Assembly: GCA_963844715.1 (NCBI GenBank)
Contig: CAWJPJ010000004.1
Location: 96,001 to 160,000 of the forward strand
Length of the DNA stretch: 64,000 nucleotides
Source of the DNA: an uncultured Phycisphaerales bacterium
GTDB taxonomy: Bacteria; Planctomycetota; Phycisphaerae; Tepidisphaerales; Tepidisphaeraceae
Direction: 5' to 3'
Every line of letters begins with the position of its first letter. The stretch's first letter is position 1. Both the position numbers and the translations under genes were made by a program. The notes beneath the pieces are model-generated. The model was not told the DNA's origin, made no database searches, and saw only the letters and a list, made by a program, of their open reading frames with translations. Of the stretch, positions 1 to 64,000 are shown piece by piece.

Positions 1-261
1 TTTACAACTCAAGATTTATGGGAGGCTCCGGGGTCGTCATCTGTATATAAGTCACGAGTGACTTTTTATGCGCTCACTGCGCCAAATGGCGCGATAATAG
101 CTGTATTGGGCATTTTGCCAGCATTGCGATGGTGGGCATGGCGCCGACGAGTACGGCGAAGTCGGGTCGGGTTATGTCGGAATTGCGGGTATGATTTGCG
201 AGCTACGCCGGAGAGGTGCCCGGAATGAGGGGTGATTGTTTCTAAGGCACCCGACGGATAG
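1..261 (+). CDS. 3' end of zinc-ribbon membrane protein ([19 protein letters not shown] type); in-frame TGA at the last Cys position
   Basis: Frame +1 reads ...[45 protein letters not shown](226-228)-GVIVSKAPDG-TAG(259-261); absent from the ORF track because it is 5'-truncated. Confidence 0.75.
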
Positions 262-276
262 CTATCCGTCGGCTTT
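251..276. repeat. REP-like palindrome (CCGACGGATAG/CTATCCGTCGG + CTTT), family C
   Basis: Perfect 11-bp inverted repeat; related copies at 20337-20366 and 30826-30880. Confidence 0.7.
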
Positions 277-318
277 CTCAGGCGCGATATCGAATTTCCC
301 AATTCCTCATATAATCGG

Positions 319-1521
319 TTGCTTCAAATGGCGCAAGTTACTTTGCAAAATATCAGTAAGGTCTTTCCCGGCGGGGTGCGGGCTGTGGATGGGATTGATT
401 TGTTGATTGCCGATCGGGAGTTCGTCGTCCTGGTTGGGCCTTCGGGGTGTGGGAAGAGTACGACTTTGCGCATGATTGCGGGGTTGGAGGAAATCTCATC
501 CGGGATTATTCGCATTGGGGAGCGCGTGGTTAATGATGTTCCTCCGAAGGATCGGGACATTGCCATGGTGTTTCAGAACTATGCGCTTTATCCGCATATG
601 ACGGTTTACAAAAATATGGCGTTTGGGCTGAAGCTTAGGGGGATGCCTAAGGCTCAGATCAAACAGCGAGTGGGGGAGGCGGCTAAAATATTGGAGATTG
701 AGCATTTGCTGGGGCGGAAGCCTAAGGAGCTATCGGGGGGGCAGCGGCAGAGGGTGGCGGTGGGGCGGGCGATTGTTCGGGAGCCGGCGGCATTTTTGTT
801 TGATGAGCCGCTTTCTAATCTGGACGCCAAATTGAGGGTGACTACCCGGGCCGAACTTAAACGGCTGCATCAGCGGCTGCGGACGACGACGATCTATGTT
901 ACGCACGACCAGGAGGAGGCGATGACGCTGGGGGACCGGATTGTGATTATGAAGGACGGGCGGATTCAGCAGGCGGATGCGCCTTTGCGAACGTATCAAT
1001 CGCCGGCGAACCGATTTGTGGCGGGATTTATCGGCACGCCGCCCATGAATTTCTTTGACGGGACGGTCCGAGGCGGTTCGCGGGGCCTAGAGTTTGTGGA
1101 GGGGAGGGGGGGTGGCGAGTTGACCTTGGCGGACAATGGGTTTACGCTTAGTCTGGAGTATCTGTCGACGGAAGCGCAAAAACGGCTCTCGTCGAAGGCC
1201 GGCAGCCACTTGGTGTTAGGCGTCCGTCCGGAACATTTGAAAATGTCCGGGACGGATGGTTTGCCGTTTTATGCTGCTGTGAAGGTTCGATTGAATGTCG
1301 TCGAGCCTTTGGGAAGTGAAATGGATGTGCACATGAGCACGGTTTTGCATGATCACGTGGTAGGGCGAATCGAAGCCCAGGCGGGCGTGCAGGCCGGGAC
1401 CGAAGCGACGGTGTTCGTCGATCTTCGGAAAGTGCACATGTTTGAACCCGGAGAGACCGGGATGAACCTGAGCCTGGAGACTCTGTCTCCCAGCAGCGAG
1501 CCGTCTCATGCAATTGCTTAA
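319..1521 (+). CDS. Sugar ABC transporter ATP-binding protein (MalK/UgpC family)
   Basis: Walker A GPSGCGKST, VFQNYALYPHM, LSGGQRQR signature, FLFDEPLSNLD, C-terminal regulatory domain. Confidence 0.95.
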   Translation: MLQMAQVTLQNISKVFPGGVRAVDGIDLLIADREFVVLVGPSGCGKSTTLRMIAGLEEISSGIIRIGERVVNDVPPKDRDIAMVFQNYALYPHMTVYKNMAFGLKLRGMPKAQIKQRVGEAAKILEIEHLLGRKPKELSGGQRQRVAVGRAIVREPAAFLFDEPLSNLDAKLRVTTRAELKRLHQRLRTTTIYVTHDQEEAMTLGDRIVIMKDGRIQQADAPLRTYQSPANRFVAGFIGTPPMNFFDGTVRGGSRGLEFVEGRGGGELTLADNGFTLSLEYLSTEAQKRLSSKAGSHLVLGVRPEHLKMSGTDGLPFYAAVKVRLNVVEPLGSEMDVHMSTVLHDHVVGRIEAQAGVQAGTEATVFVDLRKVHMFEPGETGMNLSLETLSPSSEPSHAIA

Positions 1522-1617
1522 GCAGATGCATGGACCGAGTTTCGCAGCAGCGCGTGCGGCGCGGATCCGGAGGAGTGCCGGATAACCGCAAAACGCACGG
1601 GCTAGGGTGTCGTCTTC

Positions 1618-1650
1618 GGGCCGCCGGAATTCGGACGGCCTTTTTTATTT
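1618..1650 (+). terminator. Intrinsic terminator/attenuator-like hairpin upstream of nusA
   Basis: GGCCGCCG-GAATT-CGGACGGCC followed by TTTTTTATTT. Confidence 0.65.
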
Positions 1651-1691
1651 AATGGAGTTTTGGTCCACACAACTGAATAGCGAGAGGAACC

Positions 1692-3206
1692 ATGAATTCG
1701 CAGGAACTGGTCCGCATCGTAGATGGGATCGCCCGAGACAAGAACATCGAGCGCGATCAGATATATAACGATATCGAGCAAGCCGTGGCTTCCGGTCTGC
1801 GCAAGCAGTTCAACACGGAGGACGCGAGCGAATTCGTCGTCAAGCTGGACCGCCAGAGCGGGGTGATCTCGGCCGTGCGGCAGGGCGTGGAAGTGCCGCT
1901 GTCCGTGGTCGGACGCATCGGGGCGCAGACCGTCAAGCAGGTCATGATCCAGCTTATCCGCCAGGACGAGCGGGGGAGCATTTACGAGGAATACAAGGAC
2001 CGCGTTGGAACGATTATCACCGGCACGGTTGCGCGGTTTGAGAAAGACACGATGATTGTGACGTTGCTTCGCAACGTTGAAGGGATCATGCCGCGGAGCG
2101 AGCAGATCCCGGGCGAAGTGCATCAGGTTGGGGAGCGCGTGCAGGCGCTGATTTTGGAAGTGCGCGATACGCCTAGCGCGGTGAAGATTATTTTGAGCCG
2201 CAGCCACCCGGAGCTGATCCGGCGGCTGTTTGAGCGTGAAGTACCGGAAGTGGGGGAGCGGACGATCGAGATCAAGGCGCTGGCTCGCGAGCCGGGACAT
2301 CGGACGAAGATCGCGGTGTCGTCGATCGATACGAAAGTCGATGCGGTCGGGGCGTGCGTCGGTGTGCGCGGGAGTCGCATTAAGAATATTGTCGACGAAC
2401 TGGGCGGGGAAAAGATCGATATCGTGCGGTGGAACGAGTCGAGCCAGATTTTGATCAGCAATGCGCTCAAGCCCGCCGAGGTGGCGGAAGTGGCGCTTTG
2501 CTTTGAGCTGGGGCGGGCGACGGTGGTTGTCAACGAGGATCAGCTTTCGCTGGCGATCGGGAAGCGCGGGCAGAACGTTCGGCTGGCGGCGCGTCTGACC
2601 GGGTGGGACATTGATATTCTTACGCCGACGGAATTCCAGAAGGGCACGCAGCGGCTGGAAGCGACTCTCAAGAGCGTTGAGGGAGTCACGAAGGAAATGG
2701 TGGACAAAGTTATCGTGCTTGGCTTGATCGACGTGCGGGATTTGGAGGAAGTCGGGACGGGCCCGCTGATGGAAGAGCTGGGTCTGGACGAAGCGACGGC
2801 GGCGAAAGTCGTGGAGCGATGCGCGGAAGAGGCGAAGATTGTCGCCACGGAACAAGAGGCGAAGAAAGCCGCGGACGCGTCGGCCAAGGCGGCGGAGAGT
2901 TCGGCGCGAGCGGCGGACAAGGCGGCATTGCTGGCGCTGGCGGAAGGGCCGGCGGTGGAGGGGACGGCGCAAACTCTGCCAGGGGCTTTGGAAGCGACGG
3001 CGGGGGCGGCGCCGGAGGTTACGGTTCACAGCGAGACATCGTCGAACAATGGCGAGGAGCTTGCTCCCGAGGAAGCTGCCATTCAGGGGCTTGGGTCGGA
3101 AGGATCCGAGCAGTCGAAGGCTCCGCCGGATGAGACGGAGACAGAGGCTTTGGCCGAGGGGCGCACGGCGCCCCCGGAGTCTGAGTCTGAAACGGAAAAG
3201 TTGTAA
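1692..3206 (+). CDS. nusA: Transcription termination/antitermination factor NusA with acidic C-terminal tail
   Basis: S1/KH motifs AREPGHRTKIAV, VGACVGVRGSRI, LSLAIGKRGQNVRLAARLTGW; precedes infB. Confidence 0.97.
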   Translation: MNSQELVRIVDGIARDKNIERDQIYNDIEQAVASGLRKQFNTEDASEFVVKLDRQSGVISAVRQGVEVPLSVVGRIGAQTVKQVMIQLIRQDERGSIYEEYKDRVGTIITGTVARFEKDTMIVTLLRNVEGIMPRSEQIPGEVHQVGERVQALILEVRDTPSAVKIILSRSHPELIRRLFEREVPEVGERTIEIKALAREPGHRTKIAVSSIDTKVDAVGACVGVRGSRIKNIVDELGGEKIDIVRWNESSQILISNALKPAEVAEVALCFELGRATVVVNEDQLSLAIGKRGQNVRLAARLTGWDIDILTPTEFQKGTQRLEATLKSVEGVTKEMVDKVIVLGLIDVRDLEEVGTGPLMEELGLDEATAAKVVERCAEEAKIVATEQEAKKAADASAKAAESSARAADKAALLALAEGPAVEGTAQTLPGALEATAGAAPEVTVHSETSSNNGEELAPEEAAIQGLGSEGSEQSKAPPDETETEALAEGRTAPPESESETEKL

Positions 3207-3224
3207 GTTTTTTTGGAGACGGTT

Positions 3225-6020
3225 TTGGCAAAGGGAATTCGAGTCAATCTGTTGGCCAAGGAATTGGGCGTCGAGTCGAAGGCGATCCTTCAGAAACTGA
3301 AGGAGGAAGGCCTGTCGGATGTGGCGCCCAATCACATGAGCACTCTGTCGATTGGTTTGGCGGAATCGGTGCGCGAATGGTTCAGCCAGGGGAACATGGG
3401 GGGCGGGACGGCGGTTGAAACCGCGCCGCATGTTGAAGTGGCGACCAAGTCGAAGGCCACGCGGACGAAGAAGAAGAAAGAGACGACGGAGGACGAAGCG
3501 CCTGGCGCGGAGGTGACGACAACGGTGGTTGAGGCGCCGCCTCCGCCTCCGCCGGTAATTGAAGTGCCGGTTGCGCCGCCTCCGCCGGCGCCGGTGATTG
3601 TCGCGCCGCCTGTGGCGCCAGCACCACCGCCGGCTCCGGTGAGTTCGCCGGCACCCGTGGTGATTCCCGTCGCCAAGGCGCCGCAAGCGCCGGCGAGCGG
3701 GGCGCAAGCGGCGGCACGGCCGCGCCGTCGATCGGATCAGACCACATTCGGCCGCCGCGCCCGACGGTTACGCTTGCCAGCCGCGGCATGGCGCCGCCGG
3801 CCGCGGAACGAAAACCCGTGGCGCAGGCTCCGCAGCTCACGACGCTGCAACCGGCGAAAATTCAGGGGCCGCGCGTGGTGCGCATTGAAAAGGAAGAAGT
3901 GGTTCAGGCTCGCGGTCCGCGTCCGCGGCCGGGGACCGCGGGACCCTCGGACTCGACGGTACCGCCTCCGGCGGGACCGGCGCGGGTCGCGGCGTCAAAA
4001 CGACCGAAGAGGACGACGAGGAGACGAAGAAGAAGACGGCAGGCAACAAGAAGAGTCTATCGACGCGCCGGCGCGGGGTGGACGGGCGGCGCGGGGAGGC
4101 GATGGAGAAGATCAAGGAGTTTACGGACGCCGACCTGATCGCCCGGCGCGACGCTTTGAATGCCGCCGCGAGTTCCCGAAATGTATTTGATAGCCATCTT
4201 CGACAGGTGGAGAAGCGTGGCACGCACACTCAGGCCAAATCCATCACGCAGCGAGGCGAGCCGGTCGAAATCGAGGAACCCATCACGGTGCGCAGCCTGT
4301 CGGCGGCGCTGGGCGTGAAGAGCGGGGAGATCATCTCCAAGCTGATGAAGCAGGGGGTTTTCGCGACGGTGAATCAGTCCTTGGAGAAGGACGCCGCGGG
4401 CGCGATCGCCCTGGAATATGGCATCGAACTGAAAATCGCGGTTCAGGCGACGCTGGAGGAAGAGTTGTTGAAGGAAATTGAAGCTCGGCGGGCCGAGAGC
4501 ACGAACCTGGTGCTGCGCCCGCCGGTGGTGACGATTCTCGGACACGTGGACCACGGCAAGACATCATTGCTGGACAAAATTCGCAACGCACATGTCGCAG
4601 CTGGCGAAGCGGGCGGGATCACGCAGCATACCGCGGCGTGGATGGTTCAGCTTGGCGAGAAGCGGGTCACGTTCATCGATACGCCGGGGCACCAGGCGTT
4701 TACGGCCATGCGTGCCCGCGGGGCGAACATGACGGATGTGGTGGTGCTGGTGGTGTCGGCGGCGGAAGGCGTGCAGCCGCAAACGATCGAATCGATCAAT
4801 CACGCTCGGGCGGCGGGAGTTCCGATCGTGGTGGCGATGAACAAGATCGATCGGTCGGACGCGAATCCCGAGATGGTGCTGGGGCAGCTGGCCGCTCAGG
4901 GACTCAATCCCATCGAGTATGGCGGCGAGACGGAAGTGGTCCGGACCAGCGCCACGACGGGGCAGGGTGTTCCGGAACTGATCGAAATTCTGGATCTGCA
5001 GAGCCAGATCATGGAATTGAAGGCCGATCTGGACGCTCCGGCGCGGGTCGGTGATTGAAAGCCGCGTGGACGAAGGGATGGGCCCGGTCGCGACGGTATT
5101 GATCCAGGACGGCACGCTGAAGGTCGGGGACATCGGGTTATCGGGCACCGGGTATGGACGCATCCGGAGCCTGGTGAATGATCGCGGGGAGAGCATCCCC
5201 GAGGCGGGGCCGAGCACGCCGGTGATCGTCAGCGGTCTGAGCAATCTGCCGATGGCGGGGGATAAATTCTTCGCGCTGGATGATGTGGATCGGGCCCGCT
5301 CGATCGCGGAAGAGCGGCTGACGCGCACCCGCGCGAGCGATCTGGCGTCGGGGAACAAGGTGACGCTGGAAACGCTGATGGACACGATGAAGGCGTCGGA
5401 CATCAAGACGATCAATCTGATCATCAAGGCCGACGTGCAGGGGTCGGTCGAAACGCTGACCAAGACGGTCACGGATTCCAATACGCAGGAAGTTCGCGTG
5501 CGGGTCATTCACAGCGCTGTCGGGCGCGATCAACGAGAGCGACGTTGAACTGGCGGACGCATCGAACGCGGTCATCATCGGGTTCCACGTGGTCCCGGAC
5601 GAGGCGTCGCGGCAAATGGCCGAGCAACGGCATGTCGAGATTCGGCTGTATCGGATCATTTACGAAATTTTCGACGATTTGAAGAAGGCGCTTTCGGGAT
5701 TGCTGGAGCCGGAGGTGCGCGAAAAGCTGCATGGGCACGCGGAAATTCGGAAGGTTTACAAGGTCTCGAGGATCGGAAACGTCGGCGGGTGCTTTGTCAC
5801 GGACGGACACATTCAGCGCGGCAGCAAGATCCGGCTGACGCGGGACGGGGCGGTGATTACGGAGGATTTGTCGCTGGAATCGCTTCGCCGGGAGAAGGAC
5901 GACGCCAAGGAGGTCAAGGCCGGGCTGGAATGCGGGATCAAGATCGCCGGGTACGACGACATCAAGGTCGGCGATATTTTGGAAGCGTATATCCGCGAAA
6001 CGTTCAAGAGAACTTTATAA
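3225..6020 (+). CDS. infB: Translation initiation factor IF-2 (several apparent assembly frameshifts)
   Basis: N-terminal [43 protein letters not shown]-terminal [16 protein letters not shown]; split across ORFs 3213-4190, 4078-5058, 5051-5548, 5589-6020. Confidence 0.95.
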
Positions 6021-6022
6021 TG

Positions 6023-6100
6023 AGTTGCCAGTTGCCAGTTGCCAGTTGCCAGTAAAATGCCTGCCTTTTACTGGCAACTGGCAACTGGTAACTGACAACT
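6023..6100. repeat. 35-bp hairpin built from tandem heptamers (AGTTGCC)n / (CTGGCAA)n
   Basis: 6023-6057 is the reverse complement of 6066-6100 at 33/35 positions; 8-nt loop. Confidence 0.92.
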
Positions 6101-6106
6101 AATCAA

Positions 6107-6388
6107 ATGACTGTTGGCGTGTTGCAGATTGAGTTGTCGGTTACGGACGCCATGAGTTTGAAGGACAAGCGGCGGGTCATCAAGAGCATTAAGGACCGGA
6201 TCGCCAACGGACATAATGTGTCGATCGCGGAAGTGGGGGCGCAGGATGAGCATCGGCGATGCATCCTTGGCCTGGCGATGGTGGGAACGGATCGGCAATA
6301 TGTCGAGGGCGGACTGAGCAAGCTGGTCGATTTTGTGCGAATGACGCCTCAGGTTTCGCTTTTGGATTATCGAATCGAGTTGTTATGA
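6107..6388 (+). CDS. DUF503 (YlxP-like) protein
   Basis: SLKDKRRVIKSIKDRI...NVSIAEVGAQD motif; conserved position between infB and rbfA. Confidence 0.9.
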   Translation: MTVGVLQIELSVTDAMSLKDKRRVIKSIKDRIANGHNVSIAEVGAQDEHRRCILGLAMVGTDRQYVEGGLSKLVDFVRMTPQVSLLDYRIELL

Positions 6389-6390
6389 AG

Positions 6391-6473
6391 GAAGAGACGA
6401 AGAGACGAAGAGACGGAGAGACGAAGTGGAATGCGCACATCGTCTCTGCGTCTTTTTGTCTCTTGGTCTCTTG
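6391..6473. repeat. Imperfect hairpin built from tandem octamers (GAAGAGAC)n / (GTCTCTTG-like)n
   Basis: GAAGAGAC x3 + GGAGAGAC, then GTCTCTGC GTCTTTTT GTCTCTTG GTCTCTTG. Confidence 0.85.
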
Positions 6474-6481
6474 ATGGAGCC

Positions 6482-6901
6482 ATGTCGCGCCGAACGGAAC
6501 GGGTCGCCAGCATCATTCAGCGTGAACTGGCGATGACGATAATTCGGGAGCTGAACGATCCGCGATTGACCGGGATGCCGAGCATTACGCGCGTGAAGGT
6601 AAGCCCCGACATGAGCGTCGCGGATGTGTTCGTCACCGTGATGGGCACCGACGGGCAGCAGAGCGCGGCGTTGAACGCGCTGAAGCATTCGGCGGGGCTG
6701 ATGCGGACGCGATTGACGGAGGCGCTGTCGATGCGGATTACGCCGTATTTGAAGTTTCATCTGGACGAAAACGCGAAGAAGGAAATCGCGATACTGGAAC
6801 TTTTGCGGAAGGCCGCCCTGGAGAACGAGGAACTTGACCGCGCCCGCGCCGCCCAGGCGGCCCCGAACTCCGGCACGGCGACTAACGAAACCAATCCATG
6901 A
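6482..6901 (+). CDS. rbfA: Ribosome-binding factor A
   Basis: MSRRTERVASIIQRELA...ITRVKVSPDMSVADVFV...PYLKFHLD. Confidence 0.95.
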   Translation: MSRRTERVASIIQRELAMTIIRELNDPRLTGMPSITRVKVSPDMSVADVFVTVMGTDGQQSAALNALKHSAGLMRTRLTEALSMRITPYLKFHLDENAKKEIAILELLRKAALENEELDRARAAQAAPNSGTATNETNP

Positions 6902-7520
6902 AAAACGCCACCAAACACGCGGACGGAATCAAATCACTGTACAAGCGTCTTTTGCGCGACGGGAAACCGGAGCCGATGCAGCCGCTGGCTCCGCTGGACG
7001 CGCTGGTGCGCGGGGCGATGAGCTATGACGTGAGCGATTCCAGAGCCGAGGACGCCATGCGCGCCATCGGGAAGGAATTCGTCGATCTCAACGAATTGCG
7101 GGTCGCGACGGATCTGGAGATTCAGGAGCTTCTTGGGCAGCGGTATCCCGTCATCGAGCAGCGCGTGGCGATGATCACGCAGGCGCTGAACGATATTTTC
7201 GAGCGCGAGCACACGATGAGCCTGGACCGGCTGAAAACCATCAGCAAGCGCGAGGCGAGGCAATTTTTGCGGGAGCTGCCGGGGATTCACCCGTTTGTCG
7301 AGGCGTATATCATGCTCATGTCGATGGAGGGGCACGCGGTCCCGGTCGACGACGGAATTCTGGCGGTCCTGCGGGACGCGGAAATCGTCGAGGAGCAGAC
7401 GAGTCTCGAGGAAGCGCAGCGATTTTGGAGCATCATCTGAAAGCGGACGAGGCGTTTGAGTTTTTCGTGCTTATTCGCCGGGCGAGTCAGGACGCCAGCA
7501 AGAAAAAGAGCAAACCATGA
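6898..7520 (+). CDS. Endonuclease III/HhH-GPD-like hypothetical protein (frameshift near 7430)
   Basis: EFVDLNELRVA, ELPGIHPFVEAYIML, HAVPVD motifs; 3' end uncertain. Confidence 0.6.
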
Positions 7521-8410
7521 CGGATCGGCTTCCCAGCGATACGGTGCGACTGGGGCTTCCGAGCGGAAGCCTCCAGCAATCGACGCTCGAACTTTTCGGG
7601 CGAGCCGGGTTCAAGATCAGCGTCGCGGAGCGGAGCGTTTTTCCGCGGGTGGACGACGAGAAGCTCTCGGCGGTCTTTTTCCGGGCCCAGGAGATCAGCC
7701 GGTATGTCGTCGATAACATCATTGACTGCGGTTTGACGGGGTACGACTACATCGTTGAAAACGGGAACGAAAAGGACGTGGTGGAAATCTGCGAATTGAC
7801 TTATTCGCGGGCGACGGCGAATCCTTACCGGTGGGTTTTGGCCGTTCCGGAGGAAAGCCCGGTCAAGCGGGCGGAGGACCTGGCCGGCAAAATCGTCGCG
7901 ACGGAACTGGTCAACACGACGCGGCGGTATTTCGAATCGAAGAATATCAAGGTGACGGTCGAATTCTCGTGGGGGACGACGGAGATCAAGGCGCGGTTGC
8001 TGGACGCGATCGTCGAGGGGACGGAAACTGGCTCGTCGCTTCGGGCCAACAATCTTCGCATCGTCGATACGATTCTCACCAGCACGACGCGGTTCGTCGC
8101 GAATAAAAAGGCGTGGGAGATTCCCTGGAAGCGCGAGAAAATGGAAAACATCGCGATGCTTCTGCGCGGGGCGATCGAAGCGCGGGCGAAGGTGGGACTG
8201 AAGATGAACGTGCCGGAAGCGCGGCTGGCGGAGGTGGTTTCGTTCCTTCCTTCGGAGCGGAGCCCGACGGTGAGCAAGCTGGCGGAAGGCGGGTGGGTTG
8301 CCGTCGAGGTGATCCTCGATGATCGTCAGGAGCGGGAATTGATTCCGCGGTTGAAGCGCGCCGGGGCGACCGGGATTATCACTTACCCGCTCAACAAGGT
8401 CATTCCATAA
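7517..8410 (+). CDS. hisG: ATP phosphoribosyltransferase (long form)
   Basis: GLPSGSL, FRAQEI, WGTTE, ETGSSLRANNL, C-terminal regulatory domain SPTVSKL. Confidence 0.95.
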   Translation: MTDRLPSDTVRLGLPSGSLQQSTLELFGRAGFKISVAERSVFPRVDDEKLSAVFFRAQEISRYVVDNIIDCGLTGYDYIVENGNEKDVVEICELTYSRATANPYRWVLAVPEESPVKRAEDLAGKIVATELVNTTRRYFESKNIKVTVEFSWGTTEIKARLLDAIVEGTETGSSLRANNLRIVDTILTSTTRFVANKKAWEIPWKREKMENIAMLLRGAIEARAKVGLKMNVPEARLAEVVSFLPSERSPTVSKLAEGGWVAVEVILDDRQERELIPRLKRAGATGIITYPLNKVIP

Positions 8411-8434
8411 GTAATCGGACTAAGGCACGGGCCA

Positions 8435-11128
8435 ATGAAAAGGGCGTTGATCATCTTGTCGGCGGCGGTTTTGCTGGCCGGCGGATGCGCCAGCCAGATG
8501 GCGGCGCCGCCGCGCGCCAGTGCGCCGAAGACGCTTCCCGCGGCCGCGGATGCGGGAAATCCGAAGGCCTATCTGACGCTGGATGAGATTCTGCCGGCGC
8601 CGGTCTTATCTGCTGAACCGACGAGTCGTCCGACCGACCCAACCCCCTCGCGGGCATTGCAGCTTTTTGCGCGCGGGTTGGACCAGTTGTGGACCCATGA
8701 GCCGTACCAGGCGGTGGAGTCTTTTCAGGAGGCGCTGAAGCTCGATCCGTATAGTTACGACTTGAACGATGAACTGGGGATGGCCGAGCTGGAACGGATG
8801 CAGGTTCCGACCGAGGATTCGTTTGCCGCGTTTGAAACGGCGTCGGCGCTTCGGCCGCAGGATATGCAGATGCATCTGCTGCTGGGGCGGCAATACATGT
8901 CGGTGGGGAATGCCCAGAAGGCGCTGGATCACCTGCGGCTGGCGATGCAGACGGACGAGTACAAGCGCGATGCCGTGGGATCGGGGCCGGTGGAATTATA
9001 TCTCGCGCGGGCTTTGGAGACGCTGGGGTACGACCAGGCGGCGGTGGACGCTTATCTGCTGGTCAGCGACCGGGTGGCTCATCCCACTAGCGACATGTTT
9101 CGCGACCCGGACATGTCTTATGCCGTCAATGCGCCGCATCTCATCATGCTCCAGGAGGCGGAGATTTATGAGCGTCTTGGCCAATACGAAAATGCCCTGA
9201 CTCTTTATGAAAATCTTTCGGACACGGATCGGGCGACGTTTATCCTGCAGGCGCAGGTGGTGCGGATGCTGGTTCGCCTTGGCCGGCTGGACGAGGCGAT
9301 CGGACGCGCGGCGGATATTGTCACTCTCTTTGGGGCCGATTCGGAGTCTCTGAAACTTTTGCACGAAACGTGCTACGGCGTCAGCCCGAAGCGCGAAGCG
9401 GAGGTGTTGCAGAAGCTCCACGATCAGAATCCGCAGGACCGCGGGGTATTATTTGCCCTGGCGGACGCATTGGTTGCGGTCAATCAGTCGGATGATGCGC
9501 GGAAGCTGCTGACCGACTCCCTGAACGAGAACCCACAGGACACGCAGATCGTCCGCAAGCTGTTCGAGCTTGAAATGTCGGCGGGGGATTCGATTGCGGC
9601 GGCGAAACTGCTGGTCATGCAAATGGCGGGTGAGCCGGATACGCTGGGGGATCTGTCGCCGATGATCTCCGAATTGCTGCGGCCAACCGGGCGGAATTCG
9701 CTGCGGCCGGCGCAAATCGAGAAGCTCGATGTTCCGGACTTTGCCGAGGCGGCGAAACTGACGTTGGTTGCCGAAGCGGCCGATCTTTGGCGCCGCGATG
9801 CGCTGGAGCGGTCGAGCATCGAACAGGCGGTCAAATTATCTCCGCCGTTTGCGCCGGCTTATCGCCGATTCATCGTTCAGCAATGGGACCGGCAGGATTT
9901 GAACCGGGATCAGAAGGTTCAGGTCAGCGAAAAGTTGGCGGCCCAGGCGGAGGGGGGCGGGAATCCGGCGCTGGCGGCGGAATTGCGGGGGCTTTCACTT
10001 GCGTATCAGGGGAAATACTCGGAGGCCGCCGATCAACTTGAAACGGCGATGCGGATCGATCCGGATTCGCCGGAGCTGCAGCTCACTTACGCCGCGGCGC
10101 TGGGGAAGCTCAATCGCTCGTTGGATTGCGAGCAGGCGCTGTGGCGGATTGCCGCCAAATGGCAGCAGAACGATTCGGCGTGGGCGGCGCTGTACGAATT
10201 TTATAATCAGACCAATCGCGATCCGCAGGCGATCGCGGTTTTGGTGCAGTGGCTGAAGGCGAATCCCGCCAGCGCGGATGCGCGGGTGCTGGAGGCCAAA
10301 TGGTCGGCGTCGCATGGGCAGGAGCAATATGCCCTGAACGAGCTGGCGGAGTTGCTGCATGATCACTCGGACGATCTTCAACTGATCACCAAGATTGAAT
10401 CGGCGTATATTTCGATCAATCATGGGCCCGATTTCGTGCAGACGCTGGTGGCGCTGCGCCGCGACCAGCCGACGAATCTGACGGTTGTGTCGATTCTGGC
10501 CGACATTTTTGCGCATTCGGGCAGGCCGGATATCGCCCTGGCGCTTTTGGATGAGACGCGCAAGGTGGTCGGCTCGGATGGCGATCTGCTTTACGAAGTC
10601 GCGACGCTTTATCACGAGATCGGGCAGGCGGACACTTCGGAGCAGGTGTTGGAGCAGGTTTTGCAGGTCGATCCGAATAGCGCGGCGGCCAACAACGATC
10701 TGGGATTTGCGTGGGCGGATGAGGGGAAGAATCTTGGGCAGGCGGAGAAGATGATTCGCCTGGCGGTTGCGGCGGAGCCGGACAACGAGGCGTTTTTGGA
10801 CAGCCTGGGGTGGGTTCTTTACAAGCAGTCGCGGTTTGGCGATGCGGTGGAATATTTCAAGCAGGCGATCGGCAATTCGCCGGCGCCGGATGCGGAAATA
10901 CTGGATCATTACGGGGACGATCTTTATCGACTGGGCGAACCGGCGCAGGCGATGGCGCAGTGGAAGCGGGCGATGTGGGGGTTGGGACAGAACGATTCCG
11001 AGGACGAGGACGCCGGCTCGCTGAGGCGGTCGATCGGGGCGAAGCTACGCGCGGCGGGGGCGGGGAAACCGGTTGGCACGGCGCCGGTGGGCGGCGAATC
11101 GGCGACCACGCAGCCTTTTGGCAGTTAA
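8435..11128 (+). CDS. Tetratricopeptide-repeat lipoprotein
   Basis: Lipobox-like LAGGC; multiple TPRs ending NNDLGFAWAD...FLDSLGWVLYK. Confidence 0.85.
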   Translation: MKRALIILSAAVLLAGGCASQMAAPPRASAPKTLPAAADAGNPKAYLTLDEILPAPVLSAEPTSRPTDPTPSRALQLFARGLDQLWTHEPYQAVESFQEALKLDPYSYDLNDELGMAELERMQVPTEDSFAAFETASALRPQDMQMHLLLGRQYMSVGNAQKALDHLRLAMQTDEYKRDAVGSGPVELYLARALETLGYDQAAVDAYLLVSDRVAHPTSDMFRDPDMSYAVNAPHLIMLQEAEIYERLGQYENALTLYENLSDTDRATFILQAQVVRMLVRLGRLDEAIGRAADIVTLFGADSESLKLLHETCYGVSPKREAEVLQKLHDQNPQDRGVLFALADALVAVNQSDDARKLLTDSLNENPQDTQIVRKLFELEMSAGDSIAAAKLLVMQMAGEPDTLGDLSPMISELLRPTGRNSLRPAQIEKLDVPDFAEAAKLTLVAEAADLWRRDALERSSIEQAVKLSPPFAPAYRRFIVQQWDRQDLNRDQKVQVSEKLAAQAEGGGNPALAAELRGLSLAYQGKYSEAADQLETAMRIDPDSPELQLTYAAALGKLNRSLDCEQALWRIAAKWQQNDSAWAALYEFYNQTNRDPQAIAVLVQWLKANPASADARVLEAKWSASHGQEQYALNELAELLHDHSDDLQLITKIESAYISINHGPDFVQTLVALRRDQPTNLTVVSILADIFAHSGRPDIALALLDETRKVVGSDGDLLYEVATLYHEIGQADTSEQVLEQVLQVDPNSAAANNDLGFAWADEGKNLGQAEKMIRLAVAAEPDNEAFLDSLGWVLYKQSRFGDAVEYFKQAIGNSPAPDAEILDHYGDDLYRLGEPAQAMAQWKRAMWGLGQNDSEDEDAGSLRRSIGAKLRAAGAGKPVGTAPVGGESATTQPFGS

Positions 11129-11139
11129 AGGGAGCGAAC

Positions 11140-11874
11140 ATGGCCGGACATAGTCACTGGGCGAAAATCAAGCGTGCGAAAGGGGCCAACGACGCCAAGC
11201 GCGGCAAGGTCTGGAGCAAGATCGCCCGCAAGATTATTATCGCGGCGAGGAACGGCGGCGATCCGCGGGATAATCTTTCGCTGCGGTATACGATCGACGA
11301 AGCGAAGGCCGCGAATATGCCGAAGGACACGATCGAAAAAGCGATCATGAAGGGGACGGGGGAACTGGGCGCGGAAAATTACGAATCGGTCGTTTATGAA
11401 GCATATGCGCCCGGGGGCGTGGCGCTGATGATCGAGGGGCTTACGAACAACCGGGCACGCACCGCGCCCGAGCTTCGCTCGATCTTTGAAAAACATGGCG
11501 GGAGCCTTGCCGCGAGCGGGGCGGTGGCTTTTCAGTTCGTCAAACAGGGGCTGATCACCATTCGCACGGACGCGGTTGAAGAGGATCGGCTGCTGGAGGT
11601 GGCTCTGGAAAGCGGCGCGGAGGATGTGAAGAACGAGGGGGAGGTGTACGAAGTCGTCACTATGCCGGGGACTTTGATGAAGGTGAGGGACGGGATCGCG
11701 GCGGCGAAAATCCCCGTCGAGGCGGCGGAAATTGCCAATATCCCGACCAGCACGGTTCCGATAGACGTCGAGCGGGCACAAAAGCTGCTGAAGCTGATCG
11801 ATATTCTGGAAGACAACGACGACGTGCAGACGGTCAGCCACAACGCCGAGATTCCTGAGGGCGTGGAAGTGTGA
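11140..11874 (+). CDS. yebC: YebC/PmpR family protein
   Basis: MAGHSHWAKIKRAKG, YEAYAPGGVA, LEDNDDVQTVSHN. Confidence 0.95.
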   Translation: MAGHSHWAKIKRAKGANDAKRGKVWSKIARKIIIAARNGGDPRDNLSLRYTIDEAKAANMPKDTIEKAIMKGTGELGAENYESVVYEAYAPGGVALMIEGLTNNRARTAPELRSIFEKHGGSLAASGAVAFQFVKQGLITIRTDAVEEDRLLEVALESGAEDVKNEGEVYEVVTMPGTLMKVRDGIAAAKIPVEAAEIANIPTSTVPIDVERAQKLLKLIDILEDNDDVQTVSHNAEIPEGVEV

Positions 11875-11974
11875 GTTCTGCGGCTGTCGGTATTTCGCAT
11901 CCTTTACATTACTGCATGAAACCACGGCCTATGGCCGTGCGACGCTGTGTGGCTCTGCCGATCCACAAATTTAT

Positions 11975-12090
11975 CCTCTCTCCCCAAGTAACCATGTGGA
12001 GAGGGTTTGGGTGAGGGGCGACACTCAACGATCGGAAAATGCCCCTCACCCTAACCCACCGTGCCGGAACTAAAGGAAGGGGAGAGGGGA
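11975..12090. repeat. Inverted pair of REP-like elements (CCCTCTCCC...GGAGAGGG..GGGTGAGGG), family B
   Basis: CCTCTCTCCCC..GGAGAGGGTTTGGGTGAGGGGC facing GCCCCTCACCCTAACCC..GGGGAGAGGGG; related copies near 47933, 58365, 62515. Confidence 0.7.
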
Positions 12091-12195
12091 CAAATGCGCG
12101 AGCCCTCTCCCCGGAGTCGCAAAGCCGTCGAAATTGTTGTCCCAGTTTCGCCCAGGGCGCACATTGCTGGTTTGATGACTCAGGGAATCGCCGCC

Positions 12196-13742
12196 ATGGA
12201 TCCATCGCGAGTGCTACAGGAGTATGCCGACACGGGGTCGGACGAGGCCTTTGGGGCTTTGGCCGAGAAGTACATGGGGTTGGTTTACTCGGCTTGCCTT
12301 CGGCAGCTTAAGGACCGGCATCTGGCGGAGGATGCTTGCCAGGCGGTGTTTCTGCTGCTGAGTCAGAAAGCGCGGGGGTTGCGTCAGGATTATCTGGCGG
12401 GGTGGTTGCTCACGACGGCGCGCTACGCATGCGCGAACATTCGAAAAAGCGAGGACCGGCGGCAACGCCGCGAGAAGGCGGTCGCGATGAACGTACACGC
12501 CGCGGTGGATTCTTCGAATGATCTGCTCGACTTTCTTGACGATGCTCTGGGTCATTTGAAGAGCGGTGATCGCGAAGCACTGGTTTTGCGATATTTGAGG
12601 GAACAGCCGGTGAGCGAGATCGCGGCGGCTTTGGGGATTTCCGAAGAGGCGGCGCACAAGCGGATCGGGCGGGGGATGGAAAAGTTGCGCGGGTATTTCT
12701 CGCGCCGCGGGATCACGGCCGATTCGGCAGCGCTTGGGGCGGTTTTGATGGAGCAGTTACGCGGAACGTTTCTTACGCCGCAGGCGCGGCAGACGATCAC
12801 GCAAGGCCTGCTGGATGTTTGCCATGCGGGAAATCAGGGCACGGCGGCGAGCGTCGCCATCGCGAAAGGAACTCAAACCATGATGATCATGACGAAAGTA
12901 AAGGTTGCGGCCAGTGTCGCGGCGGTTCTTGCCGGCTTGGGAACCGGCGGCTGGATGATTTCGCGGGCGATCGCGGATAAAACCGTTTCGGATCAAACGG
13001 CGATTCCCGCGCCGGCGGCTGCTCCGAGCGTGGCGGCTTTGGCGCCGGCTCCGGCGCTGCAACACAGCCTGGGGCGATCGATCTGAGCAGCCCGGGGGCA
13101 ACCGTTACATCATTTTTCCGAGCGGTAAGTCAGGGGGATCGGGCGGCGACCTACGAGTGCATGACGGCCGATCCCAATCGGACGGCGACTGAAATCGACG
13201 CGATGCTTGCCTGGAACTTGGCGCAGAATCGTCTGATTCACGCCGCCGCGCTGACTTATGGGGACAGCGGCTCGGAGGTGCGGAGAATCAATACGCTGGA
13301 TAGCGTTGCCCTGCTCATCGCGGCGGTGCCGCCCACTGCGGAAATCGACGGCGATTCGGCCACGATGGTCGTCAATATTCCACCGGCGGTGATCGCGATG
13401 GCCCCGGCTGGTTTGCAATCCGTGTTGGGCCAGTGGTCCAACGCGACGGTCTATTTTCAAAAACAGGGGGAGCAATGGAGATTGGATATCGATCGTTCAC
13501 TGCGCGTGGAAATTAAGCTTCAGTTAAGGCCGCCGGAACAGGTCGATACGGCCGTGGAGATCGGTATTATGACGGACAATGCGCAGGAGTATGACCGAGT
13601 CGCCGGGGAGATTGAGAATGGGAACTTGCCGACGCCCGGCGAGGCGGCGCAGGCTTTGAAACTTGCCGGTCGGATGGTCGGCGCAAAGTACGGGATCTCA
13701 TCCATGCAATTCACGATCCTGCCGGCGCACATCGCGAATTAG
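12196..13742 (+). CDS. ECF sigma-70 factor with transmembrane segment and C-terminal extension (probably one gene, frameshift near 13080-13160)
   Basis: AEDACQAVFLLL (region 2), REALVLRYL..EIAAALGISEEAAHKR (region 4), hydrophobic segment, then ORF 13161-13742. Confidence 0.8.
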
Positions 13743-13774
13743 GCACGGCGAGATCATGGGAAATATGCGCGAAC

Positions 13775-15426
13775 ATGATCAAGGGGCGATTCAATCCGCG
13801 CATTATCCTGGCAATTCTGGCGCTGCTGTCGTCGCTTGGGTTTTTGTATTTTTCGCGAAGCGATCATGTTCCGCATGATCCGGAATCGCGGGTGAAACCG
13901 GAGGTTTTTTGGGCCGCGATCGGGCGTGCGAATTCGGCGCAAAGGCCGACGAACATTGTGGTCTATCCGGCGCGAATGGGTGTGCAACTGGTCACTTGCA
14001 CGGGTCATCCGCCCAATGGGCCGTCTTTGGATAAGTATCTGTACGTAAAGCTGGGGCCGGGGGACCGGACGGTCGAGGCGCGACTCACGCAACTGGGGAT
14101 ATCCTTTGAAACGCCGTGGTGGGATTCAGATCGGATGCGGTATGGGCCGTGGGTTGGCGTGGCGGTGGCGATCATTCTCCTGATTATTCCTGCTGTGACT
14201 GAACTGTGGCGCATCGCCGGGCAAGCTCCGGCTCGGGGGTCTCATGCTCCAGTGCCTGCGCCGGTCGCGCCGACTTCGGCGGATTTTCAGAAGGTGCGCG
14301 AGTTGGAGGAGGCGATGGAAAGCGCTTTGAGCAATTCGACGGGCGGCGACTTCAGTTTCCGGCGTCCCGGTGCAAACGGCTGCCACAACCGCAGCGCCCG
14401 TGCTTTCCGGCGGGCCGCTGGAGGCGATTAAGGCGGCCGAACAGGAGAAAAAGGATTATGCCGGGGAGTTCTATCCTGTTGAGCATCCGAACCCGAAGCG
14501 CGATTTTACGCTTGTGGAATTGCTGGTCGTGATCGGCATTATCGCGATTCTGTTTTCGCTTTTGCTGCCGACGCTGGCGGGAGCGCAGGCAGGATGCGAA
14601 TCAAATTGTCTGCGCGGCCAACCGTCATAACATCGGCGTCGCGCTGGCGGCATACGAGGCACAGCACGACGGGGCGATCCCGGCTTCATACAGTTATCAC
14701 GGCCAGCAAATCGTCAATGGAAAGCAGTCCTATACGGATCAGGGATATGTCCACTGGAGCTATTTCCTTTATAGCCATGGGATGGTTTCGGAAGAGGCGT
14801 TTACGTGTCCGGAGATGGACGGCGGGGGGCTGCCGCCGACTAATACGACGCCTGCGAATCGCCTGCCTGGGCAGATGGATGACACGCCGGGGGCGATCGA
14901 CGATCAAGCGGACCGGGTGGCTTATACGCTCAACGAAGCGCTTTCTCCGCGCAACAAGTTCGTGCTGGGATTTCAGGAGGCGGTGCGGACGTATCATTTC
15001 GTGCACGCGTCGTCGATTCCGCATCCGAGCAGCACGATTCTGGCCAGCGAGTGGGGACCGATGGGTGCGAGATACCCGACTTCCACGGGCACCGGCTTCT
15101 ATATCTATAGCCACCGTCCGGTGCATGGGTTTGTCGGGCTGGACGGGACGCTGGAGATGTATCTACTGAATCCCGGCGTGGGGTATCGGCGCGTGACTGC
15201 GGCGGATCTCGACCCGGACCCGGTGAGTGCTTCGGATTCCGGGACGCGACTGGATTGGGTGGGTCGAAATCATGGGCATGTTCAGGGGTATCCCAACGAG
15301 AATCGGACGAACTTCCTTTATCTTGATGGGCATGTGGAGTGCAAGACGATTTATGAAACGCTGATGCCGTTTGAGTGGGGGGATAAGTTTTATACGTTGG
15401 AGCCGAATGATGATCTGCGGCCGTAA
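13775..15426 (+). CDS. Membrane protein apparently fused to a DUF1559/H-X9-DG pilin-like domain (frameshifts near 14370 and 14600)
   Basis: Internal FTLVELLVVIGIIAILFSLLLPTL N-methylation-type motif at ~14504; C-terminal RNHGH...TNFLYLDGHVE. Confidence 0.7.
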
Positions 15427-15465
15427 AACTAAATGGGGGGGCATGATTGCGGCAGATCGGAGGAC

Positions 15466-15490
15466 ACGCCCCGCAAGCGGGGCCGCTAAA
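15466..15490. repeat. REP-like hairpin + CGCTAAA (family A variant)
   Basis: GCCCCGCAAGCGGGGC-CGCTAAA; same architecture as the copies at 21132, 39768, 49662. Confidence 0.55.
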
Positions 15491-15565
15491 GCGGGGAGTG
15501 AGGATGTCGCTGAATCGCGGTCTTTTATTGGTGGCCTTTTTTGCGGGGATGCTAAAATTGTCAGC

Positions 15566-15775
15566 ATGCAGTTGAACGACCTGATCGTGCGCGATCCGAC
15601 AATTTCGGGCGGGGAACCTGTTATCCGCGGCACGCGCGTGACGCTCCGGGCGATCCTTGCGTCGCTTGCGGACGGTGATTCAGTGGAGCAGATCGTCGGA
15701 AGCTTTCCGTCGTTGAATGCTGAGCAAATTCGAGCATTAATCAGCGACAAAAAGTTGCGCGAGCGAACGAGATAA
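15566..15775 (+). CDS. DUF433 antitoxin-like protein, orphan
   Basis: IVRDPTISGGEPVIRGTRVTLRAILASLADGDSVEQIVGSFPSL; no partner toxin follows. Confidence 0.85.
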   Translation: MQLNDLIVRDPTISGGEPVIRGTRVTLRAILASLADGDSVEQIVGSFPSLNAEQIRALISDKKLRERTR

Positions 15776-15784
15776 ACGCTGCGA

Positions 15785-17087
15785 TTAACCCTTGGCCAAT
15801 CCCGCGAATTCTTCGCCGCGGTGCTCGAAATTTATGTATTGATCGTAGCTGGCGAAGCCGGGGCTGAGGAGGATTACGTCGCCGGGGGCGGCGATTTTTC
15901 TGGCGATGGTGGCGGCGGTGGGGAGGTCGTGGCAGCGATAGGCGGGGGCGGTGCTTTCGCGCGGGGATTGCTCGATTAGTTCGGCGATTTTTTCGCCGGT
16001 GGCGCCGATGCATAGGACAGCTTTTGCGCGGTCGATCAGGGCGGCGCAGAGGGAGGTGATGGGGAGTTTTTTGTCGTATCCGCCTACGATTTGGATGACT
16101 TTTCTGGGGGGGAAGGACTGAAGGGCCGCGATTGCGGCGTCGGGGATGGTGGCGATGGAGTCGTTGAACCAGCGGATGGAATTGGAATCGGCGACGAGTT
16201 GGAGGCGGTGGGGCAGGCCGTGGAAATCGGCGAGGGCGGACTGGGCCTGGGAGAAATCGACGCCGAAGATGGCAGCGGCGGTGAAGGCGGCCTGGGCGTT
16301 GAGCTGGTTGTGCTCGCCGGGGACGTGGAGGTCGAAACGTTTTCGGTTGCGGGTTCCGAAAAAGATGATTTTCCCGGGGGCTTCGCGGGCAAATCCCGCC
16401 GAGCCGGGGTCCTGCTCGTTGAGGACGGCGTAATCGTGCGGGCCCTGGAAGCGCAGAATGTTTTTCTTGGCGTCTAAATAGGCCTCGGCGGAGCCGTGCC
16501 ATTCCAGGTGATCGGCGGAGATCATGGTCACGACGGCGACGTGGGGGGACCAGCGCGATTCGCGCAGGTGCTCGAGCATGAAGCTGGATAGTTCGAGAAT
16601 TACCAGATCGCCCGTTGTGATATTCGGGAGTTCGGGCAGGAGGGAGCGGCCGATGTTTCCGCCGATCCAGGCGTGGAATTGCGCGGAAAGGATTTTGTTG
16701 AGCATGGCGGCGCAGGTGGATTTGCCCTTGGTGCCGGTGACGCCGAGGATTTTGGCGGGGCAGCGCTCGATGAAGAGTCGGATTTCGGTGGTGATGGGGA
16801 CGCCGGCGGCCCGCGGCGGTCTGGAGATAATTGTTTTGCGGGGCGAGGGCGGGGGAGGCGACGATCAGGTCGGTGTTTATAAAATCCTGATCGCGATGGC
16901 CGCCGAGTTGAAATTCGATCGGGAGGCCCACGAGTTGTTTGACGGAATCGGCCAATTTCTCGGGGGAGTCTTTATCGGTGACGAGGACATTGGCGCCTTG
17001 CTGACAGAGCCATCGCGCCGCCGCGATTCCGCCGCCGAATCGCCCCAGGCCTGCCACGGTCACGCGTTTTCCCGCCAGGGAGTCCAT
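15785..17087 (-). CDS. murD: UDP-N-acetylmuramoyl-L-alanine--D-glutamate ligase (frameshift near 16810)
   Basis: GLGRFGGG N-terminus, GGNIG, ELSSF, DHLEWH, GLPHRLQ, NDSIAT, LLSPGFASYDQY. Confidence 0.93.
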
Positions 17088-17091
17088 GGGT

Positions 17092-18024
17092 TCAGCCGCT
17101 TAAGACCTGCGAAACGTCCTGCTTCATATCCAGCACGGCGGCTTCGACGCATTTTTCCCAGTTGTTTCCAAACTTGGAGGAATATTTCGCCTCTTTGTGG
17201 GCGTAAAGAATGCTTCGGCTTGCCGAGACGATTGCGCCTTTGCCGGCGATGAACGTGGCTCGGGTCATTTCCGCGGTGGCGCCTTGTGCGCCGTAGCCGG
17301 GAAGGAGAAAGATGGATTTCGGGAGCAGTTTGCGGAGGCTTTGCATGGTGTGGGGCTGAGTTGCGCCGACGACCGCGCCCAGGCCGCTGAAGCCGCGCGA
17401 TCCGATCCATGGGGTCGCGAGGGCGTTCAGTTTTGCGGCGAGCATTTCCGACCAGGTTTCGCCGGTTTCGAGTTTGACATCCTGCAATTCGGCGGAGCCG
17501 GGATTGCTGGTGCGCACGAGGACGAAAAGGCCCTTGTCGGCGTCGCGGGCGGTTTGAATGAACGGCTGCAAGGTGTCGAGCCCTAGCATGGGATTTACGG
17601 TGATCGCGTCGGGGGTGGCGGCCTCGTTCTCGTCTTCGTTGGAGCGGTCTTCCAAGTGAGCGGCGGCGTAGGCGCTGGCGGTTGAGCCGATGTCTCCGCG
17701 CTTGACGTCGCCGATGGTGAGCAAGCCGAGCTGTCGGGCCTCCTCGATCAGGTTGTAATAGGCCTCGACGCCTTCCCAATGGTATTTTTCGAAAAAAGCG
17801 GATTGGAATTTCACGATGGGGACGAGGGGGGCGACGACTTTGAGGAGGCGGATTGTGAAATCGAAGATGGCGTCGAGGGCGGCGTCGGATTCGTTTTCAG
17901 CGGAGGCGAATCTGCCTCGGGCGGAATCGGGGAGGGATTCCAGGATGGGGTCGACGCCTACACAGATGGGGGCGCCGGTTCGATCGATGGCGTCGAGAAG
18001 GCGGTCGCTGAACGGTTTGGACAT
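17092..18024 (-). CDS. pyrF: Orotidine-5'-phosphate decarboxylase
   Basis: CVGVDP, KFQSAFFE, DVKRGDIGST, VRTSNPGS, LLPGYGAQG. Confidence 0.95.
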   Translation of the reverse strand: MSKPFSDRLLDAIDRTGAPICVGVDPILESLPDSARGRFASAENESDAALDAIFDFTIRLLKVVAPLVPIVKFQSAFFEKYHWEGVEAYYNLIEEARQLGLLTIGDVKRGDIGSTASAYAAAHLEDRSNEDENEAATPDAITVNPMLGLDTLQPFIQTARDADKGLFVLVRTSNPGSAELQDVKLETGETWSEMLAAKLNALATPWIGSRGFSGLGAVVGATQPHTMQSLRKLLPKSIFLLPGYGAQGATAEMTRATFIAGKGAIVSASRSILYAHKEAKYSSKFGNNWEKCVEAAVLDMKQDVSQVLSG

Positions 18025-18204
18025 TGGGGCGGATGATAGTCTTTTTTTCGCTCTGCCGGTACTGGGCTACATTTTCCGGGTTTCGCGCAAGCCTGCTGAA
18101 ATCAAATGCGAGTTGAACCGCGGAGAGCGCCCGCCGCGGCGGGTGGACTCTGATCGCGGAGATCGGAGGAGGGGGAAAATTCGAGAGGGACGGGGTGAGG
18201 ATCG

Positions 18205-20292
18205 TTAGCGTCCCGGCTTGGGGAGCTTTCCGAGGCGGAGGGCTCGGGACATCATGGCGTTTTGGGTGTCGATGATGGGGCCTTTTTCGGGTGGGGGGAG
18301 GCGTAGCCAGGCGCCGTCGGGATTTAGCTCCCAGGCGTGTGAGCGGTCCGCGCGCATGACGTCTAGAATTTCGCGCAAGCGTTCGCGGAGGGCGGGCTCT
18401 TCGATGGGCGCGATGGACTCTACGCGCCAATCCAGATTGCGGTTCATCCAATCTGCTGAGCCGATGTAGAACTCCTCGTTTCCGCCGTTGAGGAAGTGAT
18501 AGATGCGCGAGTGCTCGAGGAAACGGCCGAGGATGCTGGTGATGTGGATGTTTTCGCTCATCCCGGCGACTCCCGGGCGCAGGCAGCAGAAACCGCGGAC
18601 GAATAATTCGATTTTTACTCCCGCGCCGACGCGGCGTAGAGATCGTTGATGATTTTGGGGTCCTGAAGGGCGTTCATCTTGGCGGTGATACGGGCTTCGC
18701 GGCCGGCCTTGGCGTGCTCGATCTCCCGCTTGATCTTGGCCTCGAAGCGGTCGCGCATATTGACGGGGGCGACCATCAACTTGTGATAATCGCGCTTCAG
18801 CGATCGGCCGGTGAGGAAATGAAACATCTCGATGATGTCTTCGGTGAGGGCGGCGTTGCAGGTAAAGAGGCCTAGGTCGGTGTAGAGCTGCGCGGTTTTG
18901 GAGTTGTAGTTGCCGGTGCCGATGTGGCAGTAGGTGCGCAAACCATCGGGCTCCTCGCGGACGACCATTGCGAGCTTGGAATGGGTCTTTAGACCCATGA
19001 GGCCGTAAATGACGTGCACTCCGGCGTTTTCGAGCATTTGCGCGAGTTTCACGTTGCGCTGCTCGTCGAAGCGGGCTTTGAGTTCGACGATGACGGCTAC
19101 TTGTTTGCCGGCCTCGGCGGCTTGCATGAGGGAGAGAATGAAGGGCGAATCGGATGCCGTACGGTAGAGCGTCATCTTGATGGCCAGGACTTTGGGGTCG
19201 TGGACGGCGGAGCTGATGAAACGCTCGACGCTGTCGGCAAAGCTTTCGTAGGGGTGATGCACGAGCAAATCGCCGCTACGGATAATCGCGAAGATGTCGG
19301 CGTCTTCGTCGCTGAGGCGCGGGGGGGTTACAGGGGACCAGGGCTTGAATTTCAGTTGGGGCAAATCCAGATCAGCCAGGGCGGCCAAATCCGTCATATC
19401 AATGGGCCCGCTGGTGGGATAGATGTCGGCGGGATCGACTTCGACGCCGCCGATCACGAATTCTCGCATCGCGGGGGACATGGACTGGGCTAGTTCCAAT
19501 CTGACGGCTCGCGCCATCCGGCGGGCGCGGAGTTCCTGCTCGACGAGTTGGAGGAGGTCGTCGGCGTCCTCGGCGTCCATTTCGATATCCGCGTTGCGGG
19601 TGACGCGGAACAGTTGATGCTCGATCACCGTCATTCCGGGGAAGAGGAGCGAAAGATTTCCGCCGACAACCTGCTCGAGCGGGACGAACTGGAATCTTCC
19701 CGGCAGGGGCACCCAGCGCGGGAGATTTTCGGGCAGCTTGATGCGCACGAACAGGCGCTGCTTGCGGACGGGATGCTCGAGCATCACGCCGATCGAATTG
19801 CTTAGGTTGGAAATGAATGGGAATGGATGCGCCGGATCGACCGCGAGGGGGGTAAGGATGGGGAAGACATTTTTTGCGAAATATTGATCGGCGGCCGTGC
19901 GGTCGAGGGGATCGAGGCGCTTCATAGTCGCGAATGTTGACGCCCTCTTTTTCCAGGGCGGGCTTGACGTCTTCGAGCCAGCAGGACGTTTGCGCCTGAA
20001 GCATGGGAAGGAGCTTGGCGTGAATCGCGTCGAGCTGCTGCTGGGGGGATAGACCGTCGATCGAGAGTTCGCTCACTTTGGCTTCGCGCTGCCTTTGCAG
20101 GCCGCCAACGCGCTTCATAAAGAATTCGTCGAGGTTGGCGGAGAAGATGGCCAGGAAGCGGGCTCTTTCGAGCAGGGGGAGGGACTTGTCGAGGGCCAGT
20201 TCGAGGACGCGCAAATTGAAGTCGAGCCAGCTCAATTCGCGATTGAGAAACGGGGCCTGCGTGGTGGAGGTCGATGAAGTGGATTGGTGCAT
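18205..20292 (-). CDS. ppk1: Polyphosphate kinase 1 (frameshifts near 19925 and 18620)
   Basis: [61 protein letters not shown]. Confidence 0.95.
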
Positions 20293-20336
20293 GCGCGAAT
20301 TAGCCGCCAGAGTTATGTGTGCCACGAATCCGCAAA

Positions 20337-20366
20337 AAAGCCAACGGACAGCCATCCGTTGGCTTT
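20337..20366. repeat. REP-like palindrome, family C
   Basis: AAAGCCAACGGA-CAGCCA-TCCGTTGGCTTT, perfect 12-bp stem. Confidence 0.7.
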
Positions 20367-20724
20367 ATTCCGACTCATACTCTCCCATACCCGATTGGGA
20401 GTATCCCAGACGCGCTCGAAAAGGGGGAAGGTCTCGCTGTAAAACTTAACAATTGAGGGAATTACGCTGGATCGCGTGGGGCGGGGGGTAAAAATTCGAG
20501 GCGAATAACCCCGACCGACATATGAGCCGGAGAGAGTTATTCGCCTCCATATCTCGCATTTCGCGGTCGGTTGGGACGGCGAGGGCGATTATCGTTTTCT
20601 GCGGTCTCGGCGGGCTTTCCGCTTTTTACTGCCGATCTTTCTGCGGCGGCGTGGCTTGGACATGGGGTAGACTCCTTTCTAGTAGGATGAATTTATCGGG
20701 CCTTGGAATTTTAGTCCAGACTTT

Positions 20725-20740
20725 CGGCACGATCGTTGCT
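20725..20740 (+). promoter_or_regulatory. Sigma54 (-24/-12) promoter
   Basis: CGGCACG-ATCG-TTGCT matches YGGCACG-N4-TTGCW, 50 nt upstream of ORF 20791. Confidence 0.7.
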
Positions 20741-20790
20741 AAACTGTCATGAGACGTAAAAACCAGCCGCAATCCACTTGAGGTTGCGTA

Positions 20791-21087
20791 ATGATTAGGC
20801 TTAATGCGGGTAACGTGCTTCTGAAACCGTCACAGCGGCGTCAATTGAACGCCTGGCTGAAGAGGCCGACACGATTGACCACTCGTCTGGGGGATTGCTC
20901 AGTACGCATCGATTTGCACCGTAGCGGTCACGCGATTGAAATGACCGCCGGGGTGATCACGCATCATGGCAAAACGGCGTTTCGGGCCCGCGAGAGCGAT
21001 TGGCGTTCGGCGGCGCATCGGATTGTGCGGATGCTGACTGTTTATTTGCATGATCTGACGCTGCGGTCGGCTATGCTGGCGTATTGA
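20791..21087 (+). CDS. Small basic protein, possibly HPF/RaiA-like fold
   Basis: 98 aa; pattern MIRLNAGNVLL..SVRIDL..IEMTAGV..FRARESDWRSAAHRIVRML resembles the HPF beta-alpha-beta-beta-beta-alpha layout. Confidence 0.5.
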   Translation: MIRLNAGNVLLKPSQRRQLNAWLKRPTRLTTRLGDCSVRIDLHRSGHAIEMTAGVITHHGKTAFRARESDWRSAAHRIVRMLTVYLHDLTLRSAMLAY

Positions 21088-21131
21088 TCTAATCCTTGAT
21101 GGTGGGGGGTTTGTTGGGGTGGGGTGGGGAT

Positions 21132-21155
21132 CGCGGTGCTGCGCACCGCCGCTAA
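21132..21155. repeat. REP-like element CGCGGTGCTGCGCACCGCCGCTAA (family A) preceded by G-tracts
   Basis: Identical 24-mer at 39768-39791 and 49662-49685. Confidence 0.9.
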
Positions 21156-21262
21156 ATTGTCGGATGATTGAGAATTGGATCTTTACACGGGGCTTGGCGC
21201 GGTTGCGGGGTGAGTTGCGGCGTGTCATTATACGGGCCTGAGGCTTCGCCCTTTCGGCCTGC

Positions 21263-22836
21263 ATGGCGCAATCCAACCCTTTACGCTCCGCGACACTTCT
21301 GCCGGGTTCTCGCGATTCTGCCAGGTCGTGGGTTTGGCTTAGTTTGATCCTGGCTGTTGGGGGCTTTTTCCGGTTTTACGATATTGGGGGGCCTAGTCTT
21401 TGGATGGATGAGATCTGGTCCATCGAAATCTCGACGGGGCGGGGGTCGATGCATGACACGTTGCCGACGGGGGTGGTTCAGACTGAGCAAGTCGATTTGA
21501 CCTCGCTGGCGGGGGCGCCGCCCTGGTGGAAGGTTTGGACGACGTTAACGCTGGTGATTCATCCGCCGCTTTACCATATTGCGCTGCGGTGGTGGATGGA
21601 CGGGTTTGGGAATTCCGCGGCGGCTGTGCGGTCGCTTTCGGCGATTTTTTCGCTGGCGGGGCTGGTTGTCTTCTATGACGTCTGCCGGCTGCTTCATGGC
21701 AAATCAACCGCGCTGTGGGCGACGGGCTTGGCGTCGTTTTCGGTCGCTCAATTGGAGTTTGCCCAGGAGGCTCGGAGTTATCCGATGCTTATTCTTCTGG
21801 GGTTGCTGGCTTGCGACGTGATGGTGCGGATCGAGCAGCGGGGGGCGAGTGGTTGGCGGGTTTTGGGTCTGGGTATATTCGTGGCCGCCGGGGAATTAAC
21901 GCACTACTTCGCGGCGCCGGGAATCGCGGCTTTGGCGATTTATGCGATTCTGCGATTGCGCGGGCGCGATCTGGTTCGGACGCTCATCGCATTTGTTGCC
22001 GGCGGAATTTTTGTGGCGGTCGTATGGGGCCCGCGATTGCTCGAGCAGCTTCATGCGATGCCGTCGTTCAAGCCTCTGTTCCTTCAGAATAATGCCCCGG
22101 CGCCGGCGCTGGTGACTTTGCGGCTTCTGCTGCAATTGCCGGGGAAATTCCTTTGCGGGGACATTTTTTTCACCCTTCATCCTCAGGCGTCGCTGGTCGC
22201 GGCGGTAATCGCGGGGGTGATCGTCATTCCTCTTCCGGTCATATACCTGCTCATGCGGCGGCGGGATATGCTCCTGTGGGTGGTATGGCTCGGGACGATC
22301 GTGGGATTTTTTGTTTGCACTGATCTCTTGCGCCGCTCGGTTTATTTACAGTATTTGCGGTATCCGATTCTGGCGAGTCCGGCTGTTTATGCGATGATCG
22401 CCGGGGCGCGGAAGCCGGTGGCGATGGTTGCGCTGGCGGGGTGCCTGTATCTGGCGGTCACCCGCGCGATCGTGGGGGTTCCGGCGAAGGGGGACTGGCG
22501 GCAGCTTTCTGAAGTCCTCGAAACTTATGTTCCGCAGGATCAGGTTCTGGCGGTGTATTACGCGGATCCGTTCGTGTCGCCGGGGTTGTGGTACATGGCG
22601 CAAGCGTTACTATCAGCCGGAGTCGAACCGGCCGTGGCTGCTCCTGCGACTCCCCGGCTGATGAGAAACTTCGGGCGGATTTGCGTGCGCGGGGCACGGT
22701 TTGGCTTGAAGTTGCCGAGGGGGGACCGATTGTGCGGGAAATCCTGCCGGGGTGGCGAATTGCGGAGGAACTGGATACTCCGATCAGCATCATCTATCGA
22801 CTGGTTCCGGAAAGCCCGACCACTTCGCGCCCGTGA
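21263..22836 (+). CDS. GT-C (PMT_2/GT39-like) membrane glycosyltransferase, paralog 1 (frameshift near 22610)
   Basis: SLWMDEIWSIEI, HPPLY, AQEARSY, THYFA motifs; many TM segments. Confidence 0.82.
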
Positions 22837-22843
22837 ATAATCA

Positions 22844-24392
22844 ATGAAGCGCCGCGACGCCATTATTCTTGTGGTTATTCTTATCGCGGGCGCTTTGCTG
22901 CGTTTTTCGAATCTTACTCACAGTAGTCTTTGGATGGACGAAATCTGGTCGATTGAAATCGCCTGCGGGCGGGGGCACGCGCACGATCAGCTTGCCGAGG
23001 GGATTATTCGCACGGATCAGATCGATCTGACGACGCTGGATAGCGCTCGCCGTGGTGGCGAGTTTGGTCGGCGGGTTCGGATTACACGTATCCGCCGCTT
23101 TATCCGGTGGTTTTGCGGGGTTGGATGAATCTTTTTGGGAACTCCGCGGGGGCGACCCGGGGTCTGTCGGCGATCTTCTCTGTTGTTGCGGTGCTGGTTT
23201 TTTTTGATCTGCTACGGGTGTTACAGGGAACTAAAGTCGCGCTTTTTGGGGCCGCGATCATGGCTTTGGCGGGCGCAGATTGACGCGGGGCAGGAGGCTC
23301 GTTGTTACGCGATGCTTTTGCTGGTGGTGATTGCTTCTGCTGATGCGCTGGTGCGGATTGAGAAATTGGGGACTTCGTGGCGGCGTCTTGCCGCGATGGG
23401 TGTATGCCTTCTTGCGGCGCTCTTCACGCATTATCTGTCGGCTCTCGTCGCGATTGCGTTCGCCGGTTATTCGCTAATCCGATTGCGTGGCAGTGCGCAA
23501 GAAAACTGTTGTCACAGTACTGGCAGGGGGCGCTCTTTTCATCGCGATTTGGGGCGATGCTCTTGTGTGGCAGGCGCGACATCTGCCGGGGGCGACGCCG
23601 GCGTTTTTGCGGGAGGCGAATTTGGATCGTCATGTGGAGTTGACGTTGCGGAGGGCCGCGGGTTTGCCGGGGGAATATCTCTTGGGGGAAACGGCTGCCG
23701 AGGAAATTTTCCGACAGCGCACGCCGATCGATCAGTTTCTGACTATCGTGTTGCTTGGGCTTGCCGTAATGACTGTTTTGCTGGCTTGGGTGCGGCTGCG
23801 GAAGCGCCGCGATTTACTGATTTGGATGTTGTGGATTGCTGCGACGCTTTACGTCATCGTCGCGGCGGATTTGGTTTTGAGTACCACGATGACCGGTTAT
23901 ATCCGGTATACGATTCTGGCCAGTCCGTGCATTTATGCGATCATCGCGGGTTGGAATTGGCCGGATAGAAAATTTTTGCGCTACGGCTTGGTGTTCGCTG
24001 TCGTTGCGGCGTTGATCATTTCCGCCGTTCATCGCGGGATTAATCCGGCTGAACCCAAGGAGGACTGGCGGGAAGCCGCTGCGCAGTTGGATTCGTCGGC
24101 ACGAAAAAACGATTTGATCGTTTTCTTCAATCAAGACCCTTGGGTTGCGCCGGGGATTTGGTACATGTGCCTGCGGTATTATTCGCCGAGCGGCGAGCGT
24201 CCCTGGCTGCTTTTGCGCGGTCAGCCGGATGAAAACTTGCGGCGGGAAATTGACGGGCGGAGTTCTCTTTGGCTGGTTGGCATTCACGCGGAGGAGACGG
24301 CGGAACTGCTTCTGCCGGGCTGGCGAGCGGAGAACGTTGTCCACGTATCGCCGGACGTCAGCATTTGCCAGATGTACAAAAGCAATGATTGA
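22844..24392 (+). CDS. GT-C membrane glycosyltransferase, paralog 2 (frameshifts)
   Basis: SLWMDEIWSIEI, GQEARCY, THYLS, RYTILASP, KEDWRE. Confidence 0.8.
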
Positions 24393-25899
24393 CTCGCCCA
24401 TACGCAGTCGCGCGGTCTGGCTCCTTTTGCCGATTCTGATGGTCGGCGCGTTTCTGCGATTTAATGGGATCGGGCGGACTAGTCTTTGGATGGACGAAAT
24501 CTGGTCCATTGAGATTTCCACCGGGCGCGGATCGGAGCACGATCTTCTGCCGGTGGGGGAGGTCCAAACTCGGCAGATCGAGCTGACTAGTTTAAGCGGC
24601 GATCGCCCGTGGTGGGATATCTGGACGTCAATGCGAGGGGTCACGCATCCGCCGTTGTATCACGTGATTTTGCGCTGGTGGATGGATTTGCTCGGGAACG
24701 GGGCGGGCGAGACGCGGGCGCTCTCGGCCGTTTGTTCGCTGGCGTCCGTGTTTGTGCTGTTTGATATTTGTCAGATGCTTTACGGGACGCGGATCGCTCT
24801 TCTTGCGGCGGCGATCATGGCTTTTGCACGGCACAACTCGAATTCGCGCGGGAAACTCGGAGTTATCCGCTTTTGATTTTGTTTTGCCTCGGCGCGGCTG
24901 ACGCGCTGGTGCGAATGGAATACCTCGGTTCGAATCGCCGGCGGTGCGCGGCGCTGGCGTTGTGTCTCGTTGCGGCCGCGCTGACGCACTATTTCGCCGC
25001 CGGGGCGATCGTGGCGTTGGCGCTTTATGCGGCGATTCGCAAAATTCGCAAAGCGGCGACTCCGTTTGCGGCGGCGGCGGTGGGGGGAATCCTTCTTTGG
25101 GGGTGGGAGTTTTTTCGTCAGATTCGTTCTCTGCCGGCCGCGGAACCGGATTTTCTGGTCTCTAGCGATCTTCATCATTCGACCACCGCCGCTCTGGAGA
25201 TGATCGGTTTGTGCGGGCAATGGCTGGTCGGGTCGGCCTACGCCGCGATGCTTCCGGCGGCGGTGATGGTCATTCTTTTGGTGGTGACCATTCTCTGGCC
25301 GCTGGTGCGTCTTCCATGGCGGAAAGATGCGCTGCTGTGGCTTCTGTGGATCGGCGGGACGGCGCTACCGGTGGCCGGGTCAGATCTTTTTCACCACACG
25401 ACTTTCCTGGAGTATCTTCGGTACACGATTCTTGCGAGCCCGGCGGCGTATGCGGCTGCTCGCTTCGATCGACTGGCCGCGCCGGGCTGTCATTCGTGAC
25501 ACGATGGGCTATTGCGCTATGGCGCTGGTCGCGTCGTTCGCGATCGTGCGCATTCATCAAGGTCCGGCCAGCAAGGAAGATTGGCGCGAACTGGCGACGC
25601 GACTGGACCATGACGCCGGGCCGGACGAACTGTTGGTTTTTGTCGGCAACGATCCCTGGGCGACGCCGGGCATGTGGTATATGGGCTTTAAGTATTACGC
25701 TCCGCAATCGAGCCGGCCCTGGATGATTCTCCGGCATACCGCGGACGAGAATATTATGAAACAGTTGAATGCCCGCGACACTCTTTGGGTCATCGGCCTC
25801 TATCCCTCCCTGGACGGGCCCATCCTTCTCCCCGGCTGGCGGCCAACCACTGGCTGGGCGACCACGGCGGGGGCGGCGTTCGAAATGACCCACCCTTGA
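24385..25899 (+). CDS. GT-C membrane glycosyltransferase, paralog 3 (frameshifts)
   Basis: SLWMDEIWSIEI, HPPLY, ARETRSY, THYFA, RYTILASP, KEDWRE. Confidence 0.8.
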
Positions 25900-25940
25900 T
25901 ACCGAACATTTCGCCCCGTATCCTCAACCCCCGTTCTTTC

Positions 25941-26012
25941 GCCGAAGTAGCTCAATGGCAGAGCACCGCTTTCGTAAAGCGGGGGTTAAGGGTTCAAATC
26001 CCTTCTTCGGCT
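25941..26012 (+). tRNA. tRNA-Thr (anticodon CGT), CCA not encoded
   Basis: Acceptor GCCGAAG/CTTCGGC, D arm GCTC..GAGC, anticodon arm CCGCT-TTCGTAA-AGCGG, T loop GGTTCAAATCC. Confidence 0.95.
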
Positions 26013-26139
26013 TTATCGTAACAAGACGCTGAACGGGGATTTGCGTCACTTATTGGTGGTCGGAAGTGTTGGTTCTGGCTCTGCTATATGGGCTTGGATT
26101 TTCGCCGAGTGGATGCCGCCGCGGTCGATATGGAGATGC

Positions 26140-28631
26140 ATGAACTCAGTTGGTGCACCTTCCCAAGACGGGGCTGGTTTGAAGGCGGGGGCCGGCCGGG
26201 GGCGATTGTCAGCCGGGCGGCTGGCGATGGCGGCGGTGCTTTTTCTGTACACGTTGTGCGTTTTCATTCCCTGGAATCTTCCGCTTCCCGAAAATGAAGT
26301 GGACGCGTCTTGGAACGTCGCGCTGCACTGGGCTCATTTGCATCATGTCGATTTTGGGCACGATCTGGTTTTTCCATATGGGCCGTGGGGATTTGTAAAT
26401 CTGCGATATATGCCCGCGACATTCGGCTGGGTGGTCGCGGCATGGACGGTTTTGAGCGTGGGGGTTTTCTGCACTGCCTGGAAGATCTTCGGCCGACTGA
26501 ACGGGCTCTTAAGCTCGGGCGTGTTAACGGCGATCTTTGTGACGATGGCGGCGGCCCCCGTGACGATGCTTCAGGACGTCCGCATGGCATCAGTCTGCTG
26601 GCTGCTTCTGCTGCTGCATTTCTACTTTGACAATTCGGACTGGGGGGCGGCGAAAATCATCCTGGCCGTGGGAATGGCGTGGGTCTGCCTGATCAAGTTC
26701 TCGATGAGCTTCATGGCGGCGCCGATTTTGTTCGTGGTGAGCCTCGATCAATTATTGCGCCGGCGGGCGCCGTCAATTCTGATCGTTTTCATGGGTGCTT
26801 ACCTGGCACTTTGGATGGTCGCGGGGCAATCGCTTGCGAGTTTGGGAGCGTATCTGTCCCACTCGTGGATTGTCACCGCCGGCTACACCGAGGGAGAAGG
26901 GTTGAGCGGATCGTCCGATCAACTCGAAGTTTGGCTGTACCTGGAGTCCGCGGGCGCGTTGGTGGCGGCGCTGGGCATGATTCATCCGTGGCGCCGGTAT
27001 CGGCGGCGGCAAGCGATCGACGTTCTATGGGAATCGTTGCCCGAGAGCGGCGCGACGATGGATCATCGTAAAAGCCTGCTTGCCGCGGTCGGGGCGATTG
27101 GCGTGCTGCTGGTGTTGTTCAAAGCGGGTTATGTACGGAGCGATACGCACCAAATGATCGCGACAAATTCGCTGTCGCTATTGGGTCTGGCGATTGGCGC
27201 GATCGTTTGGCCGCGCGTGCGGCGGCCGGCGTTCAAGGGTCTAGTCGTCATCCTGTGCGCGGGGGGGCTGGGGGTGGCGTGGAATTCGGACGAAAACCTG
27301 GCGGGAACGTCGCCGCCGAGATTGGCGTGGAACGCCGTTGCCCTGGTTCCGGGATCGATTTCCACGGCGATTGACTGGATGACCGGGGGGAGCGGGCTGG
27401 GCCGGGTCTATGAGAAGCAGCGGGAAATTCTGCCGGAAAGCATGAGGCGCCAAATCGTGGGGACGGTGGATACCTATTCCAGCGGGCAAAAGGCGCTGAT
27501 CGAATCCGATCTTGATTACAACCCGAGGCCGGTGATTCAAAGCTACCTGACATTCACTCCGGAACTGGCGCTTCTGAATGCGCAGTTTTTGGCCGGACCC
27601 AAAGCGCCGGAAAGCATCCTATACGGCTCGTGGCCGATTGACCGGCATTATCCGTCGCAGGAAGACGGGCTGGCGATTCCCGAATTGCTATCGCGATATG
27701 ATTTGATCGACGCCTCGGGACGGCGTTTGGTGCTGCGTCGCGGGGTGTGCCCCGGTCTTATTCTTTGGTGGAACTGGGAAGCGCAACGGCGCGCACAGGT
27801 CAATGGACGACGGTCCCGGCGTCTGACGATCCGGTCTGGGTTGTGTTGCGGGTTGAGTTGACGCCGTGGGGAAGATTCATGCGGGCCGTTTATAAGCTGC
27901 CGGTGATCGGACTGGCGGTGCAAACGGCGTCGGGCCGGGAAATTGAGCGAGTTTTTTTGCGTCGGGAGGGGGAGGCGGGATTCCTGCTCTCGCCGTACCT
28001 TTCCGAATCGGTGGCGATGGGAGCGCTCTACTCGACGCGATGGAAGGAGATCCTCGGCGCGGAACAGGTCTCGCGGATGGCGATCGGTTTGGAGGATACG
28101 TCGGCGAGCGCCGATTTCGAAAGCGATTATTCGATCGAATTCTTCGGGCTGGAATACCCTCACGGAGACGTTTCATCGGCGCCGGGAATGGATCGCTATG
28201 TGAAGTTTCGGCAAATCGCGAGGCAGGTTTCGGTGCTTCATTCGGATGGGGATGTTTATGTCGGCGCCGACGAGGACGGGAAGGTGGTCTTGAAAGCGCC
28301 CGCGGTCAGCCAGCTTTTGATACCGGTGCCCACGGGAGCCAGGACGTTTCGGTTTGGTTTTGGGATGCTTTACGACTCCTATTTGGGCGACAAAAAGACG
28401 GACGGAGCGCAGTTCGGCGTTCTGGCGGTGGATCAATTGAGCGGGACGGTGCATGCCCAACAACTTTTTGCCGGCGCGCTGGATCCGGCCCATCACCCTG
28501 AAGACCGGGGAACGCATGACGTGGAAGTGCAATTACCGGCAACCGGCGCAGCGGGAATCATTTTGCAAACGCTTCGGGGACCGATGCATCAGAACAGCGA
28601 TTCCTACTGGGCGGATTTTGAGTTTCGGTGA
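26140..28631 (+). CDS. Large polytopic membrane protein with C-terminal extracytoplasmic domain (frameshift near 27750)
   Basis: VDASW..FGHDLVFPYGPWG first-loop motif, many TM segments, RPVIQSY; continues in ORF 27747-28631. Confidence 0.7.
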
Positions 28632-28713
28632 ATGCGGGGTTAACTGGGGGGCCAGGGTCGGTGACTGGCCCGTGAAGTAAGGAGGGATCGACCCTCTTTT
28701 ATGCCATTGCCGG

Positions 28714-30618
28714 CTAGTCTTTTATATACCACGGCATACCGATGACGATCACGCGCTCGTCCTGGCGGTCTCTGATGGCCGCGCGTAGCCGCGAAGCTCG
28801 GCGGCTGTGGAGGGGGGCGTGCCACCAGTGTTTTTCGAGGATTTCCGGGACGATGACGGCGACGACGCGATCGGGAGATCGGCGTTCGATCGATTCGATG
28901 TGATCGAGGAGCGGCTTGACGAATTCGCGGAAGGGCGTGTTGATCACGTCGAGGGTTGGGGCGGCGATGTGGGCGGCGCGGGCGGGTTCTTCGACAAGTC
29001 TCGACCATTTTTGGCGAAGTTTTGCGGCTTCGTCCTTTGCCTCGTCTCCCTCGAGATTGCTGAGATGGACGGCGATGACGTCGCTCGAGAGGCGCATTGC
29101 GAAGCGCAGAGATTTGGCGGTTAGGCGGTCCCAGCCATGGGTCGGGAGTACTACTATCGGCGGGGCGTTTTCCGTCAGTTGCAGAGGTTCGTCGCACTCG
29201 ATTTGCTTTTCGATGGAAGCATAGTGACGGTGAACGAGCCAGAAGAGGGTGATCAAGAGGGGAATCGCCAGGACGGTGATCCAGCCTCCTTCGGTGAACT
29301 TGGCGGCCAAAATGATGGCCAGGGCAGTTCCGGTGGCGACGGCACCGACGCCGTTGACGGCTAATTTCAGCAATCGCGATGTGGATCGCTGCTTGCGCTG
29401 GCGGCGCCAGTGCATCACCATGCCGGCTTGGGAAAGGGTGAAGGCAAGAAATGCCCCGACGGCAAAGAGGGGGATGAGGCGGTCGGTGATCCCGGCAAAG
29501 GCGGCGAGGAGCACGCCGCTGGCGGAGGCGAGGAATAATACGCCGACGGAATAGACCAATCGGCGGCCGATGGTGGCGAAGGCGCGGGGGAGGAAATCGT
29601 CCTTGGCGATCAAGCGACAAAGGCGGGGGAAGCCGACGAAGGCGGTATTGGCCGAGAGGCATAGAACCAAGAGCACGCAGGCCATGGTTAGGAAATAGAA
29701 CCAGCCTCTTCCGACGACGGCGCTGGTGAGCTGTGAAAGGACGCTTTGGTAGCCGGACTGATTCTGGATGGTCGCGCCGATTTGATAGGCATGACACAGA
29801 TAGGCGATTGCAGCCAGGAGGATTACGAGGATAGTCACGATCAATGTGAGGGTGCGTTGGGCATTTTTGACGGCGGGTTCCTCAAACGCGGTGACGCCAT
29901 TGCTTACGGCCTCGACACCGGTCATCGCGGTGCAGCCGCTGGCGAAGGATCGGAGCAGGATCCAAATTCCGAAGCCGGCTGTGCTGGCGGGAAGCGCCGG
30001 CGGCAACGGCCACGGGGTGGGGATGGCCGCCGGTGAGGAGTGATTTGACAATTCCGATGCCGAGGACTGTGAACATGCTGGCGATGAATAGGTAAGTTGG
30101 CGCCGCGAAGGCGACGCCGGCTTCGCGGGTGCCGCGGAGATTGAGCAGCGTGATCAATGTCAGGATTCCGAGGCAGATCGGGAGAGTGTATGGGTATAGC
30201 CGTGGGACGGCGGAGACGAGCGCGGCAACGCCGGCGGAAATTCCCACGGCGACGGTCAGGACATAATCGACCATTAACGCGGCGGCGGCGAAGAGGCTTG
30301 GCAAGGTACCGAGATTTTCCTTGGCGACGGTGAAGGAACCGCCGTTGACCGGGTAGGCGGCGATGATCTGACGGTAGGAAAAGTAGAGCATGATCAGAAG
30401 GGCGAGAATCGCGGCGGTGATCGGGAGGATGTAATTTAGGCCGAGGGCGCCAGGGGCAGGAGCAGTGTTAGCGCGGCTTCGGGGCCGTATGCGCAGGAAG
30501 ACAAGCCATCGAGGCCGAGCGCGGGCAAGCCGGATAGGATGCTGATCTTGCGCTGTTGTTGCTCACGGGAAGCGAGGCGGCGGCCTAAGAGGAAATCGAG
30601 GATTGGTTTTGCTTGCAT
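28714..30618 (-). CDS. APC family permease, KimA/YdaO-like (frameshifts near 30440 and 30000)
   Basis: LSSCAYGPE, SYRQIIAAYPVNGGSF, DYVLTVAVGISAG, GCTAMTGVEAVSNG, LIPLFAVGAFLAFTLSQAGM. Confidence 0.88.
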
Positions 30619-30825
30619 AGGCTTGACCGTCGCTGGCCGCGGGATCATGGGCGGGATTTCGATTCCGGGCCCAACGGTTCGATCGGCTGCCGGGTTCTAC
30701 GCGGCGCATTGGCGGCGATGGTTGCGCTTATGCGAGACGTTAGTCTGGGGGGTGGAAAATGGTCAATGTTTGAACTTTGGCGCGGGGGGGAATTGTGGGA
30801 GGTTGGAGGGTCGATCTGGTGGCGG

Positions 30826-30880
30826 AAAGCCCCGGCGGATGGCCCTTCGATGGACTCAGGGCAGGCCATCCGTCGGCTTT
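30826..30880. repeat. REP-like family C palindrome with a nested hairpin in its loop
   Basis: AAAGCC..GCGGATGGCC [CTTCGATGGACTCAGGGCA] GGCCATCCGTCGGCTTT. Confidence 0.6.
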
Positions 30881-30925
30881 GTCAGGGGGCGCGGGGGCGG
30901 ATTCGGCGGCGAAATCGGGGAACAC

Positions 30926-30973
30926 TTTACAACTTGCGAAAGCGAGGTAGAATTTAACTATCTGGTTAGTTAA
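30926..30973 (+). promoter_or_regulatory. Sigma70-type promoter with adjacent TetR operator palindrome
   Basis: TTTACA-N16-TAGAAT followed by TTAACTA-N6-TAGTTAA just before the tetR start. Confidence 0.7.
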
Positions 30974-30976
30974 TTT

Positions 30977-31636
30977 ATGGGTTCCGCGATGCTGAAAACT
31001 AGGGCGATTCCGGCGGGGAGAAGGCAGGGGACGCGCGCGGCGATTCTTGCGGCGGCGGGGAGTATCTTTGCCAAATCGGGGCTTGCGGGGGCACGGACGG
31101 ATTCCATCGCCGCGGCGGCGGGCGTTAATAAGGCGCTACTCTATTACTACTTCGACAGTAAGGAGTCGCTTTACGAAGCCGTCGTTGAGGAGCATTTCAG
31201 CGAATTCAATCAGCGGGCTTTGGAGATTTTGAATTCGCCGGGGTCCGCGCGGGAGGCGCTGCTTCGATATGTCACGATGCACGTGGATTTCATCAGCCAT
31301 CGGCATCAATCGGCGCCGCTGTTTCAGCAGGTGATGATGAGCCGGAGCAAATTTCTGGAACGGCTTATTCGCAAATATTTTGCGGCGCACGGGGAGGCAT
31401 TGGGAAGACTGATTGATCGGGGCGTTCGCGGCGGGGAATTTCGGCGGGTTGATCCGTTTCATGCGTCGGTGTCGATCGTTTCATTGATTGTGTTCTATTT
31501 TACGGCGGCGCCGGTTTTGAAATTGCTGGGACGGCGCGACGCGTACACCGCCGCGAATCTTAAACGACGCAAACAGGAAGTCGTTGAATTCATTCGGCAC
31601 GGGTTATTTGCCGATTCAAACTCCAAATCATTATGA
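30977..31636 (+). CDS. TetR/AcrR family transcriptional regulator
   Basis: ILAAAGSIFAKSGLAGARTDSIAAAAGVNKALLYYYFDSKESLY HTH. Confidence 0.93.
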   Translation: MGSAMLKTRAIPAGRRQGTRAAILAAAGSIFAKSGLAGARTDSIAAAAGVNKALLYYYFDSKESLYEAVVEEHFSEFNQRALEILNSPGSAREALLRYVTMHVDFISHRHQSAPLFQQVMMSRSKFLERLIRKYFAAHGEALGRLIDRGVRGGEFRRVDPFHASVSIVSLIVFYFTAAPVLKLLGRRDAYTAANLKRRKQEVVEFIRHGLFADSNSKSL

Positions 31637-32493
31637 ATAAACGAAGGCTGTTCATTCTTCTGGCTCTGGTGCTCGTGGGCGGGTGGGTTCTTTATTATTT
31701 TCTCACCCGGGAGCCGCGGCAGCTTACGCTTACGGGGATTGTTACGACCGACGAGGTGACGGTTAGTTCGCAAATCGAGGGTCGATTGCAGGACCTGGAC
31801 GTGCAGCAGGGGGATGTTGTTCCTGCCGGGCAATTGCTGGCTGTTATTCAACCTGAGGAGCAGCTTGCGGATGCCGCGTATTATGACAGAACGGCGGAGC
31901 AGATGGCGATGCAGGTGAAGCAAGCCGAGTCCGATTTGGAAAACGCCAGGCTGACTTACGAGAGAGATGAGCCGCTTTACAAGCAGCAAGCCATTTCCGA
32001 GCAGGAGTACACGAGCGCACGGACCAGTTACGAAGGGGCCCAGGCTCGGGTTGAGGCGCTGAGTAAACAAACGGAAGCGGCCCGGGCTCAGCACGAAAAG
32101 GCGATGGTGGAACTTGGGTATACGAAGATCGTTGCGCCGATTGCGGGGATTGTGGATACGCGGGTTGCGTTGCAGGGGGAAGTCGTAACGCCGGGGCAGC
32201 CGATCGTGACTTTGATTAATCCGGATGATCTTTGGGTTCGAGCGGATGTGGAGGAGACATACATCGATCGCATTCGGCTTGGCGAAGTGCTGGACGTGAC
32301 GCTCCCCTCCGGCGATGTCCTTCCGGGCAAGGTTTTTTATCGGGGGGTGGACGCGGATTACGCGACGCAGCGCGACGTGAGTCAGACCAAGCGGGACATC
32401 AAGACGTTTGAGATCCGGCTGCGGTGCGACAACAGCGATCGGCGGCTGGCGGTGGGGATGACGGCTTATGTGACTTTGCCGCTGGCGAATTAG
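31633..32493 (+). CDS. HlyD family efflux periplasmic adaptor subunit
   Basis: N-terminal TM, lipoyl-like half motifs, IVAPIAGIV, GEVVTPGQPIV. Confidence 0.9.
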   Translation: MNKRRLFILLALVLVGGWVLYYFLTREPRQLTLTGIVTTDEVTVSSQIEGRLQDLDVQQGDVVPAGQLLAVIQPEEQLADAAYYDRTAEQMAMQVKQAESDLENARLTYERDEPLYKQQAISEQEYTSARTSYEGAQARVEALSKQTEAARAQHEKAMVELGYTKIVAPIAGIVDTRVALQGEVVTPGQPIVTLINPDDLWVRADVEETYIDRIRLGEVLDVTLPSGDVLPGKVFYRGVDADYATQRDVSQTKRDIKTFEIRLRCDNSDRRLAVGMTAYVTLPLAN

Positions 32494-32499
32494 TGAATC

Positions 32500-33493
32500 A
32501 TGGAAGCCATTGAAGTCGACAAATTGACGAAATGCTTCGGCGATTTTACCGCCGTGGACCATATCGAGTTCACGGTGGCTCATGGGGAGGTTTTTGGGCT
32601 GCTTGGGCCCAACGGGGCGGGGAAATCGACGCTCATCCGCATGCTTACGACCTTGGTCCCGCCGACGTCGGGAACGGCGCGCGTGAACGGGTTTGACATC
32701 GTCCGACAGGCGAATGACGTGCGGCAATCGATCGGGGTTATTCCGCAGGCGATGACGTCCGATCTCGATCTCAGCGCCAGGAAAACATGAGCATCTTTGC
32801 AAAGCTTTATGGCATCTCGCGCGAAAAGCGATCGCGAACCATCGCTCAATTGCTTAAAGATGTCGATCTTGAGAAATGGGCGGACAAGCCGGTCAAGATG
32901 TTTTCGGGGGGAATGCGGCGGCGACTTGAGATCGCGGCGGGCTTGTTCACGAGCCGAAGCTATTTTTTCTTGACGAGCCGACGACCGGGCTTGATCCGGT
33001 GTCTCGCGTGGCGGTTTGGGAGATGCTTAGCCGACTGAAGAGCGAGCGCGATTTGACGATTCTTGTGACTACGCACTACATGGACGAAGCCGACAAGCTT
33101 TGCGATCGGATCGCGATCGTGGATCATGGAAAACTTGTCGCGCTGGACTCGCCGCTGAAATTGAAGGCGTCTATTCCCGGGCAGAATGTTCTGGAGGTTA
33201 GTTTTTCGGGCATTCCTGATAATTGGATGGAGATTTTGAAGGGTTTGCCGGACGTTGCGGGGGTGAAGGCGCAGGATCATGTGTATCGAATCTCGTCAGA
33301 TAACGGGCCGAAGACGACGATTGCGCTCTTCGAAGCGGCGCGACAACACAATGCGACGATTAACTCCCTGAATGTTCAAAGTACGACTCTCGACGACGTG
33401 TTTGTGCAATACACCGGGCATCAGTTGCGTGATGCGCTTCAGGCGCCGAATGCGGCGAATAGCCCGTTTTTGATGAATCGGCCTGGTGTGTAA
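32500..33493 (+). CDS. ABC-2 (DrrA-like) ATP-binding protein (frameshifts)
   Basis: [38 protein letters not shown]. Confidence 0.9.
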
Positions 33494-33506
33494 AGGAGAG
33501 TTTTGT

Positions 33507-34619
33507 ATGCATCGAGTTTGGGCCATCATCGAACGCGATCTGCGGCGGTTCCGGCGCAGTCCGGTGCTGGTCATCGTCTCGATTATCATGCCGCTGGTGC
33601 AACTGGTTATCCTAGGGTATGCGTTTGGGGGGAAGATTAAGAATTTGCACGTCGGGGTTCTGGATCAGGATCGTGGGGTGCCGGCTGTGAAGATCAAGGA
33701 GATGTGCCAGGCGATTGCGGCTAATGCGCAGACGTTTGATACGGTTCCCTACACGGATCAAACGACGATGCTCAGCGATCTTCGCGATGGAAAAATCAAC
33801 GGCGCGCTGACTATTCCGCCGGAGTTTTCGAGAAAGGTTCTGGCTGGGGAAAATCCGCGGATCGCGCTGGTTGAGGATAATACCGATCAGTTCTCGGCGT
33901 CCGCGCTCTCGGAAAGTCTGACTGGGTTGCTGGAGACTTACAACGGGCCGGCGGTTGCGCCGCGAGTTTCATCGGACGTCGATCTCTCGGTGGTGGAAAT
34001 CTATCCTTACGTTCCGTATATCCAGTTTCTCCTGCCGGGAACGATCGTGCTTTCGGTTTTCGTCTCGGCGATGATCGGCGGGGGAATCATCTTCATCGAC
34101 GATAAGGCCCGCGGACTGCATGAGGGGTATCTGGTTACGCCGATTCGCAAATTTGAGTTGATACTTGGGTTCACTTTGGCCGGGACGGCTAAGGGGATTA
34201 TCTCGGGACTGGTTTTGATCACCGTCGGGTCTCTGATCGCCGAAATCCCTGATCCGCTGAATGTTCTGCGCATGGCCAGGCTGCTCATTATGGTTGTATT
34301 CACTTCGATGGCTTTGATCAGCATGATGTTCCTGATCATGGTTCGCGTGAGCGATCCGCTGGTCCCGCGCGCGATTTTCGGGATGCTCAATACGGTTTTG
34401 TATTTTCCTAGCGGGGCGGTTTATCCCACGCAATCGTTTCCGGCTTGGATGAGGGCGATCACGGCGGTTGACCCGTTTACGTATGCGGTGAATGGGTTCA
34501 AGGAACTGATTTTGAAGAACACGGGGTTGATGGCGGTAAGCACGGATCTGGCGTTTTTGGGCGGGTTCACGGTGCTGGCGATGTTTGCGGCTACGGTGTT
34601 GTTTAAGCGGACGCTGTAG
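33507..34619 (+). CDS. ABC-2 type transporter permease
   Basis: TM pattern with FLLPG, YLVTPI, SGAVYP, DPFTYAV. Confidence 0.9.
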   Translation: MHRVWAIIERDLRRFRRSPVLVIVSIIMPLVQLVILGYAFGGKIKNLHVGVLDQDRGVPAVKIKEMCQAIAANAQTFDTVPYTDQTTMLSDLRDGKINGALTIPPEFSRKVLAGENPRIALVEDNTDQFSASALSESLTGLLETYNGPAVAPRVSSDVDLSVVEIYPYVPYIQFLLPGTIVLSVFVSAMIGGGIIFIDDKARGLHEGYLVTPIRKFELILGFTLAGTAKGIISGLVLITVGSLIAEIPDPLNVLRMARLLIMVVFTSMALISMMFLIMVRVSDPLVPRAIFGMLNTVLYFPSGAVYPTQSFPAWMRAITAVDPFTYAVNGFKELILKNTGLMAVSTDLAFLGGFTVLAMFAATVLFKRTL

Positions 34620-34665
34620 AACGAGCTCGGCTAGGCGGCTGCTGTTTCGGTGGTATAATCGTGCT

Positions 34666-34857
34666 ATGCTTCGACGTATTCCATTAATCTTCGCGCCGCA
34701 GCCGGAAGGGGGTTTCACTGTTACCTCTCCGATTCTGCCGGAGTTAGTGACGGAGGGCGACACGCTGGCTGAAGCGTATGAGAATGTCGCCGATGCGCTC
34801 GCTGCGGTATTCGAACTGTACGACGAACAAGGCCGGCCGCTTCCCCGCGGCATTTGA
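34666..34857 (+). CDS. HicB-family antitoxin, orphan
   Basis: EGGFTVTSPILPELVTEGDTLAEAYENVADAL; TATAAT 6 nt before ATG; no hicA adjacent. Confidence 0.85.
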   Translation: MLRRIPLIFAPQPEGGFTVTSPILPELVTEGDTLAEAYENVADALAAVFELYDEQGRPLPRGI

Positions 34858-34905
34858 TACGGCTTGAACAGATCCCCAAGACGAAAATCAAACAGGAGGT
34901 GTCCC

Positions 34906-35136
34906 ATGCGTCACGACGAGGAAAACTGCTTTTGAGTCGATGAGCAAGCGACGGCGAGGGTATCCGAGCGAAACCCACGTTAAGCGCGGCGTTCGCCTCA
35001 TCAAGGATAAGGAACTGATAGAGAAACTTGGGCGTAACGATCTATGCCCCTGCGGTTCGGGCAGCTGCTTTCAAAAAATGTTGCCTGCGAACAGGACGCT
35101 TTTGACGGCATAAACCGCCACTATTATTATCGATAA
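34906..35136 (+). CDS. Small SEC-C motif protein (frameshifts)
   Basis: AGGAGGT RBS; reading across shifts gives [17 protein letters not shown]...[18 protein letters not shown]. Confidence 0.75.
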
Positions 35137-35144
35137 GAGCAAGT

Positions 35145-35179
35145 CGGCCGGCGGGTGTTGATCCGCCGGCCGTTTTCTT
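35145..35179 (+). terminator. Intrinsic terminator
   Basis: CGGCCGGCGG...CCGCCGGCCG followed by TTTTCTT. Confidence 0.7.
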
Positions 35180-35288
35180 GATATCACCCCGATCGAGGAG
35201 CTATTATCGAACGCCAACCCCTTGCGGCTCGTAAGGATAGGAGCGCCAACGCCCTGTAAGACGCTGGAAAAATCTATAGTGACAGGGG

Positions 35289-35316
35289 TTGACGCGACGA
35301 TTTAGAGACGTATACT
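35289..35316 (+). promoter_or_regulatory. Putative rRNA promoter
   Basis: TTGACG-N16-TATACT followed by C-rich discriminator. Confidence 0.7.
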
Positions 35317-35589
35317 TCCCCACCCTTGGCCATGAGGCCTTTGGATGCGAAGGACCACGAGGTTATCACTAGAGGAAAGTAGGTTTGACACTTCCGTACG
35401 ATTTTCCGCCCGACTCCCGCGGTGACCCCTTCCAATAAGTTAGGTCGCTGCGACGATGCGGCGACGAATTTTCGAGCCTGATGCGGTATTGGCCGCAAGT
35501 GGCTTTTTGTCGAATTTGGGTCAGTCCATCCCGTTAAGTCGGGGTTGATTGACCCGCATTTGGCGGGAGGTTTCAAGTAATTGAAACCG

Positions 35590-35601
35590 GCTCTTTGAAA
35601 A
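35590..35601 (+). promoter_or_regulatory. boxA-like antitermination element in rRNA leader
   Basis: GCTCTTTGAAAA resembles rrn boxA. Confidence 0.65.
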
Positions 35602-37034
35602 GTGAATAATTGAGGTTCAAGGTTTATAGAAAATAGACCTCCGCGACTTCTGTCTTTATTAATTTTGGTTTTTCCGTCTCGGTTCGGATGCAAGTCCGGC
35701 CGAAGGCAGAAGTCGTCGAGCACCTTTTTTGGCGAAAGCGGGTCACAGGAATCTTTTTCCGACGCGCAGCATGAATAATGCGAGAACGGCGGTGATCGAT
35801 AAATGTGATCAAGCTATTAAGGGTGTATGGTGGATGCCTTGGCATCGAGAGGCGATGAAAGACGTGGCAGCCTGCGATAAGCTCCGGGGAGCTGGCAAAC
35901 AAGCGACAATCCGGAGATTTCTGAATGCGGAAACGCGGTCCCGAGTTAATCGGGGTCATCCGGCGCTGAATTCATAGGCGTTTGGAAGCAAACCCAGGGA
36001 ATTGAAACATCTTAGTACCTGGAGGAAAAGAAAGAGACATCTATTCCGTAAGTAGCGGCGAGCGAAAGCGGAACAGCCCAAACCGGGATTCGTCCCGGGG
36101 TTGCGGAAGCACTGAGGGGTTACAAAACCGTCGATAGCGGAACAGCCTGGAAAGACTGGCCATAGAGGGTGATAGCCCCGTATGCGACATCGACTGGTCC
36201 CCGTTAATATGTGCTCTCCAGAGTAGCATCGGACTCGTGGAATCCGGTGTGAAACCGCCCGGCCCACCGGGCAAGGCTAAATACTCCTCGATGACCGATA
36301 GTGAACAAGTAGGGCGATTGAACGGTGAAAAGCACAGCTATTAGCTGAGTCAAAAGTACCTGAAACCATACACTTACAAGCGGTCGGAGCACTATGGCCC
36401 GGAGCAATCCGGCAATGTGTGACGGCGTACCTTTTGCATAATGGACCGGCGAGTGCATGTTTGCGGCAAGGCTAAGGCGCGATCAGCGCTGGAGCCGTAG
36501 CGAAAGCGAGTCTTAAAGTGGCGATATAGTCGTAGGCATGCGGCCCGAAACCTAGTGATCTACCCGTGGTCAGCGTGAATGCCCCGTAAAAGGGGCAGGA
36601 GGCGCGAAGCCGTGAACGTTGAAAAGTTCTGGCATGAACTGCGGGGAGGAGTGAAAGTCTAATCAAACTGGGAGATATCTGGTTCTCTTCGAAATGCCTT
36701 TAGGGGCAGCCTGGAACAACTACCCTTGGGGGGTAGAGCTACTGAAAGGAGACGTGGGGCTACCCGCCTGCACGCTCCTACCAAACTCCGAATACCCAAG
36801 GGACTACTTCCGGAGTGAGTCCGCGAGGGATAATCTTCGCGGTCAAGAGGGAAACAACCCAGACCGTCTGCTAAGGTCCCCAAATCCAGCTTAGTTCGTT
36901 AGGAAGTTATTGTGCTGAGACAGCCAGGATGTTGGCTTAGAAGCAGCCACCATTTAAAAAGTGCGTAATAGCTTACTGGTCGAGCACAGTAGCGCCGTAA
37001 ATGATCGGGAATAAGCAGGATACCGAAGCAGCGG

Positions 37035-37473
37035 GTTCTAGAGACTAGAACCTTGATACTAGAAACTAGAGAGAACTCCATGCTCTTTGGCAAGCTCATC
37101 GTTTTTCAGAAAGCGTATGACTTGTCGCTCTCGATCCACAAACGATCGATTGGCTTTCCCAAATTCGAGCAGATGGAATTGGCGTCGCAAATACGGCGCA
37201 CCAGCAAATCCATCTGTGCGAATCTTGGCGAGGGAATGGGCAAGCAAACATCCTCGAAGGATGTTGTTCGCTTTTCTGCGCATAGCCATCGGCTCATGCG
37301 ACGAAACACGAATCTGGCTGAAATACTCGTACGACCTCGGCTACCTAGATGCCGGGGAATACGAGCAATTTGATGCCGGATACGTGGAAGTGGGCAAAAT
37401 GCTGACTGGCTTAATCAAAAGATGGTCGGTCGAATCCTCTAGCCCCTAGTGTCTAGGTTCTAGTCTCTGGAAC
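37035..37473 (+). mobile_element. 23S rRNA intervening sequence at helix 45
   Basis: Lies between ACCGAAGCAGCGG and GGTAGAAGAGCGTT; 28-bp terminal stem 37035-37062/37446-37473. Confidence 0.92.
37080..37449 (+). CDS. Four-helix-bundle protein (23S rRNA intervening-sequence protein family); one extra T in run 37272-37275
   Basis: Joined: MLFGKLIVFQKAYDLSLSIHK..FPKFEQMELASQIRRTSKSICANLGEG..RFLRIAIGSCDETRIWL..DLGYL..EVGKMLTGLIK. Confidence 0.93.
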
Positions 37474-37495
37474 GGTAGAAGAGCGTTGCACGCCG

Positions 37496-37526
<31 letters not shown>

Positions 37527-38117
37527 CGCGTGCAAGCGAGAATGCCGGTATGAGTAACGATAATGCAGGTGAAAATCCTGCACGCCGAAAGCCTAAGGTT
37601 TCCTGGGGAAGGTAAATCCGCCCAGGGTTAGTCGGAAGCTAAGACGAGGCCGAAAGGCGTAGCCGATGCACAGCAGGTTAATATTCCTGCACCGTCTATA
37701 ACGGTTGAACCCGCGTATGTGTTTTTTCAAGGCAGATCCTCCGATCAGACGTGGAGGTTTCTGAGCAATCGGATCGAGGCCGCTTTGTTGCCGAAGTCTG
37801 TGGAGAAAGAACCGAGAAAAGTGCGCGGGGGACAATATAGGCGCCCGTACTAAAACTGACACAGGTAGGCGAGGAGAGTATCCTCAGGCGCTCGAGAGAA
37901 CTGCGGTTAAGGAACTAGGCAATCTAACCACGTAACTTCGGGAGAAGTGGTCCCTACCCAGCAATGGGAGGGCGCAGGAATCGGACTGGGCGACTGTTTA
38001 TCAAAAACACAGTTCCGTGCTAACTCGCAAGAGGATGTATACGGAATGACGCCTGCTCGGTGCCGGAATGTTAAGGGAGCTGGTCAGGGATTCGTCCCAA
38101 AGCTGGCAACCGAAGCA

Positions 38118-38161
<44 letters not shown>

Positions 38162-39140
38162 GTTCCTTGTCGGGTAAGTTCCGACGTGCATGAACGGCGT
38201 AACGACTTGGTCGCTGTCTCGACCGCAGACTCGGTGAAATTGAAGTGGCGGTGAAGATACCGTCTACCCGCAGCAAGACGGAAAGACCCCGTGGACCTTT
38301 ACTGCAACCTGGTACTGATGCCGGGTGTGGACTGCGTAGGATAGGTGGGAGGCGTTGATCCCTCGGTTCTGGCCGAGGGGGAGCCAACGGTGAAATACCA
38401 CCCTGTTTGCATTCGTCATCTCACCCTGACCCCTGAATCGGGGCAGGGAACCGTGCTAGGCGGGCAGTTTGACTGGGGCGGTCTCCTCCAAAAGAGTAAC
38501 GGAGGAGTGCAAAGGCAGGCTCAGGCCGGTTGGCAATCGGTCGTCGAGCGTAAAGGTAGAAGCCTGCTTGACTGCGAGTGCTACAGCACGAGCAGAGCTG
38601 AAAGGCGGCCTTAGTGATCCTGTGGTTGCGTGTGGAAGCGCCATAGCTCAACGGATAAAAGGTACCCCGGGGATAACAGGCTGATCGCCTCCGAGCGTCC
38701 ATAGCGGCGAGGCGGTTTGGCACCTCGATGTCGGCCCATCGCATCCTGGGGCTGAAGGCGGTCCCAAGGGTTTGGCTGTTCGCCAATTAAAGCGGTACGC
38801 GAGCTGGGTTCAGACCGATGTGAGTCAGGTCGGTCCCTATCTGCTGTGGGCGTAGGAACCTTGACGGCACCTCTTCCATAGTACGAGAGGATTTGGAAGG
38901 ACGGACCCCTGGTGTACCAGTTGTCGCGCTAGCGGCATCGCTGGGTAGCTATGTCCGGAACGAATAAACGCTGAAAGCATCTAAGCGTGAAGTCTATGCC
39001 AAGACGAGGGTTCCATGGGAGCTTGCTCCCGAGAGACCCCGAGTAGACCACTCGGTTGATAGGCCGGAGCTGTACGGATCGTAAGGTCTTTAGGTTACCG
39101 GTACTAACGGTCGATTGCTTGGTCACTTTTATCGATCATT

Positions 39141-39184
39141 CTAGAAGCTAGAGTCTAGGAGACTAGAAGCTAGAGTTTAGAAGC
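39141..39184. repeat. Tandem CTAG-core heptamer array in the 23S-5S spacer
   Basis: CTAGAAG CTAGAGT CTAGGAGA CTAGAAG CTAGAGT TTAGAAG. Confidence 0.85.
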
Positions 39185-39297
39185 GATTTAGTGGCCTGCA
39201 TTTTCCCAAGAAAGTTTGTTCGACGTAAGCGGAAGAACCTCAAACATATTCACTTGAAATTTGTCCCCGCCGGCGCTTGACGGCGCCGGCGGGGCTT

Positions 39298-39406
39298 CGT
39301 TGGTGGCTTTACCGGTAGGGTCACACCCGTTCCCATTCCGAACACGGTCGTTAAGCCTGCCGGGCCGATGATACTGCTTCAGCGGGAAAGTAGGTCACTG
39401 CCAGCG
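39298..39406 (+). rRNA. rrf: 5S rRNA
   Basis: CACCCGTTCCCATTCCGAACACGGTCGTTAAG, GGGAAAGTAGGTC, terminal stem CGTTGGTGG/CTGCCAGCG. Confidence 0.95.
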
Positions 39407-39415
39407 TTTATATTC

Positions 39416-39454
39416 AACCCCCGGTCCTTCGCTGGATCGGGGGTTGCTTTTTTT
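39416..39454 (+). terminator. rRNA operon terminator
   Basis: AACCCCCGGTCC-TTCGCT-GGATCGGGGGTT followed by a T run. Confidence 0.85.
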
Positions 39455-39494
39455 GTCGATGGATTCTGCACTGTTACCGTGCAGGGGTGATCTG

Positions 39495-39734
39495 ATGGGC
39501 CAGCTGAATATCCGTTTAACTCCCGACTTCGATAGAAAGCTGGCCCGGCTCATGGAACTGCGCGGGATTTCGACCAAGACAGAGGCGGTTCGCGCCGCGG
39601 TGAGCGAAGCCGTGGAGCGCGCGGAGCACCGCCCGACGACGAGTTGGGAGAAGTTGCGTGGGGCGGCGAATAAGTATGAGCAAAGGCCGCGCGAGCAATG
39701 GCTGACGGAAGACGATCTTTGGGGGGATAGATAG
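39495..39734 (+). CDS. Ribbon-helix-helix (VapB-like) antitoxin
   Basis: MGQLNIRLTPDFDRKLARLMELRGISTKTEAVRAAVSEAV, RHH-like N-terminus. Confidence 0.7.
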   Translation: MGQLNIRLTPDFDRKLARLMELRGISTKTEAVRAAVSEAVERAEHRPTTSWEKLRGAANKYEQRPREQWLTEDDLWGDR

Positions 39735-39767
39735 TGGGGTGGTATGCGGGGTGTGGGGGGCGAGGCT

Positions 39768-39791
39768 CGCGGTGCTGCGCACCGCCGCTAA
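39768..39791. repeat. REP-like element family A with upstream G-tracts
   Basis: CGCGGTGCTGCGCACCGCCGCTAA. Confidence 0.9.
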
Positions 39792-39800
39792 TTAGTTGGG

Positions 39801-39935
39801 CGATGGAAATTGACCCAGGACCTGTCGATCATGGTTGTTTGCGCCGCCGAGTCTCGGAGAGAATTCCCCATGATCACATTGGATCAGGACTTCCGCCGTT
39901 GCGACCGCCCGTTATTGATCCCGTCGGGCCGGTGA
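39801..39935 (+). pseudogene. C-terminal remnant of a PIN/VapC toxin
   Basis: RWKLTQD..MVVCAAESRREFPMITLDQDFRR resembles the PIN C-terminal D..I.A.A....LIT.D.DF pattern; N-terminus absent. Confidence 0.55.
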
Positions 39936-39971
39936 GGAAATATCTCGCGCATTGGCCGTATCTGATCTGAC

Positions 39972-40085
39972 TCCAAACGCAGTCGTTAAGCCTGCGGGGC
40001 CGATGATGCTGCTTCAGCGGGAAAGTAGGTTACTGCCAGCGTTGAACTGACCCGCGGTCCCAAAAGGATCGGGGTTCTTTGTTTT
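39972..40085 (+). pseudogene. 5'-truncated second copy of 5S rRNA plus terminator-like hairpin
   Basis: 39982-40043 matches 39347-39408 at 59/62 nt, followed by ACCCGCGGTCC-CAAAA-GGATCGGGGT TCTTTGTTTT. Confidence 0.88.
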
Positions 40086-40100
40086 CCACGGCGGGCTTCT

Positions 40101-41226
40101 TCAGTTGGCTCGAGTGGTCGAGAAATGCCGAGGATGCGGCGTGAGCGACGCCCAAAACGTCTCGCCAACCAGGGCCTTAATGGCGGCGACGCGTTTCAGC
40201 CGGGCAGACTTTGCAGTTTCCACGGGAATCTTGGTGGCGTCGATGATTTCCAGAACCAGCGCTCGCTCCTCGGACCATACGGCCGGATCGTCGAGCGGCT
40301 TACCAACAGCATGGTTGGCCAGTCTCGCGAAGTGCGCATCCACTTTTTGACGAGCGGCTTCCTCGATCGGCAGTTCCATCGGCTCCAGTAATTGACCGAG
40401 CTGCGCGCGCTGGGCGTCGTTCAGATCCGGCCATCCGGGAATTTTCCGACCTTGCGACTTTTCGGTCCAGATATGCTGCAGAGCCCAAAAGGCCCGTGCA
40501 TCGGAATCCGCTGGATCCATTGGCCGTAAATACAAGTTGAGTTTGATTTCGAACTCCCCGGATTTCTGCCTTTCACCGGACACCTGCGCAGCTGCCGGCG
40601 GTCACCAGCCAGTTGCCGGCGCCGACTCGCTGCACAACGCCCAGCAAATGTGCCTTCAGCCATTCCGAATCATGCCACGGGACGTTCGGCGCCGGGGCGG
40701 CGTTTGACGCGTCGGGCTTTTCGACGAGCGACCAGTGGATTGACCGTCCCTTGGCGTCTTTGATCCGCGTGACACGAATCGCCGTCGCTCTGCGACCGAT
40801 TCCCCACCAGTTACGCGGCGGCGGCGCGGGATCGTAATAAGCCAAGTACAGCGGCTTATCGCCGTTGGTGGCCGCCGCCTGAAATCCAAACCCGCCGACC
40901 CAACCTTTCACTCGAATCAGCCCACAGGATGTCAGCCCCGAGGGACTGAGAAGCCGACCCTCCTCATCTGTCAACACGGGCGTATCGCTCTCAAAGGGCT
41001 CGTCGTATTCCGCCTCATCCGTGATGAAGCGAGTGACGTAAGGCGTGTCCGGCGCGTCGACGATCCTTAGTGCCGCGGCGCGGTAAGCTGTTTGCCCGTC
41101 ATAGACGTCCACCACGGAGACATACCCGGTCCATTTCCCGTCCATTTTCTGCGGCATGGTCGCGCAACCGGCGACCGTCGCCAGAAATAGAAAGGCAAGC
41201 CCACATCCCGCCCGAGACCAGCTCAC
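40101..41226 (-). CDS. Hypothetical lipoprotein (one frameshifted gene or two overlapping ORFs, 40573-41226 and 40101-40583)
   Basis: Lipobox LATVAGC; no recognised domain. Confidence 0.55.
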
Positions 41227-41349
41227 GCGACGTCCCCTCTCCGATCACCCGATCACCGGCAACCGCTTACGACACATGACCATACCATTCCTCTCGGGCT
41301 CGGACTACCTTTTTTCGCCTTTCCCCCAAACTTGAGATAAACTATCCCC

Positions 41350-41785
41350 ATGCCGCCCTTTGACCGAATCACCTTCGACCCGCAAATCCTGGGCGGCCGC
41401 GCCTGCGTCCGCGGAATGAGGATCCCAGTCTCAGTCATCGTCAAACAAATTGCTCAAAATGTTTCGCGCGCAACTGCTTCAGGAATATCCCGACCTTGAA
41501 CCCCAGGATATTCAGCAAGCGCTCGAATCTTTCAAAAAGCCATTGCCGAAAAGCCGCGTTCTGTTGACCTTCGACCTGGACTTCGGCGAAATCCTCGCAC
41601 TGTCCGGCACAAAATCGGTAAGCGTTTTGCCATTTCGCATCGCAGATGCCACGAGTTCCAATCTGATTCAGCGGCTGGAGAAGGTTCTCCCCGACGTCGC
41701 GGAATCACTCGAGTCGGGTGCAATAGTCGTAGTCGAAGATACTCGGCACCGCGTTAGACACCTTCCTCTGCCCGGCCGTGGCTAG
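41350..41785 (+). pseudogene. DUF433 antitoxin fused by deletion to the C-terminal half of a DUF5615 (PIN-like) toxin
   Basis: MPPFDRITFDPQILGGRACVRGMRIPV..EYPDLEPQDIQQALE joined directly to ..RVLLTFDLDFGEILALSG..GAIVVVEDTRHRVRHLP. Confidence 0.8.
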
Positions 41786-41950
41786 AGCGGTTTGCGGCTC
41801 CACGTAGCGGCCATTTGTCCACGGCTGCAACGGATGCCGCGTCTTCGCGGCTCAACGTATCTGATTTTCTGATACGCTTCGCCGCTCATCCTTGCCTCCG
41901 TTGCAGCCGAGGCCAACTGGCTCGCTACGTGGAGCCGCAAACCGCTCTAG
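41782..41950. mobile_element. MITE-like element with perfect 28-bp terminal inverted repeats
   Basis: CTAGAGCGGTTTGCGGCTCCACGTAGCG (41782-41809) and its exact reverse complement (41923-41950); inner IR CGGCTGCAACGGA/TCCGTTGCAGCCG. Confidence 0.85.
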
Positions 41951-42119
41951 CGGCCAGTCCAACTTCGCTCCGTCCCATAACCCGCCCCCGTTTTTCACCC
42001 ATAAATCACCCCATTCCTCCATCTGCCGCGAAATCAGTAATTTATTGCCCACCCATGATTTTCGTTTACAATGCTCGGCGTGGTGGGTTCCGGTATGTCT
42101 CGCATCAAGGGATTTCAAT

Positions 42120-45100
42120 ATGTTCGATGTGTGGCCTTCGGCGGGCGGGAAATCCATCGTTTCTTATTCTGAATTTTTGCGTGCACGACAAAGGATTAGC
42201 CGTCGCAACCAGCGCCGATTCCGCGCGGTGATGGAAGCGCTGGAGCGGCGTCTGCTGCTGTCTCAGACTTTCACGGTGACGAACCTGGCCGACGACGGGC
42301 GCACGGGCTCGCTGCGCTGGGCGGTCGAGCAGGCGATGACGGCCGGGGGGACGAACACGATCGACTTCACGGTCAGCCTGAGCGGAACCATCAACATGCT
42401 TAACGGTCCGAATCATCTCGGACCGCTTGTGTTTAACAGCGGGACGAATACCACCATCAAGGGGACGCCGCTGATCAATATCGACGGGAACGACGATTCC
42501 ACGGTTTGGGAAGTTGAGTCGGGCGCAGACTTTGACTCTGGATGATGTCACTACCACGGGCGGGAACTTTTTTGGCCCGATCTCCGCCGGGGATATCTAC
42601 AACGACGGAACGCTGAATATCACCGACGGCTCCGATATCGTCGGCGTGGCGGAGGCGAACTATCACAGCATCGAAGTCCCGGTCGGAACTCTCGAAGGCG
42701 ATGGCGGGGCCATCTTCAACGACGCCGGCGCAGGTTCTCAACATCACCGGCGCGACGACCACGATCTCCGGGTCCGCCGAACTCGGCGGCGGAATCTACA
42801 ACACGGGCGGGACGGTGAGCATCACCGGGGCTTCCATTACCGGAACGGCGAGCACGGGCGGCGGCATCCTCAACACCGACGGGGGAATGGTCACCATTCT
42901 GGGCGCCACTTTTGACGCCTGTGCCGCTGACGAGGCCGGCGCCGCGATCTGCAACGAAAACGGGAGCATGCTCACCGCCACGAACAGCACCTTCACCGGC
43001 GGTTCGGCCGAATGGGGCGGGGAGATCGCTAACTATTCTTACGGGACGATGACTCTGGCTGGGGATACCCTCACCACCGGGACGGCGACGGACGGGGGCG
43101 GGATCTTCAATTACACCGGCGCTTTGCTCAACATCACGGGCACGACCATCAGCGCGAACACGGCTTCCTTCTACGGCGGCGGCATCTACAACTTTCAGGG
43201 AACGGTTAACTTCGCGGGCACCGACGAAGACAACAACGCTCTGGATGGGGGCGGCGTTTACAACGTGGGCGGGACGGTTACCGTCAATAATTCCACTATC
43301 ACGGGAAACAGCGCAACCGGGATCGCCAATCCCACGTATCGCGATCCGGGGGTTATCTACATCAGCGCGTACGGGGCGGGAATCGATAACACCAGCGAAG
43401 GTTCTTCCATCGAGCAATCCGTTCTCATCGTCGAAAACAGCATCATCTCCGCCAACATTGATCTTACCGGCCAAACCGGCGGCAACGCCAAGGGCGGGGG
43501 CATCTACAGCAACATCGGTTCCGTCACCGTCACCAACACCACGATCAACGACAACGTCGCCAACAGCAACAACAATTTCGCCGACGGCGCCGGGATTTAT
43601 AGTCTGACCGATACGGTGAAGATTTCCGACAGCACGATTTCCGCCAACACCGGAACGACCGGTGGGACCGGACCGACGACGCCGACTGACATTCCGTTCG
43701 TTTACGGCTTCGGGGGCGGTGTGGACAGCGCGGGCGGTGATACCATCAAGATGGTCAACAGCACGGTTGCCTATAACGACATCATCGATACAAGCAGCAA
43801 TGGAAACGCGCAGGGCGGCGGTTTTTGGGATGCGGGCAACGTCACGATCACTAACTCAACGATCGCCGACAATTCCGCTCTGGGGGCACCCTTCAATTTG
43901 GATACGCCGGACACGGAGGGCGGCGGGTTCTTCATCACTGGCTCGGGGAATACGACTATTTACAATACGCTGGTCGGTGATAACGCGGTTCAGCAGGGGA
44001 GTGGAAGCGGTTTTGCGCCGCAGGATTTCGACGGGTCTCTGGACCGCAGTCTTGGCAGCGGACAAACGGCAAGCTCGTTCAATCTCGTGAGCACGCGGTT
44101 GTCGGGGAACGGGTTTAATATCGCCGGGGGTCTGACTAACGGGGTCAACGGAAATATCGTCGGCTCCGATCCGAACCTCGGCTTGCTCCAGGACAACGGG
44201 GGCGATACCGATACGATGGGTCTGCTTTTTGGGAGTCCCGCCATCAACGCCGGCGACAACGCCCTGGCCGTCGATCTAAACGGGAATCCGCTGACAGCCG
44301 ACCAGCGTGGCGGAACTTTTGTTCGAATCATCGACGGCACCGTCGACATCGGCGCTTTCGAGAATCAAAATCCCTCGGGCGACGGCAGCCCCACGGATTC
44401 CGGGGCCTCGTCTCCGGGCGTCAGTTCCTCGAGCAGCGACTCGAGCAGTACGTCGACCGACACCAGCGGAACCAGCGGCTCTTCAATAATCGTTCCCTCT
44501 TTGATTTACGTCGGCAACGTCGCGGCGCCGACTGATGTCATCACCCCGTCGCCATCGAACACGGGCGTACCTTATTCTCCGCAGCAAATTGACGCGGCGT
44601 ATGGGGTGGATCTGGTCTCCTTTGGGGGAACGGCGGGGACGGGAGCGGGAGTCACCGTCGCGATTGTGGACGCATATGACGACGCCGATGTGGTTTCCGA
44701 CGCGAACGTCTTCAGCGACGCGTTCGATCTTCCGAACTTCAATGTAGGCGGTCCGACCTTGCAGGTATACAACGAAGCGGGGGCGCTTGGACGGCGCCGG
44801 CGGACGCTACGCCGCCCAGCGCCATCGAAATGGACTGGCTTGAGGAAGAGGCTCTGGACGTCGAATGGGTTCACGCCATCGCGCCGATGGCGAACATCGA
44901 CGTCTTTGAAGCCACGACTCAAAATCTCAGCGACCTGATGACTACCGTGCAAAGCGCTGAGAATACGCCTGGCGTGTCCGTCGTTTCGATGAGCTGGGGT
45001 TACCCCGAGACGCCGCTCAATGTGGGCCAAAACAGTATTTTCACCACGCCGATTGGCCATTCACCGATCACTTTCGTGGCGAGTTCGGGGGATGATGCTT

Positions 45101-47445
45101 CGCCCGATGAGTCGTTCCCCGCAACGAGTCCCAACGTCGTCGCCGTCGGCGGTACGCGACTGAACATCAACACGGATGGAACGTACGGGACGGAATCGGC
45201 GTGGGACGGCGGGGGCGGGGGGGTCAGCCTGTACCAATCGCAACCGTCTTACCAGGTGGGCAATGTGGATGGCGTCAGTTCTACCAATCGCGCCGCCCCG
45301 GATGTTGCTGCCGATGCGGATCCGGCAACCGGCGTCTACGAATTTTTCAGCTACAGCAACGGAAGCATGATCATCGACAATTGGGGGCAGATCGGCGGAA
45401 CCAGTTTGGCGGCCCCGATTATGTCAGGGATGATCGCCATCGCCGATCAGGGGCGGGCGCTGGGCGGCCAATCGGCTCTTGACGGGCCGACGCAGACACT
45501 CCCCATGCTCTATGCCGCCCCGGCGTCCGACTTCAACAGCATCACGACCGGTGATAACGGTTATCTCGCAACCGCGGACTATAATTTGGCGACAGGACTG
45601 GGGACGCCCATCGCGTACAAGCTCATTCCGTATCTGGCGGGTTTCAGTTCGCCCGCGCCGCATCTGGTGTTCACGAGCCAACCCACGACGGAGGTTGCCG
45701 GGCAGGATATCAATTCGATTACGGTGGCGGTCGAGGACGGAAGCGGGAATGTGATTACGAGCTTTGATGGGACGGTTGGACTTGCCGCGGAGGGTGGGCC
45801 GGGCACATTGGCGGGCACGGTTACGGAACAGGCGGTCAATGGCGTGGCCACGTTCAGCGGGGTCGATCTGACCGAGATCGGGACCTATACGTTGCAAGCC
45901 GCCAGCGGGGATTTGCCGGATGTGCAGTCCGGGAGTTTCGCGGTTGTCCCGGCGGCCGCGGCTAAGCTGGTCTTCCTGGAGCAACCGAGCACAGCGGCGG
46001 CGACGGCGCCGATTTCGCCGGCTATTTCCGTTGAAGTTGAGGATCAATTTGGGAATGTGGTCACGACCGATTCTTCTGACATCACGCTGGCTATCACGCA
46101 AGGGCCGAGCGGCGCCGCGTTGAATGGGACGACCACTGAGGCCGCCGTCAGCGGTGTCGCGACTTTCGCCAACCTTTCCATCAATACGGCCGGAACCTAT
46201 GAACTGACGGCCAGCGATGGGAGTCTCACATCGGTGGTCTCGAACCAGTTCATTGTCACGCTTGGCGTGCTGTCGCAACTCGGATTCAAAGTCGAGCCGA
46301 CGACGATCGCCGCTGGAGGCGTTATCAGCCCGGCTTTGCAGGTCGTTCTGGAAGACAACGGCGGGAACCCGGTTGTCGGTTACACGGAAAACGTGACGCT
46401 CTCGATCGCGTCGGGTTCGGGGACGCTCAAGGGAACGCTCACGCAGATTACCAGCGGGGGCGTGGCGACGTTCAGCAATATTTCCATTGACTCGGCCGGG
46501 ACGTTCACCCTGCTGGCGACGACGACGGGGAATATCAACGGGACGTCGACGAGCTTTACGGTTACGGCGGGGGCGGCAAAGGAATTGAGCTTCGTGGACG
46601 AGCCGACGAGCACCGCCGCGGGGGCGACGATCACTCCGGCGGTGACGGTGGAGGTTGAAGACCAGTTCGGGAATCTGGTGTCGGATGACGAGAGCACGGT
46701 GAGCCTCTCGCTGGCAAGCGGGGGAGTGCTGGCGGGGACGGTTTCAGCGGCGGCCGTGAACGGCATGGCGACATTCAGCGCCCTGTCGCCGGACGCATCG
46801 GGGTCTCAGGAACTTAAGGCCAGCGACGGAATTCTCACGCCGGCGTTCTCGTCGGCGTTCACGGTGACCCCCGGGGCGGCGACGCAAATCGGATTTATCT
46901 CGACCCCATCGGCTTCGTGGATTGGAACATCGGTCGATCTGCTGGTTGGGGTTGAAGATCAATTCGGCAACGTGGTTTCCTCGGCGCCGGCCGTGATCAC
47001 ACTCACGCCGGTTACCACTCCGAGCGGCGGATCGATTTTGGGTTCGCTGACGGCGACGACCGTGAACGGGGTCGCGACATTCGATCTGGCGCTGGGAACC
47101 GCCGGGACTTATTCGTTCGCGGCGAATAATGATACGTTCGGCACGGCCGACTCCGGGTCCATCACGGGGCTCACTCCGCCGGTGCGGCGTTATCTGTTCA
47201 ACGGGGTTCCGATCGGCCCGGTGCTGCTCTCCTTCCAGGAGAAGAACACGGTGGGCGGACTTCCGCCGGCGTCGGACTTTGTCGCGGATTCCGCGCCGTT
47301 GCCGGATATAGCTCCGGCTATCAAGGTGATGACGGACATTGCGCAGACCGCTCCGCAGTCGGCTGCCGCGGGGAGTCCGTTCTCGGATGTGCCGGTTAAT
47401 AATCTGGATGCGACGAGCGACGAGTTGGATTCGCTGCTGGATTGA
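42120..47445 (+). CDS. Giant surface protein: LEPR-XLL N-terminus, beta-helix GGGI repeats, choice-of-anchor-Q-like segment, S53 peptidase, Ig-like repeats (frameshifts near 42530, 42720, 44800)
   Basis: MEALERRLLLS; GGGIYN repeats; SPAINAG..DQRG..VDIGAFE; EEALDVEW, ASSGD, GGTSLAAP; repeated V.VEDQFGN...GVATF. Confidence 0.85.
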
Positions 47446-47486
47446 GCGGAATAGGGATTTCGCGGCCTCAAGCTATGACCCTCCTG

Positions 47487-47540
47487 ATGATCTCCGCCCG
47501 GCCCATGAATCGAAAGGAGCGGTCGATCTATGAAAAGAAA
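47487..47540 (+). pseudogene. C-terminal remnant of a BrnT toxin
   Basis: Translates MISARPMNRKERSIYEK, overlapping the antitoxin start as in brnTA operons. Confidence 0.65.
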
Positions 47541-47790
47541 ACTTCAAACTGACGCGTCATTCGTTCGCGATGAATCGTCCGCCGGCACGCGGCATCTCGA
47601 CTTGTCCAAAATGCGTCCGGGGTCTTTCCCGGACCTGAAGCCGAGCAGTTCGACGATTTCGCTGCGCCTGCCGATATGGATGCTGCACGAGCTGAAGCGA
47701 TTGGCGAATCAGCGCGACGTTCCTTATCGGAGTTTCATCAAAATGATTCTTGCTGAGCGCTTGGTTCCCGGGAAGAAACGCACCGGGTGA
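47530..47790 (+). CDS. BrnA/CopG-family antitoxin
   Basis: FPDLKPSSSTISLRLPIWMLHELKRLANQRDVPYRSFIKMILAERL. Confidence 0.8.
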   Translation: MKRKLQTDASFVRDESSAGTRHLDLSKMRPGSFPDLKPSSSTISLRLPIWMLHELKRLANQRDVPYRSFIKMILAERLVPGKKRTG

Positions 47791-47997
47791 AGATTCCGGG
47801 CCGGCTGACGCATTACCCAGTTTTCCCGGCGGATGCTTGCTCTCGGGATGCAATGGCGGCCGATGATCCTGGGGCGAGGTGATTTTGCTTTTGACATTCA
47901 AGAGTTCCCGCGGAATGTGCAAGGATGCGCATATCCCGGAGTACCGGGGAGAGGCGAAGAATTTCAGGCGCGGCGAGGCAGGTTGGGAGGGGGAGCG

Positions 47998-49526
47998 TTA
48001 TTTGTTTCCAAGTGTGAAAATGATGTCGCCCTTTCCCGTGGCGTCTCTTTCCACGCCGCCGTCGTCGACTTCGTCGGGGCCTACGCTGTAAACGATCCAT
48101 TTGTTCTCTTTGATCGCTAGCCGCAAGGGATGGCCGTCGAAGGGATCGGTGGGTATGGCGGGCAAATATTTTGGGACCAGGGCATTCAGATTGTCGGGGA
48201 GTTTTCCGTGGTCCAGGCGATAGCGGGTTGCGGCGACGGCGGTTTGTGCGCAGGCGTCCGTCGCCTGGAATCTCGCGAAGGTCTGCAGGGCCATTAAGAG
48301 ACTCGGCGCCTGAATTTGCACGAACAAGCCGCCTAGTCGCGCGCCGCCCGGCGAATACGGCAACTGATCACCAATCTCGTAGTAGGGCTGGGTCGCCGCG
48401 TTTTGCAGTCGCTCCATCAGTTGGGAGTAGCCGCGCGAGTCCGTCCATATCCACTGAAATTGCCCCCACAAGCCATCCGATACCGGCAATTGATATATCC
48501 GTAGTCCATATCTTTCCTCCCCGCGCATCGCTTGTTGAAAAGCGATATCAGCCTGCGGTAGATTTTCCAAATTCAATTCATGCAAATCCTCCTGCTTTGC
48601 AACCGATGGAAGTGATTCTTCCAACGCCGCATCGCCCAGCGCCGATTCCAAGTCCAAGCAGTGACTGAACCAACAAGGGTCTTCGCATCAATTGTCGACT
48701 GAGGTGCAAGATGGCATTCGCATCTTCGATTGCCGACTCGATATTCCCGCGCGCGATCTCCTCCTTAGCATTAAGCCACAGAAGCCTGGCCGCGGTTTGC
48801 TCACACCCTAACCCGGTTGCGAAGCGTAAGGGGAAATCCGGTACCTGTAAGTCGTCGTCGAACTGACACCGCCGCATGGTCGCCGCTGCGCAATTCGTCG
48901 ATCGCGGCGGCATGGCGATTCAGATACGCGAGGGTGGCGGGCTCTTTTGGATCAAAAGTAACGGAATCGCCGAAGGGTCGGTTGTGAATATCGGTTCCTG
49001 GATCAGCCGCGAGTTCTGCAAATACCTTTGAATAGATTGGCGCCGCATTCGGTCCATTGCCGTTGATTGCGGCCGCTGTCGCCGCGTATTCCGTGGCCAC
49101 CGCGTCGCTTCGGGAAATGGTCCGCGCCAGAGACGCCCGATTCAAATGGAAGGCTACAAGATATGCCGCCCCTATCGCGGCAAGCAAACCAAGCACACGG
49201 GGCGTTCGACGCCATCGAGCACTGGCGGGGCGGGAATGTTGGCGATACCGCGAGGCGCGATAAATAATCAATATGCCGGCGATCAGATAGGCCGCGGCTA
49301 GCGAAGTGAAATACGCGAACCAATTGTCCTCGACTCTTAGGCTGAATTTCCAAAACCCTGCGAGAAGGACCAAGCTAGCCAGTAACGCCGACGGCACAAG
49401 AAAGAACAGAATCAAACTCGCGATTCGCAACCACGCCGGCCTGATTCGCCCCAGAAACGCAGCCGCCGCGGCTACCCATAGCCAGGACGCGAGCAACATG
49501 CTGACCCAGAAGAGCCCGACGTACAT
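47998..49526 (-). CDS. Membrane protein with C-terminal GspG-like motif (frameshifts)
   Basis: N-terminal TMs; RYRLDHGKLPDNLNALVPKYLPAIPTDPFDG..YSVGPDEVDDGG. Confidence 0.7.
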
Positions 49527-49661
49527 TCAAACCCTCAATCGACTTCCGGCGAAGTCAAATCTTGTCTGGTATTGTACTCCTTGGGGGGGCGAGAGGGGGG
49601 GCGATGCGGGATTCTGGGTGGTGGGGTGGTTTGTGGGACTGACTTTGTGGAGGGAGGGGCA

Positions 49662-49685
49662 CGCGGTGCTGCGCACCGCCGCTAA
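49662..49685. repeat. REP-like element family A with upstream G-tracts
   Basis: CGCGGTGCTGCGCACCGCCGCTAA. Confidence 0.9.
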
Positions 49686-49729
49686 ATGGGAAGACGATTG
49701 AAATTGGGCCGGTGCCGGTTTCTGCGTTT

Positions 49730-50248
49730 CTACTTCAGTTGGGACTGGATCGCGGCGACCAGGTCCTCAAACTCGAATGATCCGTCGTTCCTTTCCCCGT
49801 TGATGAAAAAGGTTGGGGTGCCGTTGACGCCGCTGCGGGCGCCGCCTAGGAAATCACTTTTTACTTTGGGCTGATATTTGCCGGTGGTTAGGGCGGTTTT
49901 TAGTCCTTCGGCGGAGAGCTTCAGATCGGTGGCCAATTGGAAGAGCAGGGCGTCGCTTAGTTCCTGCTGGTTCTCGAAGATCGCATCGTGCATTTCCCAG
50001 AATTTCTTGTGCGCGGCGGCGAATTCGGCGGTTTCGGCGGCCGCTTCGGCGCTGGGGTGAATCTCGTTGAGCGGGAAATTCCGGAAAACGAAGGCCAGCT
50101 TGTCTCCAAAATGTTTCTGAACCGCTTTGACGATCGGATAGGCGTGCCCGCAGTGGGGGCACTGGTAATCCCCGTACTCGACGAGCATAACTGTGGCGTC
50201 GATTTCACCCTGAAGATGATCGTCGGCGCTGACGGGAATTTTTAGCAT
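49730..50248 (-). CDS. DsbA-like thioredoxin-fold protein
   Basis: EYGDYQCPHC, FRNFPL, GVNGTPTFFING. Confidence 0.9.
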   Translation of the reverse strand: MLKIPVSADDHLQGEIDATVMLVEYGDYQCPHCGHAYPIVKAVQKHFGDKLAFVFRNFPLNEIHPSAEAAAETAEFAAAHKKFWEMHDAIFENQQELSDALLFQLATDLKLSAEGLKTALTTGKYQPKVKSDFLGGARSGVNGTPTFFINGERNDGSFEFEDLVAAIQSQLK

Positions 50249-50264
50249 GGCTTATGCTCCTGGT

Positions 50265-50732
50265 TTATTTGGGGAGGGACTCCAGAGCCGAGAGAATTCC
50301 GTCGGCGCCGGGATTGACCGCGACGGGCGAGCAGTAACTCCAAAAAATCACGCCTTTGCTGTCGATCACAAAGAGAGCCCGTTCGCAAAAGCCGTCCTGC
50401 GGCCGATACGCGCCGTAAGCTTTGGCGACTTTGCCCTTGGGCTCGAAATCCGCCAGGAGGGGGAAATGCAGGTGTCTTGCGTCGGCGAACGCCTCGTGAC
50501 ACCAGACGCCGTCGACGGAGATTCCGAGGAGTTCCGCCTTGTGTTTTTCAAACTCGGGGAGAATTTCGTTGTAGACCGCCATTTGATCGCCGCAGACGGG
50601 GCTGAAATCGGCCGGATAGAACGCGAGAATCACCGGGCGACCGCGAAGCTCGCTGAGGGAAAGCTTTTGATCGGGGGTGACATTCAATGTGAAATCCGGC
50701 GCGGCGGTTCCGGGTCCCAATAGGTTTGGCAT
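50265..50732 (-). CDS. AhpC/TSA-family peroxiredoxin
   Basis: APDFTL, FYPADFSPVC, GISVD, FPLLADF, ERALFVID. Confidence 0.9.
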   Translation of the reverse strand: MPNLLGPGTAAPDFTLNVTPDQKLSLSELRGRPVILAFYPADFSPVCGDQMAVYNEILPEFEKHKAELLGISVDGVWCHEAFADARHLHFPLLADFEPKGKVAKAYGAYRPQDGFCERALFVIDSKGVIFWSYCSPVAVNPGADGILSALESLPK

Positions 50733-50860
50733 TATCGAGCTCCGTGATTTCCGGTCATTCCTGCGGTCGGGAGCGCTGAATGCTACACCTAGTCTGTCAA
50801 TTCTGGCAATGAAATTTTTGCCCGGCGACAATGAGATCGGCGTTTAGGCGGCATGCCGAA

Positions 50861-51478
50861 TTATGTCCCCGCGCCGATCGTCTGCCGAAACCGCTCAACA
50901 ACTTGCTCGGCAATCGCCCGATTTTTCGATGAGAATCGGTAGCTTATCGACGATGTTCCGGCACGATGGATGGTCAAATCGCATGCTTTCGAAGTGGGAT
51001 GCAAATTCCATTTGAGCGGTTTGAGCGTGATGTCGGTAATCTCGCTTGCGGGCCAGAATTTCTGCTTCATTCCGAACCAGCCGAGATGCGACGATGTCAC
51101 GCCTTGCTTGCTCGCGGTCAGGACCCTCGGGACGCGCCCCCATTTGCGGTATTTCCGCCAATCGAGGATCGCGAAGATCCAAAGGATCGAAGGCCCGACC
51201 CACAATCGCAGTGCAAACACCCAGAAAAAATGCCAGGGATAGCGCAACAGCGGGGCCACGGGGAACATGCCGTGGGTTCGCCAGAAACGAAACACGACGA
51301 TGACGGGACCGAAGGTCCATGCGGCCGCCAGTGCCGCGCAGATTGAAGGATTAATCACGTATACCCAGGTTGGCGCGACGGGAAAGGTGATCCGAACGAA
51401 ATCCGCGCCGTCTTCCAGCGTGAGCCGCTCGGGGGGCTGAGGGTGGGGAACCCGATATCCGATAACTTGATCCGCCAT
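50861..51478 (-). CDS. Hypothetical membrane protein
   Basis: 205-aa ORF with hydrophobic segments and basic C-terminal domain. Confidence 0.6.
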   Translation of the reverse strand: MADQVIGYRVPHPQPPERLTLEDGADFVRITFPVAPTWVYVINPSICAALAAAWTFGPVIVVFRFWRTHGMFPVAPLLRYPWHFFWVFALRLWVGPSILWIFAILDWRKYRKWGRVPRVLTASKQGVTSSHLGWFGMKQKFWPASEITDITLKPLKWNLHPTSKACDLTIHRAGTSSISYRFSSKNRAIAEQVVERFRQTIGAGT

Positions 51479-51489
51479 GTTGCCCGCGG

Positions 51490-53538
<2,049 letters not shown>

Positions 53539-53577
53539 AATTTGACCCGGTCAACCAATGACCACGTAGCCGCGGCC

Positions 53578-54048
53578 ATGGTTGAACAGGCCGACAAATC
53601 TTCCGACAACCCCGTTCCAAGCGATGATGAATCACTCATCGCCTTTTTAAGCGAACGCGATGTCCAGTGTCCCGTTTGCCAATACAACTTGCGGGGCTTG
53701 ATCCGACCTCGGTGCCCTGAATGCGGGACGGCGCTTCGTCTGACCGTTGGCACCGTCGACGCCTACGCCGGGACGTGGATCGCCATGACCTGTACTCTTT
53801 TTTCCGTCGGCGGAGTCGGGGTGCTATTCATCTATGCTTGCGGTAGAGACGGTGCGCCTCAATTTTCCCATTTCTGGCAAGGCGCTTGTTTCTACGGGGT
53901 CATGGCGTGTGCGCCGGCATCCGCTGTAGCGATCTTCTTCAGGCGGAGATTTCAACGTCTTTCGATGCCGGTTCAACGCTTAATTTCCCTAACGATCATG
54001 GCTTTGGCGTTGCTGGTACTCGTCGGGGCTATTTCTGCAATCGGATGA
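53578..54048 (+). CDS. Zinc-ribbon membrane protein, paralog 1
   Basis: FLSERDVQCPVCQYNLRGL..RCPECG plus three TMs. Confidence 0.75.
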   Translation: MVEQADKSSDNPVPSDDESLIAFLSERDVQCPVCQYNLRGLIRPRCPECGTALRLTVGTVDAYAGTWIAMTCTLFSVGGVGVLFIYACGRDGAPQFSHFWQGACFYGVMACAPASAVAIFFRRRFQRLSMPVQRLISLTIMALALLVLVGAISAIG

Positions 54049-54189
54049 GATATTTTCGCGCCCCGGTGACTTAACCAAGCTCGCGGCCATACGATCAATC
54101 GATGAAAGACCCCCTCGTCTTCCCGCCGGACCTGCCAAATTCTCTGCAAAAAAACCTGCCGGATTACGTCTACCTGACGGAGGTGACTT

Positions 54190-54663
54190 ATGCTGAGCCG
54201 CTCGGTTGGAAACCTACCGGACTCGCCGTCTGATGAAGATCCAATTCTCGTCGCATACCTGAGCGAGCGCGACATCCGGTGCCCACATTGCGGGTATAAC
54301 CTGCGCTCGCTCACTCATTCACGCTGCCCCGAATGCGGTAGTCAGATTAGGCTCACCGTCAGCGTGGTGGATTCCTTCTCAATGGCGTGGGTGTGCATGA
54401 TGTGCATCATCTGCGCGGCCGGCGGGATCGGCGCGTGCCTGATCTATTTCTCAATTTGCGATGGAATTCCGCTGCATATGCACTGGGCGTGGTGGCAATA
54501 CGCTTGCTTGTTTGGCGTCATGGCCTGTGCGCCCGCGACCATTTTTGGATTCTTTTTCCGACGTCGGTTTCATCGGTTGCAAAGCTATGTTCAGTGGCGG
54601 CTTGCGTGCGCGCTTTCCGGGCTGGTCGCGGCTTTCTTTTTGTTGCCGGTGTTATTTTCGTAA
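54190..54663 (+). CDS. Zinc-ribbon membrane protein, paralog 2
   Basis: YLSERDIRCPHCGYNLRSL..RCPECG plus three TMs; shares GVMACAPA..FFRRRF with paralog 1. Confidence 0.75.
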   Translation: MLSRSVGNLPDSPSDEDPILVAYLSERDIRCPHCGYNLRSLTHSRCPECGSQIRLTVSVVDSFSMAWVCMMCIICAAGGIGACLIYFSICDGIPLHMHWAWWQYACLFGVMACAPATIFGFFFRRRFHRLQSYVQWRLACALSGLVAAFFLLPVLFS

Positions 54664-54670
54664 GCACGCT

Positions 54671-55153
54671 TTAGCCAAACTCAACGCGCTTAGCGGATTG
54701 CTTTCTTCCCAACCGGCCGATCACGACCTCGGCTTTGAAATAATTCTCCCCGCGCACGGGCGATCCTGCCAGTCGCCTCAGCGTTGCCAGTTGCCCGATA
54801 TGGGTCAGCGCATCCGCGAAGGGCCCTTGAAACAATTTCTCCGCCGGCGCGGCCAGTGGCGCATTTGAGCGCAGATAATCATCGAATTTCTTCAGTGCCG
54901 CGTAGAATCGGCTGACCCCCTGCGGCCAGGATTTCACTTTCGTATTCCGCCACTTGGGGCTTCGACTGGCCATCGCGTAGGCCCAGTCCATGAGATCGCA
55001 AAGATGAGCGAGGATTTCGGCGGCCGATCGCGTGGTCTTTGCCGCGCGAACGGTCGCGAATCCCTTCGGCGCTTTCCGTAGCGGCTTTTCCGCGCGATAG
55101 GCGAGCGTCGCCAAAGTATGTCGAAGAAAATCGCGGTCCGCATGCTGACTCAT
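54671..55153 (-). CDS. DinB-superfamily-like protein
   Basis: LRHTLATLAYR, EILAHLCDL, DALTHIGQLATLRRLAG. Confidence 0.7.
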   Translation of the reverse strand: MSQHADRDFLRHTLATLAYRAEKPLRKAPKGFATVRAAKTTRSAAEILAHLCDLMDWAYAMASRSPKWRNTKVKSWPQGVSRFYAALKKFDDYLRSNAPLAAPAEKLFQGPFADALTHIGQLATLRRLAGSPVRGENYFKAEVVIGRLGRKQSAKRVEFG

Positions 55154-55193
55154 ATGCGCGGCCTTAATTGTCGCCCGTGTTCGATGAGCCGCA

Positions 55194-55220
55194 TTTACTG
55201 GCAACTGGTAACTCGCAACT
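55194..55220. repeat. Single arm of the (CTGGCAA)n heptamer repeat
   Basis: TTTACTGGCAACTGGTAACTCGCAACT, similar to 6067-6100. Confidence 0.7.
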
Positions 55221-55231
55221 TTTCGAATCGA

Positions 55232-55768
55232 CTATTTCCCTGGCCGTTCCTTCAGATCCTTTAACATCGGGGCCCCCGAATCGCGCTTTGAGACCGTTGG
55301 GCTTCCTCCCTCATACCAACTTTTCGGCAATCCCAGGGCGGGATCATTCCAGCGCACGCCATATTCATCCTTGCCGGTATATTCGACGTCCACCAAGTAC
55401 ATAATCGTTGCCGACCCCTCGATCCGATATCCGTGCAAAACCCCGGGCGGAATATACAAGCCCTTGGGCTCGGCCGCGGATAGGGGGATCGTCCTGGCGA
55501 CCCGATGGGTCGGCGAACCTGGGCGCAGATCTACCAGGGCGACGGTGATTTTGCCTTCGGGAACCACCCAAAAATCGGTCTGAAGTTTGTGAAAATGCAG
55601 TCCGCGCACGACGCTTCCCGTTGAATGGGAGACGTTCCATTGCGCCCATGGGCGATTGGCAAACCAACTGGCGCGAAAGGCTTCGTAGAAATAGCCGCGC
55701 TCGTCCTCTCGCTTGGTCAGCAGGACGAGCTTTACGCCGTCGATTCCCGTTTCTTCTTCGTCAATCAC
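55232..55768 (-). CDS. rfbC: dTDP-4-dehydrorhamnose 3,5-epimerase family
   Basis: [42 protein letters not shown] start overlaps purE stop. Confidence 0.88.
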
Positions 55769-56265
55769 GGCAGTTTCTCCGCCAGAATTTTCTTTGCCTG
55801 ATCGGCCCGATACTTCAGCAATTTCTCGCGCAAATCCGGGCGCGAATCGGCCAAAATCGCGATGGCAAACAGGGCCGCGTTGATCGCGCCGGGTTTTCCG
55901 ATAGCCAGCGTGGCGACGGGGATTCCCGCCGGCATTTGTACGGTCGATAGGAGCGAATCGATTCCGTTCAAGGCCGCGCTTTGCATCGGGACGCCCAGCA
56001 CGGGGAGGACGGTGTGCGCGGCGGTGACGCCCGCGAGGTGCGCGGCGCCTCCGGCGGCGGCGATGATGACCTTCACGCCGCGGCCCATCGCCCCGGCCAC
56101 GAATTCGCTGGTGGCCTCGGGGGTTCGATGGGCTGAAAGCACCCGGCATTCATTGGGGACGCCGAAATCGTTCAGCGTATTGGCGGCGTGCTGCATGGTT
56201 TCCCAGTCCGATTTGCTCCCCATGATGATGGCAACCAGTGGGGAGGATTCCGCGGATTTGCTCAT
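55765..56265 (-). CDS. purE: N5-carboxyaminoimidazole ribonucleotide mutase
   Basis: [31 protein letters not shown]. Confidence 0.96.
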
Positions 56266-56364
56266 GATTGGAGTTTTCCTTCCGTGCGGGCGATCCTACC
56301 ATTAGAAGATGTTCAATTCACGTGCCGATGCGGCCGATGAATTGAAACCGCGCTAAACGGGAAG

Positions 56365-57523
56365 ATGGCCCAAATTGCTGAAATCCTGCGGCAGACGATC
56401 GGCTACGATCCGCAGGCCGATTTTGAAGCCTTTGTGCGCCAAGCTCCGGCGAAATGGGCCGTGTATCTTTTGGCCGACGGCGACGATCGGCCGCTGCAGC
56501 TTCTGTGCGTAAAGAATCTGCGGAGCAGTCTGAAGAATCGCCTGGGGGAGCATGATCCGGCGCAGCCGAGTAAGCGGGTCGATTTCCGGCAGGTCGTTCG
56601 CAAGATTTCCTGGCGGAGGGTGGATAGCGCCTTTGAGTCGGACATTGTTTATCACGACCTGGCCAAGAGAATCTTCCCGGAAACTTACAAAGGCATGGTC
56701 GGGCTCCGGCCGGCGTGGTTTTTGCACGTCGATCCGGAGGCTAATTTCCCACGTTATGTGAAAACGCATCAGCTCGACGAAAAGCCTGGGCTATATCTTG
56801 GCCCGCTTGATGACAAACACGCGGCTGCTCGGTTGATCGAGCTGGTGGAAGATAGTTTCGATCTGTGCCGGTACTTCAATATTCTCACGGAAGCCCCGCG
56901 CGGGCGGCCATGCGCTTACAAGGAAATGGGGAAATGCCCGGCACCGTGCGATGGGTCGATCTCGATGGATCAATATCGTCATCTCATTGCCTGGAGCGCG
57001 ACAGACTCTGATCGATCCGCATCCTTTTGTGCGCGAGCAGAAGGCGCGGATGGCTCAAGCCGCGGCCGATCTGCGATTTGAATCGGCTCAAAAGATCAAA
57101 ACGTTCATTGAGCAAATTTCCCAGTTCGGCAAGGGCGTGTTCCGGCACGTTCACAGGTTGGAAGACTTTGCGTACGTCACTTTGCAAGCCGGGCCGATGC
57201 CCGGGGCGGCTAAGCTGTTCCTTATCCGCTCGACGGGGGTCGAGGAAATATTGAACATTACGGACGATCGATTTCGTTGCAGTGAACTGATGGCGACGAT
57301 CCTGACCGCAGCGGAGCACCGGCCGCATGCGGCGGCCGATGCTGAGCTGATCGGGATTGTCACGCATCATCTTTTCTGGCCGAAGCAATCGAGCGGGGTG
57401 TTCTTGCCGCTGGCGGATATTTCGGAGCAAGGTCTGAGCAAAGCGTATAGAGAATTGGGGCGGCAAAAGCCGCCTGAGGAAACGGAAGGGGAGGGGGTTA
57501 CGAAGGAATTACAGGCGATGTGA
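56365..57523 (+). CDS. UvrC N-terminal-like (Cho-like) protein with degenerate GIY-YIG, Cys cluster and UVR domain (frameshift near 57000)
   Basis: AVYLLAD..KNLRSSL, YLGP, FDLC..RPCAYKEMGKCPAPCDG, MAQAAADLRFESA. Confidence 0.7.
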
Positions 57524-57529
57524 TAAACG

Positions 57530-57575
57530 TTGACTGGGCGAAACGCCGATATTAAACTAGTCTACGACTGGTCTA
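57530..57575 (+). promoter_or_regulatory. Promoter and likely operator of the TA operon
   Basis: TTGACT-N17-TAAACT overlapping the repeat ACTAGTCTA-cg-ACTGGTCTA. Confidence 0.6.
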
Positions 57576-57590
57576 AATTCGAGGTGGCAT

Positions 57591-57848
57591 GTGGATATAC
57601 GTTCATCCAATAGCGTCGGGGCTTATGATGCCAAAACGAGGTTTTCCGAACTTCTGGAGAAAGTGGAAGGCGGCGAGGAGATCACCATCACTAAACATGG
57701 AAACCCCGTCGCCAAGCTAGTCCCGCTTCGCGTGAAATCGACGCCGGAGCGACGTCGGGCCGCGATTGCCCGCTGGCGCGAGATATCAAAAGATATCAAG
57801 TTGCGCGGCTTGAAAATCCGCGACATGATCGATGAGGGCCGACGTTGA
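57591..57848 (+). CDS. Phd/YefM family antitoxin
   Basis: VGAYDAKTRFSELLEKVEGGEEITITKHGNPVAKLVP. Confidence 0.92.
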   Translation: MDIRSSNSVGAYDAKTRFSELLEKVEGGEEITITKHGNPVAKLVPLRVKSTPERRRAAIARWREISKDIKLRGLKIRDMIDEGRR

Positions 57849-58264
57849 CTCCTGATTTCGTCCTTGATGCCTCGATGGCTCTGGCTTGGTGCTTCCCGGA
57901 GGAAGCCACCAGTATCAGCAAAAAGTTATTAGAACAAATGGACGTGGGATCGGCTGTCGTGCCGGGGTGGTGGTTCGTCGAAATCGTTAATGTGCTTTCA
58001 ATCGCCGAACGCAAGCGGCGGATCGAGCCTTCGCAGGTGAAGGCCTTCATCGAAACAATCGACCTGCTAACACTCGATGTGGATAATGATGCCTCGAACC
58101 GCGCGTTTACCCATCTGTTGCCTTTGTGTCGGCAGTATTCCTTAACCAGTTATGACGCAATCTACTTGGACCTATCGGCACGGCGCCAATTGCCGCTTGC
58201 CACACTGGACGTGCCTCTGGCTAAAGCGGCCAAGAAATTGGGAATATCCGTACTCGGCCGGTGA
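57845..58264 (+). CDS. vapC: VapC (PIN) toxin
   Basis: FVLDASMALAW, EIVNVL, SYDAIYL, LATLD; overlaps antitoxin stop. Confidence 0.92.
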   Translation: MTPDFVLDASMALAWCFPEEATSISKKLLEQMDVGSAVVPGWWFVEIVNVLSIAERKRRIEPSQVKAFIETIDLLTLDVDNDASNRAFTHLLPLCRQYSLTSYDAIYLDLSARRQLPLATLDVPLAKAAKKLGISVLGR

Positions 58265-58458
58265 CACCTGACCAAACTCTACGAGGGGCTCGGCCGACGA
58301 ACGTCCCCTGAAGAAACGGAAAGGGCATAGGTTCACGAAGGAATTATGGGCGATGTGAGTTCTTCCTCATGGCCTGGGTACTCCGGGGAGAGGGTTGGGG
58401 TGAACGGAGTTCGCGTTGTTTCGTCCCCCCTGCCGGAATCGCCCACTATAATAATCAA

Positions 58459-59406
58459 GTGCCCAATTCGCCCCCATTGTTGGTTGATCGCTTCCGCGGC
58501 TGCCTTCTAGGTTTGGCCGTCGGAGATGCCCTCGGCGCGCCGTATGAAGGCCTAACCGGCGAAACCATCTATCGGCACTTCGGGCGTGTAGATCGCCTGC
58601 TCGCGAATTTGGATTCCCGCGTCATCACGTATACAGACGACACGCAGATGACGATTGGTTTAGCTGAATGCCTGCTGCACCGTGATTCGATCGATAAAGA
58701 TCATCTAGCGGAGTGTTTTCGAGCGAACTATCAACCCGACCGAGGCTATGGCGCAGGGATGCGGAAAATACTGGATACGATGACGGAGGGGGGCGATTGG
58801 GAACCGCTGGTACAGTCGCTCTTTCCAGGAGGTTCATTTGGAAATGGCGCGGCGATGCGCGTCGCTCCGGTCGGATTGGCATTCCATGGAGACGCACTTT
58901 ACTTGCGGGACCAGGCCGCCAAATCGGCTACAGTAACTCATTTACATCCCCTGGGAGTTGACGCAGCCGTGATCGTGGCGACGGCCGTTTCTTTCCTGAT
59001 TCGAGAACCCAAATTCGATGCGCAGGCGTTTTACGCCGAACTGGTTGATGCCGCAACAACCGAGGAATTTCAGTGGCAACTTCGCACGGCGGGCCGTTTG
59101 GATCCGATGGACATGATATCATTTGGAAGTACTTTGGCGGCCCATCGCTCTGTGACCACCGCAATCACCTGCTTCAGCGTCTGGCCCGATTCCTACGAAC
59201 GGACAATAGCCAGGGCAATTGGTATGGGTGAAGACACCGATACGCTGGCGGCGATTGCCGGAGCGCTGAGTGGCGCACACCTGGGCGTGGACGCCATCCC
59301 ACAGAGTTGGTCGTCCAAGCTTGAAAACGGGGGGAAAGGCAGAGATTACATCCACAGAACTGCCAGGGCATTATGCGATAAATGGTGTGGGCCAAAAGCG
59401 GAATGA
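58459..59406 (+). CDS. ADP-ribosylglycohydrolase (DraG/ARH family)
   Basis: GLAVGDALG, YTDDTQM, GNGAAMR, TH, DTDTLAAIAGALSGA. Confidence 0.92.
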   Translation: MPNSPPLLVDRFRGCLLGLAVGDALGAPYEGLTGETIYRHFGRVDRLLANLDSRVITYTDDTQMTIGLAECLLHRDSIDKDHLAECFRANYQPDRGYGAGMRKILDTMTEGGDWEPLVQSLFPGGSFGNGAAMRVAPVGLAFHGDALYLRDQAAKSATVTHLHPLGVDAAVIVATAVSFLIREPKFDAQAFYAELVDAATTEEFQWQLRTAGRLDPMDMISFGSTLAAHRSVTTAITCFSVWPDSYERTIARAIGMGEDTDTLAAIAGALSGAHLGVDAIPQSWSSKLENGGKGRDYIHRTARALCDKWCGPKAE

Positions 59407-59421
59407 TGCGCCCCATCCAAA

Positions 59422-59655
59422 ATGACAGTCCAAGCCCTTCATAAGCTGCACAGTGCCCGTCCATTTGTTCCGTTCGACTTACGGCTCGGGGACGGGCAAC
59501 GCTTGCCTGTCGAGCATCCCGAAATGCTCGCGTATTCTCCGAAGAGCCGATTGGCGACGGTCTATTTCAGAAATGGCTCATTTGAGATCGTCGATTTGCT
59601 TCTCGTCACTGGCTTGGAAGTGAAGGCAAACGGGCAGAAACACCGTCGGCGGTAG
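59422..59655 (+). CDS. Small hypothetical protein (RPFVPF..L.DG..V.HPE type)
   Basis: 77-aa ORF with a motif I associate with small planctomycete proteins. Confidence 0.7.
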   Translation: MTVQALHKLHSARPFVPFDLRLGDGQRLPVEHPEMLAYSPKSRLATVYFRNGSFEIVDLLLVTGLEVKANGQKHRRR

Positions 59656-59685
59656 TTCCTCCGCGCAGGGGCGGAAAGGATACAA

Positions 59686-59928
59686 ATGAAAGGCAGACAA
59701 AAAGGCCGCCCGACCAATTGGGTTAAGGCAAGTATTTCCGAATATGTGAACGTCGGAAAGCCGGGCGTTCAGTTTGAGGTTTGGGCCAAATGGAAGCGCA
59801 CGCCGAGCAAATTAGGCACGCTGACCGTCAGCATTGGCGGCTTACGATGGCGCCGTCAGAACGGAAAGCTCTCCCGTCAAATTAGCTGGAACACCGTCGC
59901 CGAATGGTTTGATTCAACCGAAAGATAA
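59686..59928 (+). CDS. Small basic hypothetical protein
   Basis: AGGA RBS; KLGTLTVSIGGLRW..ISW motif. Confidence 0.6.
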   Translation: MKGRQKGRPTNWVKASISEYVNVGKPGVQFEVWAKWKRTPSKLGTLTVSIGGLRWRRQNGKLSRQISWNTVAEWFDSTER

Positions 59929-59936
59929 AAAGCGCG

Positions 59937-60871
59937 TTATCCTCTGGGATGATACTTCCGATGTACGGCCTTTAACCGGGTGTCGTCCACATGGGTGTAA
60001 ATCTGCGTTGTTCCGATATCGCTGTGGCCGAGTAATTCCTGAACTACGCGCAAATCTCGCCGCCGCCGATTAGGTGGGTTGCGAAGCAGTGGCGCAGGGT
60101 GTGGGGTGAGACGTCTTTTAGGAGGCCGCAGGAGCGGCCGTACTTTTCGACGAGCATCCAAAGGGCGATGCGATCGAGCGGGCGGCCTGTGCGCGATAGA
60201 AACATTCTTTCATCGTTTCGCCGGTTTAGCTTGGGGCGGGATTCCTGCAAATAAAGCTTGATGGCTTCCAGCGCGGCTTTTCCTACGGGGACGAGCCGCT
60301 CTTTTGATCCCTTGCCTAGAACGCGTACTACGCCCACCTGTAGATTCACGTCATTCAATTTTACATGGCACAATTCGCTGGCTCGCAAGCCGCTGGCATA
60401 GAGCAGTTCCAGGATCGCCACGTCGCGGGTGTAAAACGGCGACTCGGGATCGGGGGCGGCGATCAGTTGATTTACCTGGGCGCGGCTCAGGACCTTGGGC
60501 AGGCTTCGCTCGGGCTTGGGTCTTTCTAGCTGGCGCAAAATGGCCGGTGCGTTGGGATAATCGGCGGCTAGAAATCCCAGGAGCGATCGGATTGCCGCGA
60601 GGCGGCGGGAGACGGTTTTGGTGGATTTCCCCTGGCGGGACTGGTTTTGGAGATATTGGCGGAAGTCGTCCGCCTTGGCGGTCAGGAGGTTTTTGCGCCT
60701 GCCGGTTAGAAAATCGTGGGTGTCTTCGAGGTCGCGGCGGTATGCCTGGAGTGAGTTTTCGGCCAGGCCCCGTTCAGCGGCGAGATGGGTCAGGAAATGG
60801 CGAATCTGCGGCTGCGGGATTCGGCTTTCGCCGGGTGATCGTGACCTGGACGTTACGACTTGCGGCTTCAC
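59937..60871 (-). CDS. xerD: Tyrosine recombinase XerD-like (frameshift near 60060)
   Basis: [62 protein letters not shown]; start uncertain. Confidence 0.88.
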
Positions 60872-61055
60872 GATTCGACTCCAATTGCCGCATTCTACGT
60901 TCCACGCGGAGTTGCAGATAGGCGGGGCAGGCCCGGAAGCGGCCAAAGCAGTATTTGAACGCGTACTGCATCGCGTCGAGGCGGAAATTCTCGGCGCAGC
61001 GGGGATCCGCGGCATTTAGGAACGGACAGTGCTGGCCGGGTGCGGAGGCAGCCAT
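60774..61055 (-). CDS. Small Cys-rich hypothetical protein
   Basis: HCPFLN..DPRC..YCFGRFRACPAY; overlaps the xerD 5' end. Confidence 0.6.
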   Translation of the reverse strand: MAASAPGQHCPFLNAADPRCAENFRLDAMQYAFKYCFGRFRACPAYLQLRVERRMRQLESNREAASRNVQVTITRRKPNPAAADSPFPDPSRR

Positions 61056-61152
61056 TGGGGTTCGGTCATTTATCGGCCAACGCGCGCACGGGCCGTGAGG
61101 CATCGTGGCAAACCCAGTTATAGGATGTTGAAAACTTCGGGAATTCTGGGCG

Positions 61153-61377
61153 TCAGGCGGCGACGGTTTCGCCGGCGGGGACTTCGGGCAGCTTTCGCGT
61201 CTGCAAACAGACGGCGATGAACAGATGCTTGAGCCGCTCGAGCGGCTGACGATCGAGGAACTCAGGCGTGAAATCCACCGGAAAAGACGCGGGAAATTCG
61301 TTAAATTGGCGCACCAGAGACGGCTTGTCCAAACTGGATACAACCCGAATCAATTCTTCGACCTGGTCTGACTCCAT
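61153..61377 (-). CDS. Small hypothetical protein
   Basis: GGAG RBS; FPVDFTPEFLDRQPLERLKHLFIAVC. Confidence 0.6.
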   Translation of the reverse strand: MESDQVEELIRVVSSLDKPSLVRQFNEFPASFPVDFTPEFLDRQPLERLKHLFIAVCLQTRKLPEVPAGETVAA

Positions 61378-61433
61378 TTCCACTCCGTATATTGTAGACC
61401 CGTCGCGGTGTATCGTTGCGAAAATCTTAAGAT

Positions 61434-61919
61434 TCAACAAAATAAATCGATCAAATTTCCTCTGTGAAGAATATCGGGCTCACGAACAACGATCTTTATC
61501 TTCGGCGGAATCTTCGCCGGCTGCTGCCACGGTAAAACTTTCCAGGGCGGCTGCGGCGCCGCCTCGATGCTCGGCGAGGTCGCGACGCCGGATTTCGGGC
61601 CGCCGTGCGGCGCTTCCGGGGCCTCGCGCGTGGGCCAGGGAACGGGGGCGTAGTACGGCTGGGGGCGAATCTCCTGCCGCGGCAAATAACGCGGCTCGGG
61701 GTGAATCACCGGCCGGGGGCAGTACTCCGGCGAGCAATTCCCAGCCGGGCCGTTTGCGGTTTCGGGCGGACACCCACTCGAGCCCGGCCCTCCTGCCGGG
61801 CCCACGTGGATTCCTCCCGGATCCGTGCCGCCATTCATCGCGGCGCGGAGGAGCTTGACCAGGTCGAGCTGCGCCATCGCGACGATCAGGGCCGGATTGA
61901 ATTGGGAACCGATCTGCAC
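61434..61919 (-). CDS. Pro-rich hypothetical protein
   Basis: Low-complexity ORF ending RGNLIDLFC; start uncertain. Confidence 0.45.
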   Translation of the reverse strand: MQIGSQFNPALIVAMAQLDLVKLLRAAMNGGTDPGGIHVGPAGGPGSSGCPPETANGPAGNCSPEYCPRPVIHPEPRYLPRQEIRPQPYYAPVPWPTREAPEAPHGGPKSGVATSPSIEAAPQPPWKVLPWQQPAKIPPKIKIVVREPDILHRGNLIDLFC

Positions 61920-62119
61920 TGCGCCATACGAAGCAAAAGGGCGCGGGCACGGGTTCACTCGATCCGCCCGGCGATCAAAATCGCTCGGATATTCCGAGCT
62001 GAAATGGAATCTCCAATTAAAACGGCCCGGCGTCAAATTGGTCCGTTTATGACGGATGTTGTCCTAAAACAACGTGATGCGGGTAAGATGTCCGCTTAGC
62101 GGAACGTGGGTGACGAGGA

Positions 62120-63191
62120 ATGCGAACCGACGATCTCGATTTCAAACTTCCGGAAGAATTGATCGCGCAAACGCCTGCCGAGCGCCGGGGCGACTCGCGG
62201 CTTCTTCATTACGAGCGACAGACCGGTAAAATCGAGCATCTCCGCTTTTCGGAACTGCCGCCGCTGCTTAATCGCGGCGATCTGCTGGTTTTCAACGACG
62301 CGAAGGTCATCCCCGCCAAGTTTGATCTGAAAAAAATCACCGGCGGGCGAATCGAGGGACTTTTTCTTTCCGAGCCGTCGCCCGGCAAATGGCAAGTGTT
62401 GCTGAAAAACCTCGGCGATACCCCGGAAGGCACGCAACTGACGTTTGAAAACGCAGCGGCCCTATCCGCGCAAGTCGAAAAAAATCTTGGGCAGGGCGAA
62501 TTCTTACTTTCGATCTCCGCCTCTCCGGGGACTCGGGTGGAGGGCAAGGGTGGGGGCGCTTTGGAGATTCTGCAAAAAATCGGGCGGATGCCGCTTCCGC
62601 CCTATATCAGGCGTGAGAAATCCGCCGACCCGCGCGATGCCCTTGATCGCGATCGTTATCAGACCGTGTACGCCCGCGTTCCCGGGGCGGTTGCGGTGCC
62701 GACGGCGGGATTTCACTTTTCGCAACAAATTCTCGATCAGCTGGATCTTCACGGGGTCGAGCGGGCAAATATCACGCTGCACGTCGGGCTGGGAACGTTT
62801 AAGCCGATCGAGACTGATACGCTTGAAGCGCATCCCATGCATGCCGAAACGTACGAGATCACGGAGCAGGCCGCCGCGGCGCTGAATCGCGCCAAATTCG
62901 AGAGCCGTAGGATTATTGCCGTGGGGACGACCAGCGCTCGGGTGGTCGAGAGCCAACCCTGCGCACTATCCATTCCAGGCCAAAACCGATCAAACCAACT
63001 TATTCGTCTTTCCGCCCTATCGATGGCGGCATATCGGCGGGCTTTTGACGAATTTTCACCTGCCCCGGAGCACATTGATCGCCTTCGTCGCGGCCTTGGT
63101 GGGGTTGGAACAGCAACGGAAGATTTACGACGAGGCGATCGCGCAAAAATACCGCTTCTTCAGCTACGGCGACGCGATGTTTATCGATTAG
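62120..63191 (+). CDS. queA: tRNA preQ1(34) S-adenosylmethionine ribosyltransferase-isomerase (frameshift near 62960)
   Basis: LPEELIAQTP, MPLPPYI, YQTVYA, PTAGFHF, LHVGLGTF, VGTTS, TNFHLPRST, YRFFSYGDAM. Confidence 0.95.
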
Positions 63192-64000
63192 AAGTGGAGG
63201 AATCCGCGGGGGAGGGGAAAGCCCGCCAGCGGTTGGGTGGCCAGAGGATTGCGGTCACGCGGGCGACAATCCGGCTGCGTGGCATGGCGCCCGGCTGATG
63301 CCCGTCCATCGAGGGGAAAAATCGCGAGTCGCCGGAAACCACGGTGTTGTCGCCGAGGAGATAATATTCATCGGGACCCAAGGTGATGGGATTGCCCCAG
63401 CAGCCGTATGCGGCGGTGGCGCTCGGCCCGTAGAGAATGTCGCCGTCGGTGTCCATCGGCAAATACTTTTCCACGCCGTCCGGGAGGGTCGCCAGCTGGT
63501 CGTTGATCATGACGCCGTCGCCGGTGATTTCGATTTTTTCGCCCGGAAGGCCAATCACCCGTTTGAAAATTTGCGGCTCGTCGGGAAAGGGGGAATTCGC
63601 CACGACAAGGTCCCAGCGCGCAAACGGCGCGCCGCGACGATCCAGAAACCAGTCGCTTGTTCCGACGGTCGGAGCCATGCTGGACGTCGGGGTGTAGCAA
63701 ATCTCGAAACAGTCCGTCAGCAGATAGTTCGTCGCCTCGTGCTGAAGGAAAAACGAAATCATCACGAGCATCACGGCGACGATGTAGCGGATGGACGACT
63801 CGGCCAGCATGCTGGTTCGCGATCGGACAGCGCACACCGCCGCATCCACTAGGTGGCAGATTTGGCCCAGTACGGCCAGGGGGACGGCGAGCGGGAGAAT
63901 GGTCACGTACCGCGGTTCCAGAAACCCGACGAGCATCGCGCGAAACAGACCGCTCACCACGACGAACCAGACGATTGTGCGCGTATAGTATCCCGCCAGC
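63181..64000 (-). CDS. lepB: Signal peptidase I family protein with N-terminal TM extension (5' end outside window)
   Basis: PTSSMAPT (catalytic Ser), FKRVIGLPGE (Lys), LGDNTVVSGDSR. Confidence 0.85.
   Translation of the reverse strand, partial: LAGYYTRTIVWFVVVSGLFRAMLVGFLEPRYVTILPLAVPLAVLGQICHLVDAAVCAVRSRTSMLAESSIRYIVAVMLVMISFFLQHEATNYLLTDCFEICYTPTSSMAPTVGTSDWFLDRRGAPFARWDLVVANSPFPDEPQIFKRVIGLPGEKIEITGDGVMINDQLATLPDGVEKYLPMDTDGDILYGPSATAAYGCWGNPITLGPDEYYLLGDNTVVSGDSRFFPSMDGHQPGAMPRSRIVARVTAILWPPNRWRAFPSPADSSTSNR

Follow-up and report, generated by a model that had tools for sequence, protein, structure and literature searches.

What is the 439-nt segment (positions 37035..37473, plus strand) that interrupts the 23S rRNA gene of the window, i.e., of the whole 64,000-nucleotide stretch analysed here, and is the reading frame within it a functional part of an element or a passenger? 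We hold with considerable confidence that the segment would be an ORF-bearing helix-45 intervening sequence (IVS) of the kind known from Leptospira and Coxiella, and a member of a subfamily of heptamer-armed four-helix-bundle cassettes specialised for rRNA operons. The 23S gene extends over 35807..39126 (plus strand; Rfam RF02541, 2582 bits) and is the sole copy in the assembly as judged by blastn; the 5S gene (RF00001) follows on the same strand at 39299..39406. The insert stands in the place of the helix-45 hairpin, and its length of 439 nt between two anchor sequences, as given in the original prediction, is exact. The counterpart in a fetched copy of the E. coli 23S gene is a 22-nt hairpin (positions 1162-1183), while the same site in relatives spans 8-30 nt, with one case of 66 nt. 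The latter, in G056 (L031), is an extended hairpin with neither an ORF nor heptamers. We take the hairpin to be helix 45 on the basis of the helix numbering and of the match to the Coxiella fragments of ~1.2 and ~1.7 kb (PMC4990558). On either side of the insert lie a 5' part (35807..37034, plus strand) and a 3' part (37474..39126, plus strand), which would yield fragments of 1228 and 1653 nt, respectively, plus any stem stub. The G+C content of the insert is 49%, against 59% for the genome.

The host assembly (G000; 4.55 Mb, 8 contigs, 85% complete) includes three PF07596 genes, a family which we take to be a marker of the Planctomycetota and of which 14 control genomes contained none. Its 16S gene lies on another contig (C8) than the 23S gene, so that the rRNA genes are unlinked, an arrangement reported to be common in Planctomycetes (bioRxiv 10.1101/705046). 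The planctomycete host that had been proposed is in this way supported, although only indirectly. Beyond the terminator of the 5S gene there is an ORF of 79 codons (39495-39734, plus strand) which by eye resembles a small DNA-binding or antitoxin-type protein.

Both ends of the insert are built from 7-nt units with a CTAG core. The left arm (37035..37072, plus strand) is made of three bases and five units, and the right arm (37439..37473, plus strand) of five units, one of which contains the stop codon of the ORF. The tetranucleotide starts at 37038, 37045, 37059 and 37066 on the left and at 37439, 37446, 37453 and 37460 on the right, in a period of 7, with variant units at 37052 and 37467. 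The predicted arms of CTAG-core heptamers are thus present with five units each, four of them exact, in a genome in which CTAG occurs at a density of 0.44 per kb. Pairing from the ends inward, between 37035-37062 and 37446-37473, reproduces exactly the 28-bp stem described at the outset (25 Watson-Crick pairs, 2 G-U pairs and 1 mismatch), and is followed by a 3x3 loop and six more pairs. The fold of the 511-nt region has an energy of -217.6 kcal/mol (z -9.6), and none of 100 shuffled sequences folded as well.

The pairing of the arms was compared over 64 distinct helix-45 inserts with both anchors, among the matches listed, of which 20 are CTAG-type and 44 are of other types. Each of the 20 CTAG-type inserts pairs at least 18 of its first 20 positions with its own other arm, as against 44 of 380 cross-pairings between inserts. 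The mean number of paired positions out of 20 is 19.3 for own arms versus 12.0 for cross-arms in this group, and 17.8 versus 11.0 in the other 44. The long stem is retained in 60 of the 64. Across these inserts, the stem is kept while the sequence of the arms changes.

The loop encloses an ORF (37080..37449, plus strand) that runs from an ATG at 37080 to a TAG at 37449, the stop codon being the TAG of the CTAG at 37446. When the frame is read through a break in a T run with an X at that position, the product has 122 aa; the length of about 122 aa and the stop codon inside a right-arm CTAG had both been called exactly. The Shine-Dalgarno signal is weak, with a duplex to the 16S tail of -3.5 kcal/mol compared with -6.3 kcal/mol in G002, a genome of the same genus. 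PF05635 is the sole Pfam match of the ORF: the first half aligns with profile positions 2-61 and the second with 62-106, both with scores above the cut-off. The whole ORF scores 101 bits on TIGR02436 (cut-off 24). The profile search proposed for the four-helix-bundle family therefore places the joined ORF above both cut-offs. An AlphaFold model of the G002 orthologue (pLDDT 96.9) predicts four long helices, and a fold search with this model returned Xcc0516 (PDB: 2GSC; TM 0.90, rmsd 1.1 A) and BT_0352 (PDB: 2RLD), the solved structures of which both contain five chains. The match to Avd (PDB: 4DWL) is weaker (TM 0.79; E value 0.018), and the modelled protein has the Avd-like four-helix-bundle fold that had been suggested. 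The G002 orthologue is basic (pI 9.6) and, among the matches listed, the pI exceeds 8 in 68 of 81 subfamily proteins; an alignment of 63 relatives, again among the matches listed, has 17 invariant and 18 nearly invariant columns. Because Avd is described as an RNA-binding pentamer of positive charge (bioRxiv 10.1101/2023.10.23.563531; PMC10053308), RNA binding is a fair guess for the insert protein as well.

The one-base shift of frame falls in the T run at 37272..37275 (plus strand). The insert at the same site in G002 is 442 nt long and its ORF, of 119 aa, is intact; 88 of 116 compared residues are identical between the two proteins. The dN/dS ratio (Nei-Gojobori) comes to 0.08 upstream of the break, 0.14 downstream of it, and 0.11 when pooled, values which are approximate since dS is 1.4 and hence near saturation. 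Judged by these ratios the ORF is under purifying selection, which argues that some protein is made. Among ORFs of at least 200 aa from 400 kb of the 3.9 Mb of G002, 48 of 120 orthologues tested are frameshifted in G000 (62 shifts, 0.45 per kb), and 7 of 128 in the reverse direction, the two directions having been ascertained unlike. At this rate the chance of such an error in a gene of the length of the ORF is 15%. With ~40% of the tested G000 genes affected, other findings of broken genes in this assembly are likely to be assembly errors too. For the same reason, the break itself is most likely an assembly indel; given also the intact frame in G002 and the low ratios on both sides, we have high confidence in this explanation, which the original prediction had offered as a possibility and which is now well supported at the level of sequence comparison. 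A 203-nt contig from a soil DNA run is identical to 37299-37501 without a difference, although it covers the 3' half and not the T run, ends 28 letters past the right junction (the minimum of the tool being 31) and is possibly not independent of the assembly.

In the proposed mechanism the insert would be transcribed together with the 23S rRNA, RNase III would cut the 28-bp stem, and the ends would be left unjoined, giving a ribosome with 23S pieces of ~1.23 and ~1.65 kb. We regard this sequence of events as very probable, and the excision step is a strong inference from homology, as RNase III excision without religation was shown for Coxiella (PMC4990558). RNase III is encoded on C7 of G000 (PF14622; 93 bits) in an open frame of 247 aa, and the enzyme is also present in each of the five relatives tested. 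The protein would probably be made, at least at times, and form a basic pentameric ring like Xcc0516. That the excised RNA is released as a mini-mRNA made at rRNA rates, as was originally imagined, is a guess, because the excised RNA of Coxiella is described as short-lived and its ORF as expendable and probably untranslated (PMC4990558). The structure of the Coxiella ribosome is reported to contain neither the IVS nor the IVS protein (PMC13392368). Sequencing runs gave a best word share of 0.27 and none reached half; in the four examined, all of them in the form of contigs, the helices found were the empty ones of other organisms, and no RNA of the ORF was found.

That only the stem of an excised insert matters, the ORF being carried along passively, untranslated or in decay, and that the frameshift is a real step of pseudogenisation, corresponds to the reading of the Coxiella authors (PMC4990558). 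It would agree with the weak Shine-Dalgarno signal here, and 2 of the 83 subfamily ORFs tabulated among the matches listed (L139 and L147) are indeed broken, a share that is underestimated because the search favours intact ORFs. We nevertheless consider a passenger ORF improbable in view of a dN/dS of about 0.1 on either side of the break, the invariant and nearly invariant columns in the 63 relatives listed, and the frequency of frameshifts in G000, with the 15% chance that it implies for a gene of this length. It is very improbable that the insert is left uncut and forms a large expansion segment at the surface of the ribosome: RNase III is reported to be absent more often where the rRNA genes are unlinked (bioRxiv 10.1101/705046), but it is present in this genome, the long stem persists in all but four of the 64 distinct helix-45 inserts among the matches listed, and the IVSs so far described are as a rule excised (PMC4990558, PMC2672173). 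That an intergenic cassette was wrongly joined to the rRNA gene might be imagined in an assembly that is rich in indels and contains other cassettes, but the probability of such a chimera is negligible, since orthologous inserts occupy the same site in G002 and in G466, which in effect refutes it. The occupation of helix 45 by 70 of the best 80 (of 530) relatives, and the exact 203-nt contig with its 28 letters past the junction, if independent, likewise speak against it. Three other classes of element were considered and rejected. No Rfam intron reached the gathering score in the window, and the only Pfam match of the ORF is the one named above, which speaks against a group I or group II intron or a homing-endonuclease insertion. 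An insertion sequence or MITE is opposed by the want of a second copy in the genome, where only arm-like matches of 33-37 nt were seen, and of any transposase family match. The Avd protein of a diversity-generating retroelement (DGR) is excluded by a score of 30 bits on NF033474 (cut-off 80) and by the finding that the 85%-complete genome has no PF00078 match, i.e., no reverse transcriptase by this profile.

The survey of filled and empty 23S alleles that had been suggested found a sporadic presence. When 60 relatives were searched, 37 had a match at the site, of which 1 was filled, 32 were empty (one of these from the unpublished genome G004) and 4 ended too early, and 23 had no match. A profile search of the host family (141 genomes, many of them without an assembled 23S gene) found a full-length subfamily gene in 2 of the 140 others, G002 and G466, and the latter also has a filled site. 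In a tree of the 23S flanks (27 rows; 10 loci were left out because their anchors failed, seven of which were later read as empty), the filled alleles of this genus and of metagenomes cluster at three separate places among the empty alleles, all within the host family. Such a pattern would follow either from repeated gain by transfer or from repeated loss, which the tree cannot separate. The empty helices of G036 (L012) and of both G520 copies (L160 and L164) have ends like the bases of the arms, which suggests that they are stumps left after deletion, although they could equally be pre-insertion sites. A phylum-wide alignment search (E value 1e-32) had no hit in 401 genomes, in a sample without a positive control, and shows rarity at most; it missed G000 itself because its gene is split. 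On balance we slightly favour a scheme in which the filled allele would move between hosts mainly by homologous recombination in the conserved rRNA flanks and would disappear when a deletion between the arms removes all but a short stump.

The subfamily of the insert protein is confined almost entirely to rRNA operons. Three relatives in GTDB genomes, retrieved with the 64-aa first half of the protein as the query, all lie in 23S genes, in alphaproteobacterial and gammaproteobacterial assemblies. A search with an alignment of four rRNA-resident proteins, in which selection was by likeness of the protein only, gave 530 confirmed metagenomic stretches. Among the best 80 of these, some of which are duplicates, 78 are in rRNA operons, and BLAST of the flanks to the E. 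coli 23S gene placed 70 in helix 45, 7 in what we take to be helix 25 (at about E. coli 540-553) and 1 in the 23S-5S spacer, with 2 outside rRNA. As a control, 24 more distant PF05635 loci (6 from this genome and 18 from relatives) were inspected, and none has rRNA nearby. The repeat unit follows the protein tree, with 3 changes as opposed to 22.0 +/- 1.8 in 500 shuffles, an agreement that is no proof of co-evolution because kin share repeat labels. The protein trees exclude L139 and L147, whose ORFs are broken.

Cassettes of the subfamily apparently reached helix 25 on more than one occasion. A single clade of the eight helix-25 proteins is rejected (p-AU 0.011, on a quick tree with few columns), while a clade of the five CTAG-type helix-25 proteins is not (p-AU 0.88); in the latter test the constrained search scored 29 log units better than the free search, which shows the quick tree to be suboptimal. 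In one gammaproteobacterial operon helix 25 holds a CTAG cassette and helix 45 is empty. In one gammaproteobacterial assembly (G061) two 23S genes carry different cassettes, of CAGA type at helix 45 in one and of CTAG type at helix 25 in the other (L042, L043), which may reflect either two independent invasions or a mixed bin. As the exchange of helix-45 alleles cannot explain a change of site, some other route of insertion exists. It is possible, if rather doubtful, that the rare jumps to helix 25 and to the 23S-5S spacer would share the route of intergenic heptamer cassettes, probably with the protein binding the RNA of its own arms. Help from the protein in the moves to new hairpins is put forward here as a hypothesis.

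Repeats of the same unit also occur without an ORF. Just past the 3' end of the 23S gene, in the 23S-5S spacer, the window contains an ORF-less hairpin of CTAG heptamers (39141..39183, plus strand); the fold of 39120-39200 has a z of -4.5, and none of 200 shuffled sequences was as good. The 23S 3' trailer of G002 has a hairpin of another heptamer family, and the metagenomic contig L091 has a full gene-bearing CTAG cassette in the 23S-5S spacer. Within the 23S gene of the window, a variable hairpin of 12 nt (36085..36096, plus strand) has as its G002 counterpart a 75-nt ORF-less CTAG hairpin (G002:C7:71140-71215; L059:11130-11225, minus strand). The counterpart of the same helix in G019 (L014) is a 46-nt hairpin of a different heptamer family.

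Outside the rRNA genes, a triple-CTAG pattern matches G000 at 14 places and G002 at 11, and 132 of the 141 family genomes at none. The tie between the insert and dispersed CTAG arrays looked strong in a set of 61 genomes and weaker in that of 141. G000 contains 150 arrays of period 7, of which 79 have an inverted partner within 600 nt, compared with 1 of 60 controls. It also has six other PF05635 genes, three of which lie, by eye, between inverted repeat arrays; positions include G000:C8:462819-463280, C7:480336-480623, C6:590026-590313, C5:92608-92916 and C4:89907-90173. The gene on C8, frameshifted and located between inverted arrays, has by eye HPr and enzyme I as neighbours; the one on C5 has direct 6-nt repeats on both sides, and the one on C4 an in-frame stop. 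At three positions in G000 (C6:93021-93060, C6:214691-214740 and C8:110425-110460) a CTAG of an array adjoins one and the same 16-nt terminus of an element that bears a transposase, as if the heptamer arrays were a target of that element. A preference for CTAG is a known property of IS5-type elements. CTAG arrays also precede, by eye, the genes for L24, L6 and methionine aminopeptidase in G547 (C1:621900-627760; L178), a genome in which helix 45 is empty.

The distribution of these arrays bears on the thought that the insert acts as a master element, its protein working in trans to seed the CTAG arrays and hairpins that lack an ORF at other places in the genome. The concentration of triple-CTAG matches in G000 and G002 would fit it, as would the second, ORF-less CTAG hairpin inside the 23S gene of G002, the CTAG hairpin in the spacer of the window at a location where L091 carries a full cassette, and the agreement between repeat unit and protein tree, subject to the labels shared by kin. 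We nonetheless find it rather unlikely. G000 and G002 are of one genus and count as one event only, while G001, also of that genus, has no triple-CTAG match. G466 has none either, although its site is filled; in G547 (59% complete) there are 15, helix 45 is empty and no gene of the subfamily was found; and in the gammaproteobacterial genome with a CTAG cassette the matches are confined to its two cassettes. A related and more speculative suggestion, which we rate as rather unlikely, is that the insert is an autonomous selfish cassette of rRNA operons. Its Avd-like pentamer would recognise the RNA of its own heptamer arms and, together with a host enzyme, aid insertion into the loops of hairpins in the rRNA unit (helix 45, helix 25 and the 23S-5S spacer); hairpins of the same heptamer unit that lack an ORF would be its non-autonomous derivatives, and the stumps its remains. 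If this were true, PF05635 would gain a function, and IVSs and bacterial heptamer arrays would be two stages in the life cycle of one mobile element.

ORF-bearing IVSs of 23S rRNA have been known as a type of element for 30 years, and the present insert is of a known kind. The Leptospira 23S IVS (Ralph and McClelland 1993, 1994) is said to be a helix-45 insert with this ORF family, of sporadic occurrence and with reported horizontal transfer, in a host of another phylum than the present one. Our reading of the insert as a helix-45 IVS of this kind would add a free-living and probably planctomycete lineage to the hosts of ORF-bearing 23S IVSs. The predicted two-piece 23S RNA would have consequences for checks of RNA quality, for rRNA depletion and for surveys by long amplicons. 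In the literature on IVSs, 23S rRNA, the family names and heptamers we found no planctomycete example, which subscription papers or supplementary tables may list, nor, within the same scope, any account of a subfamily specialised for rRNA or of a tie to dispersed heptamer arrays. The comparative result, that a subfamily stays in rRNA operons while changing its site, is of greater weight than the single case. Filled and empty sites, a stump, an ORF-less hairpin and a second site make up a natural series in which the function of the IVS protein and the movement of IVSs could be tested. With a subfamily bound to rRNA, a conserved ORF, changes of site and ORF-less derivatives, the question of function and mobility becomes easier to test.

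The closest described counterpart is the IVS of Coxiella burnetii, which likewise lies in helix 45 of a single-copy 23S gene, is about 440 nt long with a terminal stem, has a sense-strand S23p/PF05635 ORF with heptamer repeats before the start codon, and is predicted to give fragments of about 1.2 and 1.7 kb (PMC4990558). The two differ in the heptamer unit, which has a CTAG core here and is GACAGAT in Coxiella, in the host, which here is of a free-living lineage, and in the state of the ORF, which appears to be under purifying selection here while that of Coxiella is described as decaying (PMC4990558). The conservation of the ORF by selection speaks against the Coxiella view of the protein as expendable. 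The 23S_rRNA_IVP insertions of the CPR are similar in that the family occurs at several rRNA sites and that ORF-less insertions are found at the same sites (PMC11270868), although homing endonucleases and group I introns predominate in that survey, and its main text contains neither the word repeat nor any word beginning with Planctomyc. The intergenic heptamers of Xanthomonas, Nostoc and Beggiatoaceae resemble those of G000 in being abundant 7-nt arrays, often in close inverted pairs (PMC4692102, PMC4679880); a term search of the same papers returned no mention of a four-helix bundle, S23 or 23S. Avd (4DWL) is alike in its fold (TM 0.79) and basic charge, but the insert protein falls below the NF033474 cut-off and no reverse transcriptase was found in the genome. 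With the PF05635/TIGR02436 proteins Xcc0516 (2GSC) and BT_0352 (2RLD) the likeness is nearer still, both family cut-offs being passed and the TM to 2GSC being 0.90. What separates the insert protein from the distant PF05635 genes is its location, in that these lie outside rRNA operons (0 of 24 near rRNA), whereas its own subfamily lies inside them (78 of the best 80).
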